Below are positions 1 through 64,000 of a DNA stretch of 64,000 bases, piece by piece. The translations under genes were made by a program, and so were the position numbers. The DNA is from Candidatus Peribacteraceae bacterium (lineage in GTDB: Bacteria > Patescibacteriota > Gracilibacteria > Peribacterales > Peribacteraceae). Position 1 is the first letter of the stretch, and each line of letters begins with the position of its first letter. The notes below the pieces were generated by a model. The model did no database searches, was not told the DNA's origin, and saw only the letters and a program-made list of their open reading frames with translations. The stretch covers positions 27,044 through 91,043 of the forward strand of contig JAQTSD010000002.1 of NCBI GenBank assembly GCA_028711445.1, in the 5' to 3' direction.

Positions 1-615
1 CAGGAGCAGATATCCCAGAAACGCGCCGACGGGCTCGGCGATACCGGCGACGAACGTGTACCAGAGCGCTGTTCTCCTGCTGCCGGTCGCCGCATAGACG
101 GGCGCGGCTACGGAAATGCCTTCCGGGATATTGTGAATGGCGATCGCGACGGCAAGGATGAAACCGATGTGGATGTCGTCCGCCACGCCGACGAGCGTGA
201 TGAGTCCTTCTGGAAGATTATGAAGCGCGATGGCGACGACGGCGATGATGCCGATCCGATACAGAGGAGAACGCTGGCAGGATCGCATTGTCTCCGGGCG
301 GCCTTCCCTGTGTGGGATATGGGGAATGAGGACGTCCAACAGCGCGACGACGGCGATTCCGACGAAGAAACCGAGGATCGCTCTCCACTCTCCTCCACTC
401 TCACCGTAGAATTCCGTGAGATGCGCTATACCCTCGGGGAGGAGTTCCATGAAGGAGATGAACACCATGACTCCGGCCGAGAATCCAAGAGCTACAGCGA
501 ATGAGCGCGGACTCCTGCTCCCGGGAGCGAAGGCGAACGCGGCTCCGAGCATCGTGCTCATGCCTGCAAGGAGAGCCAATGAGAAGGCGACGAGGAGAGT
601 CGTACTGTTCGGCAT
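1..615 (-). CDS. zupT: ZIP family zinc transporter ZupT (C-terminus lies beyond window start)
   Basis: Absent from the ORF track because it runs off the window edge. My minus-strand translation from the ATG at 615-613 gives MPNSTTLLVAFSLALLAGMSTMLGAAFAF...IALHNLPEGLITLVG...AIAIHNIPEGISVAAPVYAATGSRRTALWYTFVAGIAEPVGAFLGYLLL. It contains the two HNxPEG motifs typical of ZupT/ZIP transporters. Confidence 0.85.
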   Translation of the reverse strand, partial: MPNSTTLLVAFSLALLAGMSTMLGAAFAFAPGSRSPRSFAVALGFSAGVMVFISFMELLPEGIAHLTEFYGESGGEWRAILGFFVGIAVVALLDVLIPHIPHREGRPETMRSCQRSPLYRIGIIAVVAIALHNLPEGLITLVGVADDIHIGFILAVAIAIHNIPEGISVAAPVYAATGSRRTALWYTFVAGIAEPVGAFLGYLLL

Positions 616-739
616 GTCCGGCGCATTGTAGCACTGGGAATTCTTTCTTCGGCTCCAGTTCGCGATCTTGCAGATCTTCTTGACTCGGCATATATATGAA
701 TATATATTCATTACGTTCTATATCTTTCCAACCATTACT

Positions 740-985
740 ATGCCAGCACGCGATGGAACAGGACCCGCCGGGTGCGGTCCGATGACCGGTTGGGGTAGAG
801 GCCCTTGCTGCGGAACCGGTCGCGGTATGCAGCGCGGTTTCGGTCGCAGAGGCTTCTGTGGTTTCCTCGGTTGCCAGCGTCCCGCTCCGGCGGATGAGCG
901 AACGATGCTTGCCGAAGAGACACAGGCCGTCTCGGAGTATCTCAAAGATCTCCAGACACGCCAGAAGGAACTGAACGGAAAGTGA
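740..985 (+). CDS. DUF5320 family protein
   Basis: The internal ATG at 740 of ORF 668..985 gives MPARDGTGPAGCGPMTGWGRGPCCGTGRG... followed by a C-terminal coiled-coil. This is the typical DUF5320 N-terminus (MPxxDGTGPxGxGPMTGRG). Confidence 0.7.
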   Translation: MPARDGTGPAGCGPMTGWGRGPCCGTGRGMQRGFGRRGFCGFLGCQRPAPADERTMLAEETQAVSEYLKDLQTRQKELNGK

Positions 986-1014
986 TACACTCGCTCCTGC
1001 TTCCTCTTATTCCC

Positions 1015-1284
1015 ATGAAAGTTTTAAAATTCGGCGCCGTCTGGTGCCCCGGCTGTCTCGTGATGAAACCGCGCTGGAAGGAGATCGAAACGGAGAATTC
1101 TTGGCTGAAGAACGATTTCTATGATTTCGACCAAGACAAGGAGATGGTCTCGAAGTACGCGATTGACCGCAATCTTCCCACATTCGTTTTTCTCGATGCA
1201 AAGGGGGATGAATTTCTGCGTCTGCATGGCGAAATAGACAAGGAGAAACTTGTCTCTCTTATCAACGAAAATCGGGACAAGTGA
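1015..1284 (+). CDS. thioredoxin-fold protein
   Basis: MKVLKFGAVWCPGCLVMKP... contains the WCPGC active site. The size (89 aa) fits a thioredoxin. The ATG at 1015 lies inside ORF 982..1284. Confidence 0.8.
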   Translation: MKVLKFGAVWCPGCLVMKPRWKEIETENSWLKNDFYDFDQDKEMVSKYAIDRNLPTFVFLDAKGDEFLRLHGEIDKEKLVSLINENRDK

Positions 1285-1286
1285 TT

Positions 1287-2540
1287 ATGCGCAGAACCAT
1301 TCCATTTATCCTCGGCGTTTGTTTCCTCCTATGGCCTCTTCTGTCGCAGGCGCAGTGGCAGGTGGATCTGTACCTTTTCTGGGCCGATGGATGCCCACAC
1401 TGCGCTGCGGAAAGGGAAGCCCTACAGGAGAAGATTTCCCACACATACCCGCAGCTCAAGATTCATGAGTTCGAGGTGTACCGGCATCCTGCCAATGCAC
1501 GGTTGCTCCAGCGAGTGGGTGAAAAGCTCCACACCGATGTCAGCGGGGTGCCTTTCACGATCATCGGGGATCGCATCTTTGCGGGATTCTCCCCATCTAT
1601 CACCCTAAACCAGCTCACATCCCGCATCGAGGAATGCATAAGAGATGGATGCCCTGATTCTCTTGCGGCTCTTCTGGACCAAGACACTTCCGGAGACGAA
1701 CAAAGTTCTTCAGTGTCACAGAAATCCTCTATCGCTATTGTGAGCCCTTCCGTCAGTTCCACCGGGAATGTCATTGCACCGACTCTTCTGCCTTTTTCAC
1801 GCTTCTCCATCCCCTTTCTGGGAGAGGTAGATGCACGTTCCTTTTCGCTTCCTCTGCTTGCCGTGGTCATGGGGATACTCGACGGTTTCAACCCCTGCGC
1901 CCTTTGGACGCTTCTCTTTCTCCTCTCGCTCCTCCTCGGCATGACGAGCAGGGTGAGGATGTGGATTCTCGGATCAACATTCATCGTTGCTTCCGCTCTC
2001 GTATATTTTCTTTTCATGACGGCGTGGCTGCACCTTGTTCTCTTTCTCGGATTCATCCTCTGGGTTCGGATTGCCATCGCAGCACTGGCACTCACAGGAG
2101 GTAGTTATAGTCTCTACAAGGGATGGAAACAGGAAAGCGGCTGTATTGTAGCAGGCGATGAACGACGTGAGCGTATGTTTGAGCGGCTGAAGCATGCGGT
2201 ACAACAGCAGAGTTTCATCCTCGCGCTCTGCGGGATCATCCTCCTCGCATTCGCCGTCAACCTCGTGGAACTCATCTGCTCGGCGGGCCTTCCGGCCGTC
2301 TTCACGCAGGTGCTTGCAATTAATGCGCTTTCCGCATGGCAATCGTACGCGCTCATTGTGCTCTATATTTTCTTCTTCATGATTGATGACCTTTTCGTTT
2401 TCTTTGCCACGATGTTGATGCTTGAGATGACGGGCATCACGACAAAGTACACGTGCGCTTCTCACATCATCGGCGGCGCACTTATGATTGCCATCGGCAT
2501 TCTTCTCATTTTCAAGCCCGGATGGCTCATGTTCGGGTAA
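1287..2540 (+). CDS. membrane thiol-disulfide oxidoreductase: thioredoxin-like domain fused to a CcdA/DsbD-like membrane domain
   Basis: N-terminal signal/TM segment, then a WADGCPHC CxxC domain and a Ser-rich linker. The C-terminal polytopic domain has a DGFNPCALW motif. The start lies 2 nt after the upstream thioredoxin stop. Confidence 0.65.
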   Translation: MRRTIPFILGVCFLLWPLLSQAQWQVDLYLFWADGCPHCAAEREALQEKISHTYPQLKIHEFEVYRHPANARLLQRVGEKLHTDVSGVPFTIIGDRIFAGFSPSITLNQLTSRIEECIRDGCPDSLAALLDQDTSGDEQSSSVSQKSSIAIVSPSVSSTGNVIAPTLLPFSRFSIPFLGEVDARSFSLPLLAVVMGILDGFNPCALWTLLFLLSLLLGMTSRVRMWILGSTFIVASALVYFLFMTAWLHLVLFLGFILWVRIAIAALALTGGSYSLYKGWKQESGCIVAGDERRERMFERLKHAVQQQSFILALCGIILLAFAVNLVELICSAGLPAVFTQVLAINALSAWQSYALIVLYIFFFMIDDLFVFFATMLMLEMTGITTKYTCASHIIGGALMIAIGILLIFKPGWLMFG

Positions 2541-2549
2541 ACTGTTCGT

Positions 2550-2840
2550 ATGATTCGCCCCCTCAAGCCACGGTGTATCGGCGCGGAACCGGAAGCGTTT
2601 TACTACAAGCCGCGCGGGATCCCGCTGTGTGAATTGGAACAGGTGGTTCTCACATTGGATGAAGTGGAGGCACTGCGCCTGAAGAATCTGGAAGAAATGG
2701 ATCAGACGAAAGCAGCGAAGAAGATGGGCGTGTCGCAAAGCACATTCCAACGCATCCTTGTCTCGGCAAACAGGAAAACTGCCGATGCGCTCCTCAATGG
2801 GAAGGCGATCAAGATCGAGGGGGGTGTGATAAGAAAATAG
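2550..2840 (+). CDS. DUF134 (UPF0251) putative DNA-binding protein
   Basis: PRCIGAEPEAFYYKPRGIPL...VVLTLDEVEALRLKNLEEMDQTKAAKKMGVSQSTFQRIL matches the characteristic DUF134 pattern with a sigma-70 region-4-like HTH. Confidence 0.75.
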   Translation: MIRPLKPRCIGAEPEAFYYKPRGIPLCELEQVVLTLDEVEALRLKNLEEMDQTKAAKKMGVSQSTFQRILVSANRKTADALLNGKAIKIEGGVIRK

Positions 2841-2884
2841 CGGAATAGTCACAAGGCAATGAATTTGAGGCAAAAATCGCAGTA

Positions 2885-2913
2885 TTGCATATTTATTCAT
2901 TATTTGATATAAT
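2885..2913 (+). promoter_or_regulatory. sigma-70 type promoter (-35 TTGCAT, 17 bp spacer, TGa-TATAAT); the ATG lies 6 nt downstream, so the mRNA is probably leaderless
   Basis: TTGCAT at 2885-2890, TG at 2905-2906, TATAAT at 2908-2913, ATG at 2920. Confidence 0.5.
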
Positions 2914-2919
2914 ACCAGT

Positions 2920-3228
2920 ATGGCAAACACACAATTCTCTCTCCTCAAGATCACAGCGACCGCCGTCCTCGTGGCAGCCGTCGGTGCGATTTCCACGCTC
3001 GGCGGCGGAGCAGTTCTCGCCATGCTGAACGCATGCAGTTACGACGATGCGATGAGCATGGTTCCGCAATTCGTCATGAGCACGGAACCGCCCATTCTTC
3101 ACGCGGCTGCGGCGGAGCCTATTTGTCCTTCCCACATCGAAGGATTTCTGCTTATCGGAGTACTCCTCTTCGCTGCTGGATTCCTATTCCACGGGTTCCT
3201 GCGCTTGAGTCGCACGAAGCATCGGTAG
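2920..3228 (+). CDS. hypothetical small membrane protein
   Basis: 102-aa ORF with two hydrophobic helices (ATAVLVAAVGAISTLGGGAVLAML; GFLLIGVLLFAAGFLFHGFL) and a consensus promoter directly upstream. Confidence 0.4.
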   Translation: MANTQFSLLKITATAVLVAAVGAISTLGGGAVLAMLNACSYDDAMSMVPQFVMSTEPPILHAAAAEPICPSHIEGFLLIGVLLFAAGFLFHGFLRLSRTKHR

Positions 3229-3358
3229 CGAAGTTGGCTCCTGGAGGGCCTTTCATCAGCAATGTCCAATGATGAGACACTCCTCTGTTCTACTGTCTCC
3301 AATGTCTCATTTGGACGACCGACCGTGTGGCTTCACCATAGTAAAAGGGTACCCCCTC

Positions 3359-3384
3359 AAAAATGCCGTTGGTGCCCCAATGGC
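3359..3384 (-). terminator. possible rho-independent terminator downstream of dedA
   Basis: On the minus strand, GCCATTGG-GGCA-CCAACGGC is followed by ATTTTT. One mismatch in the stem. It sits ~80 nt after the dedA stop. Confidence 0.3.
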
Positions 3385-3460
3385 CTCGAAGTGTTGGGTT
3401 CTTGACCCCGTCGTTCTGCCAACACGTGCTTGTGCTTATAGACCTCTATGCCTCTGCCAC

Positions 3461-4108
3461 TTACTCTCCCTTCTTCTGTTTCATCCTCTCTATCGCCCAT
3501 CCGATGATCCCTGGAAGGATGGAGATGATGATAATAGCGAGGATGACGATGGAGAAGTTGTGCTGCACGAACGGCACGGTGCCGAAGAAATACCCGCCAC
3601 CGACGAAGAGCAACACCCACAGGATGCCGCCGAAAATGTTGTACGCGAGGAAGCGGCCGTACGCCATGCTGCCCATGCCGGCGACGAATGGAGCGAAGGT
3701 GCGGATGATGGGCATGAATCGGGCGATGACGATCGTCTTGCCTCCGTGGCGGGCGTAGAACTCCTTCGTGCGTACGAGGTATTGTTTATTGATGCAGCAC
3801 GCGTCCGCATTTTCTATGAAGTGCCCGAATTTGGCGCCGATCGCGAAATTCACAGAATCACCGATGATCGCTGCAGCGCTCAAGATCACGAAGAGGAGTA
3901 GGGGGTCCATGAGGCCCTTCCCCGCGAACGCTCCTGCCGCGAAAAGCAGCGAGTCGCCTGGCAAAAACGGCGTCACCACGAGACCTGTCTCACAAAGGAT
4001 AACGATAGAGAGGATGGCGTACGTGAGCGCTCCATACTGTTGGAGGATGGCTTCCAAATGCACATCCACGTGCAAGAAGAGATCGATGGCGGAGGAGAGC
4101 ATCTCCAT
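3461..4108 (-). CDS. dedA: DedA family membrane protein
   Basis: Typical SNARE-associated/DedA signature: LCETGLVVTPFLPGDSLLFAAGAFA...GDSVNFAIGAKFG...FYARHGGKTIVIARFMPIIRTFAPFVAG. Confidence 0.9.
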   Translation of the reverse strand: MEMLSSAIDLFLHVDVHLEAILQQYGALTYAILSIVILCETGLVVTPFLPGDSLLFAAGAFAGKGLMDPLLLFVILSAAAIIGDSVNFAIGAKFGHFIENADACCINKQYLVRTKEFYARHGGKTIVIARFMPIIRTFAPFVAGMGSMAYGRFLAYNIFGGILWVLLFVGGGYFFGTVPFVQHNFSIVILAIIIISILPGIIGWAIERMKQKKGE

Positions 4109-4163
4109 GGAAAGTCGTCCGCGAGCCTACACTGCTTGTGCATTATGCGAAAGCGGGTGAATG

Positions 4164-4415
4164 TCATACGTTCTTCCAGCAGCACGCTTCGCCGCACTTC
4201 TTGCAGTACTGCTCGCCGTATTCATGACGCTTCCCATTGAAGCATTGTGCATTACAGCAGTTCGAATGCACGAGTGGTCCCAAGACGAGGGGGGCGACGG
4301 CATGAGGCTTCTTTCCCTTTCGCACTTCCTTCATGTGCATATTGCAGTATGCCTTCCCGAGGGATGGTTTTCCACACCCTTCGACGGTGCACGACGAGTG
4401 TTTCGTGGCGTGCAT
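4164..4415 (-). CDS. hypothetical Cys-rich zinc-binding protein
   Basis: 83 aa with 13 Cys. The N-terminal CTVEGCGKPSLGKAYCNMH resembles the CxxxGC...GxCxxH zinc module seen in phage/HNH-associated proteins. Coding status is uncertain. Confidence 0.35.
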   Translation of the reverse strand: MHATKHSSCTVEGCGKPSLGKAYCNMHMKEVRKGKKPHAVAPLVLGPLVHSNCCNAQCFNGKRHEYGEQYCKKCGEACCWKNV

Positions 4416-4619
4416 GAGAGCAGGGGGGAGAAAGAAAAGATCATGCTACCAGTCAAAGTGATTTGAACCTACGAAAAGGTTCCCAATCTTTTTTGCCGGG
4501 AAATACGCAGATTATCCAAGGAAAGCGTTGGCGCCTGGTGAAACTGAAGAGTACGCTCCATGTGGACGGTAGAGGAATACGGCTCTGCTCTCCTCTTTAT
4601 TTCTCTCCTCCCAGTTTTC

Positions 4620-4829
4620 ATGACAAACGGCACCATCAAAACGGTAAACAAAGAAAGAGGTTTTGGTTTTATCAAGGTCGAAGGATCGGATGACGTGTTC
4701 TTCCACAGCAGCGAATGCGGTGACAAGTTCGACACGTTGGATATCGGGCAGGCTGTGCAGTTCGAGCAGAAGCCAGGTGACAAAGGCAAGGGGCCGAAGG
4801 CGGTGAATGTCGTCGCAGTCGCGGCATAA
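4620..4829 (+). CDS. cold-shock domain protein (CspA family)
   Basis: MTNGTIKTVNKERGFGFIKVEGSDDVFFHSS contains the RNP1 (GFGFI) and RNP2 (VFFH) motifs. The ATG at 4620 lies inside ORF 4560..4829. Confidence 0.9.
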   Translation: MTNGTIKTVNKERGFGFIKVEGSDDVFFHSSECGDKFDTLDIGQAVQFEQKPGDKGKGPKAVNVVAVAA

Positions 4830-4861
4830 CAGGTACAGAATTTCACTCTGTCTTTCGAAGG

Positions 4862-4881
4862 GCGCGGCTTCCATGCCGCGC
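4862..4881. terminator. GC-rich hairpin between convergent csp and rlmI-like genes
   Basis: GCGCGGC-TTCCAT-GCCGCGC, flanked by GAAG/CTTTC. It sits in the 56-bp gap between the two stop codons. Confidence 0.45.
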
Positions 4882-4885
4882 TCTT

Positions 4886-6067
4886 TCAGTCTACCCATAG
4901 AAGCAGGCTCTTCAGGTAATCCACTTCCGGGTGGAACAGATTGACGGGGTGGTCGTAGGCATGATGGTGACGTTGCAGGATGCGCACGGAGCGGCGAGCC
5001 TGACGCGCGGCGTGGAAGACGATCGTTTGGAAGAGCGACGCATCGATCTGATAGGAACATGAGCAGGTGAGCAGCAGCCCTCCGTGTGGGAGAGTTTCCA
5101 GTGCCATGCGGTTGAGATCGGTATAAGCCTTCTTTGCGGGGTCGAGATCGGAGCTGCGTTTCGCGAAGGCCGGTGGATCGAGGATGATGAAGGTGTAGGG
5201 GCGGGGGAGGGGTTTGTGCCTGAAGAAATTGAATACATCCTCGGCGAACGATCCAAATCGATCGGCAGTGAAACCGTTGATGGTGACATGCTCTGCGGCG
5301 CGGGCGAGTGCTGCGGCATCGTAGTCCACGGCATCGGCATGATGAGCGCCGCCTGCGAGCGCGCTCACGGAGAATCCGCCGACATAGCTGCAGCAGTCGA
5401 GGACCGATTGGTCTTTTGCGAGTGAGCGCACGAGAGAGCGCATCTCTCGCTGATCGAGGAAGAGGCCTGTTTTTTGGCTTCCTTCCAAGGAAATCAGGTA
5501 GTTGAGGCTGCGCTCCTTGACGGGGATCGCTCCCTGTACTTCGGCGCGCAGCCACCCCTCCATCGGTTCGAGACCCTCTTTCTTACGCGCAGGGCCGACG
5601 GATTTTTCGAAGATCGCTTTCGGCTTCACGATGTCCATGAGGAGATCTGCCGTCCATGTGCGCAGTGTGTCGAAGCCGAGTGTTGTCAGTTGTAAGACAA
5701 GGGTGTCACCGTAGCGATCCACGATGAGTCCAGGGAGAAAATCGCCCTCGGCATTCACGAGGCGATAGGCAGTCGTATCTTCCGTTGCGAAAAATTCTCG
5801 GCGAAGTGCGATGGCTCGCTCGATGGCAGATCGTACCTGAGTCAGCGGGTCACTTTTCTCGAAAGCGATCGCGCGGCCGCAAATGTAGGCCTTCGCATTC
5901 CAAGTTGCGTAGCAGAGAAAATCACCATTGCTGCTACGTACTTCCACGATGGTGCCGTCCGTCGTCGAAGGCGGTGCAGCGACTGCCGTCTGGAAAATCG
6001 CGTGGTGATGGTTACGGATGTGTACGTCTGCGCCGGCTTTGAGTTTGAGGATGGGATAAGCGACCAT
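4886..6067 (-). CDS. rlmI: class I SAM-dependent rRNA (cytosine-C5) methyltransferase, RlmI-like (PUA plus MTase)
   Basis: 393 aa. N-terminal PUA-like region, then GLFLDQREMR, VLDCCSYVGGFS (SAM motif I) and FIILDPPAFAK (motif IV). This architecture is typical of RlmI/YccW. Confidence 0.8.
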   Translation of the reverse strand: MVAYPILKLKAGADVHIRNHHHAIFQTAVAAPPSTTDGTIVEVRSSNGDFLCYATWNAKAYICGRAIAFEKSDPLTQVRSAIERAIALRREFFATEDTTAYRLVNAEGDFLPGLIVDRYGDTLVLQLTTLGFDTLRTWTADLLMDIVKPKAIFEKSVGPARKKEGLEPMEGWLRAEVQGAIPVKERSLNYLISLEGSQKTGLFLDQREMRSLVRSLAKDQSVLDCCSYVGGFSVSALAGGAHHADAVDYDAAALARAAEHVTINGFTADRFGSFAEDVFNFFRHKPLPRPYTFIILDPPAFAKRSSDLDPAKKAYTDLNRMALETLPHGGLLLTCSCSYQIDASLFQTIVFHAARQARRSVRILQRHHHAYDHPVNLFHPEVDYLKSLLLWVD

Positions 6068-6169
6068 GAATTGGAATGACAGTATCAGAGATCAGCGTTC
6101 TCCACAGCGGAAAGCCGGAGAATCGATCAGTTACTTCCAACTGCTTCAGTGTCAGCGTATCATCTCTCC

Positions 6170-6715
6170 ATGCGTTTCTTCGCATTGGAAACGGACAAGG
6201 AGAAGGTCTTCCGGAGATTCTGTTCCGAGTCGGAAGAGATCGTTCTCATGACGTACTATCATGGGCTGTCCTTCCTCTTTGCGAGTTTTCGGGACATCGT
6301 TGCTACCGTCTTTCTCTTCGGTGCTGGCATTTTCGCGTGGTGGATGCGGTGGCCCATGGAGTGGGTCCTCCTCTTTCTTGCTGTGATTTGGTTCGGGTTC
6401 GTATTTTTCAACATGATCAAGTCTTATATCGATTGGTGCTTTGACTACATTCTCGTTACGACGGACAAGATCATTCTCACAGATCAAACATCGTTCTGGA
6501 AGCAGGAGGTGAACCCGATCCATCTCGAAAATCTCGGAGCGGTATCCACGCAGACACAGTTTTGGGGCATCTTCAATTTCGGCATCGTGGTGCTCCATCT
6601 CAAGGAGGGATTGGGCGGGGATAAGATCGTGCTCAAGTACGTGCCGAATGCCACAGAAGTGGCGGCGAAAATCGCCGATGTCGTGACGCGGTATCAGAGG
6701 AAGGCTTCGCATTGA
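6170..6715 (+). CDS. hypothetical membrane protein with bacterial PH-like C-terminal domain
   Basis: Two TM helices, then DKIILTDQTSFWKQEVNPIHLENLGAVSTQ...VVLHLKEG...IVLKYVPNATEVAAKI, which looks like a bPH/YdbT-type fold. The start (6149 GTG or 6170 ATG) is uncertain. Confidence 0.5.
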   Translation: MRFFALETDKEKVFRRFCSESEEIVLMTYYHGLSFLFASFRDIVATVFLFGAGIFAWWMRWPMEWVLLFLAVIWFGFVFFNMIKSYIDWCFDYILVTTDKIILTDQTSFWKQEVNPIHLENLGAVSTQTQFWGIFNFGIVVLHLKEGLGGDKIVLKYVPNATEVAAKIADVVTRYQRKASH

Positions 6716-6723
6716 AACGTTCC

Positions 6724-6754
6724 TTCTTTCTTTGTCAGGGCGACAAAGAAAGAA
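6724..6754 (+). terminator. perfect 13-bp inverted repeat directly after the stop codon
   Basis: TTCTTTCTTTGTC-AGGGC-GACAAAGAAAGAA. There is no clear T-run, so it may be a stabiliser or protein-binding site rather than an intrinsic terminator. Confidence 0.4.
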
Positions 6755-6954
6755 GCAAAGAAAGCGCTCCGCCGCCAAAGCCCCTCCGCCCGGCCCTGCG
6801 CCTCCTCGTCGACCCCTCCAAGGATTCGGGGCCGCCTCGTCGGCAATGCTGCCTTCGGCAGCAGGGCCTTCCCCTTCACCCCCTGTGGCGGCGGAGCCCT
6901 CCCGTGTCGTACGACGGCGGCTCGCAGAGTGTCGGTAGGCATCGTTTCTTTGCA

Positions 6955-9201
6955 CTACGCAATCATGCGTTTCCTCACGCGTTTCTCGCGATGCCTGTTC
7001 GCGAAGCGATGGGCCTCGTCGCGCAGGCGCATGAGGAGGAATTTCGCCTGAGAATCTTTTGGGAAGATCACGGGCTCCGTTGATCCCGGGACGAAGACCT
7101 CCTCCTCCCTCTTTGCGAGGCCGATCACGGGGATGGCGAGCTTCGCATCCTTCAAGATTTCGAGCGCGGCAGAGAGCTGCCCCTTGCCGCCGTCGATGAC
7201 GAGGAGGTCGGGCCGCATGGAGAGCGATGGATCGGTCTTATTCTTCGATGCTTCCCACATCATGCAGATCACCTCGATATTCTTAAAAAATTTCTGAGCG
7301 CGCTTTGCCTTTTCAAGGATGGAATTTGGCGCTGTTCGGACGGTGCGGAAGCCGATGGCTGCGTAGTAGTCCTCCAGCTCAGCCTTCGTTTCCAGGTAGA
7401 CCTTTCCTGTTTTTACTCCTTTGAGGAGGTGCCGGATGATGCACTGTCCAAGATGCTTACCTCGCAAACGCTCGTCTACAAACACTGTGCCGAGTTCCAA
7501 CGCCTTCTCGGTCTTCCGAATCCTCCCGGACCCCACAATTTTTTTCTTCCGCTCCACGACGACGAATTCTTTCGGATTCACATCAGACGTATCCACCTCA
7601 TCTGCGTGTGGTGTCAGGAACTTCTCCAATGCCTTCCGATCGCTATTTTTCCCCCTTCGCACGATGATTCCCTTTTCATTCCATATCTTTTCCTCCTCCC
7701 GTACCGAATCGGCGAGATGCCGCAGTCTTCGTCCTAGCACTTCTTTGAGTGCACGATAGTCGTCGATCTCCCCCTCCTTCATCGTGCGGATCGTGAAAGA
7801 CCGGTAGAGGTCGCTCGCGGATTTTCCGTCTTTCGCGACGGCCATGCTTCCCACCGTCTCCGTGCCGGAGAGGTGCGAGATGTCGTAGCCTTCGATGCGC
7901 TTGGGTGGAATTTTCAGCGCGAGGAGTTCCGCAAGTTCTTTGAGCGCGAGAGCCGTGTTTTCGGCTTGCACTTCCCATTTCGTCTCCTGCGCGCGCATCT
8001 TCTCGAGCGCGTTTCTTTCCGCGAGGGAAAGGAGATGCGACTTCTTCCCGCGTTGTGCGATGCGCAGTTCCATGGCGGCTCCGCGCATCTTCCTGAGCCA
8101 CTCTTCAAGGAGCGCATGCTCGGGTAATTCTTCTCCGATGGCGATCACAGGCGGGATATCCGTAGTTTGCGAGTAATACTGTGTGAGGAAGTGCGCGAGC
8201 GCGTCCGCAGCCGATTCGGCAAGACCTAAGAGCGGGAAGTCTTTCTCTGAGATCACTTTGCCGCCGCGCTGAGCGAGCAAAACGATCTGGGTGCGTCCGT
8301 GGCCCGAGGCGAGCCCGATCACGTCCGCGTCCTCGCCGGATGTGTCCGAGATGAGCTGCTTCTCCTGCATGGCTTTCATGCGCGTGAGGACATCCCGGAT
8401 TTTGGCTGCCTGCTCATACTTCTTTTCGGCTGCGGCTTCTTGCATACGCTGTAGGATCAGCTCATTGAGTGCACGGTCGTCGCCCTTGAGGAAGTTGATC
8501 ACGCCGGAGATGGATTGCGCGCGGTACTCCTCCGGCGTGACGGTGCCGATGCAAGGAGCCGAGCACTGGTGAATGTGGTGGTCGAGACAGGGGGTGGGAC
8601 GGTCGCGGTGGGTAACAATAATGGGAATGAGGACTTGGGACTTGGGACTTGGAGATTTCGCTGCCCGTTGCCCATTTTTTTCTGCCGCTTCAATGCTCAT
8701 TTTGCAGTTTCTGAAGGGGAAGATTTTCCGCAGCATGGTCAGGGTTTCACGCACATCAAACGCGCTCGTGTATGGACCGAAATATTTCGCTTTGTCGTCA
8801 GCCATCCGCCGGACGATCTCCACGCTCGGGAAGGGGTCTTGGATCGCGACGCGGACGTAGACATAGTTCTTGTCGTCCTTCATGAGGACGTTATATTTGG
8901 GCTTACATTCTTTGATGAGATTCGTCTCGAGGATGAGTGCTTCGAGCTCCGTATTCGTGATCGTGCAGGAGAAATCCCGAACACGCTCCATGAGCGCGAT
9001 CTTCCACGGCCCCATGGTTTTGGCCATGGTCTTCTCCACGTAGCTCTTCAGACGGTTCCGCAGATTCTTCGCTTTCCCCACATAGAGGACATCTCCATCC
9101 TCATCCAGCCATCGGTAGACACCCGGATTGGTTGGCGCTTTCGCGATACGCTTGCGCAAGAGCGCGAGATGATCGGCCTTCTTATGGGCTTTCTTCGGCA
9201 C
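6955..9201 (-). CDS. uvrC: excinuclease ABC subunit C (UvrC) with an inserted GNAT-like domain and no C-terminal (HhH)2 domain
   Basis: GIY-YIG region (PGVYRWLDEDGDVLYVGKAKNLRNRLKSY), UVR domain (EKKYEQAAKIRD), and RNase-H-like endonuclease region (RIEGYDISHLSG...DLLVIDGGKGQL...IPVIGLAKREEEVF...RDEAHRFA). A GTG start at 9201 is inferred. The 930-aa track ORF extends upstream over the divergent GT2 gene. Confidence 0.85.
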   Translation of the reverse strand: MPKKAHKKADHLALLRKRIAKAPTNPGVYRWLDEDGDVLYVGKAKNLRNRLKSYVEKTMAKTMGPWKIALMERVRDFSCTITNTELEALILETNLIKECKPKYNVLMKDDKNYVYVRVAIQDPFPSVEIVRRMADDKAKYFGPYTSAFDVRETLTMLRKIFPFRNCKMSIEAAEKNGQRAAKSPSPKSQVLIPIIVTHRDRPTPCLDHHIHQCSAPCIGTVTPEEYRAQSISGVINFLKGDDRALNELILQRMQEAAAEKKYEQAAKIRDVLTRMKAMQEKQLISDTSGEDADVIGLASGHGRTQIVLLAQRGGKVISEKDFPLLGLAESAADALAHFLTQYYSQTTDIPPVIAIGEELPEHALLEEWLRKMRGAAMELRIAQRGKKSHLLSLAERNALEKMRAQETKWEVQAENTALALKELAELLALKIPPKRIEGYDISHLSGTETVGSMAVAKDGKSASDLYRSFTIRTMKEGEIDDYRALKEVLGRRLRHLADSVREEEKIWNEKGIIVRRGKNSDRKALEKFLTPHADEVDTSDVNPKEFVVVERKKKIVGSGRIRKTEKALELGTVFVDERLRGKHLGQCIIRHLLKGVKTGKVYLETKAELEDYYAAIGFRTVRTAPNSILEKAKRAQKFFKNIEVICMMWEASKNKTDPSLSMRPDLLVIDGGKGQLSAALEILKDAKLAIPVIGLAKREEEVFVPGSTEPVIFPKDSQAKFLLMRLRDEAHRFANRHREKRVRKRMIA

Positions 9202-9255
9202 GGGCGAAGCATAGCATTTCCGTCGCCCCCCTGTACTCTGGCATACTCTCCTCCT

Positions 9256-10071
9256 GTGGCTCCACCCCTCGTCTCCGCTCTCATCCTTAACTACCGCACG
9301 CCTGCCGATGTGGCCAAGTGTGTGCGGGCGCTCAAATCCCAAACGATTGCAGATCGTATCGAGATCATTGTTATCGACAATCATTCCGATGATGATTCCA
9401 TTGGCCGGATCCGCAACCAACTCTTGGGTGCAGATGGAGTTCACATCATTGAGACGCCGTCCAATCGCGGGTTTGCAGGCGGCAACAACTACGGAGCGCG
9501 CTACGTTACGGGCGAATATCTTCTCATCATCAACCCCGATACGGAACTGGAGCCCGGCGGCATCGAACGCATGGTTGCCATGCTTCGAGAAGATTCTACG
9601 ATCGGAATCCTGGCGCCGAAACTTCAGTTCCCAGACGGAACGATTCGCGACTCGTACCGCACGTTCCCCACGATCTTCGATGTCATCATCAAGCGGACGT
9701 TCTTCCGTCGCCTCTTCCCTCGACGCCTGAAACGTTACTTGCAACACGACACCGATCCGTGTCTTCAGCGCGACACTGATTGGGTGGTGGGCGCGTGTAT
9801 GTTCATGCGGAGAGGGTTTTATGAACAGTTACGGGGATTCGATGATCGGTTCTTCCTCTTCTTTGAAGATACGGATCTCTGCCGGCGGTGTTGGGATGCT
9901 GGTAAACGTGTCGTGTACTGCCCAGCAGTGCACGCATCCGATCGCAAGCAACGCTTGAGTGGTGGGGGGTTTCTTCCTTTGTTTACCACGAAAACCGGCC
10001 GCATCCATATGATTAGTGCGGTAAAGTATTTCTGGAAGTGGAGAGGGGCGGGGAGGGTCCAAGCGGCATAG
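9256..10071 (+). CDS. family 2 glycosyltransferase
   Basis: VSALILNYRTPADVAKCVRAL...IIVIDNHSDDDS...NRGFAGGNNYG...LLIINPDTE...FFLFFEDTDLCRR are classic GT2 (rhamnosyltransferase-like) motifs. A GTG start at 9256 is inferred. The track ORF start at 8515 is antisense to uvrC. Confidence 0.8.
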   Translation: MAPPLVSALILNYRTPADVAKCVRALKSQTIADRIEIIVIDNHSDDDSIGRIRNQLLGADGVHIIETPSNRGFAGGNNYGARYVTGEYLLIINPDTELEPGGIERMVAMLREDSTIGILAPKLQFPDGTIRDSYRTFPTIFDVIIKRTFFRRLFPRRLKRYLQHDTDPCLQRDTDWVVGACMFMRRGFYEQLRGFDDRFFLFFEDTDLCRRCWDAGKRVVYCPAVHASDRKQRLSGGGFLPLFTTKTGRIHMISAVKYFWKWRGAGRVQAA

Positions 10072-10072
10072 G

Positions 10073-10172
10073 GAAAGAAACCAAAGAGTCCAAGGAATCC
10101 AAGGAAACAAACAATTCTGTGCAATCGCCACTCGTTGGTTTCCTTGGTTTCGTCGGTTTCTTTGGACTCTTT
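10073..10172. repeat. palindromic element built from tandem 9-mers (NNNNCCAAR-G), copy A
   Basis: The left arm GAAAGAAACCAAAGAGTCCAAGGAATCCAAGGAAAC pairs with the right arm GGTTTCCTTGGTTTCGTCGGTTTCTTTGGACTCTTT. 10099-10108 pairs perfectly with 10138-10147, and 10083-10093 pairs perfectly with 10162-10172. Confidence 0.6.
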
Positions 10173-10228
10173 ATTTGACCGATTCATCCTTTTTCCCTAC
10201 CCTTCCTTGGCTTTTTTACGTTGAATTC

Positions 10229-10936
10229 ATGGAAATGGTGCCTCTGACAGTAACGGCTCGATCGAAGGAAGCTGCAGCGAAGGTGTTGCGTAAGAGCGGT
10301 AAAGTGCCATGTGTGCTCTACGGACATAATGCGAGCGGTGTCACGCTTCAGTGTAATTACAATGAGATCAAGCGGGCGTATCTCAAGGCGGGCGAGAGCA
10401 CGCTCGTAGAGCTCGATACCGGCGAGAAGAAGAAAATTCCGGCACTCTTTCATGCATTGGACGTGCATCCGGTAACCAATCGTATCATCCATGCAGATTT
10501 CTATGCTGTGGATATGACCAAGGAGATTACGGCGCACGTACCCTTGCAGATCGTCGGTGAGGCGCCTGCCGTGAAGGAATTGGGTGGTGTCATCGTCATT
10601 CCGCACGATCACGTAACAGTGGAGTGTCTTCCAGTTGCACTGCCACACCACATTCCAGTGGATATAAGTGGACTTGCGACATTCGGTGCGACGCTCACGA
10701 TCGGCGATCTTACCCTCCCGACCGGTGTGATTGTTCAGGAGGATAAGGGAACCGTTGTTGTGCTCATCCAACAGCCGCGCGAAGAGGAGGCCGTTACAAC
10801 CGCTTCTGTGGAAGGAGCTGCGGCGGAAGGAGTTGCTTCTGTGGAAGGAGCTGCGGCGGAGGGGGAAGGGAAGGATGCATCAGCGGCATCTGCCGATGCA
10901 GACAAGGATAAGAAGGACAAAGGTAGTAAGAAATGA
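10229..10936 (+). CDS. rplY: 50S ribosomal protein L25 / general stress protein Ctc
   Basis: TARSKEAAAKVLRKSGKVPCVLYGHN...STLVELD...HPVTNRIIHADFYAV...VPLQIVGEAPAVKELGGV is the typical Ctc-form L25, with an acidic/Lys-rich tail. ATG at 10229. Confidence 0.9.
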   Translation: MEMVPLTVTARSKEAAAKVLRKSGKVPCVLYGHNASGVTLQCNYNEIKRAYLKAGESTLVELDTGEKKKIPALFHALDVHPVTNRIIHADFYAVDMTKEITAHVPLQIVGEAPAVKELGGVIVIPHDHVTVECLPVALPHHIPVDISGLATFGATLTIGDLTLPTGVIVQEDKGTVVVLIQQPREEEAVTTASVEGAAAEGVASVEGAAAEGEGKDASAASADADKDKKDKGSKK

Positions 10937-10962
10937 TTGTTTTCTTCGCGTAGCTGTCACCA

Positions 10963-11988
10963 ATGAACATTCTTGCCCGCTTACTCTCCGTCCTCGTGTT
11001 CGCACTCACGTGTTTTGTTGGTGGAGCGCTCCTACTTGTCGCACTCACGGTTGCCCATCATCCGCAAGCGAAGACGCCGTCATACCGCTCCGTTCCGGCT
11101 GAGCCGGAAGCCAAGCCGGCGTTCTCTATCATCCTCTCTCGTTTGCCACTGCTGCCGTCGTTTTCGCGCGGAAAGCAACTCGTGACGGTCATGATTGAGA
11201 ATCATGAGGCGGCACGGCCGCATCAGAAGGGCTTGAGCGATGCACTCCTCATCGAGGAGTTCTTCGTGGAAGGTTATATTTCACGCTTCGCCGCACTCTA
11301 CGATGTTAAGCATCTTCCGAATATTCTCGGTCCTGTCCGGTCACTGCGGCCGTACTTCATCGACGGCATGCTTCCGTGGAGTCACATCTTTATTCACGCA
11401 GGCGGCAGTCCGGAAGCGCTCGGGCGTTTCGCGACGGATCCCACGATCACCTCCCTCAATGGACTGCATTTCTACGATCATTTCCAGCGCGACGAATCCG
11501 TGCCTGCGCCGCACAATCTCTTCCTTGCGGCTGATCGTGCTCTCGATCTCCTCTCATCCGATCTCCCTTCGATTGCGTGGCCACCTTACCCGGTTGGCAA
11601 TGCGTCGGGCGGAAACGAGGCAAGCGTGATCTCCATCAACTTCTTCAATCCGGAAAACAATGTTACCTACACCTTTGATTCGGGCCTTGGGCGATACATC
11701 CGCAAGAACGGAGACATAGTGAGCGAGGCAGAACCGTCGAATGTGCTCCTTCTGCAGATCCCGGTTCTCGGCGAGGGGGAGTCTGGCCGTCTTGATATCG
11801 ATGTTGTCGGCAAGGGCAAGGCCGTACTCTTTCGTTCCGGTGTAGCTATCGAGGGTCGATGGCGCAAGGATGCCGTCAGCAAGCCGTTCGTCTTCGAAGA
11901 TCTCTCTGGTCAGTTGCTTCCGTTCAGCCGCGGACAGACATGGATCACGGTGGTGGATTCACTCGAGGGGAGAGTGAAGTGGAAGTGA
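10963..11988 (+). CDS. DUF3048 domain-containing protein (membrane-anchored)
   Basis: N-terminal TM helix, then VMIENHEAARPHQKGLSDALLIEEFFVEGYISRFAALY...PVRSLRPYF, which is characteristic of DUF3048. Confidence 0.8.
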   Translation: MNILARLLSVLVFALTCFVGGALLLVALTVAHHPQAKTPSYRSVPAEPEAKPAFSIILSRLPLLPSFSRGKQLVTVMIENHEAARPHQKGLSDALLIEEFFVEGYISRFAALYDVKHLPNILGPVRSLRPYFIDGMLPWSHIFIHAGGSPEALGRFATDPTITSLNGLHFYDHFQRDESVPAPHNLFLAADRALDLLSSDLPSIAWPPYPVGNASGGNEASVISINFFNPENNVTYTFDSGLGRYIRKNGDIVSEAEPSNVLLLQIPVLGEGESGRLDIDVVGKGKAVLFRSGVAIEGRWRKDAVSKPFVFEDLSGQLLPFSRGQTWITVVDSLEGRVKWK

Positions 11989-11993
11989 TGATG

Positions 11994-12070
11994 AAAGAAT
12001 CCAAAGAAACCAAAGAGTCCAATGAGTCCAAGGGAATTCATCTTTGGCTTCCTTGGTTTCCTTGGACTCC
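11994..12070. repeat. palindromic element built from tandem 9-mers (NNNNCCAAR-G), copy B
   Basis: GAATCCAAAGAAACCAAAGAGTCCAATGAGTCCAAGG ... TTTGGCTTCCTTGGTTTCCTTGGACTC. 12024-12033 pairs perfectly with 12060-12069. It shares AAAGAAACCAAAGAGTCCAA with copy A and lies between convergent genes. Confidence 0.6.
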
Positions 12071-12109
12071 TCGCTGCCACGGAGCAGAGAGCCCCATCGT
12101 ACAACTGGA

Positions 12110-12463
12110 TTATTCCTGCCCCCGCTTATGGCGTGCAGAAATCATCCGTCCGCGCCGCGTTTTCAATTCCTTGTATTTTTTGAGCTGCGGTTCGAGCTTC
12201 TCCATGCATCGGTCTACCGCTTCGATAGGGTCACGTTTCCGCGATTCGGCACGTAGGATCTTCCCCGGCAACTCCACCGTGAGCGCGATCAGGATCTGGT
12301 CGCGATTCTTCTCCGTCAGCTGCATCTCCGATTCGATGCGGACGACAGAATCTTCCCGATTGAGCCTCTTGCAGTAGGTGGCGAGTCGGCCGAGCTTACG
12401 CGCAATCGTGAGGCGCTGTGTATCAGAGTAGGAGAATCCGCGTTCGAGGTGAATGATCTTCAT
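12110..12463 (-). CDS. hpf: ribosome hibernation promoting factor / RaiA family (short form)
   Basis: 117 aa. ...ILIALTVELPGKILRAESRKRDPIEAVDRCMEKLEPQLKKYKEL matches the S30AE/HPF C-terminal helix pattern (IDKLERQLRKYKEK-like). Confidence 0.8.
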   Translation of the reverse strand: MKIIHLERGFSYSDTQRLTIARKLGRLATYCKRLNREDSVVRIESEMQLTEKNRDQILIALTVELPGKILRAESRKRDPIEAVDRCMEKLEPQLKKYKELKTRRGRMISARHKRGQE

Positions 12464-12499
12464 GGGGAGGGGGGTGGGGGGGGGAGCGTGTGTGGGGCA

Positions 12500-12528
12500 A
12501 GAGTAGCACGGGTTGTCGGAGTTCGCAG
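12500..12528 (-). promoter_or_regulatory. candidate hpf promoter (-35 CTGCGA, 17 bp, TGc-TACTCT) giving a ~30-nt C-rich leader
   Basis: Read on the minus strand: CTGCGA at 12528-12523, TG at 12508-12507, TACTCT at 12505-12500. Confidence 0.4.
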
Positions 12529-12531
12529 CGA

Positions 12532-12560
12532 TTGAGAAATTCCGCAGAATTTGCTATAAT
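12532..12560 (+). promoter_or_regulatory. sigma-70 type promoter (-35 TTGAGA, 17 bp, TGc-TATAAT)
   Basis: TTGAGA at 12532-12537, TG at 12552-12553, TATAAT at 12555-12560, ATG at 12581. Confidence 0.55.
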
Positions 12561-12580
12561 ACAAACACATACACACTTCC

Positions 12581-12838
12581 ATGCCCACCGACTTAAGTCG
12601 CCTCATCAGCCTGGTGAAGGGGAGCAAGCTCCTCATGGATGACGAACGCAAAGAGTGGCTCGCCAAGATGGAAACGATGTCCGAGTCGCAGCTCAAAAAG
12701 CTGTCCGACATTCTCGAGCGTGCGGAGAAAGTGAACTGGACTCAAGAACTGCCCAAGTACGAGGCAGCCGTTCAGGCGGCGGAAACATTCGTACAATCGA
12801 CGCAAGCAACACTCTCTTCCCCTCTCACCAATGCCTGA
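12581..12838 (+). CDS. hypothetical helical protein (first gene of orphan cluster)
   Basis: 85-aa ORF behind a consensus promoter, with an 8-nt overlap with the next ORF. I recognise no family. Confidence 0.5.
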   Translation: MPTDLSRLISLVKGSKLLMDDERKEWLAKMETMSESQLKKLSDILERAEKVNWTQELPKYEAAVQAAETFVQSTQATLSSPLTNA

Positions 12839-14201
12839 GCCATTCGTTGAATCCTTTGAGGAAGGAAAGAGATCGGCGAAAGAGAGATTGGATGCTCTCA
12901 AGAAACAAATTCAGGAAACAAGAGAACTTCCTGTGACTCCCGCAGCAGCACCTGCCGCTGCGCCCGGAGTAGTACCGCCTCCGCCCACCCCTGAGACGCC
13001 CGCGCAGCAACAGGCACGATTCAATGAATTGAAACCAAGAGTGGATGCTCTGAAGGAAAGTGCGACGGGTACGATTGATGTGCTGAAGTCACGGTATTCA
13101 GATGCCAATGCCATTGCGAAACTCGACGAACTGCAGACTGCGATCTCGAATAAAATCACCACTCTCGTCGCCAAAACGACCATTGGAGAATTGGTAACCG
13201 AACTGAATGCCCTGAAGACAGAAGTGACAAATGTTGCTGCTGCGAACAAGCTTGGGAAGAAATTTGAGAACGCGAAAGATGCCATTCAAGCTGCCACTCA
13301 GGCGCCCGCAAGCAAAATCGTCAGCGATGAGATGACGCCACAGGAGATTGCACTCCGAGAGCAGGCAGATGCCGGCATGGGGTTTCTCAAAGGGACCAAG
13401 TGGCTCTTCGATCTGTGGATGAGCGCCCAGCCGATCATCAAGATGTTCCAGAAGATGAAGTGCATGGGTGACAAGGCGTGCGTGCAGCAGGTGGAGACGG
13501 AAGCTAAAGGACTCCAAGATCAGTTCGATGCGATCCACGGCACGCGCGATCTCCGTGAACGCTTCAGTAAGGCGCTCAAGGGTCGTGGTCTCACAGTGCG
13601 GCAGGGGACCAATGATGAATTGGCACTCGTGCGTTTTAAGGAACTGGAAGCCAAAAATCCGACAATGAGTCGTGAGGCGATTGTGTCCGCCGCCGCCAGC
13701 CAGTACCTAAGCAAGGTGCCGCCAGCAGCCGGGAAAAATGTGGTGACGCTCTATGGCATTCTCTTTGCGCAAGAGGCAGCCACGTCGGGTACGGAATCCC
13801 TTCAGCGGGAGGCTCCCTATGAAATCAAATTTGGAAACGGTCCGAAAGACAAGTATCAAGTGAACGCGAAAGGTGATGCACTCATCATTGGTGGTGCAGC
13901 ACACAAGCTCAAGGCAACAGGGACAGGTGTCGTTGGGAAGGATCTCAAGTTTTCACAGTTGGATATCACGAAGAAACCAGCGGTCGCTCCCGCAACCGTC
14001 GATACCTACTCTCTGACTCTTGGCATTTCCAGTCATGGCTTGCTGGGAGACAAGGTGGTGCACTCCGAGACATTCGATGGAAATGATGCCGTGAAGAAGT
14101 TCCTCGATGACGTGAAAGGAAAGAAACTCTCTTACGACGTTCAGGAGACGAAATATTTTGGGATGGCCAAGGGCGATGCATATAAGATTGAAGTGGCATA
14201 G
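12831..14201 (+). CDS. hypothetical protein (Pro-rich N-terminus, coiled-coil, C-terminal globular region)
   Basis: 456-aa ORF that is translationally coupled to the upstream ORF. I recognise no motif. Confidence 0.6.
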   Translation: MPEPFVESFEEGKRSAKERLDALKKQIQETRELPVTPAAAPAAAPGVVPPPPTPETPAQQQARFNELKPRVDALKESATGTIDVLKSRYSDANAIAKLDELQTAISNKITTLVAKTTIGELVTELNALKTEVTNVAAANKLGKKFENAKDAIQAATQAPASKIVSDEMTPQEIALREQADAGMGFLKGTKWLFDLWMSAQPIIKMFQKMKCMGDKACVQQVETEAKGLQDQFDAIHGTRDLRERFSKALKGRGLTVRQGTNDELALVRFKELEAKNPTMSREAIVSAAASQYLSKVPPAAGKNVVTLYGILFAQEAATSGTESLQREAPYEIKFGNGPKDKYQVNAKGDALIIGGAAHKLKATGTGVVGKDLKFSQLDITKKPAVAPATVDTYSLTLGISSHGLLGDKVVHSETFDGNDAVKKFLDDVKGKKLSYDVQETKYFGMAKGDAYKIEVA

Positions 14202-14228
14202 GGCGGGTTTTACGGAGAACCAATGTAC

Positions 14229-14303
14229 GTCATCCTGAGCTCGTCGAAGGATGATTTACCAAAGTTTGCGGGAGACATTATGGTTCGACGGGCTCACCAT
14301 GAC
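14229..14303. repeat. GTCATCCTGAGC...GTCGAAGG motif with imperfect inverted partner
   Basis: GTCATCCTGAGCTCGTCGAAGG (14229-14250) and TTCGACGGGCTCACCATGAC (14284-14303) form an imperfect palindrome. A related motif occurs at 48187-48209. Confidence 0.4.
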
Positions 14304-14328
14304 GTGTTTTTTGATTCCAAAAGCTTTC

Positions 14329-14357
14329 TTGGCTCGCAGCCCGATTTCTGCTATAAT
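14329..14357 (+). promoter_or_regulatory. sigma-70 type promoter (-35 TTGGCT, 17 bp, TGc-TATAAT)
   Basis: TTGGCT at 14329-14334, TG at 14349-14350, TATAAT at 14352-14357, ATG at 14384. Confidence 0.55.
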
Positions 14358-14383
14358 TTAAGGAAAATTACACACTCTTCTTT

Positions 14384-16411
14384 ATGGCTTCATCCGGTCG
14401 CGGCATCGACAACGCGCGGTTCTCGGAAGGGTTCCGCAATCCACGTCCAGAGCTCAATGAGAGTGCAGATATTCGCAGAACCACGTCAACGCGCTTAAGC
14501 GCGTTGCGCGGGGTCATCGGGGATATCGCCCGTCTCGACGATCGGGCTCTACAGACCCAGAAGGTGCATGAATTGAGTAAGGAAGAACTCAAGCAGTTGG
14601 TGAGGGATATCCGTATCAATCTGGCGAATCTTCCTGATGTCTACCATGAGACATGGATGATCGATGCGATTGGCAAGCAGGTGGAGCAGAAGTTTGAGGA
14701 GACCGATTCCGCGAAGAAGAAGGAGAAGGATGAAGTACAGGAGGATTTGCGGAAGCTCGAGGTCGAAGTGAATGCCAAGCGGGGGATCCAGCATCAAGTA
14801 TTTTTACCGAGAGAGTGGTCGTCTACTCGGAAAATAGTCGTGGGGAGTGTGGCGGCGGGTGTCGTAACGGTTGCTGCATTGTCCGCATTATGGGCGGGAT
14901 GGAAACTCCTCACTCGGGAGCCGAAGAACACCCCGAGTGGCGGTATGGGTTGGAAAGGATGGGCAGCGTTGTTCATTGGTGGCGCCGCCGCAGTAGGAGT
15001 CGTCGCGCTCTGGAGGAAATACGACAGCCTCAAAGAGTGGGTCATGAAGTATCTGGATGTCGAAATCAAAGCGAAAGTGGAATTCATCAAGGAGCTCACA
15101 GAATTACACAGCCCCGCCATCCAGCCAGAGTCTCTTCCTGCGAGGGCGGCGGAACTTACGCGCATCCTTGCACAGATCAAGCCGGAGAATCGGAAAGCAT
15201 TCTTGCTCGATGCGTCGGTCACGGGAGGAAAATTCACCGAAGGACCGCCGCCACATGCCTTCACGCGCACGATCGATGTCACAATGGGGAGCGGTCGCAA
15301 GCACAAGGTGATGATCGATGCGGCGGGGAAGGTGACGATTGAGAAGGTCGATGCGCCGAGGGCGGGACCTGAGGCGGTTCCCACCGCATCCGGATCGGCT
15401 GTCATGGCGCTATTGGATATTCATCGCGGTCTTGCGGCCGGGGAAGGTCTGCGTACAGACACCGCACGGCAGGGAGTGGTGACCCTCATGGAAAACCCAG
15501 CATTGCACGTTGCCGATATTCCGCTGAAGGATCTTCTTGATACCACATCCCCTGCGTTTGCCGGTCACCTCGGCCGCATGCCTGATGAACTGTCGAAGTC
15601 CGCCCTCCGGTTTCTTGCCAAGGTGTGTCAGAAAGACATTCGGACCAATGGTCTGCTTCAGAATAAATCCGTGAAAAGTGCCGCGGGTGTGTGGCAACCC
15701 ATTGATCTCAATGCACTCACCCTTGGTCGTTATCTGGATTATGTCGGTCCGGCGATGCGCACCATCCATCGCCATAATCAAGCATGCAAGAGACATCCAT
15801 TAGGATTTGCACCGGTTTACGATCGCCATGCTTTTCAAGAGGCTTTCAGGGAGATATCGCCGGATCATTCCATCCTGGCGGAAGACTTGCGTTCTGCGGA
15901 CGGCAGAGAGGCTCTGCGTACCCTCGATTCTCAATTGGAGCCGCATAGGGATGCATTCATCAATCTTCTTTCAACGATCGGGGCCAACCCAATGTCTATG
16001 TACAACGATGCGATGATTGCATCGGTTCCGGAACCGCAGCGTGCAATCTTTCGTCGAGCGCTCACGGCCCTGAAAGGGAAATTTAATCCGCCGCCCCGTT
16101 GGCTGACGAGGTATGGGCCAGCTTTTCCTACTGTTGTGAATGCCAATGGAAAACTCACGGAGGCATTGCAGTCGCTCTCTATCAGAGATGCTATGCAACT
16201 GTGGTTCATGCGTCAGCAGGCCTACATCCAGATGCCTCCTCCGGATGATTTCGATGATGCATCGGTTCCTGCAAATCATCAAGCGCTCGGACGACTCCAA
16301 TTGTGGCTGAAGGTTGTGGAATTGATTGCACGCGTTGATCCTGTGGTGGCTCAGAATTACTACAAAGCTGTTATCAATCGGGAACCTTCTGTGGGATCTG
16401 CCGGGCCTTAA
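14384..16411 (+). CDS. hypothetical membrane protein with a bilobed (two-helix hairpin) hydrophobic segment
   Basis: 675 aa. Coiled-coil N-terminus, then KIVVGSVAAGVVTVAALSALWAGWKLL, a short loop, and GWKGWAALFIGGAAAVGVVALW, followed by a ~460-aa soluble region. I recognise no family. Confidence 0.65.
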   Translation: MASSGRGIDNARFSEGFRNPRPELNESADIRRTTSTRLSALRGVIGDIARLDDRALQTQKVHELSKEELKQLVRDIRINLANLPDVYHETWMIDAIGKQVEQKFEETDSAKKKEKDEVQEDLRKLEVEVNAKRGIQHQVFLPREWSSTRKIVVGSVAAGVVTVAALSALWAGWKLLTREPKNTPSGGMGWKGWAALFIGGAAAVGVVALWRKYDSLKEWVMKYLDVEIKAKVEFIKELTELHSPAIQPESLPARAAELTRILAQIKPENRKAFLLDASVTGGKFTEGPPPHAFTRTIDVTMGSGRKHKVMIDAAGKVTIEKVDAPRAGPEAVPTASGSAVMALLDIHRGLAAGEGLRTDTARQGVVTLMENPALHVADIPLKDLLDTTSPAFAGHLGRMPDELSKSALRFLAKVCQKDIRTNGLLQNKSVKSAAGVWQPIDLNALTLGRYLDYVGPAMRTIHRHNQACKRHPLGFAPVYDRHAFQEAFREISPDHSILAEDLRSADGREALRTLDSQLEPHRDAFINLLSTIGANPMSMYNDAMIASVPEPQRAIFRRALTALKGKFNPPPRWLTRYGPAFPTVVNANGKLTEALQSLSIRDAMQLWFMRQQAYIQMPPPDDFDDASVPANHQALGRLQLWLKVVELIARVDPVVAQNYYKAVINREPSVGSAGP

Positions 16412-16432
16412 TCATCCAATTTATTTTTCACT

Positions 16433-19400
16433 ATGTCAGAACAAATTCCCTCCCAACAGCCTTCCTACACAGCTCTCGAGCAGATGGCCTCTGTGGCAAT
16501 GGATGAAGCATTGGGCAAGATGTCCATTCAGCAGTTGCAAGCATTGGTTGTGGAAATGAAAGACAGCCCGCGAGTAGCGCAGTCGGTGTTTTCGGCTGTG
16601 AATCGCCGCCTCAGTGCCTTTGAAGAGGTTCAGCGGGGCAAACGAGAGCGAAACGAGACATTGGAACAGGCGCGGCAGCAACTCGAAGATCTCTCCGGAA
16701 AGGTGCATGTTCCGTCAGATGTCCCGACTTCGCCGTCTCCCGGATCGAGTAAGCCAGTCGAGCAACGTACAACGCCAGTTGCTCCTACTGAGACAGTGGC
16801 AGTGGCACCGTCTACTCCTGCACCGACTTCACCAGTGAGTCCGGAATTGCCTCCATCGGCAGTTCCCGCTGTCACTGACACGCCGACGGGACAAGCGGAA
16901 GATCTGCTGCAGGGTCCCGAACGAATCTCACCGGTTGCTCTGGAGATGGCTCGAGATGAAGTGATGGCATCTTTCATAACAGGTTTGCTTCAGATGTATC
17001 CGGATCAGATGGAGAAATCTGGTATCACGGAAAAAGAAGAAGTGAAGGCAGTGACTCGCCTATTACTCTCACGCGCCGATATTCCCAACTGTCGTTTGGG
17101 TTTGCTGTGCAAGGTCCAATCTCTTGCTGACATCGATCGATTGAATATTTTCTCCGCACAGCCGAAGCCGATAGAGGCCGACAAAAAAGCAGCATGGTTC
17201 CTTGCCATGGTGAGTCAGCATCACGAAGCCTTTCTCCGGAAGAAGTTCACCGGTTCCAATGGTCGAAAGCGTTTTGAAGATCTGACAGTCAATGAGTTAA
17301 CGCAATACCTGTGGTATCCTCTCAGGGGTGCCGGGAAACTCATCAAAGGTGTCAAAGACGGTACTCTGGAAGGTGCCGGCATCGAGCAGGTGGCTGAGGC
17401 CATTCTCCCCTCGGCCAAAGAGTCGTTTGAACAGGCTCGGAGCAACATTTCATTGCAGAAGCGGATGTTAGAGTTGAATGCAGATCTACAAGGAAGAGAG
17501 AAGGATTTCCTGACATTCTGCGAGCATTATCGGACGATGACATTGCACGGTCTTACGGCAGATTCTCTCCAGAAAGCTCGCAAATTTTTCCGTTTGGATG
17601 ACATTCCCATATTCATCTCCGCTTTGCACACCCTCTCAGTCAGAATCAAAGATAAGAACAGCCCGATGCGGCAGTATCTGCGCAGGTTCGCCCACGGACG
17701 AAAGCAATTTGAAGAGGTATTGGATGGAAGCTTGGACAAAAGCATCACCATTGGCGATGCCATGGAGATCTATGCCTTGCTGAATAATCTCCGGGAGGAT
17801 GAGTCGGGGGGCTACCCGAAGAGTCTTAAGGACAGTGCCGATGGTACTGCCACGTTCTTCTTGCAGATAAAAATTGCACGCATGATCGGTGCTGCCAATG
17901 ATTGGCAGGGCAATCGCATCAAATATTTTCTATTCAATAACTGCGCGCAGGGCATCGTTTCCGGCGCAGCAAACATTGATCTTCCGGACGGAGCCATTCA
18001 GTATGTTCGTCAGGCGCTCAGTCCTGTTGCGAAAGGGGTATTCAAGCGTTCTGTGGGATGGTTGTGGGATTGGGCTTCGGAAGGTGTGCAAGAAGGTGCA
18101 GCTGTCGCTCTGGAGGCAACTCCTTTGGAGCTGACAGTTGTGGGAGGAGGCACTGCTATGACAGGTGTTGCTGCGTGGAAATTATATCGATATAGATACG
18201 ATTGGCGTTTTCTGCGGGATGTTGCCACTGCGGCGGCTGCACCGGATGCATTCATTCGTCGGCTTGTGCGAGCAGGCCTTTCTCCTGAGTATGCGAGAAG
18301 TATTGTCGGCACGGTGTGGGGATCCGGTGGGGTGTATAATAAACAGTATTATCCTCGCTCATTGAGCGAGCGTGTATCACAACCGGTTGGCCGCGTCACG
18401 ACAAGAGGGAAGGCAGTTCGGCAGATAGAGTATCTCTTGCGAGACAGTGGAAGTGGCATGACCAAGGATCAACTGTGGAAGATCGCGCAACAAATTGATC
18501 CCGTATCGTCTTCCTTGGCGAATCTCCTGCCACAGAAAGTTCGCGCGGCTCGGGAGCTTGGGCAGCGTTGTCAACAGATTGAGAGTATGCCGCGACGTAA
18601 TCCAAAGGAAATAGAGGCATTTCGTAAGGCGAGGAAAGAGTTCGAACAGTCGGCTCGCGCCTTTCAACGTGGCTTCAATGAATATTGCAAGATGGCTCAC
18701 CTGCCCGAAGCCAGGCGCGAAGCGGCGGTGGCAGCCATCGGTCGGCCCTTAATGGATCAAGAGTGGACACAGCTTCAAGAGGCGCATGCGGCCAAGGGTC
18801 TCCAAGAAAAATATCGCATTCTTGTTGGGGATATCGCTGACCTCAAACCGGCAGAGGTGAAGCGCCGCGTCGAATTTGCGGATCGCATGATCCGCACTGG
18901 GTTGGCAGGGGAGTTCGATGAAGCTGCCGATGCAGGTCGTATTCTATGGGAAGCCAGTGCAGAAGGGGCAAACGTTGTGCAAAGCGCGAAGCCACGTTCC
19001 ATTGGTGGTGAAGGAGCCAGTGCCTTGGATGATCAGCCCGAGAGTGTGAAGCAGGCGGCGACGAAGCAGGCTGTTGCGGCAGAGGGTGAGCCGGGTGTCG
19101 CAGCTCGTGCTGCAGACAGCGGTGTGGAAGCGACCGGCGGCGCCACGCGTTCCGCGCGGCAGGCGGAGCAGCAGTGGGCGAAGCTGCTCAATGAACAGCA
19201 GTGGGCGAAGGTCCTCAAGAACTTCAAGAACGTGCGCGTGGAGGATGTCGATGCTCTCCTCAAGCTTGCGCAGGAGACGGGAGCCATTGATCTGGATGCC
19301 AAGACACTCGCTCTCATCCGCCAGAGCGGCAAGGCCAAGGAGATCATCGCCGGTGCCGTGCAGACGACGGACGTGTCGGAGGTGGGACGTGCGCTCAAAG

Positions 19401-20956
19401 CGGCGAAGCTTGCTGCCAGCCTTCGTATTGCGGGCAATGTTGCCGGCTTCGCGGGGGATGCTTTTGGTCTGTATATGGCATACTGCGATTGGCAGGAGAA
19501 TGGAAAGAAAATCGCGGCCACGAGCAACCCGGCTCTCAAAGGTCTCTACTCCCGGATGAAGATCGTCTACGCGACGGAGGGAACATCGAGCGCAGTGGGG
19601 ATCGCCGTCGGGTCTGTGGTCATCGTCAAAGCTTTCGTTGCGGGAGAGGGCGCGCTTGCTGCGTTCGGGGCATCCGGCGGACTCGTCATGCTGCCCATCG
19701 CCGCGGCAACCATTTCCGGCAAGCTCATTGCCTCGCAGATGTACGCCGTCGCCGAGACGTGGCAGCAAGACGAGCGGGATTGGTTCAAGAAGCATGAAGG
19801 AGATCTTCTCAATCAGTTGCGCGCTCTCGGTCCCGGTCAGCAGAGCTACTGGCAGGGGAGCGGTCGGACATCCCTTGCCGGACAGGCGGCTCGCAAGATC
19901 AAGAGTTGGGTGACGCTCAATGGCGATGAGTACCGGCAGTGGCAAGATGAGATCTTCTCTCAGACCGAATCCGCGAATGCAGGTGCGCGCTTCCAGATCA
20001 CGAGAGCACTCCTTCGGCGCATGACGGCCCTGCCGCGTGAGCCGGGTGAGACCGATCAGCAGTATACCAAGCGCTTCGACGAGCACGTCATGGAGCAAGC
20101 CAAATTCATCGGCTTCGTCTCCGAAGGGGGCTTCTCTGCGCAGATGATGCCGATCTACGAGCAGGCGCAGACATTCGCTGAGGTGCAACTGCTTTCGAAG
20201 AAGCTTCGTGAGCAGGGGGCGACGCGAATGATCCGTGTGCAGAAGAGAGATGCGGAGACCGGGAAAGAATCTACGGTGGAGTTCGATCTCGCGAAGTTCG
20301 ATCAGCTGCTCAAGGAGACGGCCACCGAGCGTGGAACATCAATCTCTCAACGTGGCAAAGATGGCGTGAGTGCCTTGGAGGTGCTCATGGCGTTTGAGCG
20401 TGGGGAGAAGGAACAGGATCTTATACAGGTGGGTGTTATGAAGGAGCTCTCCAGAGGATCGGAGAATAGTGAACACATGACGAATACCACCATGCAGCAT
20501 CTTCTCTTGCAGGAGTTGCGCCATAGCCTTGCGCTATTTGAGAGCAGGCTCTTAAGTACGAATATGGTTGGATGGGAGTGGACTGGTGGCGAGGGGAAGA
20601 CCCGGGACAATGTCCGCGTCATCGTGCAGTATCACGTTCGCAGGCTCCTACGGCAGGAGGCAGACAGGCTCTGTGCTCTCTCCTCTCAATCCGTTGAGGA
20701 ATTCGATGCATCCGTACAGCAGATCAAGGCGTACCTCGAGCAGGATGGCTCCAAGTTCGAGGCGGAGTTTGCCAGTCAGCAGAACAAGGATATCTACCAG
20801 CGGGAAGCGTCTGAGCTGCGTGCTCAATTTGCGGAAGAAGGCCAGACCACGCAGCAACTGCTCTCCACACCGTGGCTTGCACAGCATCTTTACGTGATTC
20901 CTCCGAAGGGGTCTGTAGAGCGGGGGGTTGGAAGGATCGAAGAGCCCTCGCAGTGA
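16433..20956 (+). CDS. very large hypothetical protein (1507 aa) with P/S/T-rich linker and central hydrophobic segments
   Basis: Uninterrupted 4.5-kb ORF starting 21 nt after the previous stop. It has a Pro/Thr/Ser-rich stretch (nt ~16700-16890), hydrophobic blocks (AGNVAGFAGDAFGLYMAY; AVGIAVGSVVIVKAFVAGEGALAAFGASGGLVMLPIAAATISG) and no recognisable catalytic motif. Confidence 0.7.
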   Translation: MSEQIPSQQPSYTALEQMASVAMDEALGKMSIQQLQALVVEMKDSPRVAQSVFSAVNRRLSAFEEVQRGKRERNETLEQARQQLEDLSGKVHVPSDVPTSPSPGSSKPVEQRTTPVAPTETVAVAPSTPAPTSPVSPELPPSAVPAVTDTPTGQAEDLLQGPERISPVALEMARDEVMASFITGLLQMYPDQMEKSGITEKEEVKAVTRLLLSRADIPNCRLGLLCKVQSLADIDRLNIFSAQPKPIEADKKAAWFLAMVSQHHEAFLRKKFTGSNGRKRFEDLTVNELTQYLWYPLRGAGKLIKGVKDGTLEGAGIEQVAEAILPSAKESFEQARSNISLQKRMLELNADLQGREKDFLTFCEHYRTMTLHGLTADSLQKARKFFRLDDIPIFISALHTLSVRIKDKNSPMRQYLRRFAHGRKQFEEVLDGSLDKSITIGDAMEIYALLNNLREDESGGYPKSLKDSADGTATFFLQIKIARMIGAANDWQGNRIKYFLFNNCAQGIVSGAANIDLPDGAIQYVRQALSPVAKGVFKRSVGWLWDWASEGVQEGAAVALEATPLELTVVGGGTAMTGVAAWKLYRYRYDWRFLRDVATAAAAPDAFIRRLVRAGLSPEYARSIVGTVWGSGGVYNKQYYPRSLSERVSQPVGRVTTRGKAVRQIEYLLRDSGSGMTKDQLWKIAQQIDPVSSSLANLLPQKVRAARELGQRCQQIESMPRRNPKEIEAFRKARKEFEQSARAFQRGFNEYCKMAHLPEARREAAVAAIGRPLMDQEWTQLQEAHAAKGLQEKYRILVGDIADLKPAEVKRRVEFADRMIRTGLAGEFDEAADAGRILWEASAEGANVVQSAKPRSIGGEGASALDDQPESVKQAATKQAVAAEGEPGVAARAADSGVEATGGATRSARQAEQQWAKLLNEQQWAKVLKNFKNVRVEDVDALLKLAQETGAIDLDAKTLALIRQSGKAKEIIAGAVQTTDVSEVGRALKAAKLAASLRIAGNVAGFAGDAFGLYMAYCDWQENGKKIAATSNPALKGLYSRMKIVYATEGTSSAVGIAVGSVVIVKAFVAGEGALAAFGASGGLVMLPIAAATISGKLIASQMYAVAETWQQDERDWFKKHEGDLLNQLRALGPGQQSYWQGSGRTSLAGQAARKIKSWVTLNGDEYRQWQDEIFSQTESANAGARFQITRALLRRMTALPREPGETDQQYTKRFDEHVMEQAKFIGFVSEGGFSAQMMPIYEQAQTFAEVQLLSKKLREQGATRMIRVQKRDAETGKESTVEFDLAKFDQLLKETATERGTSISQRGKDGVSALEVLMAFERGEKEQDLIQVGVMKELSRGSENSEHMTNTTMQHLLLQELRHSLALFESRLLSTNMVGWEWTGGEGKTRDNVRVIVQYHVRRLLRQEADRLCALSSQSVEEFDASVQQIKAYLEQDGSKFEAEFASQQNKDIYQREASELRAQFAEEGQTTQQLLSTPWLAQHLYVIPPKGSVERGVGRIEEPSQ

Positions 20957-20975
20957 AGTGAGGTAAGATAGCCCG

Positions 20976-21764
20976 GTGCCCCTCTCCTACTCCCAGCTCG
21001 CTATGTACCGTCGCTGCCCGAGGCAGTACGAGTTTGCGGTCAGAAAGAAGTTGCCGTGGGGAATCAGTCCCGCAGAGAGCTTCGGGGCGAGCGTGCACAA
21101 TGCGCTCAAGAAGTGGGGGGAATTGGAGCGAGCTTCAAGCGGAAAGCTCCAAGCTTCAAGCGGTCAACAGGAATTATTCGCTGCTGAGAAGAAGGGTGAG
21201 GAGATAGAGCTCACGGAGGAAACGCTGCTCAAGATCTGGAGCGGGTGCTTCTCGCCCGAGGCATTCGCTACCCGTCTCGAGGCGGACTTTGCACGGGCCC
21301 GCGGGGAGACGCTCCTGCAGCAGTTCTACGCGTGGTGGGCGCGCGAACGGCGCCGCGTCGTTGCAGTCGAGAAATCTTTCTCCATCGCTCTCGACGGCTT
21401 CAAGCTCACAGGCCGGTTGGATCGCGTCGAGCAGATCGATGGGGGAGTTGCCATCATCGATTTCAAGACGGGGGAGCTCAAGGAGCAGGATGCGGTGGAT
21501 AGCGACCTGCAGCTCTCCGTGTACGCACTTGCGGCGAAAGAACTCTTCGATACGCCGTGCCACGGCCTGACGCTGCTCTTCCTCAATGAGGACGAAGTGA
21601 TCGAACGCACGACACAGCGTAGCGAAGGACAGCTCAAGGATGCCGTGCGGCAGATGCATGCACTTGCTGAGCGGATCGAATCCGCGGATTTCCACCCCAC
21701 GCCGGGGAAGGCTGTCTGCCGGTACTGTCCCTATAGAGGAGTGTGTGATATGGCGGCGGTGTGA
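20976..21764 (+). CDS. PD-(D/E)XK nuclease, Cas4/AddB-like with 4-Cys cluster
   Basis: N-terminal YRRCPRQYEF, the core GRLDRVEQIDGGVAIIDFKTGE, and C-terminal CRYCPYRGVC give the Cys-x(n)-CxxCx5C pattern of Cas4/AddB iron-sulfur nucleases. GTG start. Confidence 0.75.
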   Translation: MPLSYSQLAMYRRCPRQYEFAVRKKLPWGISPAESFGASVHNALKKWGELERASSGKLQASSGQQELFAAEKKGEEIELTEETLLKIWSGCFSPEAFATRLEADFARARGETLLQQFYAWWARERRRVVAVEKSFSIALDGFKLTGRLDRVEQIDGGVAIIDFKTGELKEQDAVDSDLQLSVYALAAKELFDTPCHGLTLLFLNEDEVIERTTQRSEGQLKDAVRQMHALAERIESADFHPTPGKAVCRYCPYRGVCDMAAV

Positions 21765-21850
21765 GGGGGGCAGAGGAGATATAGCTAACGGATAGAAGGG
21801 ACGACTGGTACCATTGTGCTGCGCACAAGACGAAATGCTACTTTCACGTC

Positions 21851-22939
21851 ATGCAGAAACCCTCCTACACCACGATCGTCGTCAAAATCGGCACGAACGC
21901 GCTTCTGACACCTCAGAACACGTTGGACAAAGGTGCGATCGCCCGATTGATGCGGCAGATTGCCTCGTTCAAGAAAAACAAGGTGAAGGTCACTATCGTT
22001 TCCTCGGGAGCCATGGCGTGCGGCAGGAGTCGCTTGGGTCGCCGGAAGTCGGCTGTGGAATCGGTGGGGGAACGCCAACTACTCGCTGCCGTTGGACAGG
22101 TGGAGCTCATGCTCAACTACCGGGCGGCGGCGCAGCAGCACCAATTGATCGTCGCGCAGGTTCTCGCCACCAAGGAGGATTTCCGCACCAGGGATCATTA
22201 TGCCAATATGCGGTACTGTTTCGACGCTCTCCTTCGGGAAGGGGTAATTCCCATCGTGAATGAGAATGATGTGGTGGCTGTGGAGGAACTCATGTTCACT
22301 GACAATGACCAACTCGCAGGGCTCGTGGCATCGATGATCGGCGCCGATGCATTGATTATCCTTTCAAATATCGACGGCGTCTTCGATCGCCCGATCGGAG
22401 AGAAGGGGGCCGAGCTCATCAAGACTTTCCATCCTGCTAAGGATATGAATCGCATCCGGATCGGTCACAAATCCTCCTTTGGGCGTGGAGGGATGCAGGC
22501 GAAGCTCGAGACGGCCAAGCTCCTCTCTGCACAGGGGATCACAACGCACATCGCCAATGCCGGCGCTGCAGATGTCCTCCTGCGCATCCAACGGGGAGAG
22601 GCTGTGGGGACTACGATCCTTCCAACACATTCTCATTTGTCGCGTACACGGCGCTGGCTCGCCAGCTCTGCCGATCATCGATGCGGGAGCGTAGCCGTCG
22701 ACCCCGGCGCAGGGAAAGCGCTAAGCGCGGATCAGCCGGCTAATCTGCTCCCTGTGGGGATCCGGTCTCTCGAAGGGGCATTCCAGAAAGGCGACATCGT
22801 GTCCGTTCTCGATGAAAAGGGGACGATGATCGGGATTGGTATGGCTGCTTACAACCATTCCATCCTTGCGAAGTGCATGGGGAAACGCGGGCACCCCCCC
22901 TTCATTCGAGCCGATTACTTCTTCCCATTCCTCTCATGA
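21851..22939 (+). CDS. proB: glutamate 5-kinase (with PUA domain)
   Basis: IVVKIGTNALL...VTIVSSGAMACG...QLLAAVGQ...IPIVNENDVV...FTDNDQLAG...FGRGGMQAKL, plus a C-terminal PUA domain (GDIVSVLDEKG). A TGc-TACTTT box ends 6 nt before the ATG. Confidence 0.92.
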   Translation: MQKPSYTTIVVKIGTNALLTPQNTLDKGAIARLMRQIASFKKNKVKVTIVSSGAMACGRSRLGRRKSAVESVGERQLLAAVGQVELMLNYRAAAQQHQLIVAQVLATKEDFRTRDHYANMRYCFDALLREGVIPIVNENDVVAVEELMFTDNDQLAGLVASMIGADALIILSNIDGVFDRPIGEKGAELIKTFHPAKDMNRIRIGHKSSFGRGGMQAKLETAKLLSAQGITTHIANAGAADVLLRIQRGEAVGTTILPTHSHLSRTRRWLASSADHRCGSVAVDPGAGKALSADQPANLLPVGIRSLEGAFQKGDIVSVLDEKGTMIGIGMAAYNHSILAKCMGKRGHPPFIRADYFFPFLS

Positions 22940-23736
22940 TTCCCACGGCCATCATCGGTGCGGGCAATATGGGCTCTGCCTTATATAAAGGTCTTGCTTC
23001 CCAAGGAAAAACCGACCGGATCTGGTTATGCGATCAGCACGCGGAGAAGCTTACGATTGCTTCCATGGATCGCAGGATCAATCATCCGGCAGATGCCGGG
23101 AAAGTCGCGGAATGCATCCTGCTGGCGGTCAAGCCTCAGTCCTTCTCTACTCTGATGACGACTGTCGGCAATGCCTGGGCCGGCACATTGGTGATTTCCA
23201 TCATGGCAGGTGTCACGATGAAAACGGTGGTAGATGCCACAGGTGCCTCCGCTGTTGTGCGTGCTATGCCCAATCTCGGAGCGCGTGTCGGGCGCAGTAT
23301 CACGGGGTGGCATCCGTCGCCCGCAGTCACCCCCGTTCAGATGGAACATGTCGAAGAACTGTTCTCCTCCATCGGTATGACAGTGCGGCTCGCGGAGGAA
23401 TCGCAGATGGATGGATTCACGGCGGTAGCCGGCTCGGGACCTGCCTATGTCTTTCTTCTCGCCGAATTACTCGAGAACGCCGCGCGGGAGCTTGGGGTCG
23501 ATGAGGCGACGAGCGCGCGGATTGCGCGGGATCTCCTTGGAGCAGGGAGTCTCTTGCTCGACGGGAAGGAGCGCAGCGCTCTCGAGTGGCAGGAAGCGGT
23601 TGCATCCAAAGGCGGCACCACCGAAGCGGCGTTACACGTGATGCAGGAAAAAGGTTTGCCTGCGATCTTCCACGATGCAATTGCTGCAGCCGCGGAGCGC
23701 TCCCGTTCCCTTTCTCGTGATGACAAGTCTCACTGA
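22936..23736 (+). CDS. proC: pyrroline-5-carboxylate reductase
   Basis: IIGAGNMGSALYKGL...LLAVKPQ...RAMPNLGARVG...VAGSGPAYVFLLAELL...SKGGTTEAAL. ATGA overlap with the proB stop. Confidence 0.9.
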   Translation: MIPTAIIGAGNMGSALYKGLASQGKTDRIWLCDQHAEKLTIASMDRRINHPADAGKVAECILLAVKPQSFSTLMTTVGNAWAGTLVISIMAGVTMKTVVDATGASAVVRAMPNLGARVGRSITGWHPSPAVTPVQMEHVEELFSSIGMTVRLAEESQMDGFTAVAGSGPAYVFLLAELLENAARELGVDEATSARIARDLLGAGSLLLDGKERSALEWQEAVASKGGTTEAALHVMQEKGLPAIFHDAIAAAAERSRSLSRDDKSH

Positions 23737-24970
23737 ATATCTACAGGCAACCAAGCAGGCCAGCAGGGTCCTCGCGGAAGTTTCCGAGGAGCAGATTGAG
23801 CTGCTTCTGCGCCAGTCGGCGGATGCACTCGAGCGCGACGCGGAAGTAATTTTGGCAGCCAACAAGCTGGATCTCGCCCGCATGGCTCCGGAAGATCCCA
23901 CGTTTGATCGACTCCTTCTCAATCGCGAGCGTATCCATGCCATTGCCAATGATGTCCGCGCGGTTGCCGGCCTTCCCTCGCCTGTCGGGAAAATACTCGA
24001 AGAGCGTACGAGGCCGAACGGCCTGAAGATTTCGAAGGTTGCCACCCCCATCGGAGTGATCGGCATCATCTACGAAGCGCGGCCGAACGTGACGATTGAT
24101 TCATTCTCGTTGTGCTTCAAGTCGCGCAATGCCTGCGTTCTAAAAGGAGGAAGCGATGCCTCATTCTCCAATGAAGCCCTCGCCGACTGCATTCATCGGG
24201 TACTCCGTGAGGCATCCATTCCCCAGGAGACGCTCCTTCTATTCCCTTCCAACCGCACTGCCGTAGGCGAAATGCTCCATGCCCGGGGATTCATCGACGT
24301 GGTTATTCCCCGGGGCAGTCAGAAACTCATCGACTTCGTGCGCGAAGAGGCGACGATCCCCGTCATCGAGACTGGGGCGGGCAGCGTGCACATTTATGTC
24401 GACAAATCGGCGGATGTCTCTATCGCGGCTTCCGTCATCTTCAACGCCAAAACGCGTCGTCCCAGCGTCTGCAACACCGTCGATACTGTTCTCATCCACG
24501 AGAGTCGTCTCGGCGATCTGCCGCAGATCGGCGAGCCACTCGCAGCGGCGCGTGTCCGTATCTTTGCGGACCAGTCCGCTTTCGATCACTTGCGCGGGTC
24601 CTACGATTCCTCATTACTGGAGTCGGCGAAAGAGGAGCATTTCGGAACGGAATTTCTCTCGTTGAAGCTTTCGATTGCAACCGTACAGAGCATCGATGAG
24701 GCGCTCGTGCACATTCAGCGGCATTCCTCCGGCCATAGCGAGTCCATCATTGCGAAGGATCAGGAGGCGATCGAGCGTTTCCTCCGCGAAGTCGACGCCG
24801 CCGCCGTGTATGCGAATGTTTCCACCGCGTTCACCGACGGAGCGCAGTTCGGCCTCGGCGCCGAGATCGGCATCTCGACGCAGAAGCTTCACGCGCGCGG
24901 TCCCATGGGCCTCGAGGCGCTCACGAGTTACAAATGGATCGTAAGGGGGAATGGACAAGTGAGACCGTAG
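23720..24970 (+). CDS. proA: glutamate-5-semialdehyde dehydrogenase (gamma-glutamyl phosphate reductase)
   Basis: PIGVIGIIYEARPNVTIDSFSLCFKSRNACVLKGGSDA...VIPRGSQKLI...CNTVDTVLIH...HSESII...VYANVSTAFTDG. Overlaps the proC 3' end. Confidence 0.92.
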   Translation: MTSLTEYLQATKQASRVLAEVSEEQIELLLRQSADALERDAEVILAANKLDLARMAPEDPTFDRLLLNRERIHAIANDVRAVAGLPSPVGKILEERTRPNGLKISKVATPIGVIGIIYEARPNVTIDSFSLCFKSRNACVLKGGSDASFSNEALADCIHRVLREASIPQETLLLFPSNRTAVGEMLHARGFIDVVIPRGSQKLIDFVREEATIPVIETGAGSVHIYVDKSADVSIAASVIFNAKTRRPSVCNTVDTVLIHESRLGDLPQIGEPLAAARVRIFADQSAFDHLRGSYDSSLLESAKEEHFGTEFLSLKLSIATVQSIDEALVHIQRHSSGHSESIIAKDQEAIERFLREVDAAAVYANVSTAFTDGAQFGLGAEIGISTQKLHARGPMGLEALTSYKWIVRGNGQVRP

Positions 24971-25032
24971 AGTTCTTCGATTGTCTCCTTCTCCGTCCAA
25001 GCTTAAGATAACTTTGTTTTCTTTCCTTCGTT

Positions 25033-26463
25033 ATGCCCCGACTTGCCGATCCAAAGAAAGACTTCTCGCAGTGGTACCTCGATGTCATCGAGCAGGCGGA
25101 TCTTGCAGAGAATGCCGATGTGCGCGGTTGCATCATTTTCAAGCCCTACGGCTATGCCATTTGGGAAGCGATGCAACGGGACATCGATCGTCGTATCAAG
25201 GAGCTTGGAGTGTCGAATGCCTATTTCCCGCTTTTCATTCCCGAGTCACTCCTTATGAAGGAGGCAAATCATGTCGAGGGATTCGCTCCGCAGTGCGCGG
25301 TGGTGACGCATGGGGGTGGGAAGGAACTTACCGAAAAACTCTACGTACGTCCCACGAGTGAGACGATCATCTATTCGGCGTATGCCCGTTGGGTTCACTC
25401 GCATCGGGATCTTCCCATCAAGCTGAATCAATGGGCGAACATCGTGCGCTGGGAGATGCGTACGCGGCCGTTTTTGCGAACGCTCGAGTTCCTGTGGCAG
25501 GAGGGACACACCTGTCACGCGACCAAGGAGGAGGCGGATACAATGACCGAAGCAGCGTTGCAGATGTATACGGCGTTCGATCGCGAGATGCTTGCGCTCC
25601 CGGTATTAACCGGTCGCAAGCCGGAACACGAGAAGTTTGCCGGTGCCCTGTATACCATGACGACGGAAGCGCTTGCCCGCGACGGGAAGGCGATCCAGGC
25701 AGGGACGTCGCACAATCTCGGTCAAGGATTTTCGGAAGCGTACAACGTTTCTTTCCTCGATGCGGCTGGGAAGTCGCAGCGCCCCTGGATGACGAGTTGG
25801 GGAGTTTCCACCAGGCTCATTGGCACACTTATCGTGGTGCACGGAGATGAGAAGGGTCTGCGTATTCCGCCCTCTCTTGCTCCAACGCAAATCGTATTCG
25901 TCCCGATCTATAAGTCGGATGAGGAGCGTGCTGCCGTGCTCGAAATGTGCCACAAAATCAAGAAACAATTATCTGACTTCCGTGTGTTCGTCGACGATCG
26001 AACCGAGAAATCTCCGGGTTTCAAGTTCAACGAGTGGGAAGTGAAGGGGGTTCCCGTACGTCTCGAAATCGGCCCGAAGGATCTGAAGGATGGTCAGGTG
26101 ACGGTTGTGCGACGGGACACATCCGTCAAAGAGACCTTGCCGCTCGCACAGTGCACTCCTGCTATCTTTGAAAAATTGCTCCAGTCAATTCAGACCGGCT
26201 TGTTTACACAAGCGCAACGTTTCCTTGATGACCACACGTTTGAAGCGAAGTCGTATGAGGCGCTCAGGGAACATATCGATGGCGATGGCGGATTCGTATG
26301 GGCGCCATGGGATGGTGAACTGGCCACGGCCGAAAAGATCCAAAGCGAGGTCAAGGCGTCGATTCGTCTGCTCGATCTCAATCCAAAGAAAGTCAAAGGA
26401 CGCAAAGATATCCTTTCCGGTGTCCCAGCCCAGAGCATGGCTCTCTATGCGAAGGCTTATTGA
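25033..26463 (+). CDS. proS: proline--tRNA ligase (archaeal/eukaryote-like short form)
   Basis: DFSQWYLDVIEQADLAE...RGCIIFKPYGYAIWE...FPLFIPE...RPTSETIIY...WANIVRWEMRTRPFLRTLEFLWQEGHT...GTSHNLGQ...WGVSTRLIG. 476 aa with no editing insertion. Confidence 0.93.
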   Translation: MPRLADPKKDFSQWYLDVIEQADLAENADVRGCIIFKPYGYAIWEAMQRDIDRRIKELGVSNAYFPLFIPESLLMKEANHVEGFAPQCAVVTHGGGKELTEKLYVRPTSETIIYSAYARWVHSHRDLPIKLNQWANIVRWEMRTRPFLRTLEFLWQEGHTCHATKEEADTMTEAALQMYTAFDREMLALPVLTGRKPEHEKFAGALYTMTTEALARDGKAIQAGTSHNLGQGFSEAYNVSFLDAAGKSQRPWMTSWGVSTRLIGTLIVVHGDEKGLRIPPSLAPTQIVFVPIYKSDEERAAVLEMCHKIKKQLSDFRVFVDDRTEKSPGFKFNEWEVKGVPVRLEIGPKDLKDGQVTVVRRDTSVKETLPLAQCTPAIFEKLLQSIQTGLFTQAQRFLDDHTFEAKSYEALREHIDGDGGFVWAPWDGELATAEKIQSEVKASIRLLDLNPKKVKGRKDILSGVPAQSMALYAKAY

Positions 26464-26532
26464 GTTTTTGAAGCTCAGGAGTTTCGTTTGTCCAATGTTT
26501 GCGGTATACTGGCGTCCGCTTCCCCACTGATC

Positions 26533-26988
26533 ATGAAAAAATTCTCCCTCCTCTTAGGAGCCCTCGGCGGTGCGATGGCCGGGTACCTTTTCAGCAACAA
26601 GAAACTCCGTGACGAGCTGGCAAATGCCACAGATGCGGAGATGGCGGCGAAGACGCTCGGCAAACATCTTCAGCGCGACGGTCGGACGCTGGCAAATCAG
26701 GTGCAGAAGTTCGTCGAGAGTGATGAGGTGCAGACGCACTGGAAAACGATGAAGGGTTTTGCCTTGAGGAAGGTCCGGCAGGCGAAGAAAGAGGTGCAGC
26801 ATTATTTCGGAGAAGAGGCAGATGCGGTTTGCAGGACGGCAGGAGATGCTATGGCACGTGCGAAGGGTATGGCAACAAAAGGAGAGAAGGGGATGAAACG
26901 CGCCGCCCAGAAAGTTGGAAGGAAAGCGGCAAAGGCTGCGAAGAAGGTTGTGCGTGGCGTGCAGGCGAATATCCGAAAGCTTACATAA
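26533..26988 (+). CDS. YtxH-like domain protein
   Basis: MKKFSLLLGALGGAMAGYLFSNKKLRDEL, followed by Lys/Ala-rich helices. The ATG at 26533 lies inside ORF 26488..26988. Confidence 0.6.
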   Translation: MKKFSLLLGALGGAMAGYLFSNKKLRDELANATDAEMAAKTLGKHLQRDGRTLANQVQKFVESDEVQTHWKTMKGFALRKVRQAKKEVQHYFGEEADAVCRTAGDAMARAKGMATKGEKGMKRAAQKVGRKAAKAAKKVVRGVQANIRKLT

Positions 26989-27149
26989 TTTTTGCCTACG
27001 GAAGCCATAGTTCAAGCAGCCCTCTTTTTAAGGCAGCTTGTTGCCAACATCATCAAATGATGTCATCATCTTTTTTTGACAAACGTTTGCGCTTTCCCCC
27101 CCTCCTCTTTACCCTATCTGCGTATTTGTTATCTCTTTCCTTATCTTCT

Positions 27150-27611
27150 ATGAAGAAAATCTTCCTCTCATCCATGTCTGTTGCGTTGGCTATGGCACTT
27201 ATCGCTCCGGCGTTCGCAGCGACGACGGATGTCACCAATGTCTCCGGTGCTCGGCAATACTTCTTCACCCAAAGGCCTTCGCGCCGTGCGGTACGCGATG
27301 CGAATTTGACGCGCAATGTGCTGAAGGAGGCCAAAGAGAAGAAGCCCGCTGCCGCGAGTGCGGGGCAGAATGCACTGGCCAAGCTCCAGCGCGCTCGCAC
27401 TGTTCGCGTCAAGAATAACGTTGCGAAGCCCGGGACCGGTACCTATAGGATTCTGAACAGGGTTGTTCCGATGACGCGCGTGATGCCCCGGGAGTCCGCA
27501 TTGCCAGCAACAATTGTTCAGACAGGCTTCTCCGTTGACCACCCGTCCGTGCGTGACGTACAACGTGCGGCTGCACAACAGGCAGCGACGATGTTGAAGT
27601 TTGTGAAGTGA
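27150..27611 (+). CDS. hypothetical secreted protein
   Basis: MKKIFLSSMSVALAMALIAPAFAATT is a clear signal peptide (AFA-A cleavage site). The upstream part of track ORF 26829..27611 overlaps the ytxH-like gene and is rejected. Confidence 0.5.
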   Translation: MKKIFLSSMSVALAMALIAPAFAATTDVTNVSGARQYFFTQRPSRRAVRDANLTRNVLKEAKEKKPAAASAGQNALAKLQRARTVRVKNNVAKPGTGTYRILNRVVPMTRVMPRESALPATIVQTGFSVDHPSVRDVQRAAAQQAATMLKFVK

Positions 27612-27681
27612 TCGAAAAAGCAAAGTATCTTCCTTCGTACTTTGTACGTCGGAAGACAGAGAGAAATTACATTGATTAAAG

Positions 27682-27714
27682 AATCAGAGGAACAAAGGTT
27701 CCTCTGATTTTTTT
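27682..27714 (+). terminator. rho-independent terminator
   Basis: Perfect 12-bp stem AATCAGAGGAAC-AAAG-GTTCCTCTGATT, followed by a T-run. Confidence 0.8.
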
Positions 27715-27818
27715 CCTCCTCCGATCATTCGCTACTTGTCCATAGCGCAGTGAAAAGGAAATGGGAAACCGTCGAATGTTCTTCTACAATTCCTCAGATC
27801 TTCATCCCCCCATTTTTT

Positions 27819-29897
27819 ATGAGTGCACTCGCCGCTTCCATCTTTCCATTTTCGCATACGCTCTCCAATGTGCTCCTCGTTGTTCTGCTGACGGGTATCC
27901 TCGCACTCGTTTCTGCGATGAGCTTCCGGATCGCTGTGGGAATGCGAGGCGTGGGAACGCAGAAGATGCAGGATGTGGCACTGGCGGAGCGCAACAATGT
28001 GACCACTCTCCTTGGGCGCGTTCGTTGGTTCGTTATTCTCCTTTCGCTTCTATTCGTCTGTTGTCTCTATGCAATGATGGACGGTGGATGGGGTGTCGTT
28101 GCAGGCGGGGCATGGCCACTTCCCATGATTGCGGGAAGTTTCCTCTTCGGGGTGATCGTGGCACTCGTGGGAGTATCCTATGCGGCTCGCGCAGCACATA
28201 CGGCACAGATGCACACGGCACAAGCAGCGCGTGTCGGTCTCACGGAGGCTCTGCGCACGGCATTTCTTGGCGGGTCGATCACCGGATTCGTAGTTGTGGG
28301 GAGCGTTGTCGTCGGCATGGCGTTCCTCCTCCTTCTCCTCATGGAATTTCTTGGCATGCCGCTGAATGATGTCGGGGGTTCAATGGTGGCATTCGTTGCA
28401 GGTGCGTCGATTGTGACACTGGTCATCCGGCTTGCAGGCGGAGCGTTCCTCCAGGGGGCTAGTTTGGCAGGTGCAGATACAAGAGGGGCGGCGGGGGATG
28501 CCGCTCGCACATCGGTGGCGGGCGCCCTGCTCGCAGGTGACACCGTGGTTGAAGTCGTTGGCGGTGCAATGGATCTGTTGCAGAGTATGCTCTTCGTTCT
28601 CGTTACTGCTTTCCTCGTCGGATCATCCATGCCCGGAGAGAGTGTTCCGGAACAGGCGGCGGTACTGCCTTTTGCTGTCATCGGTCTAAGCATCATTTCG
28701 AGCATTTTCGGTACGTTCGTGGTGCGGACGAAACGTGGGGATCGCAATGTACAGGCCGTTCTCAAAAACAGCCTCTTCTTTGCGGCGACACTCCTGCTCA
28801 TCGGGTCATTCTTCCTCTGCCACGGTTTGCTGGCGACCGATATGTTCCTTGGGATCTATGTCGCCACCATCACAGGTCTCGTCATTGGTATTGTCTTCTC
28901 TATGGCAGCAGAGTACGCCACGTCCGAATATTTTGCTCCTGTACGTCGTCTTGCAGCCGGCTATAAAGATGGACTCGTCTCAGCTACGTTCTCGGGGGTG
29001 GCGCTCGGCACGCGTTTTGTCTGTCTGCTCACGGTACTTCTCATCATGAACGTCCTCATTGCCTTCATTGCCGGGGGATTCTTCGGTGTTACCATGAGTA
29101 TGGTAGGAATGATCTCTCTCCTTGGGGTGCAATTGGCGATTGACGCAAGCTGTTGCGCAATGAGACATGCGGGAACAATCGCAGAGTCTTCCGATCTTCC
29201 CAAACAGGTGTGTGCACGGACGAATGTCCTGCGGGGGGCGGGCGATACGCTTGCTGCGGCCGGAAGAGTTTCCATGGTGGGGATCGGCATCTTAAGCGGT
29301 GTCCTCCTGCTCATCTCCTTCAGCGGTGCCGCGAGTTTCGACGCCGCAAATGCGGCGACGACTCTTGTCGTGATCTGCCTACTTCTCGGTGCCGCAGCAT
29401 CGTTTGCCGTCCTGAGTGCGCTGTTGCGTGCAGGTCGGACGGTTGCCCGTGGGTGGCTTTCCCGGTCGCAGATGCCGCGCGCTCCCGCACAAAGCGTAGA
29501 TGATGGCATACGCGTTGTTCGGAAGGTGGCATCTGGAGCCGTCTGGAGGACAGGATTCCCTCTTTTCCTCATGGCCGTGTTCCTCCCCATCATTCTCGGC
29601 ATGTTTGCAGGGTCGCAGGCACTCGGTGCGTTCCTTTTAGGCTTCCTCATTTCCTCCGGGGGTCTCGCGTTGGCCATGATCGTGAGCGGCGGAGCGTTTC
29701 GCAATGCATTAAGACATGTCGAAGAGGGGAACGATGGAGGCGAGGGGAGCGTTGCATATCGCTCGGCACTTATTACCGATGCCCTCGGTGTATCACTGGG
29801 CACCGCCGTCGCTCCGACGCTCATCGTATTCCTCAAAACGATGTTGATCGTCTCCCTCCTCTTCCTCACCTTCTTCACCGGCGGGGGGATGCTGTAG
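27819..29897 (+). CDS. membrane-bound pyrophosphatase (H+/Na+-PPase) homologue with degenerate catalytic motifs
   Basis: Clear collinearity with M-PPases: KMQDVA..., ARVGLTEALRTAFLGGSITGFVVVG, RLAGGAFLQGASLAGADTRG, GDTVVEVVGGAMDLLQS, GGAFRNALRHVEEG...GEGS, TDALGVSLGTAVAPTL..LKTM. Most conserved Asp/Lys/Glu residues are substituted (see findings). Confidence 0.75.
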   Translation: MSALAASIFPFSHTLSNVLLVVLLTGILALVSAMSFRIAVGMRGVGTQKMQDVALAERNNVTTLLGRVRWFVILLSLLFVCCLYAMMDGGWGVVAGGAWPLPMIAGSFLFGVIVALVGVSYAARAAHTAQMHTAQAARVGLTEALRTAFLGGSITGFVVVGSVVVGMAFLLLLLMEFLGMPLNDVGGSMVAFVAGASIVTLVIRLAGGAFLQGASLAGADTRGAAGDAARTSVAGALLAGDTVVEVVGGAMDLLQSMLFVLVTAFLVGSSMPGESVPEQAAVLPFAVIGLSIISSIFGTFVVRTKRGDRNVQAVLKNSLFFAATLLLIGSFFLCHGLLATDMFLGIYVATITGLVIGIVFSMAAEYATSEYFAPVRRLAAGYKDGLVSATFSGVALGTRFVCLLTVLLIMNVLIAFIAGGFFGVTMSMVGMISLLGVQLAIDASCCAMRHAGTIAESSDLPKQVCARTNVLRGAGDTLAAAGRVSMVGIGILSGVLLLISFSGAASFDAANAATTLVVICLLLGAAASFAVLSALLRAGRTVARGWLSRSQMPRAPAQSVDDGIRVVRKVASGAVWRTGFPLFLMAVFLPIILGMFAGSQALGAFLLGFLISSGGLALAMIVSGGAFRNALRHVEEGNDGGEGSVAYRSALITDALGVSLGTAVAPTLIVFLKTMLIVSLLFLTFFTGGGML

Positions 29898-29907
29898 TAC
29901 AATCTTT

Positions 29908-31326
29908 TTACGTGATCACCTTGTAGCAGGGGTCGTACTCCCCCTCGAGTTTCATCCGTTTCTCTGCGACGAAGCGCTCCAGGAGGATGCTGACCTCTCG
30001 CATGATCTCGGCATCTCCCCGCAGTTCGTAGGGGCCGTTCTTTTGTATGCTCTTCACGCCGTCGTCTGTGACATTTCCATAGACGATAGCAGAGAAGAGG
30101 CGTCGTAGCTGCGCACAGAGTACGTAGGGTGACTGGTTGCGGTGAATTTCGAGCTTACTCACGTTTTCGTGCGTAGGATGGAACGGTTGCTGTACCTCTT
30201 CGGGCAGGTACAGACTGCGGTACCATAGCTCCTGGTCGTCGTGTGCTGCCCGGCAATTCTTCGCCCGCTCGATGGCGGCCATCATATGCTGTGCAACGCG
30301 CTCAGGATCGTTGATGATGATCTCATAAAGCGGCCCGGGAGTTGTTCGGATAGCATCTCGTCCGACTGTCTTCATGATAAAACTGTCGATTGCCTCGAAG
30401 TAGTCGCGTGACGATTCTGGTCCCGTGAGAATAACGGGGTAGACTTGATCGCGATTCTCCTCGTGCAGGAGCATCGAGAGAATCATCTGGATCTCCTCGG
30501 CGGTTCCCGGCCCGCCTGGGAAGATGATACATCCCATCGAGGCACGGATGAACGCTTCGAGGCGCTTCTCGATGTCTGGGAGGATGACGAGTGGTTTCAC
30601 GAAGAGGTTCGGCGGTTCGGAGGTGATGATGCCCGGACAGTTGAAGCCGAACATGCGGGCGTTGGTGATGCGTTCAGCTGCGTAGGCTGCCGCCGCTCCG
30701 CTGAACGATGAGCGCATTATTCCTTGGCCGCCACCAGAGATGAACTCGCAGAAGCGTTCGGCCAGTCGCGTGCATACTGTTTTTCCGTACTTGTATGTTG
30801 TATCCGAGATTGCGTGACCACCGAAGCAGGTGATGCGCGTGAGCTCGTAACGGGCGCGCTCTACGAGCTTGAGGGGATCGGCGACCGGTGGGATGCGCTG
30901 GAAGACACTTGCATGATCGAGGATGCGGAAAACTGCGTCGGTGATCTCGTGTGGACTCTGTGGTTTGCCAATCGCTCGTGCATGGAAGATGAGGTCGATG
31001 GCGGCGGAACAGAGGTGTTCGCGCATCGACTCGTGAATTCTTTGCCCATCAATGAAGGCAGTCAGCGGGCCGTTCTCGAGGATGAATTTGATGCTCCCAC
31101 GCGTCCGGGCGATGGTCACGTTGAAAGTCGGGTAGCGTTCCAGAAGCTCCGTCGTGCTGTCACTATCCGTTCCTGCGTGGAGGATTCCGAGGCAGCAACG
31201 TCGTAATGTCTCGTGGTGTCCGTTCCCCACACTTGTGAGATACTGAATATCCTCCTCAGGAAGGTAGGAGAGACGCTGGTCCAGCGCGTCCACCTCCATC
31301 TGCCGGAATGTGTGGAATTGTTCCAT
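29908..31326 (-). CDS. ppnN: nucleotide 5'-monophosphate nucleosidase PpnN-like (LOG family with flanking domains)
   Basis: 472 aa. Central LOG motifs SGGGQGIM and FPGGPGTAEEI, plus the long N- and C-terminal extensions typical of PpnN/YgdH. Confidence 0.8.
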   Translation of the reverse strand: MEQFHTFRQMEVDALDQRLSYLPEEDIQYLTSVGNGHHETLRRCCLGILHAGTDSDSTTELLERYPTFNVTIARTRGSIKFILENGPLTAFIDGQRIHESMREHLCSAAIDLIFHARAIGKPQSPHEITDAVFRILDHASVFQRIPPVADPLKLVERARYELTRITCFGGHAISDTTYKYGKTVCTRLAERFCEFISGGGQGIMRSSFSGAAAAYAAERITNARMFGFNCPGIITSEPPNLFVKPLVILPDIEKRLEAFIRASMGCIIFPGGPGTAEEIQMILSMLLHEENRDQVYPVILTGPESSRDYFEAIDSFIMKTVGRDAIRTTPGPLYEIIINDPERVAQHMMAAIERAKNCRAAHDDQELWYRSLYLPEEVQQPFHPTHENVSKLEIHRNQSPYVLCAQLRRLFSAIVYGNVTDDGVKSIQKNGPYELRGDAEIMREVSILLERFVAEKRMKLEGEYDPCYKVIT

Positions 31327-31378
31327 GGGGGGAATTCGTGGCTTTACAAGCTATATTTTTTGGTGTGAAGTGTCAATC

Positions 31379-33120
<1,742 letters not shown>

Positions 33121-33137
33121 TGCTACACTTACCTCGC

Positions 33138-34076
33138 ATGACTCTTTCTCAAACCATCCTCGGTGTCCGGTTTTCCAACCCCACCGTTCTTGCTTCGGGT
33201 ATCTGGGGGATCACGGCAGCGAGTTGGCGTGCGGCGGCGAGGGTCGGAGCAGGAGGAGTGACGACGAAATCCCTCTGGTTGAAGGAGCATCGCGGCCACG
33301 TCAGTCCGGTGATCATCGCCACGGACCATTGGACACTCAATGCCGTCGGAGTGCCGGATGCCGGCATCGAGAAGGCACGCGAGGAGATCGGGGACTACCA
33401 GAGAGATCCACCTGTTCCTCTGATTGCGAACATCATTGCCGACACGGTCGAAAATTACGGCAAGACCGCTTCGGCGATCGCGAAGCTCAAACCGGAATTT
33501 CTTGAGGTGAATATCAGCTGCCCGAATGTGGAGGATGAGTTGGGCAAGCCCTTCGCCTGTTCTGCGCACGCTGCCGCGGCTGTCACGAAAGCCGTGAAGG
33601 CTGTCAGCGGGAAGATCCCCGTCTTCATTAAGCTCTCGCCGAATGTCGACTCCATCGCCGCGATCGCACAGTCCTGCGCCGCCGCCGGCGCGGACGGCTT
33701 CACCGTCATCAATACCGTCGGGCCGGGCATGGCGATCGACTTGAAGAGCCGCATGCCCATCCTCACCAACCGTGTCGGCGGTCTCTCTGGTCCGGCCATC
33801 AAGCCGATCGCGGTCCGGTGCATTGCGGACGTCTACCGTGCGACGGACGGCGAGCTCCCGATCATCGGGACGGGAGGCGTGATGACCGGCGAAGACGCGC
33901 TGGAACTCATGCTTGCGGGTGCGAGTCTCATCGGTATCGGATCTGCCGTCGGCTATCGAGGTCACAAGGTTTTTTCACTTGTCTGTGCGGAGATGGAGAC
34001 ATGGTGTAAGCGGGAGGGGGTCAGGAAGATCGGGGAGATGGTGGGGGCATTGAAAGATGTACAACATAAGGCATGA
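33138..34076 (+). CDS. pyrD: dihydroorotate dehydrogenase B, catalytic subunit
   Basis: NPTVLASG...GGVTTKS...LNAVGVPDAG...EVNISCPN...FIKLSPN...INTVGPGMAIDL...GGLSGPAIKPIAVR...IIGTGGV. The start (33120 or 33138) is uncertain. Confidence 0.9.
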   Translation: MTLSQTILGVRFSNPTVLASGIWGITAASWRAAARVGAGGVTTKSLWLKEHRGHVSPVIIATDHWTLNAVGVPDAGIEKAREEIGDYQRDPPVPLIANIIADTVENYGKTASAIAKLKPEFLEVNISCPNVEDELGKPFACSAHAAAAVTKAVKAVSGKIPVFIKLSPNVDSIAAIAQSCAAAGADGFTVINTVGPGMAIDLKSRMPILTNRVGGLSGPAIKPIAVRCIADVYRATDGELPIIGTGGVMTGEDALELMLAGASLIGIGSAVGYRGHKVFSLVCAEMETWCKREGVRKIGEMVGALKDVQHKA

Positions 34077-34903
34077 GTACAACTATTCCATTACAGGCGC
34101 GGCTTCCGAAGACTTATAAAATCACTTCCATGAAGCGTGAGACGGAGCAGGTGACATCATGTACATTTGACGTATCGCTTGGATCGCGGCCCGGACAGTT
34201 TGTGATGCTGTGGCTTCCCGGGGTGGAGGAGATCCCCATGAGCGTGGCGAATGATGACGGAAAGCAACTCACAGTTACATTCTTCGCTGTCGGAGAGACT
34301 ACCAAGAAGCTGGCGGGGTTGAAGAAAGGTGATCTGGTCGGACTGCGCGGTCCCTTTGGGACATTCTACGAATGGAAACCTCGTCAGAAGCTCGCACTTG
34401 TCGCGGGTGGTTATGGTGCTGCTCCAATGTATTTCACGGCGAGAGAAGCGGCGAAAGATGGTTGTACACTTTTCATCTTCGTTGGTGCACGAAGTAAAGA
34501 GCATCTCCTCTACCTTTCGGCGTTTAAGAAATTGCCACGTACGACCTTGTATATTTCAACCGATGATGGCTCACAGGGGTTTAAAGGTTTCAATGTGCAA
34601 TTGCTGGAGAAGATGCTCAAAGAGGGCAAGCAAGCCCTTACAATCGACCAGATCTTCGCCTGCGGACCCGAACGGATGCTTAAGGCCGTCTCAGATCTCT
34701 CCTTCAGGAAAAAGATTCTCAGCCAACTCTCGTTGGAGCGTTACATGAAGTGCGGTTTCGGCCTGTGCGGCAACTGCGTCGTCGACCCGCTCGGTATCCG
34801 CCTCTGTATCGATGGACCAGTTGTGAAGAATGATCTTGCGCGCAAGATCACGGAATTCGGGAAGTATCATCGGGATGAACTGGGGAGAAAGAGAGTGTTG
34901 TAG
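34073..34903 (+). CDS. pyrK: dihydroorotate dehydrogenase electron transfer subunit
   Basis: FAD/NAD-binding fold (RPGQFVMLWLPG...EIPMSV; LVAGGYGAAPM). C-terminal 2Fe-2S ligands MKCGFGLCGNCVVD. ATGA overlap with pyrD. Confidence 0.9.
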   Translation: MSTTIPLQARLPKTYKITSMKRETEQVTSCTFDVSLGSRPGQFVMLWLPGVEEIPMSVANDDGKQLTVTFFAVGETTKKLAGLKKGDLVGLRGPFGTFYEWKPRQKLALVAGGYGAAPMYFTAREAAKDGCTLFIFVGARSKEHLLYLSAFKKLPRTTLYISTDDGSQGFKGFNVQLLEKMLKEGKQALTIDQIFACGPERMLKAVSDLSFRKKILSQLSLERYMKCGFGLCGNCVVDPLGIRLCIDGPVVKNDLARKITEFGKYHRDELGRKRVL

Positions 34904-34933
34904 ATCTTTCAATGGTCTCTTTCGAAAGAGGTA

Positions 34934-36073
34934 TCACGTGCGAATTTTTCGATCCAGAGCAAGAATGATCTCGATCACCTGCTCGACTCCTTTGAGATAC
35001 GTCTTCTTTTCCATCTTCTCTTCAAGCGAATGTGTAGCAAAGCCATTACTTGCGCCGAGTGTGACGGTTGGAATGCCGCGTGCAAGGGAAACATCACCGT
35101 CTGTATTGCCAATCTTGAAAAACGGTCTGATGCCGAGGGATCGTTGCACCTTCCTTGCGGTAGTGCAGAGGAGGTGATTCTTTGGCATACTTGCTGCTTT
35201 TGTCATGGAGAGCATCGTGAGTTTGAACGTCACGCCGCCTTTCTTGTGCGTGCGGAGCACTCTGTGAAAAAGTTGTACGAGAGCGTTGATATTCTTCTGC
35301 CTCTCCGCGCGGAATTCTAGAAGCATCTTCGCTTCGCCGGGAATGGCATTGATACTCTTCCCTCCCTGAATTGCTGTCACATTGTACGTCGTATCCTTCG
35401 GTCGAGTGATCTTCGACAGATCGTGGATGATGGAGGAAAGGATGACGACGGCATTCGGCTCGCCGAAGTTGCGCCAGCTGTGCGCCCCTTTCTGCTTGGC
35501 AATCACCGAGAAATCTGCGCGGTACTGTCCCACACACGCATTCGTCACACGTCCAATATCGTGGCTCTCGATATTTACCACATGAGAGATAATTTTTTCA
35601 TATTTTGTGATGATTCTCTTCATGCCCCGTTTGGCACCCAGCCCCTCTTCCCCGACCGTGAAGACAACGAGATAGTTCTGCTCGAGAGGAATCTTCACAT
35701 CTCGCACAAATTTCAGAAATGTCAGGAGTGCAGTCACTCCCGCAGCATTATCACAGATACCGTGAGCGTGCAGAAATGTCGCGTCCTCTCGTACTCTGAT
35801 GGGTGACGGAGTATCGCAAGCCGTGTCTGCATGAGCACAGAGGAGAATGAACTTCTTCTGCTTGGGATGTGTGATGAGAAAGCCGATTGCATTGCCTTCA
35901 GCGTCTCTATGTACGTTCTTTAAGCCGAAGGAAGAAAGGATCTTCATGAGGTATCGGGTCCTCCTCTCTTCATGAAAAGTGGGAGACGGTATCTGGCAGA
36001 TAGTTTTCAGAAGTCGAAAAACATCTCCCCGGGATTCCCGGAGGAATGCACGGGTGGATGGGACGATTGTCAT
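34934..36073 (-). CDS. M20 family metallopeptidase
   Basis: LCAHADTA (metal-binding His/Asp), ICDNAAGV, VFTVGEEGLGAKRG (catalytic Glu-Glu), and a C-terminal GNTDG...GIPTVTLG. Confidence 0.8.
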   Translation of the reverse strand: MTIVPSTRAFLRESRGDVFRLLKTICQIPSPTFHEERRTRYLMKILSSFGLKNVHRDAEGNAIGFLITHPKQKKFILLCAHADTACDTPSPIRVREDATFLHAHGICDNAAGVTALLTFLKFVRDVKIPLEQNYLVVFTVGEEGLGAKRGMKRIITKYEKIISHVVNIESHDIGRVTNACVGQYRADFSVIAKQKGAHSWRNFGEPNAVVILSSIIHDLSKITRPKDTTYNVTAIQGGKSINAIPGEAKMLLEFRAERQKNINALVQLFHRVLRTHKKGGVTFKLTMLSMTKAASMPKNHLLCTTARKVQRSLGIRPFFKIGNTDGDVSLARGIPTVTLGASNGFATHSLEEKMEKKTYLKGVEQVIEIILALDRKIRT

Positions 36074-36253
36074 CGGTGAAACTCTATGCGATGAGAAGAG
36101 AGATGGTCAAGGTAAGAACTGATCAAAGACGAAGTTCTCAGAAAGAAACCAGTGTTTTTTCGAGACAAATTAGGTTTGACATTCGGCATTGGTGGTATCA
36201 AGATGCCTCTTTCCCGGCGCACCACCATTATTATGTTATCTTTCCGAAGAAAG

Positions 36254-37132
36254 ATGGCTGGGCTAACGATTTCCGATCTCCTCAAGCGGAAAGGTCCTGT
36301 CGAGGTGATCGGTTGCCACAGCCCTCTTTCGGGGAAGATTGCCGAGTCTGTCGGGTTTCAGGCACTCTGGCTCAGTAGCCTGGAACTCTCCGCTCTCAAC
36401 GGGGTTCCGGATGCGAATTTTCTCACCATGTCCGAAAATTTGGATATGGTGCGCAACGTTTGCCAAGCAGTATCCATCCCTGTCATTGCGGATTGCGACA
36501 GCGGCTACGGGAACGAGTTGAATGTCTATCGTATGGTACAGCTCTACGAACAGGCGGGTGTGAGTGGGATATGTCTTGAAGATAACGTGTATCCCAAAAA
36601 ATGCAGCTTCTACGAAACGAGTGCGGATGAAGTAGTCACTCCTGAAGAGCATGCCAGACGTATCGCTGCGGCAGTGCAAGCTCGTCACAATGGCCTCTTC
36701 ATCATTGCAAGAACCGAGGCGTTCATTCGTAACCTTGGTCTCAAGGAGGCATTGCATCGCGCATCCGTGTATGAGAAGGCGGGGGCCGACGCAATCTTGG
36801 TACACTCCAAGAAGAAAACAGACGAAGATCTCGTTGAGTTCGTAAAGGCTTGGAATGGCAAGGTTCCTCTTGTTTGCGTGCCGACGACCTATAATCAGTA
36901 TTCCTCCTCCGAGCTCTTCGAGCGCGGCTACAAGATCATCATTTTCGCCAATCATGGTCTCCGCGCCAGCATTAATGCGATGAAAGAGGCATTTGCGCTT
37001 ATAAAGGAGAAGCATCGTACCAAAGATCTCGACGATCAGATCGCATCACTACAAGATGTCTTCGAACTCACAGATGTCGACGCAATGCAGCAACTCATTG
37101 CATCTTTCAACCGCTCTCATGACGTACGCTGA
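36254..37132 (+). CDS. PEP mutase / isocitrate lyase superfamily enzyme, PEP-mutase-like with non-canonical active-site motif
   Basis: Collinear with PEP mutase as I recall it: GFQALWLSSLELSA..GVPDAN, DCDSGYGN, ILVHSKKKTDEDLVEFVKAW, FANHGLRAS. The signature reads EDNVYPKKCS instead of EDKxxxxxNS. Confidence 0.75.
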   Translation: MAGLTISDLLKRKGPVEVIGCHSPLSGKIAESVGFQALWLSSLELSALNGVPDANFLTMSENLDMVRNVCQAVSIPVIADCDSGYGNELNVYRMVQLYEQAGVSGICLEDNVYPKKCSFYETSADEVVTPEEHARRIAAAVQARHNGLFIIARTEAFIRNLGLKEALHRASVYEKAGADAILVHSKKKTDEDLVEFVKAWNGKVPLVCVPTTYNQYSSSELFERGYKIIIFANHGLRASINAMKEAFALIKEKHRTKDLDDQIASLQDVFELTDVDAMQQLIASFNRSHDVR

Positions 37133-37508
37133 ATGTAAATCTCAGGGTTTTGATTTTATCGTCGGCGTTCCCTGTTCATCGCTCAAGCAGTTCATCGAGG
37201 ATCTGCAGAGAGACGAACCCGGGCGATACATCCCTGTTCAACGTGAAGACACGGCGGTCGCTCTCGCAGTCGGCGCTTTCTTTGCTGGCAAGAAACCCCT
37301 CGTATTCCTCCAAAACAGCGGTCTCGGACATATCGTGAACATCGTTTCCTCCCTTTTGATTCCCTACGAGATTCCCATCCACTTTCTCGTCACCATGCGC
37401 GAGATGCCTTTCGAACATACGCACATGTACAAGATCACGAAGCCACTTCTCTCCCTTCTTGGCATTGAATCTCGCACGTTTCTCTTCGATGCCAGCTCCC
37501 ATGTTTGA
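37119..37508 (+). CDS. TPP-dependent 2-oxoacid (phosphonopyruvate/sulfopyruvate-type) decarboxylase, alpha subunit
   Basis: FDFIVGVPCSSLKQFI...PVQREDTAVALAVGAFFAGKKPLVFLQNSGLG is a ComD/Ppd N-terminal (PYR) domain pattern. Overlaps the stop of the mutase-like gene. Confidence 0.75.
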   Translation: MTYAECKSQGFDFIVGVPCSSLKQFIEDLQRDEPGRYIPVQREDTAVALAVGAFFAGKKPLVFLQNSGLGHIVNIVSSLLIPYEIPIHFLVTMREMPFEHTHMYKITKPLLSLLGIESRTFLFDASSHV

Positions 37509-37974
37509 AATGACGCGATTGCAGGCAGTTCGTTCGGTGCTCGATACACTGACTGATGAGCTGCTTATTGTCACAACCGGCTTTCTCTCACGCGATGTCT
37601 TTCATCTGCGGGATCGCAAAGAAAATTTTTACATGTGCGGTTCCATGGGGAATGCGTATCCCATCGGTATGGGGATTGCACTGGGCAGTCCGGAGCGGAC
37701 CATTACAGTCCTTTCCGGCGATGGAGCGGCACTCATGAGTCTTGGAAGTTTGGTGCTCGGAAACAGTCTCAAGTTGCCAAATCTGTGGCATATCATCATT
37801 GATAACAAGAAGTATGCTTCGACGGGGGGACAGCCGACGTGCAGTGATGGCATCGACTTTACACAGTTCCACAATACGCGGGTCATTCATGTGGATCATG
37901 ATGAGCCTGCATCCCCCCGCATCACACTTGATCCTGTCGAGATTGCTCGCCGGTTCCGTTTCTGCATCCGATGA
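37501..37974 (+). CDS. TPP-dependent 2-oxoacid decarboxylase, beta subunit
   Basis: GSMGNAYPIGMGIAL...VLSGDGAALMSLGSLV...IIIDNKKYASTGGQ is the TPP-binding GDG-x(24-27)-N motif (ComE/Ppd C-terminal half). ATGTTTGA overlap with the alpha subunit. Confidence 0.8.
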   Translation: MFEMTRLQAVRSVLDTLTDELLIVTTGFLSRDVFHLRDRKENFYMCGSMGNAYPIGMGIALGSPERTITVLSGDGAALMSLGSLVLGNSLKLPNLWHIIIDNKKYASTGGQPTCSDGIDFTQFHNTRVIHVDHDEPASPRITLDPVEIARRFRFCIR

Positions 37975-39392
37975 CCAGGGGAACACTCATCAGTGGCAAG
38001 TGGACGGTCTCGTTGCGGGCACGCGAAGTCATGAACCCGTTTTCGGGGGAGAAAGTGGGGGAAGTACCCTTACTTGAGCGAGAGCAAGTCATCCATGCCA
38101 TCGAAGATGCGGCTACATTCCACTCGTCGCTTACTCCATATGAGCGCTTCGTGATTCTGCGGAATGCGGCGAATATGGTTATGGAGAGAAAAGATGAAAT
38201 CGCGTGCCTCATTTCTTCGGAATCAGGACTGGCGTTGAAAGATACACGACATGAGGTGGAGAGAACGCATAATGTATTACTTCTGAGTGCCGAAGAAGCC
38301 AAGCGACAGCGGGGAAGTGTGTATCAATCGGATGTTGTTCCCCAGACGACCGGACGGGTGGCATTCACCATCCGGGAACCTGCGGGTCTGATTCTTGCAA
38401 TCACGCCGTTCAATCATCCCATGAATCAAGTGGCACATAAGATCGGGCCGGCGATTGCAATGAACAATACTGTTCTATTGAAGCCGTCGCTGAAGACGCC
38501 ACTCTCTGCCATCCGTCTTACAGAGATTCTCCTCGAAGCGGGTCTTCCACCGCGTATGCTGTCTGTTCTGACGCTCGACGTGATGGAACATGCACGCTTT
38601 CTTCTCTCACATCCTGCGATCGACATGGTGTGTTTTACCGGTAGTACGGAAAGCGGAGAGAAAGTACTCAAGGAAACCGGTGTGAAGAAAACTCTTATGG
38701 AACTGGGAGGTAATGACGTATGTATTCTCTGTGAAGATGCAGATGTTTCATCTCTCATCGATATGATCCTCATTGGTGGTCTGGGCAATTCCGGTCAACG
38801 GTGTACGTCGATCAAGAGACTGCTCTGCCACCGTTCCATCGCCGATGTTGTTGCGACTTCTTTGGGAGAAGCCGTCTCCCGTTTATGTGCCGGCGATCCC
38901 TTGCGGGAGGACACGGACATCGGGACGGTGATCGACGAAGAGGCGGCGATGACGATTGAACGCCGCATCCAGCAAGCATGCGCCATGGGGGCGAAGCTCC
39001 TCATAGGAGGGAGAAGAAAAGGTGCGCTCATCGAACCGACTCTGGTGGATTACATTCGGCCCGATATGGAATTGGTGCAGAAGGAGACGTTTGGGCCCGT
39101 TATCCCTCTCATCCGTTTCGATTCCGATGACGAGGCAATCAGGATGTGCAACGACACTCCTTTCGGATTGCAATCGGGCGTATGTACGAATGATCTTCGC
39201 AGAGCGATGCGTTATGTGCAGGGCATCCGCGCCGGCGCGGTCCATGTCAATCAGGCCCCGGGCTATCGTGTCGAATCCTGGCCGTTTGGCGGGATCAAGA
39301 AGAGCGGGTTTGGAAAAGAAGGTGTCGAACGAGCGTGTCTTGAAATGAGTACGGAGAAGCTTATATCCCTTCCTTTTCCTCCTTTTGCATGA
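37971..39392 (+). CDS. NAD(P)-dependent aldehyde dehydrogenase
   Basis: ITPFNHP, FTGSTESG, and MELGGND (catalytic Glu). GNSGQRCTS contains the catalytic Cys. EETFGPV. ATGA overlap with the upstream gene. Confidence 0.9.
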   Translation: MTRGTLISGKWTVSLRAREVMNPFSGEKVGEVPLLEREQVIHAIEDAATFHSSLTPYERFVILRNAANMVMERKDEIACLISSESGLALKDTRHEVERTHNVLLLSAEEAKRQRGSVYQSDVVPQTTGRVAFTIREPAGLILAITPFNHPMNQVAHKIGPAIAMNNTVLLKPSLKTPLSAIRLTEILLEAGLPPRMLSVLTLDVMEHARFLLSHPAIDMVCFTGSTESGEKVLKETGVKKTLMELGGNDVCILCEDADVSSLIDMILIGGLGNSGQRCTSIKRLLCHRSIADVVATSLGEAVSRLCAGDPLREDTDIGTVIDEEAAMTIERRIQQACAMGAKLLIGGRRKGALIEPTLVDYIRPDMELVQKETFGPVIPLIRFDSDDEAIRMCNDTPFGLQSGVCTNDLRRAMRYVQGIRAGAVHVNQAPGYRVESWPFGGIKKSGFGKEGVERACLEMSTEKLISLPFPPFA

Positions 39393-40714
39393 AGACCGTT
39401 CAGGAAATCATTAGGGCTGGGCGAGATGTGGAGGACCGCCTCGGTTGCGCACTCTTTCCAGATCTGCGTCTCGAGGATCTCGGTTGCCTTTCCATCGAGG
39501 ATTTACGACGTTGCTACCACAGAGAGATCGAGAGCATCATTACTCTTCACGGTTTGCTTCAATCGGGGATGGCACCGGCAGATCTTTCTTCCGTTGTGCA
39601 AACGATCAGCATCCACGGGAGGGAGCGCCCCGGAAGCCGGAGGGAAATCCTGGGTTTTCCCGTGAAAGCGATTGGTTCGAACATTCGCAGACAGGATATC
39701 GATTGGAATCAATTCACTTGTGAGCAATCCGGCGTGTGCCGCGAAGGGGATATCGTTATCGCCCGCGCTCTCTCGAGCAGGGGATCGATCAATCAACTGG
39801 AAGATCAAGCCGGCCGTGAAGTGCGGATCTTCGAAGGAGATCACTTCATGACGGTAATGGGGAATCGCCACTCCGGGACATCCGAGTATGGAGAACTGAC
39901 GGATGGGCAAATGGAGTTGCAGCCAGATACCGAAGTGGATCTTCTCTGCCATGGAGGTATTCTTGGTCATGGCATATGTATTCCGCGCAGCAGAGCAGTG
40001 CAGACCTTCTTCAAGGTGCACGTGGCTGCAATTCTCAGAAATGGCGGCCGCAATCTCAATCTTCTGGATCTGTATCCGGCGTGGGATAAGGAGATGCTGC
40101 CGTCCGCACCTATCATCTTCAACTGCGGCACATCGGCTGAGATCGGAAAGACGACATCTTCCTCCTCGATTATCCGAGCGCTGAAAAGAATGGGGAAGCG
40201 TGTCGGAGCGGCGAAGCTGGCCGGGACCGGCCGATATCGCGATTTACTTTCGATGCGCGATGCCGGTGCCGACTTGTACTTCGACTTCCCGGATGTGGGA
40301 TTGCCGTCAACATACACAAGTCCGTCCCGGTCATACCCGGCTGCTGTTACGCTTCTCAATAAGTTGAATCGTGGGAAGGTCGACGTGGTCGTTGCCGAAA
40401 TGGGGGGCGATATCATCGAGGCAAACATTCCTTCCGTTCTTCAGTCTCCGGAAATGATGCGTTATGCGAATGGCATCGTGCATTCATCCGCCGATATTCT
40501 TGGCATTCTCGGCTCATTGCAGCGGTATCGCGACTTTGGGGTGCAAGTGCCTGTCATGCTCACACTTCCGAAAGACCGCAACGATGCAGGAACGCGGGAG
40601 CGGCTTCAACAAGAGCATCTTTCGGCCTTCGATGTCATGAATATGCGGGAGTGCGATCAGGTGGTGGGAGCCCTCCTTCGCTGCCGCGAGGGGGAATCGA
40701 TATTTCCTGTATAA
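39389..40714 (+). CDS. hypothetical protein with C-terminal P-loop-like domain (GTSAEIGKTT)
   Basis: 441 aa. Walker-A-like NCGTSAEIGKTTSS, followed by VVVAEMGGD. This resembles the dethiobiotin-synthase/DUF1611-type nucleotide-binding fold. Family not recognised with certainty. Confidence 0.55.
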   Translation: MKTVQEIIRAGRDVEDRLGCALFPDLRLEDLGCLSIEDLRRCYHREIESIITLHGLLQSGMAPADLSSVVQTISIHGRERPGSRREILGFPVKAIGSNIRRQDIDWNQFTCEQSGVCREGDIVIARALSSRGSINQLEDQAGREVRIFEGDHFMTVMGNRHSGTSEYGELTDGQMELQPDTEVDLLCHGGILGHGICIPRSRAVQTFFKVHVAAILRNGGRNLNLLDLYPAWDKEMLPSAPIIFNCGTSAEIGKTTSSSSIIRALKRMGKRVGAAKLAGTGRYRDLLSMRDAGADLYFDFPDVGLPSTYTSPSRSYPAAVTLLNKLNRGKVDVVVAEMGGDIIEANIPSVLQSPEMMRYANGIVHSSADILGILGSLQRYRDFGVQVPVMLTLPKDRNDAGTRERLQQEHLSAFDVMNMRECDQVVGALLRCREGESIFPV

Positions 40715-40745
40715 TGCCGTACTTCTTCTTTCCCACTTTTGCACC

Positions 40746-41768
40746 ATGGAATTGAGAGGTTCTGACATTCTCACAATGGATCAGTTCGATCGGGAAGATC
40801 TCCGTCGTATTTTCGATACGGCTGCAGAGATGGAGGTGTATGCATCGAGACAAAAAATGACACGCGTTCTCGAGGGGGCAGTCTTGGCGAATCTGTTCTT
40901 CAGTTCGAGCACGCGTTCGCGCATCAGTTTTGGCTCAGCATTCAATCGTCTCGGTGGAGCAGTACGCGATACGACGAGCATTGACGAGTCGTCCATTGCC
41001 AAAGGGGAATCTCTCGAAGCGACTGCCCGTGTAGTCAGTGGTTACTCTGATGCGATTGTTCTGCGTTACCCGGAGGAAGATGCAGCCAAAATGGTTGCCG
41101 ATGCATCACCGCTGCCCGTGATCAACGGAGGAGACGGATCCAACGAGCACCCCACACAAGGGCTCCTCGATATCTTCACTATCCTGAAGGAGCGCAAGAT
41201 GTCTCTTGACGATCTTGACGGTCTCGTCGTTGCCGTTGGAGGAGATCTGAAGTACGGGCGTGCTGCCCACTCGATTGTCAAAGGACTCTCCATTTTTCGT
41301 AACATTTGCTACAAACTCATTGCCACGGATGAACTGCAAATGCCTGACAAGATTGTGGAACTCCTTCGCAACAGGGGGCATCAGGTCTTGCAGACCAGCG
41401 ATCTTTCTGAGGGGATCAAAGATGTGGACATCGTTTACATGACACGCAATCAAGAGGACAGGATGCCTCGTGAACTCGCTACGCACTTGCGCGGGAAGAT
41501 CTTCCTCGATCGTCGCACTTATGAGCGCTACGCCCGTCCCGATACCACGATCATGCACCCCCTCCCGATTGACATTCGGCCGGGTGCACAGGAAATCAAG
41601 CCTGATCTCTACGATCACCCGAACTTCGCGGTCTATCGTCAAACGGATAACGGTATGCCGGTGCGGATGTCGATTTATGTACATCTCCTCGGGGTCGTTG
41701 ACAGAGTACATGACACGGTCAGAGATGCGTTTTGGTTCCGACCGGATCGTACGGATTCCCATAGATGA
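40746..41768 (+). CDS. pyrB: aspartate carbamoyltransferase catalytic chain family protein
   Basis: LANLFFSSSTRSRISF (STRTR variant), AIVLRYP, NGGDGSNEHPTQ, GDLKYGRAAHS, YMTRNQEDR, HPLP...YRQTDNGMPVRMSI. Confidence 0.8.
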   Translation: MELRGSDILTMDQFDREDLRRIFDTAAEMEVYASRQKMTRVLEGAVLANLFFSSSTRSRISFGSAFNRLGGAVRDTTSIDESSIAKGESLEATARVVSGYSDAIVLRYPEEDAAKMVADASPLPVINGGDGSNEHPTQGLLDIFTILKERKMSLDDLDGLVVAVGGDLKYGRAAHSIVKGLSIFRNICYKLIATDELQMPDKIVELLRNRGHQVLQTSDLSEGIKDVDIVYMTRNQEDRMPRELATHLRGKIFLDRRTYERYARPDTTIMHPLPIDIRPGAQEIKPDLYDHPNFAVYRQTDNGMPVRMSIYVHLLGVVDRVHDTVRDAFWFRPDRTDSHR

Positions 41769-42232
41769 TTATGCATTTTGATGTTCCCGGTGTCGGCCCA
41801 ATAGATATTGATACGATTCTTCTCGATCTGAATGGGACGCTTCGTGATAAAAAAAAGTTTTTGGTGCCGGGTGTGAACACGCGCATAGCAAGGTTGCGGG
41901 AACTGGTACGTCTCATCCTTCTCTCAGGCGATACGCGGGGGGATGCAGCCGTTCTGGCAGAAGAACTTGGCATCGAATTTATCCGTACTCCGACGGCAGC
42001 AGATAAAGGTGCGATTGTTGATCGGCTTGGGGCAGAACATTGTGCCGGGATTGGGAACGGTCTCATCGATCTTACTATGGTTGAAAGGGCTCGTATTGGT
42101 ATTGCCGTTCTCCAAGGCGAGGGGGCTCACATGAAAACATTGCATGCTGCCGATATCGTCGTGACCAGTGTGAACGACGCACTCGATTTTTTTCTCGATG
42201 AGAAGAGCTTGATCGCCACTTTACGGGCATAG
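41765..42232 (+). CDS. HAD-superfamily hydrolase, soluble P-type-ATPase-like (COG4087-type)
   Basis: ILLDLNGTL (DxxGT variant), LLSGDTRG, AGIGNGLID...GIAVL. 155 aa. ATGA overlap with the ATCase stop. Confidence 0.7.
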   Translation: MIMHFDVPGVGPIDIDTILLDLNGTLRDKKKFLVPGVNTRIARLRELVRLILLSGDTRGDAAVLAEELGIEFIRTPTAADKGAIVDRLGAEHCAGIGNGLIDLTMVERARIGIAVLQGEGAHMKTLHAADIVVTSVNDALDFFLDEKSLIATLRA

Positions 42233-42281
42233 GGGCATTTGCATGCAGGAAAACGATGCAATATGAGTTGGCACTCTTCTC

Positions 42282-42310
42282 TTGCGAGTGCTAAATCGGT
42301 GTGCTAGACT
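42282..42310 (+). promoter_or_regulatory. mini-gene promoter, copy 1 (-35 TTGCGA, 17 bp, -10 TAGACT)
   Basis: TTGCGA at 42282-42287 and TAGACT at 42305-42310. Copy 2 has identical hexamers and identical spacing. Confidence 0.6.
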
Positions 42311-42342
42311 GCGGATCCTTCATTTCTTTCCCCCTCTTTCCC

Positions 42343-42393
42343 ATGACCGGTGGCGGTAAAGGCGGGTGTGGCGGCTGCTGTGGCTGCTGCTAA
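42343..42393 (+). CDS. 16-aa Gly/Cys-only peptide MTGGGKGGCGGCCGCC (mini-gene copy 1)
   Basis: My own translation; the ORF is below the track cutoff. ATG, reading frame, stop and the C-terminal CCGCC are conserved in the second copy at 46204..46260. It has its own promoter and terminator. Confidence 0.55.
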   Translation: MTGGGKGGCGGCCGCC

Positions 42394-42430
42394 CCCCTTC
42401 GGGGCGAGTGTCGCCCACATGAAATCCTCA

Positions 42431-42451
42431 GGCGGCCGCAAGCCGCCTTTT
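42431..42451 (+). terminator. rho-independent terminator of mini-gene copy 1
   Basis: GGCGGC-CGCAA-GCCGCC followed by TTTT. Confidence 0.75.
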
Positions 42452-42602
42452 CATGTATTCGATGTTTTTGAATTTCACCATCAATTGCATAATATTCCAT
42501 TCGGAAGTGGGAGGATTCTCTTCCTATGCGTTTAACCTTCATTGAAATTCCAGTCGGAGAATCCTTGCGATTCTTCGGTGTCTGCTATGCTGCAGGTGCG
42601 TT

Positions 42603-44933
42603 ATGAATTCTCCCCCGTCTCCTTCCGATGCAGTATCCGGCACCACTGCAGAGCACGTTTATGCCACAGCACGGAAACTTCTCGGGGAGGATCGTTTATT
42701 CGTGATCGTTTCCAATCGCGAACCCTACGAACATGTATCCAAAGGGGGACGCACTGTCGCCCAGCGCACCGTGGGAGGTGTAGTGAGCGCTTTGGATCCG
42801 CTCATGGAACGTTTGGGTGGAACATGGATTGCCTGGGGGAGCGGCGCAGCTGATCGCAGTATGGTCGATACCACGGACGGCGTGTTGCTTCCTCCGGGGA
42901 AGGAGACATATAGGCTCCGGCGGATATGGATGAGCGAAGAGGAAGTGGAACACTTCTATCGCGGTCACGTAAATCAGACATTGTGGCCTCTGTGTCACTC
43001 CGAAACAGAGAAAGTGCGCTTCCGCCGGCAAGAATGGGATGTATATCAGACCATCAATCGCCGGTTCGCAGAGGCTGCTGCGGAAGAATTGAAAGAGAAG
43101 AAAGGTGTAGTTTGGTTTCATGATTACCAGTTTGCCACTGCACCGGGAATGCTGCGGGATCTCCTCCCGGAAGTTACTATTCTTCAGTTCTGGCACATTC
43201 CCTGGCCTCCGTGGGAGATCTTCCGACGCCACCCGCAGCGTCGAGCTCTTCTCGAGGGGCTCCTCGGTTGCGATCTCATCGGTATGCATATCGATCAGTA
43301 TTGTGACAACTTCCTGCAGTGTGTCGAACGCGAATTACATTTGCCCGTAGATTGGGAGAAGGGGCATGTCCTCGTCGGGAACCGGATGGTGCGGATTCGG
43401 GCGCTGCCGATCAGTATCGACGCGCAGCATTGGGCGGATCTCGCCGCATCGGTTCCTGTGCAGCGCGCACTGGAAAAATATCGTACTCTCTATGCGCCTG
43501 CGGGTCGGGCAATTGGTATCGGCGTGGAACGAGCCGACTACACGAAGGGGATTCTATTGCGTTTGCATGCGCTTGAGTTGCTCTTCGAACAATACCCGCA
43601 GTGGCGGGGGACCTTCACCTTTCTGCAGGTCACTCCATCCTCTCGCAGTGCCATCCGCGCCTATGCGCTCTTTCAGCAGGAGATGATCCGTGTTGTCCGC
43701 GCGATCAACGCGCGCTATCAGACGGACACGTGGAAACCTATCGTGCACATTCGCACTGCCATTCCGGAGAAAGACCTCGCCGCTCTGTACCGTCTCGCGT
43801 CGATTGGCGTCGTGAGCGTACGGCAGGACGGCATGAATCTCGTTGCCAAGGAGTTCGTCGCTTGCCGTACCCACGAGGATGGCGCCCTCGTCTTGAGCGA
43901 ATTTGCGGGGGTCTCGGAGGAGCTTCATGAGGCCATTGCTATCAATCCGTATGATGTAGAAGGATTTGCGTATGCGCTGCATCAGGGTCTCAGTATGCCT
44001 GTTGCGGAACAACATACCCACATGCAGCGTCTACGCGAGCATCTCTTCAGTCATACCATCTACGATTGGGTGCAGGATCTCCTCGAAGAAGTCGCGGCAG
44101 TACAACAGGCGCAGGAAGGAGCCGGTTCCGCAGAGCCGCTGCTTGATCATCTCGATGATCTGCAGGAACGTATGGCGAAGCATCGGCATTTCGAGCTTTT
44201 CTGTGATTATGATGGTGTGCTGACATCCATTGCTCCACGTCCTCGTGAAGCGCGCTTAAATGAGCGCGTGCGTGATCTCCTCTGCAAGTTACGTGACAGC
44301 GCGTCCGTGCATGTGAGCATCATCAGCGGACGCATGCTTACGGATATAGTGGAACTGGTGTCCATTGAGCGTCTCACTTATGCGGGTAATCACGGACTGG
44401 AAATCAGCGGACCGCGCGTGAAGAGGATTCATCCGGATGTCGAACGTGTACACGGTGTACTCAAAACCCTCTATGACACATTACGTTCGACGATGCGCCC
44501 TTTCCCCGGTGTCCTTGTCGAGGACAAGGAGCTGGGTATCGCAGTGCACTTTCGTCTCGTGCCGACCGAACAAAGGCAGGACGTCGCAAATGTGTTCTAT
44601 GCGCAGGTGCAGCAAGCAGTCGACGAGGGATTACTGCGTGTGACGACAGGAAAGTTCGTCCTCGAGGTTCGGCCGAATGTCGCATGGGATAAGGGAACTG
44701 CTGCACTATGGCTCCTTGAGCAGCTTCATGGAAGCGACTGGCGTGGTCGCGTGCTGCCGTTCTATCTCGGGGATGATGAGACGGATGAAGATGCGTTCCT
44801 CGCGTTGCTTGGCAGCGGGGTGACGATTCGAGTGGGGGATCGGCGCACAGAGCCCACGGCTGCGCAGTATGTTGTGAGGGATACGGGAGACGTAACGGTG
44901 TTTCTCGAGTGGTTGGCGCAAACGGTACGGTAG
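42603..44933 (+). CDS. otsAB: bifunctional trehalose-6-phosphate synthase / trehalose-phosphatase (OtsA-OtsB fusion)
   Basis: GT20 region (VSNREPY...GGVVSAL...WFHDYQF...WHIPWP...GVERADYTKGI...RQDGMNLVAKEF) and a C-terminal HAD phosphatase (LFCDYDGVL...YLGDDETDEDAF). A TGc-TATGCT box is upstream. Confidence 0.88.
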   Translation: MNSPPSPSDAVSGTTAEHVYATARKLLGEDRLFVIVSNREPYEHVSKGGRTVAQRTVGGVVSALDPLMERLGGTWIAWGSGAADRSMVDTTDGVLLPPGKETYRLRRIWMSEEEVEHFYRGHVNQTLWPLCHSETEKVRFRRQEWDVYQTINRRFAEAAAEELKEKKGVVWFHDYQFATAPGMLRDLLPEVTILQFWHIPWPPWEIFRRHPQRRALLEGLLGCDLIGMHIDQYCDNFLQCVERELHLPVDWEKGHVLVGNRMVRIRALPISIDAQHWADLAASVPVQRALEKYRTLYAPAGRAIGIGVERADYTKGILLRLHALELLFEQYPQWRGTFTFLQVTPSSRSAIRAYALFQQEMIRVVRAINARYQTDTWKPIVHIRTAIPEKDLAALYRLASIGVVSVRQDGMNLVAKEFVACRTHEDGALVLSEFAGVSEELHEAIAINPYDVEGFAYALHQGLSMPVAEQHTHMQRLREHLFSHTIYDWVQDLLEEVAAVQQAQEGAGSAEPLLDHLDDLQERMAKHRHFELFCDYDGVLTSIAPRPREARLNERVRDLLCKLRDSASVHVSIISGRMLTDIVELVSIERLTYAGNHGLEISGPRVKRIHPDVERVHGVLKTLYDTLRSTMRPFPGVLVEDKELGIAVHFRLVPTEQRQDVANVFYAQVQQAVDEGLLRVTTGKFVLEVRPNVAWDKGTAALWLLEQLHGSDWRGRVLPFYLGDDETDEDAFLALLGSGVTIRVGDRRTEPTAAQYVVRDTGDVTVFLEWLAQTVR

Positions 44934-45117
44934 AGGGTCGCTTGCTCCTTGGGTATCAATAAACAACAATCGTTCCCTGTACGAGTTTGAAGAAGGGGAA
45001 TCAGTACGTCAGGGATCTTCTCTTCCTCGTCGCCATTCTCTCGGCGGTGAAGTTGATTCTGGGGGTGGTGTGAGACGAGAGAATTGAGCAAGAGAAAAAG
45101 CAAATGGCACAGGCGTG

Positions 45118-45669
45118 TTACAAAATATATGGAATAAACATTCTCACCTTCTTCTTGTATGCGGCATATGACTCCGGAAATATCGTAGCCAGCAAGGTCT
45201 CTTCCTTCCGTGCACGCAAGTACAGACCAATGAGGAGGGCGAAGAACAGGAGAAAACCCTCCAGATGGCGGTACCATAGGATGGTTCCAAATGTCAGACA
45301 GGAGAATCCCGTGTAAATGGGATGGCGAACGAAGCGGTACGGACCGGACCGGACAAGCTCGTGACGCTCTTTGAGCGTGAGATCCGCGCTCCAGTTGCGA
45401 CCGAGACTTGTTCGCGCCCAAATTTCAATACCCGTACCAAGAATGACAAATACCAAAGCCACGTCATCAAGTACAAACGAATCTGTCCATAGCAACAACC
45501 CCGTATATCCGAGACGGGCGAGAATAGTGTACGCGATGATGAGAAGATAAAGAAAAATTCTCTGCCATTTCCAGCTTTGTCTTACGAGAGTCCTCTTCGC
45601 TGAGAATGCGGCGAAGGAGGCGTCCAAGAACGGATGCACACTCAAAGTCTTCGTCGGTGCGCGGAGCAA
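45118..45669 (-). CDS. isoprenylcysteine carboxyl methyltransferase (ICMT/PEMT) family membrane protein
   Basis: LVRSGPYRFVRHPIYTGF...RKEETLLATIFPESYAAYKKKV is the characteristic ICMT-family C-terminal motif. The first ~26 codons are antisense to the pyrK fragment, so the true start is uncertain. Confidence 0.75.
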   Translation of the reverse strand: MLRAPTKTLSVHPFLDASFAAFSAKRTLVRQSWKWQRIFLYLLIIAYTILARLGYTGLLLWTDSFVLDDVALVFVILGTGIEIWARTSLGRNWSADLTLKERHELVRSGPYRFVRHPIYTGFSCLTFGTILWYRHLEGFLLFFALLIGLYLRARKEETLLATIFPESYAAYKKKVRMFIPYIL

Positions 45670-46072
45670 AGATCACCTCCTCTACCTCCCGGCATTCAAA
45701 AAATTACCGCGCACGACCCTGCACGTCTCGACCGATGACGGGTCGCAGGGATTCAAGGGTTTCAATGTGCAGCTGTTGGAGCGGTCACTCAAGGAGAAGA
45801 AATCGGCATTCGTCGATCAGATCTTCGCCTGCGGGCCGGAGCGGATGCTGAAAGCGGTCTCCGATCTCTCCTTCGAGATGAAGATCCCCAGCCAACTCTC
45901 TCTGGAACGGTACATGAAGTGCGGTTTCGGCCTGTGCGGCAACTGCGTGGTCGATCCGCTGGGTATCCGCCTCTGCACCGATGGGCCGGTGGTGCGTAAT
46001 GACATCGCGCGAAAGATCACGGAATTCGGGAAGTATTGTCGGGACGATCTTGGCCGAAAGCATTCATTTTAG
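45590..46072 (+). pseudogene. pyrK: 5'-truncated, diverged second copy of the pyrK 3' half
   Basis: My in-frame translation is ...LFAENAAKEASKNGCTLKVFVGARSKDHLLYLPAFKKLPRTTLHVSTDDGSQGFKGFNVQLLE...QIFACGPERMLKAVSDLSF...LSLERYMKCGFGLCGNCVVDPLGIRLC...ITEFGKY...*. It aligns with residues ~125-276 of the intact PyrK (34073..34903). No N-terminal FAD domain and no start context. Confidence 0.8.
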
Positions 46073-46128
46073 GGTTAGGATTAGGGGGATGCTTTCGTCT
46101 TATCCTAACCCTAACACCTAACCCTAAA
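46069..46128. repeat. hairpin made of TTAGGG/CCCTAA-like units
   Basis: TTAGGGTTAGGATTAGGGGG...ATCCTAACCCTAACACCTAACCCTAAA. GGGTTAGGAT (46072-46081) pairs perfectly with ATCCTAACCC (46102-46111). Confidence 0.4.
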
Positions 46129-46142
46129 CTGGCACTCCCCCC

Positions 46143-46171
46143 TTGCGAGTGCCAATTTCCCATGCTAGACT
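46143..46171 (+). promoter_or_regulatory. mini-gene promoter, copy 2 (-35 TTGCGA, 17 bp, -10 TAGACT)
   Basis: TTGCGA at 46143-46148 and TAGACT at 46166-46171. Confidence 0.6.
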
Positions 46172-46203
46172 CAAGGTCCTTCATTTCTTTCCCCGTTTCC
46201 CCT

Positions 46204-46260
46204 ATGACCGGTGGCGATAAAGGCGGCGGGTGTGGCGGCGGCTGCTGTGGCTGCTGCTAA
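46204..46260 (+). CDS. 18-aa Gly/Cys-only peptide MTGGDKGGGCGGGCCGCC (mini-gene copy 2)
   Basis: It differs from copy 1 by one substitution (GGT to GAT) and two 3-nt (GGC) insertions. The frame, the stop and the C-terminal CCGCC are preserved. Confidence 0.55.
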   Translation: MTGGDKGGGCGGGCCGCC

Positions 46261-46295
46261 ACCCCTCGAGCGGCTCTCGCTCGCATGATCTCGAA

Positions 46296-46316
46296 GGCGG
46301 CCCGTGGCCGCCTTTT
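46296..46316 (+). terminator. rho-independent terminator of mini-gene copy 2
   Basis: GGCGGCC-CGT-GGCCGCC followed by TTTT. Confidence 0.75.
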
Positions 46317-46383
46317 CATGACGGTTTCTTGTCCCTCCTCTTGCGCCACTGTTCCCGAAGAAGTTCTGAGGGGGGGCTATTGT

Positions 46384-46411
46384 TTGACATGTAAATAGAA
46401 CATGATTTAAT
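46384..46411 (+). promoter_or_regulatory. sigma-70 type promoter (-35 TTGACA, 16 bp, TGa-TTTAAT); ATG 8 nt downstream
   Basis: TTGACA at 46384-46389, TG at 46403-46404, TTTAAT at 46406-46411, ATG at 46420. Confidence 0.5.
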
Positions 46412-46419
46412 GCTCCGCT

Positions 46420-48108
46420 ATGGCGAAGCGGACTCCTGACCATGAACCGGGCCAACCCAAGAAGAAGAAATTTGGACCTCATCTGCGTTTGGAGGCTCTC
46501 CTTGCGAAGGAGTGCACTATCGAAACGAGCAGGCTTTCTGAGTGCAATCAGCTCGATATTTGGAGACACCAGAGAGAACGACTGATTTGTGACTTGGCAT
46601 TCATTGGTCTCGATCAGGGCGACCATTCCGAAATAACAGTTGCCGATCTTCATGATCGCGAAGAACTCATTGAGGCTCTTCTGGATCTTGTCCATAGAAA
46701 CCGTTTCAACCCCGATGAAAGCAATGATGTGTTGGGGATGGATCGCCATGCAATCGAGTGTGAGTGCGGTATCAAGTTCGGGAAAAGGTTCTGGTCAATG
46801 CGAGAGCCATTCATCGAGAACTGGCAAGGACGGTACCGTCCTGATGCGGCGCGGCGCGAACTATTGAAACGCGTGATCGAGGAGGAGAAGCAAACGGAAG
46901 AGAAAGATCAATGGCCGCTGGAAGACCGTGTATGGGACTGGGCACAGTGGTACTTCCGCGGTGGATGCCCGCGAGAGGTGGAAGTTCCGGAGGATCAAGA
47001 TCCCGAAGAAGTTCTTCGCATACTTGATCGGGATTGTGCATTCATCGAGCAGCTCTCTTTATCAGAGTCTGATTGCGGAGAGGCGATTCGATCATTGATA
47101 ATTCAATTTCTCAGTGGCGAATACCCGATTGTCACCAGCGAAGAGGATCCTGTATCTGAGGAGGCCATGCTCGGAGTCGCCGAAAGGATTGCACGGGCTC
47201 CGGATGCAGCTTTCCTTGGCGAAGGTCTTCGTGGTATTGCAGTTTCAAATGTGATGAAGCGGTATCGGGAGTATCTTGCACAGGGTCTCAGTTTCGAAGC
47301 GGAAGAGGCGAAAAGAGGAGAGGAGCAGCAGGCAGAGGATCGCATGCTTCTTCTCAGTCGCGAACGAGCGCAGAGAGAATATGATGTCGAATCTGCTTTT
47401 CTACAGAGTTTGAATCTTCCCGATTATGAGGCGCAGCAATGGCCGGAATTACTTCGGTGTGCTCTTTTACGTGGTGCAATACATATCGATCCAGCCTACC
47501 GTGAACGCGTTCATGGCCATGTGCGATGTTTCATCGGGAGAATGCCATGGCCCAAAGAGGAGCTCCCGGGAGCCGATCCATGGGGTCCATTAGGGCAAAT
47601 GCTGGCGAGCTATTGGCATGGTCATTACTACCCCGACAACTTACGGTGGAGGATTCTCCAGGAAGAATGTGCGAAGCTTCCACCGGGTTTTTCTGAAAGA
47701 AGGGGCGGGCTCTCGTCCATTGTTTCTACCTATCTATTACATGTCATGTTTATGGAAGGGTGTGCGAACGATGGTGCCAAGGTTGGTGCTTCTCAGGATC
47801 CGGAGATGCTCGAAATGGCCTATGCAAATGATATGCAACTCATTCGCAATCTCGGACTTCCGGATGACCTCTTCCGGGAAGCGGAATGGGGATATAACGA
47901 ATGGCTGCTTGGGGGGAATTTTATGCTCGCCGCCGATCGCGAATTGCCGGAGGATAGGGATAAACTTGCGAGACGACTGGCTGCTCGTCTGGAGGAGAGT
48001 GGAGGAGATCCTGCACAAGTCAGTTCATACTTCGTGAGCCAGATCCTTCAGGAGTTTTGTGAACATTGGCTCGCAGTTTCCAAGCGTCCAGCGCCTAGGA
48101 AGGAATGA
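46420..48108 (+). CDS. hypothetical acidic protein (562 aa)
   Basis: Long uninterrupted ORF behind a near-consensus promoter. It is rich in Glu/Asp/Trp/Cys, has no TM segment, and I recognise no family. Confidence 0.6.
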   Translation: MAKRTPDHEPGQPKKKKFGPHLRLEALLAKECTIETSRLSECNQLDIWRHQRERLICDLAFIGLDQGDHSEITVADLHDREELIEALLDLVHRNRFNPDESNDVLGMDRHAIECECGIKFGKRFWSMREPFIENWQGRYRPDAARRELLKRVIEEEKQTEEKDQWPLEDRVWDWAQWYFRGGCPREVEVPEDQDPEEVLRILDRDCAFIEQLSLSESDCGEAIRSLIIQFLSGEYPIVTSEEDPVSEEAMLGVAERIARAPDAAFLGEGLRGIAVSNVMKRYREYLAQGLSFEAEEAKRGEEQQAEDRMLLLSRERAQREYDVESAFLQSLNLPDYEAQQWPELLRCALLRGAIHIDPAYRERVHGHVRCFIGRMPWPKEELPGADPWGPLGQMLASYWHGHYYPDNLRWRILQEECAKLPPGFSERRGGLSSIVSTYLLHVMFMEGCANDGAKVGASQDPEMLEMAYANDMQLIRNLGLPDDLFREAEWGYNEWLLGGNFMLAADRELPEDRDKLARRLAARLEESGGDPAQVSSYFVSQILQEFCEHWLAVSKRPAPRKE

Positions 48109-48235
48109 CCAAGGCAATAATTCGTAGAGGCAATAAGCTCTGCCACTAGTGGTTCGCGACGGAATTTCCTCTATACTATGCGATGTGTCATCCTGAGCCT
48201 GTCGAAGGGTCGACACACCGTTGTTCTTTGAGCTA

Positions 48236-48310
48236 GGCCCTATCGTCTAATGGTTAGGACATCAGGTTTTCAGCCTGAGAATCGGGGTTCGATTCCCCGT
48301 GGGGCTGCCA
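48236..48310 (+). tRNA. tRNA-Glu (anticodon UUC)
   Basis: Manual cloverleaf fold. Acceptor stem GGCCCTA/TGGGGCT (two G-T wobbles), D arm GTCT/GGAC, and anticodon stem TCAGG/CCTGA with loop TTTTCAG (anticodon TTC). T arm CGGGG-TTCGATT-CCCCG, with an encoded CCA. Confidence 0.9.
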
Positions 48311-48460
48311 TTCTGCGTCGCAAGCTATGCAGAATGGCAGGGGGGTGGTCTGCGAAGCTCTCTGCTTTGCGTAGCTTCGCAGCGCAAAGCGCGGAGTATG
48401 ACCTTGGAGTTGCTGGAATAAATATTCCGGTTGATCAGCTATAACGCTATAGTCTGAAGC

Positions 48461-51400
48461 ATGTCTAGTGATTTGATGGAAGATCCCATTCTAAACTCGC
48501 CCTACAATGAGCCGAGCAGACATTTTGGTGCTGACGAGAGAGGTCTGACGCAAGAAGTAGTAGAGAGTCGCCGTCCAAGTAGTTTCTACATTCCAGTCCC
48601 GAAAGCAAAGACGAAGCAGAAGCAACTCGACTTACATCTTGCCGAGGGTGCCTTCGGGAGTGAGTTGCAAAAAGAGAATGAATTTATTAACAAGGTCAGA
48701 GCGAAGATAAAGGAGTGGCGAGCGATCGGTTACTCAGGAATCACCAAGGCCTCGCGCGATCTGCTTATGTATTGGAAAGATGAATCGAGAGATAACAAAT
48801 TATTCTATTGCCAAATCGAAGCATTAGAAACATTGATGTACATCAATGAAGTCGCGGAGAAGTCTGGGGACAGTTGGATTATCAATGAACTCAAGAAAGC
48901 AAATGCAGACGCCAATCCTGGTCTGTATCGATTGGCTTTCAAAATGGCTACAGGATCGGGCAAGACTGTTGTCATGGCAATGATCATTGCCTATCACACA
49001 CTGAATAAAATCCGCTATCCGCAGGACACGCGTTTCACAGATGCATTCGTCATTGTGACGCCGGGCATCACGATTCGTGATCGTCTCAATGTTCTTCATC
49101 CAAATGATCCACAGAACTACTACCGCTTACGCAACATTGTTTCCTATCAAGACCTAGAACTCTTACAACAGGCCACGGTTCACATAACAAATTTCCATCA
49201 GCTAGAACAACGACAGAACCAACGTTTTCAGGTGGGAGGTGTATTGAAAGCCGCCAAGCTGCTTAAGGAGGAGGCAATGAAAGAAACCCCCAGTGCGATG
49301 GTGAATCGTGCATTTAAGAGTGTTCTCTCCAAATCGCGTGTGCTCGTGATAAACGATGAGGCTCATCACTGTTACCGCGAGAAACCCAGTGAACAGAAAC
49401 TCTCAGGTGAAGAGCGGAAGGAGGCTGATGAGAATAACAAGGCAGCGCGGGTCTGGATCAGTGGATTGGAAGCACTAGCGCAAAAGATCAATATCAATGC
49501 GGTTATTGATCTCTCTGCCACACCGTACTTCCTCAGTGGTTCTGGTTACGCCGAGGGCACATTATTTCCATGGACTACGTTCGATTTCTCCCTGTTGGAT
49601 GCTCTTGAATGTGGAGTTGTGAAGATCCCACGCCTTCCCATCGAATCAGACACCATCTCGATTGATGATGAGCCAGAATTTCGTAATCTGTGGCTCCACG
49701 TTCGCGATAATTTGCCAAAAAAAGGATTGAAAACTGGAAACTACGATCTCTCTGTACTTATCCTTCCAACGAAGCTACAAGAGGCATTGGAGTCCCTCTA
49801 TGGAAACTATGAGAAGTATCATCGGGAGTATGAGAAACAGAAAAAAGGAAATCCTGCGGTGATGCCACCGGTGATGATTGTCGTATGTAATAACACGACA
49901 GTCTCAGAGCTTCTGTACCGCTGGATTGCAGGATATGAGAGGGAGACTGCAAGTGGTCAGATTAAGATTGAGAAAGGTAATCTCGAAATATTCCGAAACG
50001 AAGATGGCGTTCGTTTCTTTGATCGGCCTAGCACCCTCCTCATAGATAGTGCCCAGATTGAGAGTGGAGAGAAGATTAGTGATGAATTCAAAAAGATCTT
50101 CACCAAAGAGATCGCTGATTTCCATAAGGAATACCACAAACGTTTTCCGGGTCGTGAAGATCCAACCGATGAAGAGCTCTTGCGTGAGGTGATGAATACC
50201 GTAGGTAAACCGGGGAAGCTTGGAGAAAACATCAAGTGTGTTGTTTCAGTATCCATGCTTACCGAGGGATGGGATGTGAATACTGTCACTCACGTTCTCG
50301 GCGTTCGCGCATTCTCAACACAGCTCCTTTGTGAACAGGTCGTGGGCCGCGCTTTGAGACGAGTGGATTACAGCGTTGATGACTCAACAGGGCTTCTTTC
50401 TCCTGAGTACGCAGAGGTATATGGGGTGCCATTTAGCTTCCTGAAAGCAACGGGGCCCACGCCACCACAGCCGCCGAAGGTAATCCACAGAGTACGTTCT
50501 CTTCCTGAGCGAGAGGATCAGTACCAAATTACCTTTCCACGTGTTGAAGGGTATCGATATGAACTTAACGAAACCAAGCTCTCTGCTCACTTCACCGAGG
50601 AATCAAAAACCATTATTGAGAATGAACCTACTGAAGTGACCTTAGGTGGTCTCATTGGCAAAGAGGAAAAAGAGATGCTCGAAAAAATTAAAGAGCGCCG
50701 TGAGGGAGAGGTCATCATTCGATTGGTACAGAGTCTGCTAAAACGTTATTACACAGATGCAGATGGCAGTGAAAAGTATTGGCTGACACCAAAATTGATG
50801 AAGATTACTGAGGAATATGTGAAGCACCATGTCATCCTGAAAGACCGCATGGTAATTGGTTATCTCTCCGTCGGAGCGTATTTCTCTGGTGCACTCACAA
50901 AGATTCAACAGGCTATTGTGACGGATAATTTAGAGAGCCAAAAAGACAGGAAGGTACTGCCGATTCTGGCCCCTTACGACACTCTTGGATCAACGCGTTA
51001 TGTAGATTATCTGACAACGAAAGAGGTTCGCGAAACGGTGAAGAGTCACATCAATTATGTGGTCGCTGATACGCAAGAGTGGGAGCAGGGGGTTGCGAAG
51101 AAGCTGGAACAGATGCCAGAGGTTCTAGCCTATGTAAAAAACCAGAATTTGGGCTTCACCATTCCCTATGAACATCAGGGCGCAGCTCATCAATATATTC
51201 CCGACTTCATAGCTGTCCTGAAATTGCCTGATGGAAGTAAGTTGAATTTGCTCATCGAAGTAACAGGGAAAAAAGACGACAAGAAGGCGACGAAGATCAA
51301 GACGGCCCGTGAGCTTTGGGTACCTGCGGTCAATAACAATGGGAAATTTGGAGTTTGGGCAGTGATTGAAATCCAAGACATCCATGAGACACAGAATCTC

Positions 51401-51463
51401 ATTCGTGCCGGTATGGCGAGAGGGTTTGACCATATCGTTCCCGATAGTTTGTTTACCAAATAA
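48461..51463 (+). CDS. res: type III restriction enzyme, Res subunit (SF2 helicase plus PD-ExK nuclease)
   Basis: Walker A MATGSGKTVVMA, DEAH box INDEAHHCY, motif VI QVVGRALRR, and a C-terminal nuclease core YIPDFIAV...LLIEVTGKK. Confidence 0.88.
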   Translation: MSSDLMEDPILNSPYNEPSRHFGADERGLTQEVVESRRPSSFYIPVPKAKTKQKQLDLHLAEGAFGSELQKENEFINKVRAKIKEWRAIGYSGITKASRDLLMYWKDESRDNKLFYCQIEALETLMYINEVAEKSGDSWIINELKKANADANPGLYRLAFKMATGSGKTVVMAMIIAYHTLNKIRYPQDTRFTDAFVIVTPGITIRDRLNVLHPNDPQNYYRLRNIVSYQDLELLQQATVHITNFHQLEQRQNQRFQVGGVLKAAKLLKEEAMKETPSAMVNRAFKSVLSKSRVLVINDEAHHCYREKPSEQKLSGEERKEADENNKAARVWISGLEALAQKININAVIDLSATPYFLSGSGYAEGTLFPWTTFDFSLLDALECGVVKIPRLPIESDTISIDDEPEFRNLWLHVRDNLPKKGLKTGNYDLSVLILPTKLQEALESLYGNYEKYHREYEKQKKGNPAVMPPVMIVVCNNTTVSELLYRWIAGYERETASGQIKIEKGNLEIFRNEDGVRFFDRPSTLLIDSAQIESGEKISDEFKKIFTKEIADFHKEYHKRFPGREDPTDEELLREVMNTVGKPGKLGENIKCVVSVSMLTEGWDVNTVTHVLGVRAFSTQLLCEQVVGRALRRVDYSVDDSTGLLSPEYAEVYGVPFSFLKATGPTPPQPPKVIHRVRSLPEREDQYQITFPRVEGYRYELNETKLSAHFTEESKTIIENEPTEVTLGGLIGKEEKEMLEKIKERREGEVIIRLVQSLLKRYYTDADGSEKYWLTPKLMKITEEYVKHHVILKDRMVIGYLSVGAYFSGALTKIQQAIVTDNLESQKDRKVLPILAPYDTLGSTRYVDYLTTKEVRETVKSHINYVVADTQEWEQGVAKKLEQMPEVLAYVKNQNLGFTIPYEHQGAAHQYIPDFIAVLKLPDGSKLNLLIEVTGKKDDKKATKIKTARELWVPAVNNNGKFGVWAVIEIQDIHETQNLIRAGMARGFDHIVPDSLFTK

Positions 51464-53946
51464 TGCTTATGCCAAAAAAGAAGCAATCACAGTCTACAAC
51501 TGCAGCTCCGGTAGCCTCGTACAAGCACGATGCTAAGCGGGTGCATATTCCGACACAGGAAGAATCCGTAAAGCTCTCAGCGCGTGAGAAGCAGCCAGTG
51601 AAGAAGAGGTACGACTACGATCCCTCGCTCGATCCACAGCTCATTTGGGCAGGGAAAAAGGAGCAGGGCAGCGAGTTGGCAGTATCGACAGTCCCCATCT
51701 ATGTACAAGAGAAAATTGCACCAGAAGCGATTATTGCACGTCTCAAGGCTGGTACGAGCGAAAATGCACAGATGCTCCTTTTTGGCGAAACTGCAGAGAC
51801 GCAGGTGAGCAAGGCAGTGGAATTCTATAAACATGAGGACAACTGGCAAAACCGAATGATTCTAGGAGATTCACTGCTTGTAATGAACTCCCTTCTTGAG
51901 AAAGAGGGTATGCGAGGCAGAGTCCAGACTGTCTACATAGACCCACCATACGGAATCAAATTCGGAAGTAATTGGCAGGTCTCAACTCGCAAGAGAGATG
52001 TGAAGGATAACAAATTGGATAATTTTGTGCGGCAGCCGGAGCAAGTAAAGGCGTTTCGTGATACATGGGAATTAGGTATTCATTCCTACCTCTCCTATCT
52101 ACGAGATCGCTTACTCACAGCTCGTGAACTACTAACGGATAGTGGTTCGTGTTTTGTTCAGATTAACGATGAAAATGTACATCTTGTGCGCTGTATCCTT
52201 GATGAGGTATTTGGAAGTGATAATTTCTTAAGCATTATTCATTTCAACACTACAGGAGGCTTTGCTACCAATACTCTAAGTCGAATCGGAGACTATATCC
52301 TTTGGTATGGGAAAGATGCTTCCAAAGTAAAATATCGGCCGTTATTCCTAGAAAAAATTGCTATCGAAACAGGAGATAGCCAATATCGATTCTTAGAGCT
52401 TTCTGATGGGACACGACGACCAATGACGCCAGACGAACGTAACGGAATTGAAACTTTGCCCAAAGGATCGAAAATATACCGCTATGGAGATATGTGTGGT
52501 CAAGGAGCAGCAAAAGAACCCACTCCTGTAACTTTTCGGGGAAAGATATTTTTTCCAACAGCAAACAGTCATTGGAAAGCCAATTACCCCAAAGGGGTGG
52601 AGAAGTTGATTAAAGCAAATCGGGTTGAGGCATCAGGGAATACATTGAGTTACGTCCGTTATGTTGAAGATTTTCCCGTGACACCGTATAGCAATATTTG
52701 GATGGATACAGGGACTTCTGGTTTCGCTAGTTCGAAAATATATGTCGTTCAAACAAATGTTGATGTCATTCAGCGATGTGTCTTACTTTCCACCGATCCT
52801 GGCGATATCGTTCTTGATCCAACCTGTGGTTCTGGCACCACCGCGTTCGTAGCTGAACAATGGGGAAGGCGTTGGATTACCATTGATACCTCGCGCGTTG
52901 CTTTGGCTTTGGCTAGAACACGCTTAATGACTTCTAAATTTCCATTCTACAAGCTAAAGGATGAACACTATGTAAGTGCAGGTTTTGAATATAAGACTGT
53001 TCCGCACGTGACACTGAAATCTATTGCCAATGATGAAGAGCCAGAAAAGGAAGTGCTCTTCGATCAGCCCATTGAAATAAAGGAAATTATCCGTGTTACA
53101 GGGCCATTCACTGTTGAATCACTTTCCCCACACCGCGTCTCAGATGCACAAGAGATGCTTTCAAGTGAACGATTTGTTGAGACAGTTATTTCGAACCTTC
53201 TTCAGGCAGGAGTGCAGACTGGCCAGAAGGGGGCAAGAGTGGAGTTCGTGAATCTGGATATTCTTCCTAGCGGGCCAGAAGTGCAGGCTGTTGGGGAATA
53301 TAAGACTGCTGATGGGCTCAAGAAAGTTGCTGTTTCGATCGGCCCAGAGTTTGGCAGCGTCGATGATGATTTCATTCGTGATGCGGCGAAGGTGGCAAAG
53401 AAGTTTTCAGATCTACTTATTGTCGCTGGAACATCATTCGAGGCATCAGCCTTTTCTGAGCCTTCTCAGATCGAAGGTCTGCAGGTCATGAAAGTGAAGA
53501 TCAATCCGGATCTTTCGATGGGAGATCTGCTGAAAAAGACAGGATCAGGGAATCTATTCTTGGTCTTTGGTGAGCCAGAGGTGAAGGTAAAAGAAGTTAA
53601 AGATGGGATGGTAGTGGAGATCCTTGGTGTGGATGTGTATGACCCGGTGAAGAGCGAAATACGTTCCAGTGGCTCAGGAGATCCGGAACACGACATTGCC
53701 GCTTGGTTCATAGATACGAATTACAACGGAGACGCATTCTTCGTCCATCATGCGTACTTCCTTGGTGCCGATAAGCCATACGAGAAATTGAAGAAGGCAC
53801 TCAAGGCAGAAATTGATGAGAGTGCCTGGGAAGAACTCTATTCCACTGTCTCACGTCCGTTCCCCAAGCCGAAAACAGGGAAAATTGCGATCAAGGTTAT
53901 TAATCACTATGGAGACGAAGTCATGAGAGTATTTCAGGTAGATTAG
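51463..53946 (+). CDS. mod: type III (beta-class) DNA methyltransferase, Mod subunit, N6-adenine/N4-cytosine type
   Basis: Motif IV VYIDPPYGIKF precedes motif I VLDPTCGSGTTAFVAEQWGRRWITID. The ATG overlaps the res TAA by 1 nt. Confidence 0.9.
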   Translation: MLMPKKKQSQSTTAAPVASYKHDAKRVHIPTQEESVKLSAREKQPVKKRYDYDPSLDPQLIWAGKKEQGSELAVSTVPIYVQEKIAPEAIIARLKAGTSENAQMLLFGETAETQVSKAVEFYKHEDNWQNRMILGDSLLVMNSLLEKEGMRGRVQTVYIDPPYGIKFGSNWQVSTRKRDVKDNKLDNFVRQPEQVKAFRDTWELGIHSYLSYLRDRLLTARELLTDSGSCFVQINDENVHLVRCILDEVFGSDNFLSIIHFNTTGGFATNTLSRIGDYILWYGKDASKVKYRPLFLEKIAIETGDSQYRFLELSDGTRRPMTPDERNGIETLPKGSKIYRYGDMCGQGAAKEPTPVTFRGKIFFPTANSHWKANYPKGVEKLIKANRVEASGNTLSYVRYVEDFPVTPYSNIWMDTGTSGFASSKIYVVQTNVDVIQRCVLLSTDPGDIVLDPTCGSGTTAFVAEQWGRRWITIDTSRVALALARTRLMTSKFPFYKLKDEHYVSAGFEYKTVPHVTLKSIANDEEPEKEVLFDQPIEIKEIIRVTGPFTVESLSPHRVSDAQEMLSSERFVETVISNLLQAGVQTGQKGARVEFVNLDILPSGPEVQAVGEYKTADGLKKVAVSIGPEFGSVDDDFIRDAAKVAKKFSDLLIVAGTSFEASAFSEPSQIEGLQVMKVKINPDLSMGDLLKKTGSGNLFLVFGEPEVKVKEVKDGMVVEILGVDVYDPVKSEIRSSGSGDPEHDIAAWFIDTNYNGDAFFVHHAYFLGADKPYEKLKKALKAEIDESAWEELYSTVSRPFPKPKTGKIAIKVINHYGDEVMRVFQVD

Positions 53947-53982
53947 TACCCAACTTCTTTATCATATTATGAAACCAAAAAT

Positions 53983-54540
53983 ATGAAAGCTAATCCCTCC
54001 GAGCAGCCATCCATTCATCTCTGTAAACAATGTGGCAGAATTCCTAAAACAAATGAGGATCCCACATTTGTTAACTATAGCTGGAAAGTCTGGGATAAGT
54101 CTCGGGATCGAGGAAGAATCTGCGAATGCGAACACTGTGAACAGCGATTCTTGGAATACGATATTTCAGCAGACTTCTACGGTCCAAAGGCATTTGAAGT
54201 GAGCATAGAAGGTACTGATTGGATTCCCATTACAAAGCAGGAAGTGGATATCCTCAGATCGAACGATGCGGGATGGTGGTACATTAAAAAACTCGTAACT
54301 ACCAGAAGTCATCTCTATAGAGAAAATGGTCGGTATTTTTGGCACAAACTAAAAAAACAAACAAAAGCGAAGGATTTAGCTGATAGCATGCTACGTGCTC
54401 TGAAAGAAGTTAACGAACGATCTATGCGAAAGGGTGGGGGTTGGGTACCACAGTGGGATGAAATGAACGGGAATGAACGTAGGGAATATCTGAAGTTTCT
54501 TGAAGAAAAAACTCGTCATTCCTCAGACAGAGAAGAATGA
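53983..54540 (+). CDS. hypothetical Zn-ribbon protein
   Basis: 185 aa. CKQCG...CECEHC provides four Cys ligands. Basic C-terminal half. Lies in the low-GC island. Confidence 0.5.
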   Translation: MKANPSEQPSIHLCKQCGRIPKTNEDPTFVNYSWKVWDKSRDRGRICECEHCEQRFLEYDISADFYGPKAFEVSIEGTDWIPITKQEVDILRSNDAGWWYIKKLVTTRSHLYRENGRYFWHKLKKQTKAKDLADSMLRALKEVNERSMRKGGGWVPQWDEMNGNERREYLKFLEEKTRHSSDREE

Positions 54541-57018
54541 TTTTTTAACTAGATTCATATTATATCCGCCGCAGTCACATTTAATGCTCGTTGGCATTCC
54601 CTCCTTGTCATTTATCACTTTCAAGAGAGAGCCACATTTAGGATTACTGCATCGGAAAATATCGAATAACTCCTTGTATGCTTCAATGACAGGTTCGAAG
54701 TCTTGTTTCTCAAGTTGGTGCCATTCGTTGAAATGCACGACTGAATTCACAGCCCAACCCTCGCTTCTCGTTCGTTGCATTATTTCCTTTACCACACTTT
54801 CCCATTCTTTGATTTTATCTACTGCATCCTGTTTGTTCCATGAATTTGCTGACTCCTTTGCTTTTGCAAGAATAGAAAGATACGAGCTTATACTGGCTGG
54901 AAGGAAATCGCCGAGATCCCATCTACTGTTCATGTGGTAGGTAACTTTTGCCTGAAGCGCATCACAGACCTCCCTAAAGAATTCTTCTGCTCCACGGCGC
55001 AGTTTGTGTGCAGCGCTTGGTATGTCGTTTTTCTGCAAGTCGGAAGTAATGCGTTCCCAAAGATCAGTTTGAGTATTGACTTGCGGCCCTGAATTAACAT
55101 TCCAGTTATAGAATTCAACAAGTCTCGAAGATTTAATTACACCCTCACTTTTCAATTGATTTGCCCATGTCCTATCATGAGTGGTAATTAAAAATTGCCG
55201 ATGTGGGAATTGTTTCTTTAACAACAAACACAGCTGCTTTCTATGTTCGGAATCCACAGACATTACGACATCGTCCAGAATAATGAGATCTAGGATTCCT
55301 TTGGTCAGATAGTCGCTCAATGCAAGGAACAGACATAGTCCCATACTGTCTTGGTGCCCCTCGCTGTGTAAGGCATGCGGGGGGTGGCATCCTCTTCCGT
55401 AGAAATCGACTTCAAAATCAAGGCCAGCTCCTGATGGCTCAATAACTGCCAAGAAGTTTTCCTCGTCAGAACCGTGTAATTCTTTGTAGAGGGCAACGAA
55501 TCGATCTCGAATTGCCTCGTAGAGTGATGCAAGTACTTCATCTCTAGCCTGCTCAAAGGCACTTAAAAGCATTTCCGCCTTTGACAGTGCTGATTCAAAT
55601 TTCATTAGATCCTTCTTGGCCGTTTCATACATCTTCAAATTTTCCTCGAGTCTTATGAGAGTATCCAAAGCAGTTCGTTGAGGTGAAACTGTCTTTCGTA
55701 TTTTTGCCTCGGTCAGTACCTCAGACATCGTCTCCGCTCTGGAGCTGGGAGCAAATAATCCTGCAACATCTTCAGATGATTGTTGCGCCACCGGGTAGCC
55801 CTCGACAGCAGCATCAACTTCAAAGAGTAAAACCATTTTTTCAAGTTTTTTTAACCATTCGTCAAACGCATCCTTCGCTTTTTCCAAGTCCAATTGTTGC
55901 GCGGCAGTTCGGATGTTCTTTATGAAAGCGATTGCCTCACTGTAGTGTTTCTTCATCTTCTGAGCTTCTGAAGTAATTGTATCCACCTGGCCTGCTGCCT
56001 TTTTCGCCTCCTCGCTTCGCCTTTCGAGATGTGATTGTAGCTTTGCTGCATCCCATTGAGTATCACAGAGAGGGCATTTTCCCGAATCATCCAGAAGTTC
56101 AATTCCTCTCGATATCAGCGAGGAGTGCTTATGAGCACGAAGTAGTTCAGAGTTAGACCTAATATCGTTAAGTGCTTTTCGTAAAGCTGTTTCTGCCTTG
56201 AGGAGGCTTGCGGTATGTTCATTCCCAAGAAGTTTATTGAGACCCTCAATGTCCTTTTCTAAGAGGGCGGGGTTGGGATTCTTGGCGTTGTCTTTTTTCT
56301 CCTCTTCAACCCCTTTTAACTGCGACTTAATTTTGGTCGAATGCAGCTCAGTGATCGGCTCCCCACCAAGAATCTTACGATGACGATTAACTTCGGCAAG
56401 GATCGCTTCTTTGTCGTCTTTCTGGAGGCCGGCATTCGTTCGTATGCTGGTCAAACACTTCTCCACGGACTGCACTGCAGATTTATGAGCAGCACTTGCC
56501 TTGTTCTTTGCACTCACAATCGCTTGTCTGGCCTCTTCGATATCTGAAATGTTCAGTAGTTCTTGAATTTCCTCAGCGCGCTTTTTTGACTCCGAATGAA
56601 CGTACTTCAGTATTTCTCTACGGGTGAGCACATGCTGGCCTCTTTGTGCAAACAAAATAACCGGTTCCATTGCTCTAATCACATCTTTCGACGCAATAAG
56701 AGTGTCCGGTTCTTTCATGCATCTACTGATTTCTACTGGCTGATCAAAAGCTTCTAACTTGATCTTTGCAGTCACGACTACCTCCTCTGGGCTTTCGGCC
56801 GCATCTATATGCGGGCCATGTTTCTTGACTGAGATGCCCCGTGTACCCACTCCGCACAAGCGGGCAATTTTTCCAGTAAGAAGAAAATCGATTGCATCAA
56901 CCACGGCGCTTTTCCCAGATCCATTCGGTCCTGCAATAGCAAAGTTATCTCCTCCGACTTCAAAGGAAGCCTGACGAATGCCCCGAATATCTTTGATGTT
57001 AATACTAATAATCCTCAT
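54523..57018 (-). CDS. SMC/Rad50-like ABC ATPase with CxxC zinc hook and C-terminal Zn-ribbon domain (RloC/AAA_13-like?)
   Basis: Walker A AGPNGSGKSAVVDA. Long coiled-coil interrupted by GKCPLCDTQW (nt ~56065-56076). Signature/Walker B HSEGHQDSMGLCLFLAL...LIILDDVVMSVD and D-loop/H-loop ITTHDR. ~210-aa C-terminal extension ending CSNPKCGS...CDCGG. Confidence 0.8.
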   Translation of the reverse strand: MRIISINIKDIRGIRQASFEVGGDNFAIAGPNGSGKSAVVDAIDFLLTGKIARLCGVGTRGISVKKHGPHIDAAESPEEVVVTAKIKLEAFDQPVEISRCMKEPDTLIASKDVIRAMEPVILFAQRGQHVLTRREILKYVHSESKKRAEEIQELLNISDIEEARQAIVSAKNKASAAHKSAVQSVEKCLTSIRTNAGLQKDDKEAILAEVNRHRKILGGEPITELHSTKIKSQLKGVEEEKKDNAKNPNPALLEKDIEGLNKLLGNEHTASLLKAETALRKALNDIRSNSELLRAHKHSSLISRGIELLDDSGKCPLCDTQWDAAKLQSHLERRSEEAKKAAGQVDTITSEAQKMKKHYSEAIAFIKNIRTAAQQLDLEKAKDAFDEWLKKLEKMVLLFEVDAAVEGYPVAQQSSEDVAGLFAPSSRAETMSEVLTEAKIRKTVSPQRTALDTLIRLEENLKMYETAKKDLMKFESALSKAEMLLSAFEQARDEVLASLYEAIRDRFVALYKELHGSDEENFLAVIEPSGAGLDFEVDFYGRGCHPPHALHSEGHQDSMGLCLFLALSDYLTKGILDLIILDDVVMSVDSEHRKQLCLLLKKQFPHRQFLITTHDRTWANQLKSEGVIKSSRLVEFYNWNVNSGPQVNTQTDLWERITSDLQKNDIPSAAHKLRRGAEEFFREVCDALQAKVTYHMNSRWDLGDFLPASISSYLSILAKAKESANSWNKQDAVDKIKEWESVVKEIMQRTRSEGWAVNSVVHFNEWHQLEKQDFEPVIEAYKELFDIFRCSNPKCGSLLKVINDKEGMPTSIKCDCGGYNMNLVKKSFFSV

Positions 57019-57208
57019 TGGTTCTTAGTGAAGAAAGGATATTCACTAACTTTTCAGCATCTTTATTCTCCGAGACTAACCATGCCTTTATTTCTTCAGC
57101 GCAAGCCTTCAATTCATCCTTTGTAGTCAGTTTTACGATCAGTTTTTCGACAATCTTCTCGTAGAGAGATTTTGGTATTACCCCAGTTATCTTTGGAGCT
57201 TCTGGCAT
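57005..57208 (-). CDS. hypothetical small protein upstream of the ATPase
   Basis: 67-aa helical ORF that overlaps the ATPase start by 14 nt, consistent with translational coupling. Confidence 0.4.
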   Translation of the reverse strand: MPEAPKITGVIPKSLYEKIVEKLIVKLTTKDELKACAEEIKAWLVSENKDAEKLVNILSSLRTNEDY

Positions 57209-57488
57209 GTTGAAGATTCTGGCCCACCCTTCCCCTCTATGTAAAGAACAACATACTCCGTTATTGCATACGAATCTTCTGATCTTTTAGCTCCAACTAC
57301 TCTTCAAATTGTCGAATATTTGACGTTTTTCCTCAGTTGAGCCGTTCTTCAAAAATATTTCACATACTTCCGCTGATTAATCTTCCGCGCCTTCTGCCTG
57401 TCACTGATCCCCAGCACATCGCTTGCGAAGCATGAGAACCGCTCGAACTCGTCGTCGATATTCCTCTTCACTGCCGACAGTTGGGCCT

Positions 57489-57977
57489 TCACGGTGCCTC
57501 CGTATTCCCCGCACTAGGATTCGGATCATTCGGATCCGGACAATCCCCGTCGAGATTCGCTTGCGCATTGCACAGAGTCCCATCAACTCTCTTGCACATC
57601 GGTGTCGCCGTCCCCACGCCTTCCACCTGTCCGCCCGTAATCGCGCAGAAGATCTCTGCATCATTCTCATACCCGGTGATCTTCACTCCGCCCACGGGAC
57701 ATTGACCGCGGAAGAGCGCCCATTCCTCACACTGTCGATTGTCCTCGAAGAGACATACCCCGTACTCCCCCTTCTTGTTGTTCTTCATGATGATGGTACC
57801 GCCGTTTTTCAGACAATTCTCCGTGGCAGGATTCGCGATCGAAGCCCCCGGGGTCCCTGTTGCATCGTTCGCGGGAGGAGTCTGGCATCCGGCGAGCATC
57901 GTGAGCGTGAAGAGGCCGAGCAGTACGGGGATTTTTCTTATGGGGGAGCGGGGGAATTGCGCTTGGAGTGTAGTCAC
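57489..57977 (-). CDS. DUF333 domain lipoprotein
   Basis: Lipobox LTMLAGC. ANPATENCLKNGG...GEYGVCLFEDNRQCEEWALFRGQC matches DUF333 (putative hemolysin, COG3042) and is followed by a second Cys-rich module. GTG start. Confidence 0.7.
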   Translation of the reverse strand: MTTLQAQFPRSPIRKIPVLLGLFTLTMLAGCQTPPANDATGTPGASIANPATENCLKNGGTIIMKNNKKGEYGVCLFEDNRQCEEWALFRGQCPVGGVKITGYENDAEIFCAITGGQVEGVGTATPMCKRVDGTLCNAQANLDGDCPDPNDPNPSAGNTEAP

Positions 57978-58004
57978 TCACTCGCGGATGAATCAAACAG
58001 CCCT

Positions 58005-59171
58005 TCACGCCCTCCTCTCCTCGTGCACGAACCCCAGCATCCCCGCGGCGATCACGGTGAGGACGAGCGAGAAGATGAAGGGTGCGGCGATGCCGACGCG
58101 GTCCCAGAGGATTCCCGCGATGAGCGAGGCCGGAAGAATGCACAGGCCGATGACCATCTGGAGGCCGCCCAAGGCGCTGGCGACGAAATCCTTGGGCGCG
58201 AGCTCCGCAGCGAACGCTTTCTGTACAGGCTCCAGCGCCGCCTTGTGCAGGCCGTAGAAGACGAAGGCGATGACAACGGCGCTCATGCCATTTGCGAAAG
58301 CGAGGAGTGCGAGCGTGGCCGCCCAGAAAGTGAGGGAGAGCAGGAGGACGGGCTTGCGGCTCTTGCGGTCGGCGAGCTTGCCGAAGAAAATCGAGAAGAG
58401 CGCTGCCGTGAGCGAAAAGAGCAGGTAGAGCACGGGGATCGCCCCCACGGAGAATCCCGCTTGTTTCGCAAAGAGCATGAGGAAGGAGTAGCTGAAGTTC
58501 CCAAGAGAGAAGATCGCGCTCAAGGAGATATAGAGCTTTAGATTGCGCGTGAGATCCGTGAGGCGGATGCCCTTGAAGATCTTTCCGGGCGTAGCCGTTT
58601 CCCGGATGAAAAGGAGCACGAGCAGAACGGCGAGGACGGAGGGGATAGCGGCGATGAGGAAAAGCGTGCGGTAACCGATGTGCCCGACGAGGAGGATGGA
58701 GAGAACGATCCCTACCACTGCGCCGGCATTGTCCATCATGCGCAGGATGCCGAAATTTCTCCCGCGGTTCTCGCGGGTGGAAATATCGGAGAGGATGGCG
58801 TCACGCGGGGAGCCGCGCATCTTGCCGCTGCGGTCGAGGAGGCGGAAGGGGATCACCCATTGCCAGGTGAGGGCGATGGCATAGCCGGCGTGCGCGATAC
58901 CGCCCAGGAGATAGCCCGTCCAGACGAAGATTTTGCGCTTGCGGATGCGGTCGGAGATATATCCGGAGACGGCTTGGGAGACGGAGACGATGGCATCTCC
59001 GAGACCGTCGATCAATCCGACAACCTGCATGTTTGCGCCGAGCACGCTCGTGAGGAAGAGCGGCCAGACGGAGAAGATCATGTCGGAGCCGGCATCGTGG
59101 AGGAAAGAGGCGATCGAGAAGACGCGAACGGTCTTCCTCGTCTCACGTTGATCGATGGAGTGGGGATCCAT
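58005..59171 (-). CDS. MFS transporter
   Basis: 12 predicted TM segments. The SDRIRKRK loop between TM2 and TM3 and LADRKSRKP in the second half are the MFS signature loops. Confidence 0.85.
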   Translation of the reverse strand: MDPHSIDQRETRKTVRVFSIASFLHDAGSDMIFSVWPLFLTSVLGANMQVVGLIDGLGDAIVSVSQAVSGYISDRIRKRKIFVWTGYLLGGIAHAGYAIALTWQWVIPFRLLDRSGKMRGSPRDAILSDISTRENRGRNFGILRMMDNAGAVVGIVLSILLVGHIGYRTLFLIAAIPSVLAVLLVLLFIRETATPGKIFKGIRLTDLTRNLKLYISLSAIFSLGNFSYSFLMLFAKQAGFSVGAIPVLYLLFSLTAALFSIFFGKLADRKSRKPVLLLSLTFWAATLALLAFANGMSAVVIAFVFYGLHKAALEPVQKAFAAELAPKDFVASALGGLQMVIGLCILPASLIAGILWDRVGIAAPFIFSLVLTVIAAGMLGFVHEERRA

Positions 59172-59222
59172 GTGGGCGGAGTATACGCTATGGGCTGGAA
59201 GCCGTAAGACAGGCTATGAGTT

Positions 59223-59840
59223 TCAATCCTTCCTGAAGATGCAGCTGAAGTCGTATTCCACTGGCCACATATCTGTGATGCAGACTTTGCACCCGTGTGC
59301 GGTGAAGAGGCTGATGAGATCTTCGCGCGAGAGACGATTTACAGAATCACGACGCAATACATCGGGATTTTGGGATTGGTCCGCATTCGGGGAGGAATTA
59401 TCGATGGCGGCGAAGGCGATGAAATGTCTTGCAACGCGTGCGAACTCCGCAGCACTTCGGGAGCATTCCTCCACGGTAAGGTATTGAAAAATATCGTTGC
59501 AGAGGAGCACGTCGAAGGATGCGTCGGGAAAGGGGAGGTGGAATGACTCGCCGAAGGTCATCCACTGCTTCGAGGGCGCGTGCTCCAAACAGTAAGGTGA
59601 CACCTCTGTTCCCCATGCTTCGAAACCCAAGCGCCGAAGAACCAACATCGTCCCCCCCATACCGCAGCCTACATCGAGGAATGTCCAATCCGGTTGCGGA
59701 TGTACGTGATCGATAACCGCTTGCACGAGATCAGTCATCTCTTCTTCGAAGCGTTCAAGGTAATCGTCATAGCCATCTGTCGTGTAGTACGCGTAGTCGA
59801 ATTGACGGTAGTACGCTTCCCGGGCGGAGACGGGTTTCAT
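59223..59840 (-). CDS. class I SAM-dependent methyltransferase
   Basis: Motif I FLDVGCGMGG and post-I acidic LGFEAWGTEVS. Motif II FDVLLCNDIFQYL. 4-nt overlap with the upstream ATP-grasp gene. Confidence 0.85.
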   Translation of the reverse strand: MKPVSAREAYYRQFDYAYYTTDGYDDYLERFEEEMTDLVQAVIDHVHPQPDWTFLDVGCGMGGTMLVLRRLGFEAWGTEVSPYCLEHAPSKQWMTFGESFHLPFPDASFDVLLCNDIFQYLTVEECSRSAAEFARVARHFIAFAAIDNSSPNADQSQNPDVLRRDSVNRLSREDLISLFTAHGCKVCITDMWPVEYDFSCIFRKD

Positions 59841-62263
59841 AGCAACGTCGTCTGGAGGTGGTAGTACGGAGGACGATCCTTGTAGCGCTTGATGGCGAGC
59901 TTCATGATCTCTTCGATGAAATCGGCATAATCCATGCCGACGAGTTGGGCGCAGTCGGGAAGGTAGTCGCCAAAATTGATCGACGGATTCGGATTGAGTT
60001 CAAGCACATAGGGGTTGCCTTCTTCGTCGGTGCGGATCTCGATGCGGCCGTAATCGTGACAGTCGAGGATATTATACGTGTCCAGGGCGATCTCCGTGAT
60101 GAGCGATTCCAGCTTCTTGGGGATCTTTGCCGGCTTCTGAATGATGATGCTCTTGTAGGGTTTTTTCTCCAGCCACTTGGCATCGTAAGTGTAGATATGC
60201 CAGTAGCCTTTCGGCATGTTTTTGAAGATGGAACGTGCAAGAGGCAAGACTTTTAAATCATCCTCCTCATTGCCCAAAATGGAGACATCGTACTCGTCGC
60301 CTTCGATGTACTCTTCGACGAGTGCCGGGCTGCCGATACCGCGGATGATGTGCTCGAGCTGATCGCGGAGCTGGCGCTTGTCGGTGACGACGGATTTATT
60401 TGTGATGCCGATGGAGTTGTCGGAATTTGCCGGTTTTACGATGAGCGGGTAGCAGAGGTCTTCGCTGATGTCGTCATCCACATCGTAGGCATAGTCCCAG
60501 CGGGGAGTGGGGATGCCGTGATAGGAGAGGAGCTTCTTTACGCGGATCTTGTCTATACAGAGACTCAAAGTGAATGGGTTACTGCCTGTGTATGGGATCT
60601 GAAGAATGTCGAAAACGGAAGCGGCGTGTGGTTCTAGAAGACTTGAATCATTGATACGCTCACAAACGTTGAAGACGATATCTACGTCGGATTCTTTGAG
60701 TTGCTGGATGGCAGTCATGACATCGTTGAAGTCGAAGAATGTCACACGGTTTCCCCGTGCTTTGAGAGTCTTCTCGATTGAGTGACCGACGGCAGTGAGA
60801 TCCTGTTCCACTTCGCTATGTCCCTCATAGGTATTGCATGCGATGCCGACGTGCAGATTCTTCAGGTCTCGCTTCGAGAGCGTGCGTAGTTTTTCGATCT
60901 TCGTAAGGCTTGGGGAGATTTGTCCATTGATGAATGCCGGTGACTTGTGACGCTTACGAAGAGTTTTACCTACAGATGAGTAGCTTCGGAAAGGCGAAAC
61001 CTCGATGGTAATCTGTCGTTGCACTCGTGCCATTGCCTGTTCTGCTTCGGAGACAGTGCGTCCCGTTACGGATACCCACCCGATACTCTCGTAGCCGTCC
61101 GGTGGGACGAGGACGTTGTCGCCGACGCGCATAGCCATGAAGAGGGAGAGAAGGTTCTTCTCTTTGCGACGCACTTGTTCCACGCCGCGGATCTTCGTGA
61201 TCACACCCGAAACCTCGGGGATGAAAAAGCTGCTCACGACGTGACGCGTAGGCTCTTTGGGGATCTGCAGGACATTACGGCCGAGCGCAATGTCCACGCC
61301 AGCTTCGATGAGATCGAACTCGTAGACGTTGAGGGTGTTCTCATAGGTGTAATCACCGCCCATGCGTGAGGCAACTTCGATCACTTGAATACCATCGCGG
61401 GTTTTCTTCAGCTCGACATGTGCGAGGCTGTCGCGGACGCCGAGGACAATGAGAGCCTCCTTTGCTGCTTCTGTGAGCTCCCACTCCTCCTCATCATTGA
61501 TGCGTGACGGGATGTGGTCGCCGGTTTCCATGAAGAACGGCGGATTCATTGGTGACTTCTCGTGAATACCCACAACGTGAGGGACGCCGTGCTGAACGTA
61601 GCATTCGAGACTAAACTCATGCCCTTCGACAAATTGCTGATAGAGAAAGAGGCGCTTGTTGTAGTGATAGATAGGATCGAAAGCCGGCGTACAGTTCTTG
61701 AGGAGATAATTGTAAGCGTTTTGTGCTTCGTCCGCGTCTTCCACGAGGATGACGAACTGGCTGTCGGCACCGAAGACGGGTTTCATCACTGCCGGGAAAC
61801 CGATGGCCTGGATAGCGATGTTCAGATCAGCTTTCGTGCGAAGTAGTTGGTGAGGGATGTGTCTCAAGCCGCACTTTTTGAATTGTTCCTGCATCTTCAT
61901 CTTGTCGCGTGTGAATGTAGCTGTCTCCGAGCTGTTTCCTTGAAGCTTGAACTCTGCACAGATCTTTGCGAGCAACGGAATGTCATCTTCCCAGAAGGTA
62001 ATTGCACCATCGAAGTGTTTACCGTGGTTGGTCGCGAGGTAGGCGCGCACTGCTTCGAGCACCTCTGTGTGATTGTATGTATCTGCGATGATCCAATCAT
62101 CCACGTACGGCTGCGCCCAGTTACGTTCCTTGTGGACGGCGACAATGCGTACTTTGAGCTTGCGGAGTTTCTGGATGATGTACTTCGTGTCGTGTGTTCC
62201 AGTGTTGACGAGCAGCAGTGTTTTTTTCTCAGATGTCTCGGGCATTGTAGTGATCCTTTTCAT
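59837..62263 (-). CDS. fusion of two ATP-grasp ligase modules (L-amino-acid-ligase-like plus D-Ala-D-Ala-ligase-like)
   Basis: Module 1: FPAVMKPVFGADSQFV...QQFVEGHEFSLE...HVELKKT...VIEVASRMGG. Module 2: YPLIVKPANSDNSIGI...EEYIEGDEYDVSILG...GRIEIRTDEEGNPYVLELNPNPS. Confidence 0.8.
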   Translation of the reverse strand: MKRITTMPETSEKKTLLLVNTGTHDTKYIIQKLRKLKVRIVAVHKERNWAQPYVDDWIIADTYNHTEVLEAVRAYLATNHGKHFDGAITFWEDDIPLLAKICAEFKLQGNSSETATFTRDKMKMQEQFKKCGLRHIPHQLLRTKADLNIAIQAIGFPAVMKPVFGADSQFVILVEDADEAQNAYNYLLKNCTPAFDPIYHYNKRLFLYQQFVEGHEFSLECYVQHGVPHVVGIHEKSPMNPPFFMETGDHIPSRINDEEEWELTEAAKEALIVLGVRDSLAHVELKKTRDGIQVIEVASRMGGDYTYENTLNVYEFDLIEAGVDIALGRNVLQIPKEPTRHVVSSFFIPEVSGVITKIRGVEQVRRKEKNLLSLFMAMRVGDNVLVPPDGYESIGWVSVTGRTVSEAEQAMARVQRQITIEVSPFRSYSSVGKTLRKRHKSPAFINGQISPSLTKIEKLRTLSKRDLKNLHVGIACNTYEGHSEVEQDLTAVGHSIEKTLKARGNRVTFFDFNDVMTAIQQLKESDVDIVFNVCERINDSSLLEPHAASVFDILQIPYTGSNPFTLSLCIDKIRVKKLLSYHGIPTPRWDYAYDVDDDISEDLCYPLIVKPANSDNSIGITNKSVVTDKRQLRDQLEHIIRGIGSPALVEEYIEGDEYDVSILGNEEDDLKVLPLARSIFKNMPKGYWHIYTYDAKWLEKKPYKSIIIQKPAKIPKKLESLITEIALDTYNILDCHDYGRIEIRTDEEGNPYVLELNPNPSINFGDYLPDCAQLVGMDYADFIEEIMKLAIKRYKDRPPYYHLQTTLL

Positions 62264-62382
62264 GGTGGGGGAGAATGCAAACGTTTATTACTGTAACTAT
62301 TGTGTGCCGAATAAACAATAAAGAGCGTGCAAGAAAAAAATTTTGTGTACATGCAGCAAAATTTTTTTGCTATGGTTTCAAC

Positions 62383-63783
62383 ATGTCGCGGTTCACTTCT
62401 CGTCTCCCTCTCGGGGAGAAAAATCTTCCCGACGCACCGAAGCTCAGGCGTCTCATCGGTCCGAGTTTTATCTTACTGGGCTTGGGTCTTGGCAGTGGTG
62501 AAGTAATTCTTTGGCCGTACTTCGCCAGTAATCACGGATTAGGGATGGTGTGGGCGATCATCGTCGGTGTGACGATGCAATTCTTTATCAATATGGAAGT
62601 CGAACGCTATGCACTGATTTTCGGCGAGAGTATCTTCGTCGGATTCGCCCGCATGTTCCGTTGGCTTCCGGTGTGGTTCATTCTCTCGACGTTCTTTGGG
62701 TTCGGCTGGCCGGGTATCGGACTTGCCGGTGCGACGCTCATTGCGCAGGCGTTTGGGATAGGTGATGTTCGGCTGGTGGGGATAGTTCTCTTTCTCATCA
62801 TCGGGTGCATACTTTCATTTGGAGCGGTGCTGTATCGGACGGTGGAACGATTGCAGATGATTCTCATCGGTATCGGTGTGCCGTTCATTTTCCTCCTCAC
62901 GTTGTACTTGGTGGAGCATACGGATTTCATCGCTCTTGCGAAGGGGGCGGTGGGAGCAGGGGAGGGGTTCACCTTCCTTCCTGTTGGTGTTTCTCTTGCG
63001 ACGTTCCTCGGAGCGCTTGCGTACGCAGGGGCAGGCGGCAATCTCAATCTCGCGCAATCGTGTTATGTTCGAGACAAAGGCTACGGCATGGGTGCCTACG
63101 CACACAAGATCACGAGTCTGATCACCGGAAGGCACCGACAACAGACGTATTCGATTACTGGGAATACCTTCCCGCTCACCAAGACGAATCTCCAATCGTT
63201 TCGTCATTGGTGGCGCGCGGTAAACATGGAACACTTCCTCGTCTTTTGGGTCCTCGGGCTCTTCACAATGCTCACACTCTCTCTCCTTGCATACGCGACG
63301 ACGTATGGAATGTCCGGCAATGCGGAAGGTATCGGTTTTGTCTTGAATGAAGCGGCAGCTATCGGCGTGGCCACGATACCGTTCCTCTCTATTCTGTTTC
63401 TCTTCGTAATGGGCATCATGCTCGCTGCCACGCAGCTGACCGTTCTCGATTCCACGAGTCGCATCATGACGGAGAATATTCTGCTTCTACGACGCACACC
63501 CAGTGCCAATGTTTCGCGTACGTATTATCTTATCCTCTGGTTACAGATTCTTTTCGGCATCGCGGTCTTCTCTGCGGGCTTCGATCAGCCGCGCGACCTG
63601 ATCGTGCTCGGCGCCGTCATCAATGCCTTCACCATGTTTTCGTACACGGGCTTGCTCCTCTTTCTCAATAACCGGTTCCTTCCTGCAGCACTGCGGCCGC
63701 ACCCTGTACGTAGCCTGGTCCTTGTTGCGACCTTCCTCTTCTTCGGTGTGTTTTGTACACTGACAGTGCTGTCGTACATATAA
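62383..63783 (+). CDS. Nramp-family-like divalent metal transporter
   Basis: ~11 TM segments. LIGPSFILLGLGLGSGEVILWP...MQFFINMEVERYALIFGESI resembles distant Nramp/MntH-related proteins. A TGc-TATGGT box ends 6 nt before the ATG at 62383. Confidence 0.6.
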   Translation: MSRFTSRLPLGEKNLPDAPKLRRLIGPSFILLGLGLGSGEVILWPYFASNHGLGMVWAIIVGVTMQFFINMEVERYALIFGESIFVGFARMFRWLPVWFILSTFFGFGWPGIGLAGATLIAQAFGIGDVRLVGIVLFLIIGCILSFGAVLYRTVERLQMILIGIGVPFIFLLTLYLVEHTDFIALAKGAVGAGEGFTFLPVGVSLATFLGALAYAGAGGNLNLAQSCYVRDKGYGMGAYAHKITSLITGRHRQQTYSITGNTFPLTKTNLQSFRHWWRAVNMEHFLVFWVLGLFTMLTLSLLAYATTYGMSGNAEGIGFVLNEAAAIGVATIPFLSILFLFVMGIMLAATQLTVLDSTSRIMTENILLLRRTPSANVSRTYYLILWLQILFGIAVFSAGFDQPRDLIVLGAVINAFTMFSYTGLLLFLNNRFLPAALRPHPVRSLVLVATFLFFGVFCTLTVLSYI

Positions 63784-64000
63784 TGAGAAGGCGGGGCCTA
63801 TCATCTGTCGGATGAACAGAGAAAACGGAAAAATAAGTGTGGAAGCAGCATTGTATGGATATTTGTCATATTAATTATAAATTGCAAAATATAATCTTTT
63901 TACCTGTTTCTCTATTGTCTGTCCACTCCCGACACTTGAGGTTTTCCGGGGGCGCGCCTACCTTCACCCTCCTATTTCCACATCATCCTATGTTTCATCG

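Follow-up and report, generated by a model that had tools for sequence, protein, structure and literature searches.

The locus analysed here raises the question of what a Rad50-like ATPase gene and a very small gene overlapping its start are doing beside a type III restriction-modification (R-M) system in a Candidatus Peribacteraceae bacterium. The two genes lie on the minus strand of a 64,000-nucleotide stretch of DNA (the window), and coordinates below are window positions. On balance, we lean towards reading them as a conflict module (for defence or abortive infection) that is self-contained and horizontally mobile and belongs to an unnamed family, the tail of its ATPase being a putative nuclease. 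The cassette would probably be a suicide switch against phages or plasmids that works like RloC while standing outside the RloC family, and its best reading is a DNA-sensing ATPase in control of an effector fused to it, which may be an RNase.

ORF calling and translation gave both genes at the positions reported in an earlier note on this DNA. The larger gene (P0001, 54,523..57,018, minus strand) encodes an 831-residue Rad50/SMC-type ABC ATPase with a zinc hook and a fused C-terminal domain, as assigned from the ORF, Pfam, PADLOC and Foldseek. The AlphaFold2 (AF2) model (pLDDT 84.5) predicts, in order, an N-terminal head lobe (residues 1-155; 56,554..57,018), antiparallel coiled-coil arms (159-308 and 326-519; 55,462..56,544), a C-terminal head lobe (524-662; 55,033..55,449), helices (666-787) and a ribbon (800-822), all encoded on the minus strand; alignment also supports both head lobes. 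Codon-by-codon inspection located an intact Walker A motif (G30-PNGSGK36-S37; nt 56,908-56,931), the signature S552-E-G (nt 55,357-55,365), the Walker B motif L578-IILD582-D583 (LIILDD, of the hhhhDD type; nt 55,270-55,287), the D-loop Asp-589 in the C-terminal head lobe and the H-loop His-614 (nt 55,177-55,179), in agreement with the Walker A at the N-terminus and the Walker B and D-loop at the C-terminus that had been noticed before. The CPLC zinc hook (C315-P-L-C318), modelled as a short beta-bridge flanked by long helices, joins the two arms and maps to nt 56,065-56,076, exactly as the earlier note had it; its coiled coil broken by the hook was also right, with a length of about 360 residues rather than about 400. 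Judged by its sequence, P0001 is a Rad50/SbcC-type ABC ATPase with the full set of catalytic motifs.

Structural comparison led to the same family. The top Foldseek match was Rad50 (7zr1, E = 9e-11), the leading matches were Rad50, SMC heads and SbcC, and SbcC 7yzp and the Lamassu ATPase LmuB (9hqx) were also among them. Sequence searches of the PDB agreed with this fold assignment, P0001 scored 61.8 bits against Pfam SMC_N, and motifs, model, fold search and profile matches together bear out the Rad50/RloC/Lamassu-like architecture proposed earlier. For structures and PDB sequences alike, the closest matches are Rad50-Mre11/SbcCD complexes (7zr1, 9bi4, 7yzp, 3aux), whose zinc-hook coiled-coil architecture P0001 shares; P0001 differs from them in its shorter arms, its added tail domain and the lack of an Mre11/SbcD gene, and the cassette has the distribution of an accessory, horizontally transferred element, not of a core one. 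Full-length homologues of P0001 are plentiful at 37-50% identity. Gly-30, Asn-32 to Ser-37, Asp-41 and Asp-44 are invariant across 115 of them, as are the hook residues Cys-315, Pro-316, Leu-317 and Cys-318 and the nearby Trp-322 among the homologues, while Trp-639, Gly-644, Arg-674, Glu-678, His-762, Cys-790, Cys-795 and Cys-814 are invariant across 74 species-level homologues, with Cys-816 at least 90% conserved in the same set. Because full-length homologues are so abundant, these residues invariant and the small ORF itself part of a family, the features of the pair are not due to chance.

The head is followed by a predicted four-helix-bundle tail domain, the putative effector (residues 663-788; 54,655..55,032, minus strand), and by a C-terminal zinc ribbon (residues 789-823; 54,550..54,654, minus strand) with Cys-790, Cys-795, Cys-814 and Cys-816. 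A separate C-terminal domain had been described before at about 210 residues; the tail proper measures about 170 (663-831), since the stretch 628-662 is still part of the ABC head. Modelled alone, the tail domain gave a pLDDT of 86 and a pTM of 0.81, and the ribbon appears as three short strands both there and in the full-length model. The ribbon had weak matches to Zn_ribbon_5 and IBR, and to a phage CxxC protein in BFVD. Arg-674 (nt 54,997-54,999), Glu-678 (nt 54,985-54,987) and His-762 (nt 54,733-54,735), confirmed by codon check, make up an R-x3-E...H pattern and show the highest conservation in the tail. Among the best 150 of 1040 representative hits, the tail domain was confined to the ~820-residue architecture. 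Searches of the PDB, BFVD, Pfam and PADLOC with the tail gave no significant match, the best Foldseek E-values being 0.7 against solved and 0.1 against viral predicted structures. With a median pI of 5.6 the tail is slightly acidic, an unusual property in an enzyme that acts on nucleic acids.

The fold of the tail invites comparison with HEPN domains, which are four-helix up-down bundles with an R-x4-6-H motif at helix 4 and an acidic residue upstream (PMC3710099). In the models the tail has a four-helix bundle, with His-762 just before helix 4 and Glu-678 on helix 1. R-x4-6-H is absent from it, the nearest arginine (Arg-749) standing 12 residues before His-762, and the sole HEPN structure among the listed Foldseek matches was 2q00 (probability 0.23, E = 0.95). 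Going by helix order, His-762 sits where helix 4 starts and Arg-674/Glu-678 lie in the lower half of helix 1; within a single monomer the three may not come together as one site. The three conserved residues, together with analogy, point to the tail as possibly an RNase.

The small gene (P0002, 57,005..57,208, minus strand) encodes a helical protein of 67 residues with a pI of 5.4, and its ORF overlaps the start codon of the ATPase gene by 14 nt. The earlier note saw no known counterpart for it; it proved instead to be the universal partner gene of the cassette family. An automatic scan found a homologous ORF of about 60-70 residues directly upstream of the ATPase gene at 68 of 79 loci, and inspection by eye added nine of ten remaining loci. 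The commonest overlap across loci is a 4-nt ATGA, and the family is acidic (median pI 4.8). A leave-one-out HMM scored P0002 at 20.4 bits, compared with 10.5 for the best of 1000 shuffles. On sequence grounds, the small acidic helical protein is thus a constant, translationally coupled partner of the ATPase. Like the tail, it had no model in PADLOC, Pfam or NCBIfam and no match in the PDB or BFVD, so that the pair corresponds to no named defence system, a match to which would have refuted the reading of the earlier note; no HTH or SbcD_C signal was detected in the small protein. Its gene stands immediately ahead of that for the ATPase, which is the coding position of LmuC and of the SbcD C-terminal domain in their own systems.

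Relatives of the cassette were found in 391 of 185,579 species genomes, spread over more than 20 phyla and including many archaea (Methanobacteriota, Halobacteriota, Thermoplasmatota, Bathyarchaeia and Asgard); Methanobacterium ferruginis is one cultured carrier. Only one of 61 related genomes carries the cassette. The tree intermixes phyla and domains, with Bathyarchaeia, for example, nested in a Planctomycetota/Omnitrophota clade at 100% support, and one cassette copy is disrupted by an IS element. In the window, the GC profile outlines a low-GC accessory island (48,311..57,300; GC 0.42-0.48, flanks 0.52-0.62) whose left edge is marked by a tRNA-Glu gene (48,236-48,310); no direct repeats flanking the island were found. 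It carries, on the plus strand, a type III-like res gene (48,461-51,463; NCBIfam BPTD_3080 family, 1108 bits), a mod gene (51,463-53,946; PADLOC MTase_III, 754 bits) and an orphan ORF of 185 residues (53,983-54,540) between mod and the minus-strand cassette. Across 79-80 loci, no neighbour other than the small gene is conserved. Most neighbours are not defence genes; those that are include Thoeris-like TIR and SIR2 genes (loci L086, L088, L090 and L091), a type III MTase (L019), a BPTD_3080 REase (L028), a DrmC-like gene (L038) and HEC-05 (L069), and the PADLOC tally adds mad2, HmaC, PglX and DUF499. The cassette is horizontally acquired, and the pair moves among distant bacteria and archaea, often amid defence genes.

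A working model for the cassette can be drawn from its better-known relatives. Two ATPase chains, dimerised by way of the zinc hook, would survey DNA in the manner of Rad50/SbcC, LmuB and RloC. An invader-type DNA signal (free ends, replication intermediates or damage), combined with ATP binding and hydrolysis, would alter the engagement of the heads, and this change would release or juxtapose the two fused tail domains. The tail, with Arg-674, Glu-678 and His-762, would then act as a metal-independent nuclease, with RNA or tRNA as its likeliest substrate if the Arg-Glu-His sites of RloC and PrrC are taken as analogues. Cleavage would stop translation and halt the invader at the cell's expense. 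The zinc ribbon may aid nucleic-acid binding or the pairing of the tails, and the small acidic protein, whose role we infer, would bind the ATPase and either hold it in an off-state or tune its recognition of DNA. A more far-reaching version, which we offer tentatively and consider doubtful in its full extent, is that the cassette represents an undescribed immune system of bacteria and archaea, in which a zinc-hook sensor carries in cis a nuclease of a new, non-HEPN fold, combining a four-helix bundle that bears an Arg-Glu-His site with a zinc ribbon, and is kept in check by an acidic partner of 60-70 residues, either a DNA mimic or a latch resembling the SbcD tail.

The cassette could instead be a compact form of Lamassu, with a long-type LmuB, a reduced LmuC and a fused tail in place of LmuA; the tail would then be another effector acting in cis (for example a DNase) or a scaffold resembling the LmuA C-terminal domain that recruits an effector in trans. 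The closest curated model to P0001 is indeed PADLOC LmuB (PDLC03859; residues 1-623, 93 bits, E = 5.3e-27, profile positions 3-593 of 611), a model that also matched three unidentified neighbour proteins and may be somewhat generic. With this match, its hhhhDD Walker B and its single CxxC, P0001 qualifies as an LmuB-type SMC-like ATPase, and the small preceding gene and the defence-island settings recall the long LmuC-LmuB-LmuA systems, in which the same motifs accompany a small gene ahead of the ATPase (PMC12663957); some Lamassu clades are also reported to have lost components (PMC12663957). Membership in Lamassu, to whose SMC-like components the earlier note had likened the ATPase, was nevertheless not supported: the locus has no LmuA gene, no third gene is conserved at the 79 loci, and the effector candidate is a C-terminal extension of the ATPase itself. 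Neither the tail nor the small protein matches a PADLOC LmuA or LmuC model, none of the 50 PDB matches that Foldseek listed for the tail is a Lamassu LmuA or LmuC chain, and the small protein, at 60-70 residues and with neither the HTH nor the SbcD_C signal, is much shorter than LmuC. LmuB itself is only a mid-ranking structural match, in 27th place after Rad50 and SMCs. We therefore regard a compact Lamassu as unlikely.

Another possibility is that the tail is no enzyme and that P0001 is an SMC-like DNA clamp or tether, serving anti-plasmid defence or mobile-element maintenance in a Wadjet-like way, with the four-helix and ribbon tail binding DNA or a partner and Arg-674, Glu-678 and His-762 in structural or interface roles. 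Such a clamp would fit a tail that matches no nuclease fold, a ribbon of a kind that often binds nucleic acid or mediates protein contacts, and three residues that may sit apart within a monomer. Strict invariance of an arginine, a glutamate and a histidine across bacteria and archaea is, however, more typical of catalysis, and no JetD-like nuclease partner is encoded nearby; we judge the clamp rather improbable.

Whether the cassette serves the adjacent type III R-M system, as in the PrrC-EcoprrI or MADS models, bears directly on the 'restriction-linked' paradigm adopted by the earlier note. On such a model the R-M enzyme would keep the ATPase-nuclease silent until phage anti-restriction set it free. 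The cassette does abut the res-mod pair within one low-GC island, the cassette of L028 has a BPTD_3080 REase with 54% identity some 8 kb away, MTases lie near in L019 and L049, and P0001 matches PADLOC mad3 (E = 4e-18). The mad3 match, however, spans generic ATPase parts only, and P0001 scored 13.4 bits against NCBIfam NF047739 (MAD3), where membership takes at least 420 bits within a mad1-8 gene set. R-M genes adjoin the cassette at few of 80 loci, no neighbour family occurs more than three times among 130 nearest neighbours, and the cassette is transcribed convergently to res and mod. A service role is thus very doubtful. With R-M genes as neighbours at so few loci, the link is sporadic and one of defence-island co-location, and in the favoured reading the type III R-M genes make up a defence set of their own in the island, not a functional partner.

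A further reading takes P0001 as a genuine anticodon nuclease of the RloC/PrrC family, an orthologue with a diverged HEPN domain. RloC is a Rad50-like, wobble-nucleotide-excising anticodon nuclease (Pfam AAA_13/COG4694; Davidov & Kaufmann 2008, PMC2610378), and the likeness is considerable: both have, in the same domain order within one polypeptide of about 800 residues, an ABC ATPase split by a coiled coil with a single CxxC hook, an SEG signature, an hhhhDD Walker B and a C-terminal helical domain with R-x3-E...H, and both have a patchy distribution and an occasional R-M linkage, which for RloC is sporadic (8 of 72 loci; PMC2610378). Alignment of the P0001-family and RloC profiles by hhalign (94.9%, E = 4.6e-8) indicated homology from the hook to the H-loop, pairing CPLC with CGFC, SEG with SEG and DD with DD. 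The tails, by contrast, showed no detectable relationship (hhalign probability 0.9%); the R-x3-E...H pattern of the earlier note was real, and homology of the tail to the PrrC/RloC nuclease domain was not borne out. In the RloC ACNase (HEPN) domain the pattern is Arg-X3-Glu-X36-52-His, often with a serine before the histidine (PMC2610378), whereas in P0001 the spacing from Glu to His is 83 residues, His-762 is preceded by valine, and the Ser-His and R-x6-H of RloC (R753...S759-H760) are absent. Membership in AAA_13 requires 36 bits, the gathering threshold, and a match through the nuclease part (about positions 580-713): P0001 had no match at E <= 0.1, and four homologues reached 24.7-33.1 bits within positions 20-580 of 713, never entering the nuclease part, compared with 546.8 bits over positions 6-713 for a true RloC. 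The genome with that RloC (G001) also holds a member of the cassette family. RloC has neither the obligatory small upstream gene nor the zinc ribbon, which had rightly been singled out as an addition, and the many archaeal members of the cassette family set it further apart. PrrC likewise couples an ABC ATPase to the regulation of a C-terminal Arg-Glu-His nuclease domain (putative in P0001), and an R-M system adjoins the P0001 gene in the window; PrrC, however, lacks a coiled coil and hook and always lies inside the type I R-M locus that silences it, whereas R-M linkage is rare in the cassette family. True RloC/PrrC membership is accordingly highly improbable.

Least credible of all is a housekeeping SbcC/Rad50/RecN-type repair ATPase, a match that the earlier note had named as decisive against it: despite the Rad50 fold and motifs, the gene is absent from 60 of the 61 related genomes, sits in a low-GC island without an Mre11/SbcD neighbour, belongs to a family with inter-domain transfer and an IS-disrupted copy, and scores far under the NCBIfam cut-offs for Rad50 (at most 25 bits against at least 700), SMC and RecF (the best, 41 bits against 172), so that its distribution already contradicts this reading.

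A self-contained conflict module, the reading we favour, would place the cassette within a current research focus. Lamassu, Wadjet and RloC are immune sensors derived from SMC/Rad50 proteins and show how DNA-repair machines are converted into detectors of foreign DNA. If the more far-reaching version were true, the cassette would be a third route, independent of RloC and Lamassu, by which the SbcCD repair machine was made into a suicide switch. To these sensors the family adds a compact version of two genes, present in more than 20 phyla and in several lineages of archaea, groups in which few such defence systems have been studied. Characterisation of the effector domain and its tiny partner could bring to light a nuclease fold not seen before and another mechanism by which a Rad50-like sensor is gated. 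The present host, a candidate-phyla-radiation bacterium with a genome of 1.25 Mb, keeps a 9-kb defence island that holds both the type III R-M system and the cassette.

The ATPase gene (54523-57018, minus strand) encodes an 831-aa protein and overlaps by 14 nt a 67-aa ORF on the same strand (57005-57208). A codon-by-codon check established that its ABC-ATPase motif set is complete, comprising Walker A (G30-PNGSGK-S37), Q128, the signature (S552-E-G), Walker B (LIILD582-D583), the D-loop (D589) and the H-loop (H614), and placed the zinc hook C315-P-L-C318 on the minus strand at nt 56065-56076, exactly where the earlier note had located CPLC. An AlphaFold2 model of the full-length protein, built with 115 homologues as input (pLDDT 84.5), comprises an N-terminal head lobe (aa 1-155), helical arms joined at the hook (aa 159-308 and 326-519), a C-terminal head lobe (aa 524-662), four tail helices (aa 666-787) and a three-stranded zinc ribbon (aa 800-822). 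The same layout was obtained when the tail was modelled on its own (pLDDT 86, pTM 0.81). The two-gene module proposed from sequence is borne out by both ORFs, the motifs and the modelled layout, and the complete motifs together with the two concordant models thus confirm the original observation. Two sizes required minor revision: the coiled coil is present but spans ~360 aa rather than ~400 aa, and the C-terminal domain is likewise present, with a tail proper of ~170 aa rather than ~210 aa.

An automatic scan of 79 loci detected, in 68 of them, a ~60-70-aa same-strand ORF whose 3' end abuts the ATPase start or runs into it, the commonest junction being a 4-nt ATGA overlap, and the same small protein was recognisable by eye in the upstream translation of 9 of 10 remaining loci inspected. 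The small proteins can be aligned as a single acidic family (median pI 4.8) with the approximate pattern xKSLxEQIxDEMFxxLExxxEFDxxTIxxLKxLxxxGxL. Against a profile built without its own sequence, the window protein scored 20.4 bits, compared with a maximum of 10.5 bits over 1000 shuffles; judged by its sequence, it is a divergent but real family member. No matching family was found in Pfam or PADLOC, and a Pfam scan of every small protein returned FliG_N as the only recurrent match (4 of 44 members, E > 0.007). Outside the cassette, a profile search recovered only 37 orphan proteins of ~60-70 aa. In cassettes whose two genes share 14-29 nt (loci L004, L006-L008, L013, L044, L046, L050 and L065, and the window at 57005-57018), the small protein repeatedly carries a C-terminal ...NE(D/T)..., since its last codons read the conserved N-terminus of the ATPase (MRLLELEI) in the +1/+2 frame; it is the overlap, rather than the small protein itself, that imposes the conservation at this end.

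The protein collection contains more than 850 full-length ATPase relatives of ~820 aa at 44-50% identity, the few annotated ones bearing names such as 'AAA family ATPase', 'SbcCD ATPase subunit' and 'RecF', and relatives turned up in 391 species when a single genome of each species was scanned. About 22 of the 80 retrieved loci are archaeal (Methanobacteriaceae, Methanomicrobiales, Methanophagales, Halobacteriota, Thermoplasmatota, Bathyarchaeia and Promethearchaeota), the remainder coming from roughly 18 bacterial phyla. Cultured carriers include Methanobacterium ferruginis NBRC 105197 and Methanoculleus nereidis YWC-01. Phyla and domains are intermixed in the maximum-likelihood tree, where Bathyarchaeia are nested in a Planctomycetota/Omnitrophota clade with 100% support, a Methanophagales and a Dehalococcoidaceae sequence are sisters, three Bacteroidota sequences lie within a Methanobacteriota clade, and the window ATPase forms a long branch with no close relative. 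Decayed copies therefore also exist, since the gene is interrupted after 64 codons by transposase genes (DUF4277, IstB_IS21, Mu-transposase C) at locus L088 (6188-10750), on a metagenome contig, and shortened to 523 aa at locus L087 (6188-7759). The L087 record, a 'contig' of 23 Mb (GCA_900198705.1), resembles a concatenated assembly.

The rivals weighed were a Lamassu variant, a true RloC, a restriction-modification (R-M) accessory, a non-enzymatic clamp and a repair protein. Likeness to Lamassu is seen in the strongest curated HMM match of the ATPase, PADLOC LmuB (93 bits, aa 1-623 on profile positions 3-593 of 611), and in features of long-type Lamassu, namely the hhhhDD Walker B, the single CxxC and a small gene immediately preceding that of the ATPase (PMC12663957), which in long-type Lamassu derives from the SbcD C-terminal domain (PMC12663957). 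The best structural matches were Rad50 (7zr1, E 9e-11), SMC and cohesin heads and SbcC (7yzp), with Lamassu LmuB 9hqx at rank 27, and archaeal Rad50 topped the PDB sequence search. These matches touch on the repair-protein reading; the NCBIfam Rad50, RecF and SMC models scored far under their cut-offs.

For comparison with RloC, 30 sequences named 'wobble nucleotide-excising tRNase' by their sources were aligned, and a genuine RloC from one carrier genome (547 bits on Pfam AAA_13; CGFC hook, YIDD, STHN and LRKFLE...EYSH motifs) served as reference. Profile-profile comparison matched the ATPase family to RloC from the hook to the H-loop (94.9% probability, E 4.6e-8), pairing CPLC with CGFC, SEG with SEG, and the two DD Walker B motifs; RloC and the ATPase family accordingly share a homologous sensor part. 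For the tails no such homology was detected: the resemblance to the PrrC/RloC nuclease triad pointed out in the earlier note does not amount to common descent, the two tail profiles matching at only 0.9% probability, and membership of RloC was rejected. The AAA_13 model spans the RloC/PrrC nuclease domain; with our homologues it scored below threshold and matched the ATPase part only. RloC carries R713-x3-E717-x42-H760, with an R753-x6-H760 HEPN motif and a Ser preceding the His, whereas the ATPase family carries R674-x3-E678-x83-H762, with Val preceding the His. A Pseudomonadota MAG (G001; loci L050, 698-3172, and L081, 1303-3738) encodes both a family member and a bona fide RloC (AAA_13, 547 bits); these are two distinct, co-existing systems.

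The tail alone had no matches in Pfam, PADLOC or NCBIfam, and a PDB profile search gave nothing below E 0.6. Foldseek searches of the PDB and BFVD (viral predicted structures) returned none at E <= 0.001, the best matches being designed helical bundles; the lone HEPN structure among the matches listed was 2q00 (PaREP1, probability 0.23). Among the best 150 of 1040 representative matches in a collection of 1.84 billion proteins, the tail domain is confined to the ~820-aa architecture. The tail still has the look of a functional domain: across 74 species-level homologues, no variation is seen at R674, E678, H762, W639, G644 or three of the four Cys. Zinc is expected at the four ribbon cysteines and at the hook, where one Zn would be shared by each dimer. 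The invariant His lies in a flexible loop immediately before helix 4, a HEPN-like position, and a second motif, R749-x3-E753, is located eight residues upstream of it. Support for a HEPN assignment goes no further than fold topology.

When 1642 ORFs from the window and 80 loci (81 sequences in all) were clustered all against all, no third conserved gene emerged; no Pfam family was present in over 3 of the 130 nearest neighbours, and the PADLOC tally of these neighbours yielded no third gene either. The cassette is thus a self-contained two-gene unit. On the same clustering and tallies, neither 'Lamassu with LmuA' nor 'R-M-linked' holds as a family property. The restriction-linked paradigm invoked for the module did not extend beyond sporadic cases, R-M-type neighbours occurring in a handful of loci besides the window, among them a type III methyltransferase directly downstream (L019), a 54% identical BPTD_3080 endonuclease ~8 kb away (L028) and a methyltransferase (L049). 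Other neighbours include a DrmC-like PLD protein (L038), a HEC-05 protein (L069) and PADLOC matches to mad2, HmaC, PglX and DUF499, while many are ordinary genes. Four related metagenome contigs, of which one has an IS-split ATPase gene, carry Thoeris-like TIR and SIR2 genes immediately upstream of the cassette. In the near-identical contigs L086, L090 and L091, this pair (ThsB_TIR and SIR2_2, 3240-5617) flanks a 155-aa ORF, and a conserved 300-aa ORF lacking a Pfam match follows the cassette directly. The neighbour pattern is that expected of a mobile defence gene landing in variable regions, not that of a partner of R-M enzymes. Across L001-L080, three neighbour proteins match PADLOC LmuB PDLC03859 (best E 8.9e-76) and mad3, and four match mad2; the carriers of the LmuB/mad3 matches were not among ten candidate neighbours scanned singly, nor did motif searches find them. 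Either these are real Lamassu/MADS-like genes beside some cassettes, or the LmuB model is generic.

Taken as a class, the cassette family would belong with SbcC-derived immune ATPases that have a controlled effector, and the cassette is probably a defence or conflict module. Starting from the demonstrated ATPase fold, hook, cassette structure and mobility, we infer the remaining mechanism as follows. Hook-linked ATPase dimers would survey DNA, and a DNA signal linked to an invader would combine with the ATP cycle to alter how the heads engage, by which the fused tails may be freed or paired. The putative Arg-Glu-His site would then cleave RNA (most likely) or DNA, aborting infection, and the acidic small partner may restrain or tune the sensor. 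The assignment of the tail as an RNase effector is tentative; cleavage of the HEPN type would need no metal and would produce 2',3'-cyclic phosphate ends. The ATPase family, tail and partner are unnamed in the searchable libraries (Pfam, PADLOC, NCBIfam) and in the literature searched, and may have received an earlier in-silico mention.

Within its family or class, the window genome was the sole carrier of the ATPase gene among 61 genomes. There, the cassette ends a low-GC stretch (GC 0.42-0.48 inside, 0.52-0.62 outside) that starts directly after tRNA-Glu (48236-48310) and contains a BPTD_3080-family restriction endonuclease (NCBIfam, 1108 bits) and a type III-like methyltransferase (PADLOC, 754 bits). 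A search for att-like direct repeats at the island borders found none, and no integrase was found either. Between the methyltransferase and the cassette lies a Cys-rich orphan ORF of 185 aa (P0003; 53983-54540, plus strand) with two CxxC pairs close to its N-terminus, whose 3' end converges on that of the ATPase gene with an 18-nt overlap. Pfam, PADLOC and NCBIfam gave no match for it, and none of the 80 related loci has a homologue. Situated exactly at the ATPase stop codon, within the final codons of the convergent P0003, is a terminator-like hairpin with a T-run (54516-54540, minus strand), and a promoter-like TTTACA-18-CAGAAT (57245-57216) is present just upstream of the small ORF; scan counts for both elements are at chance level.
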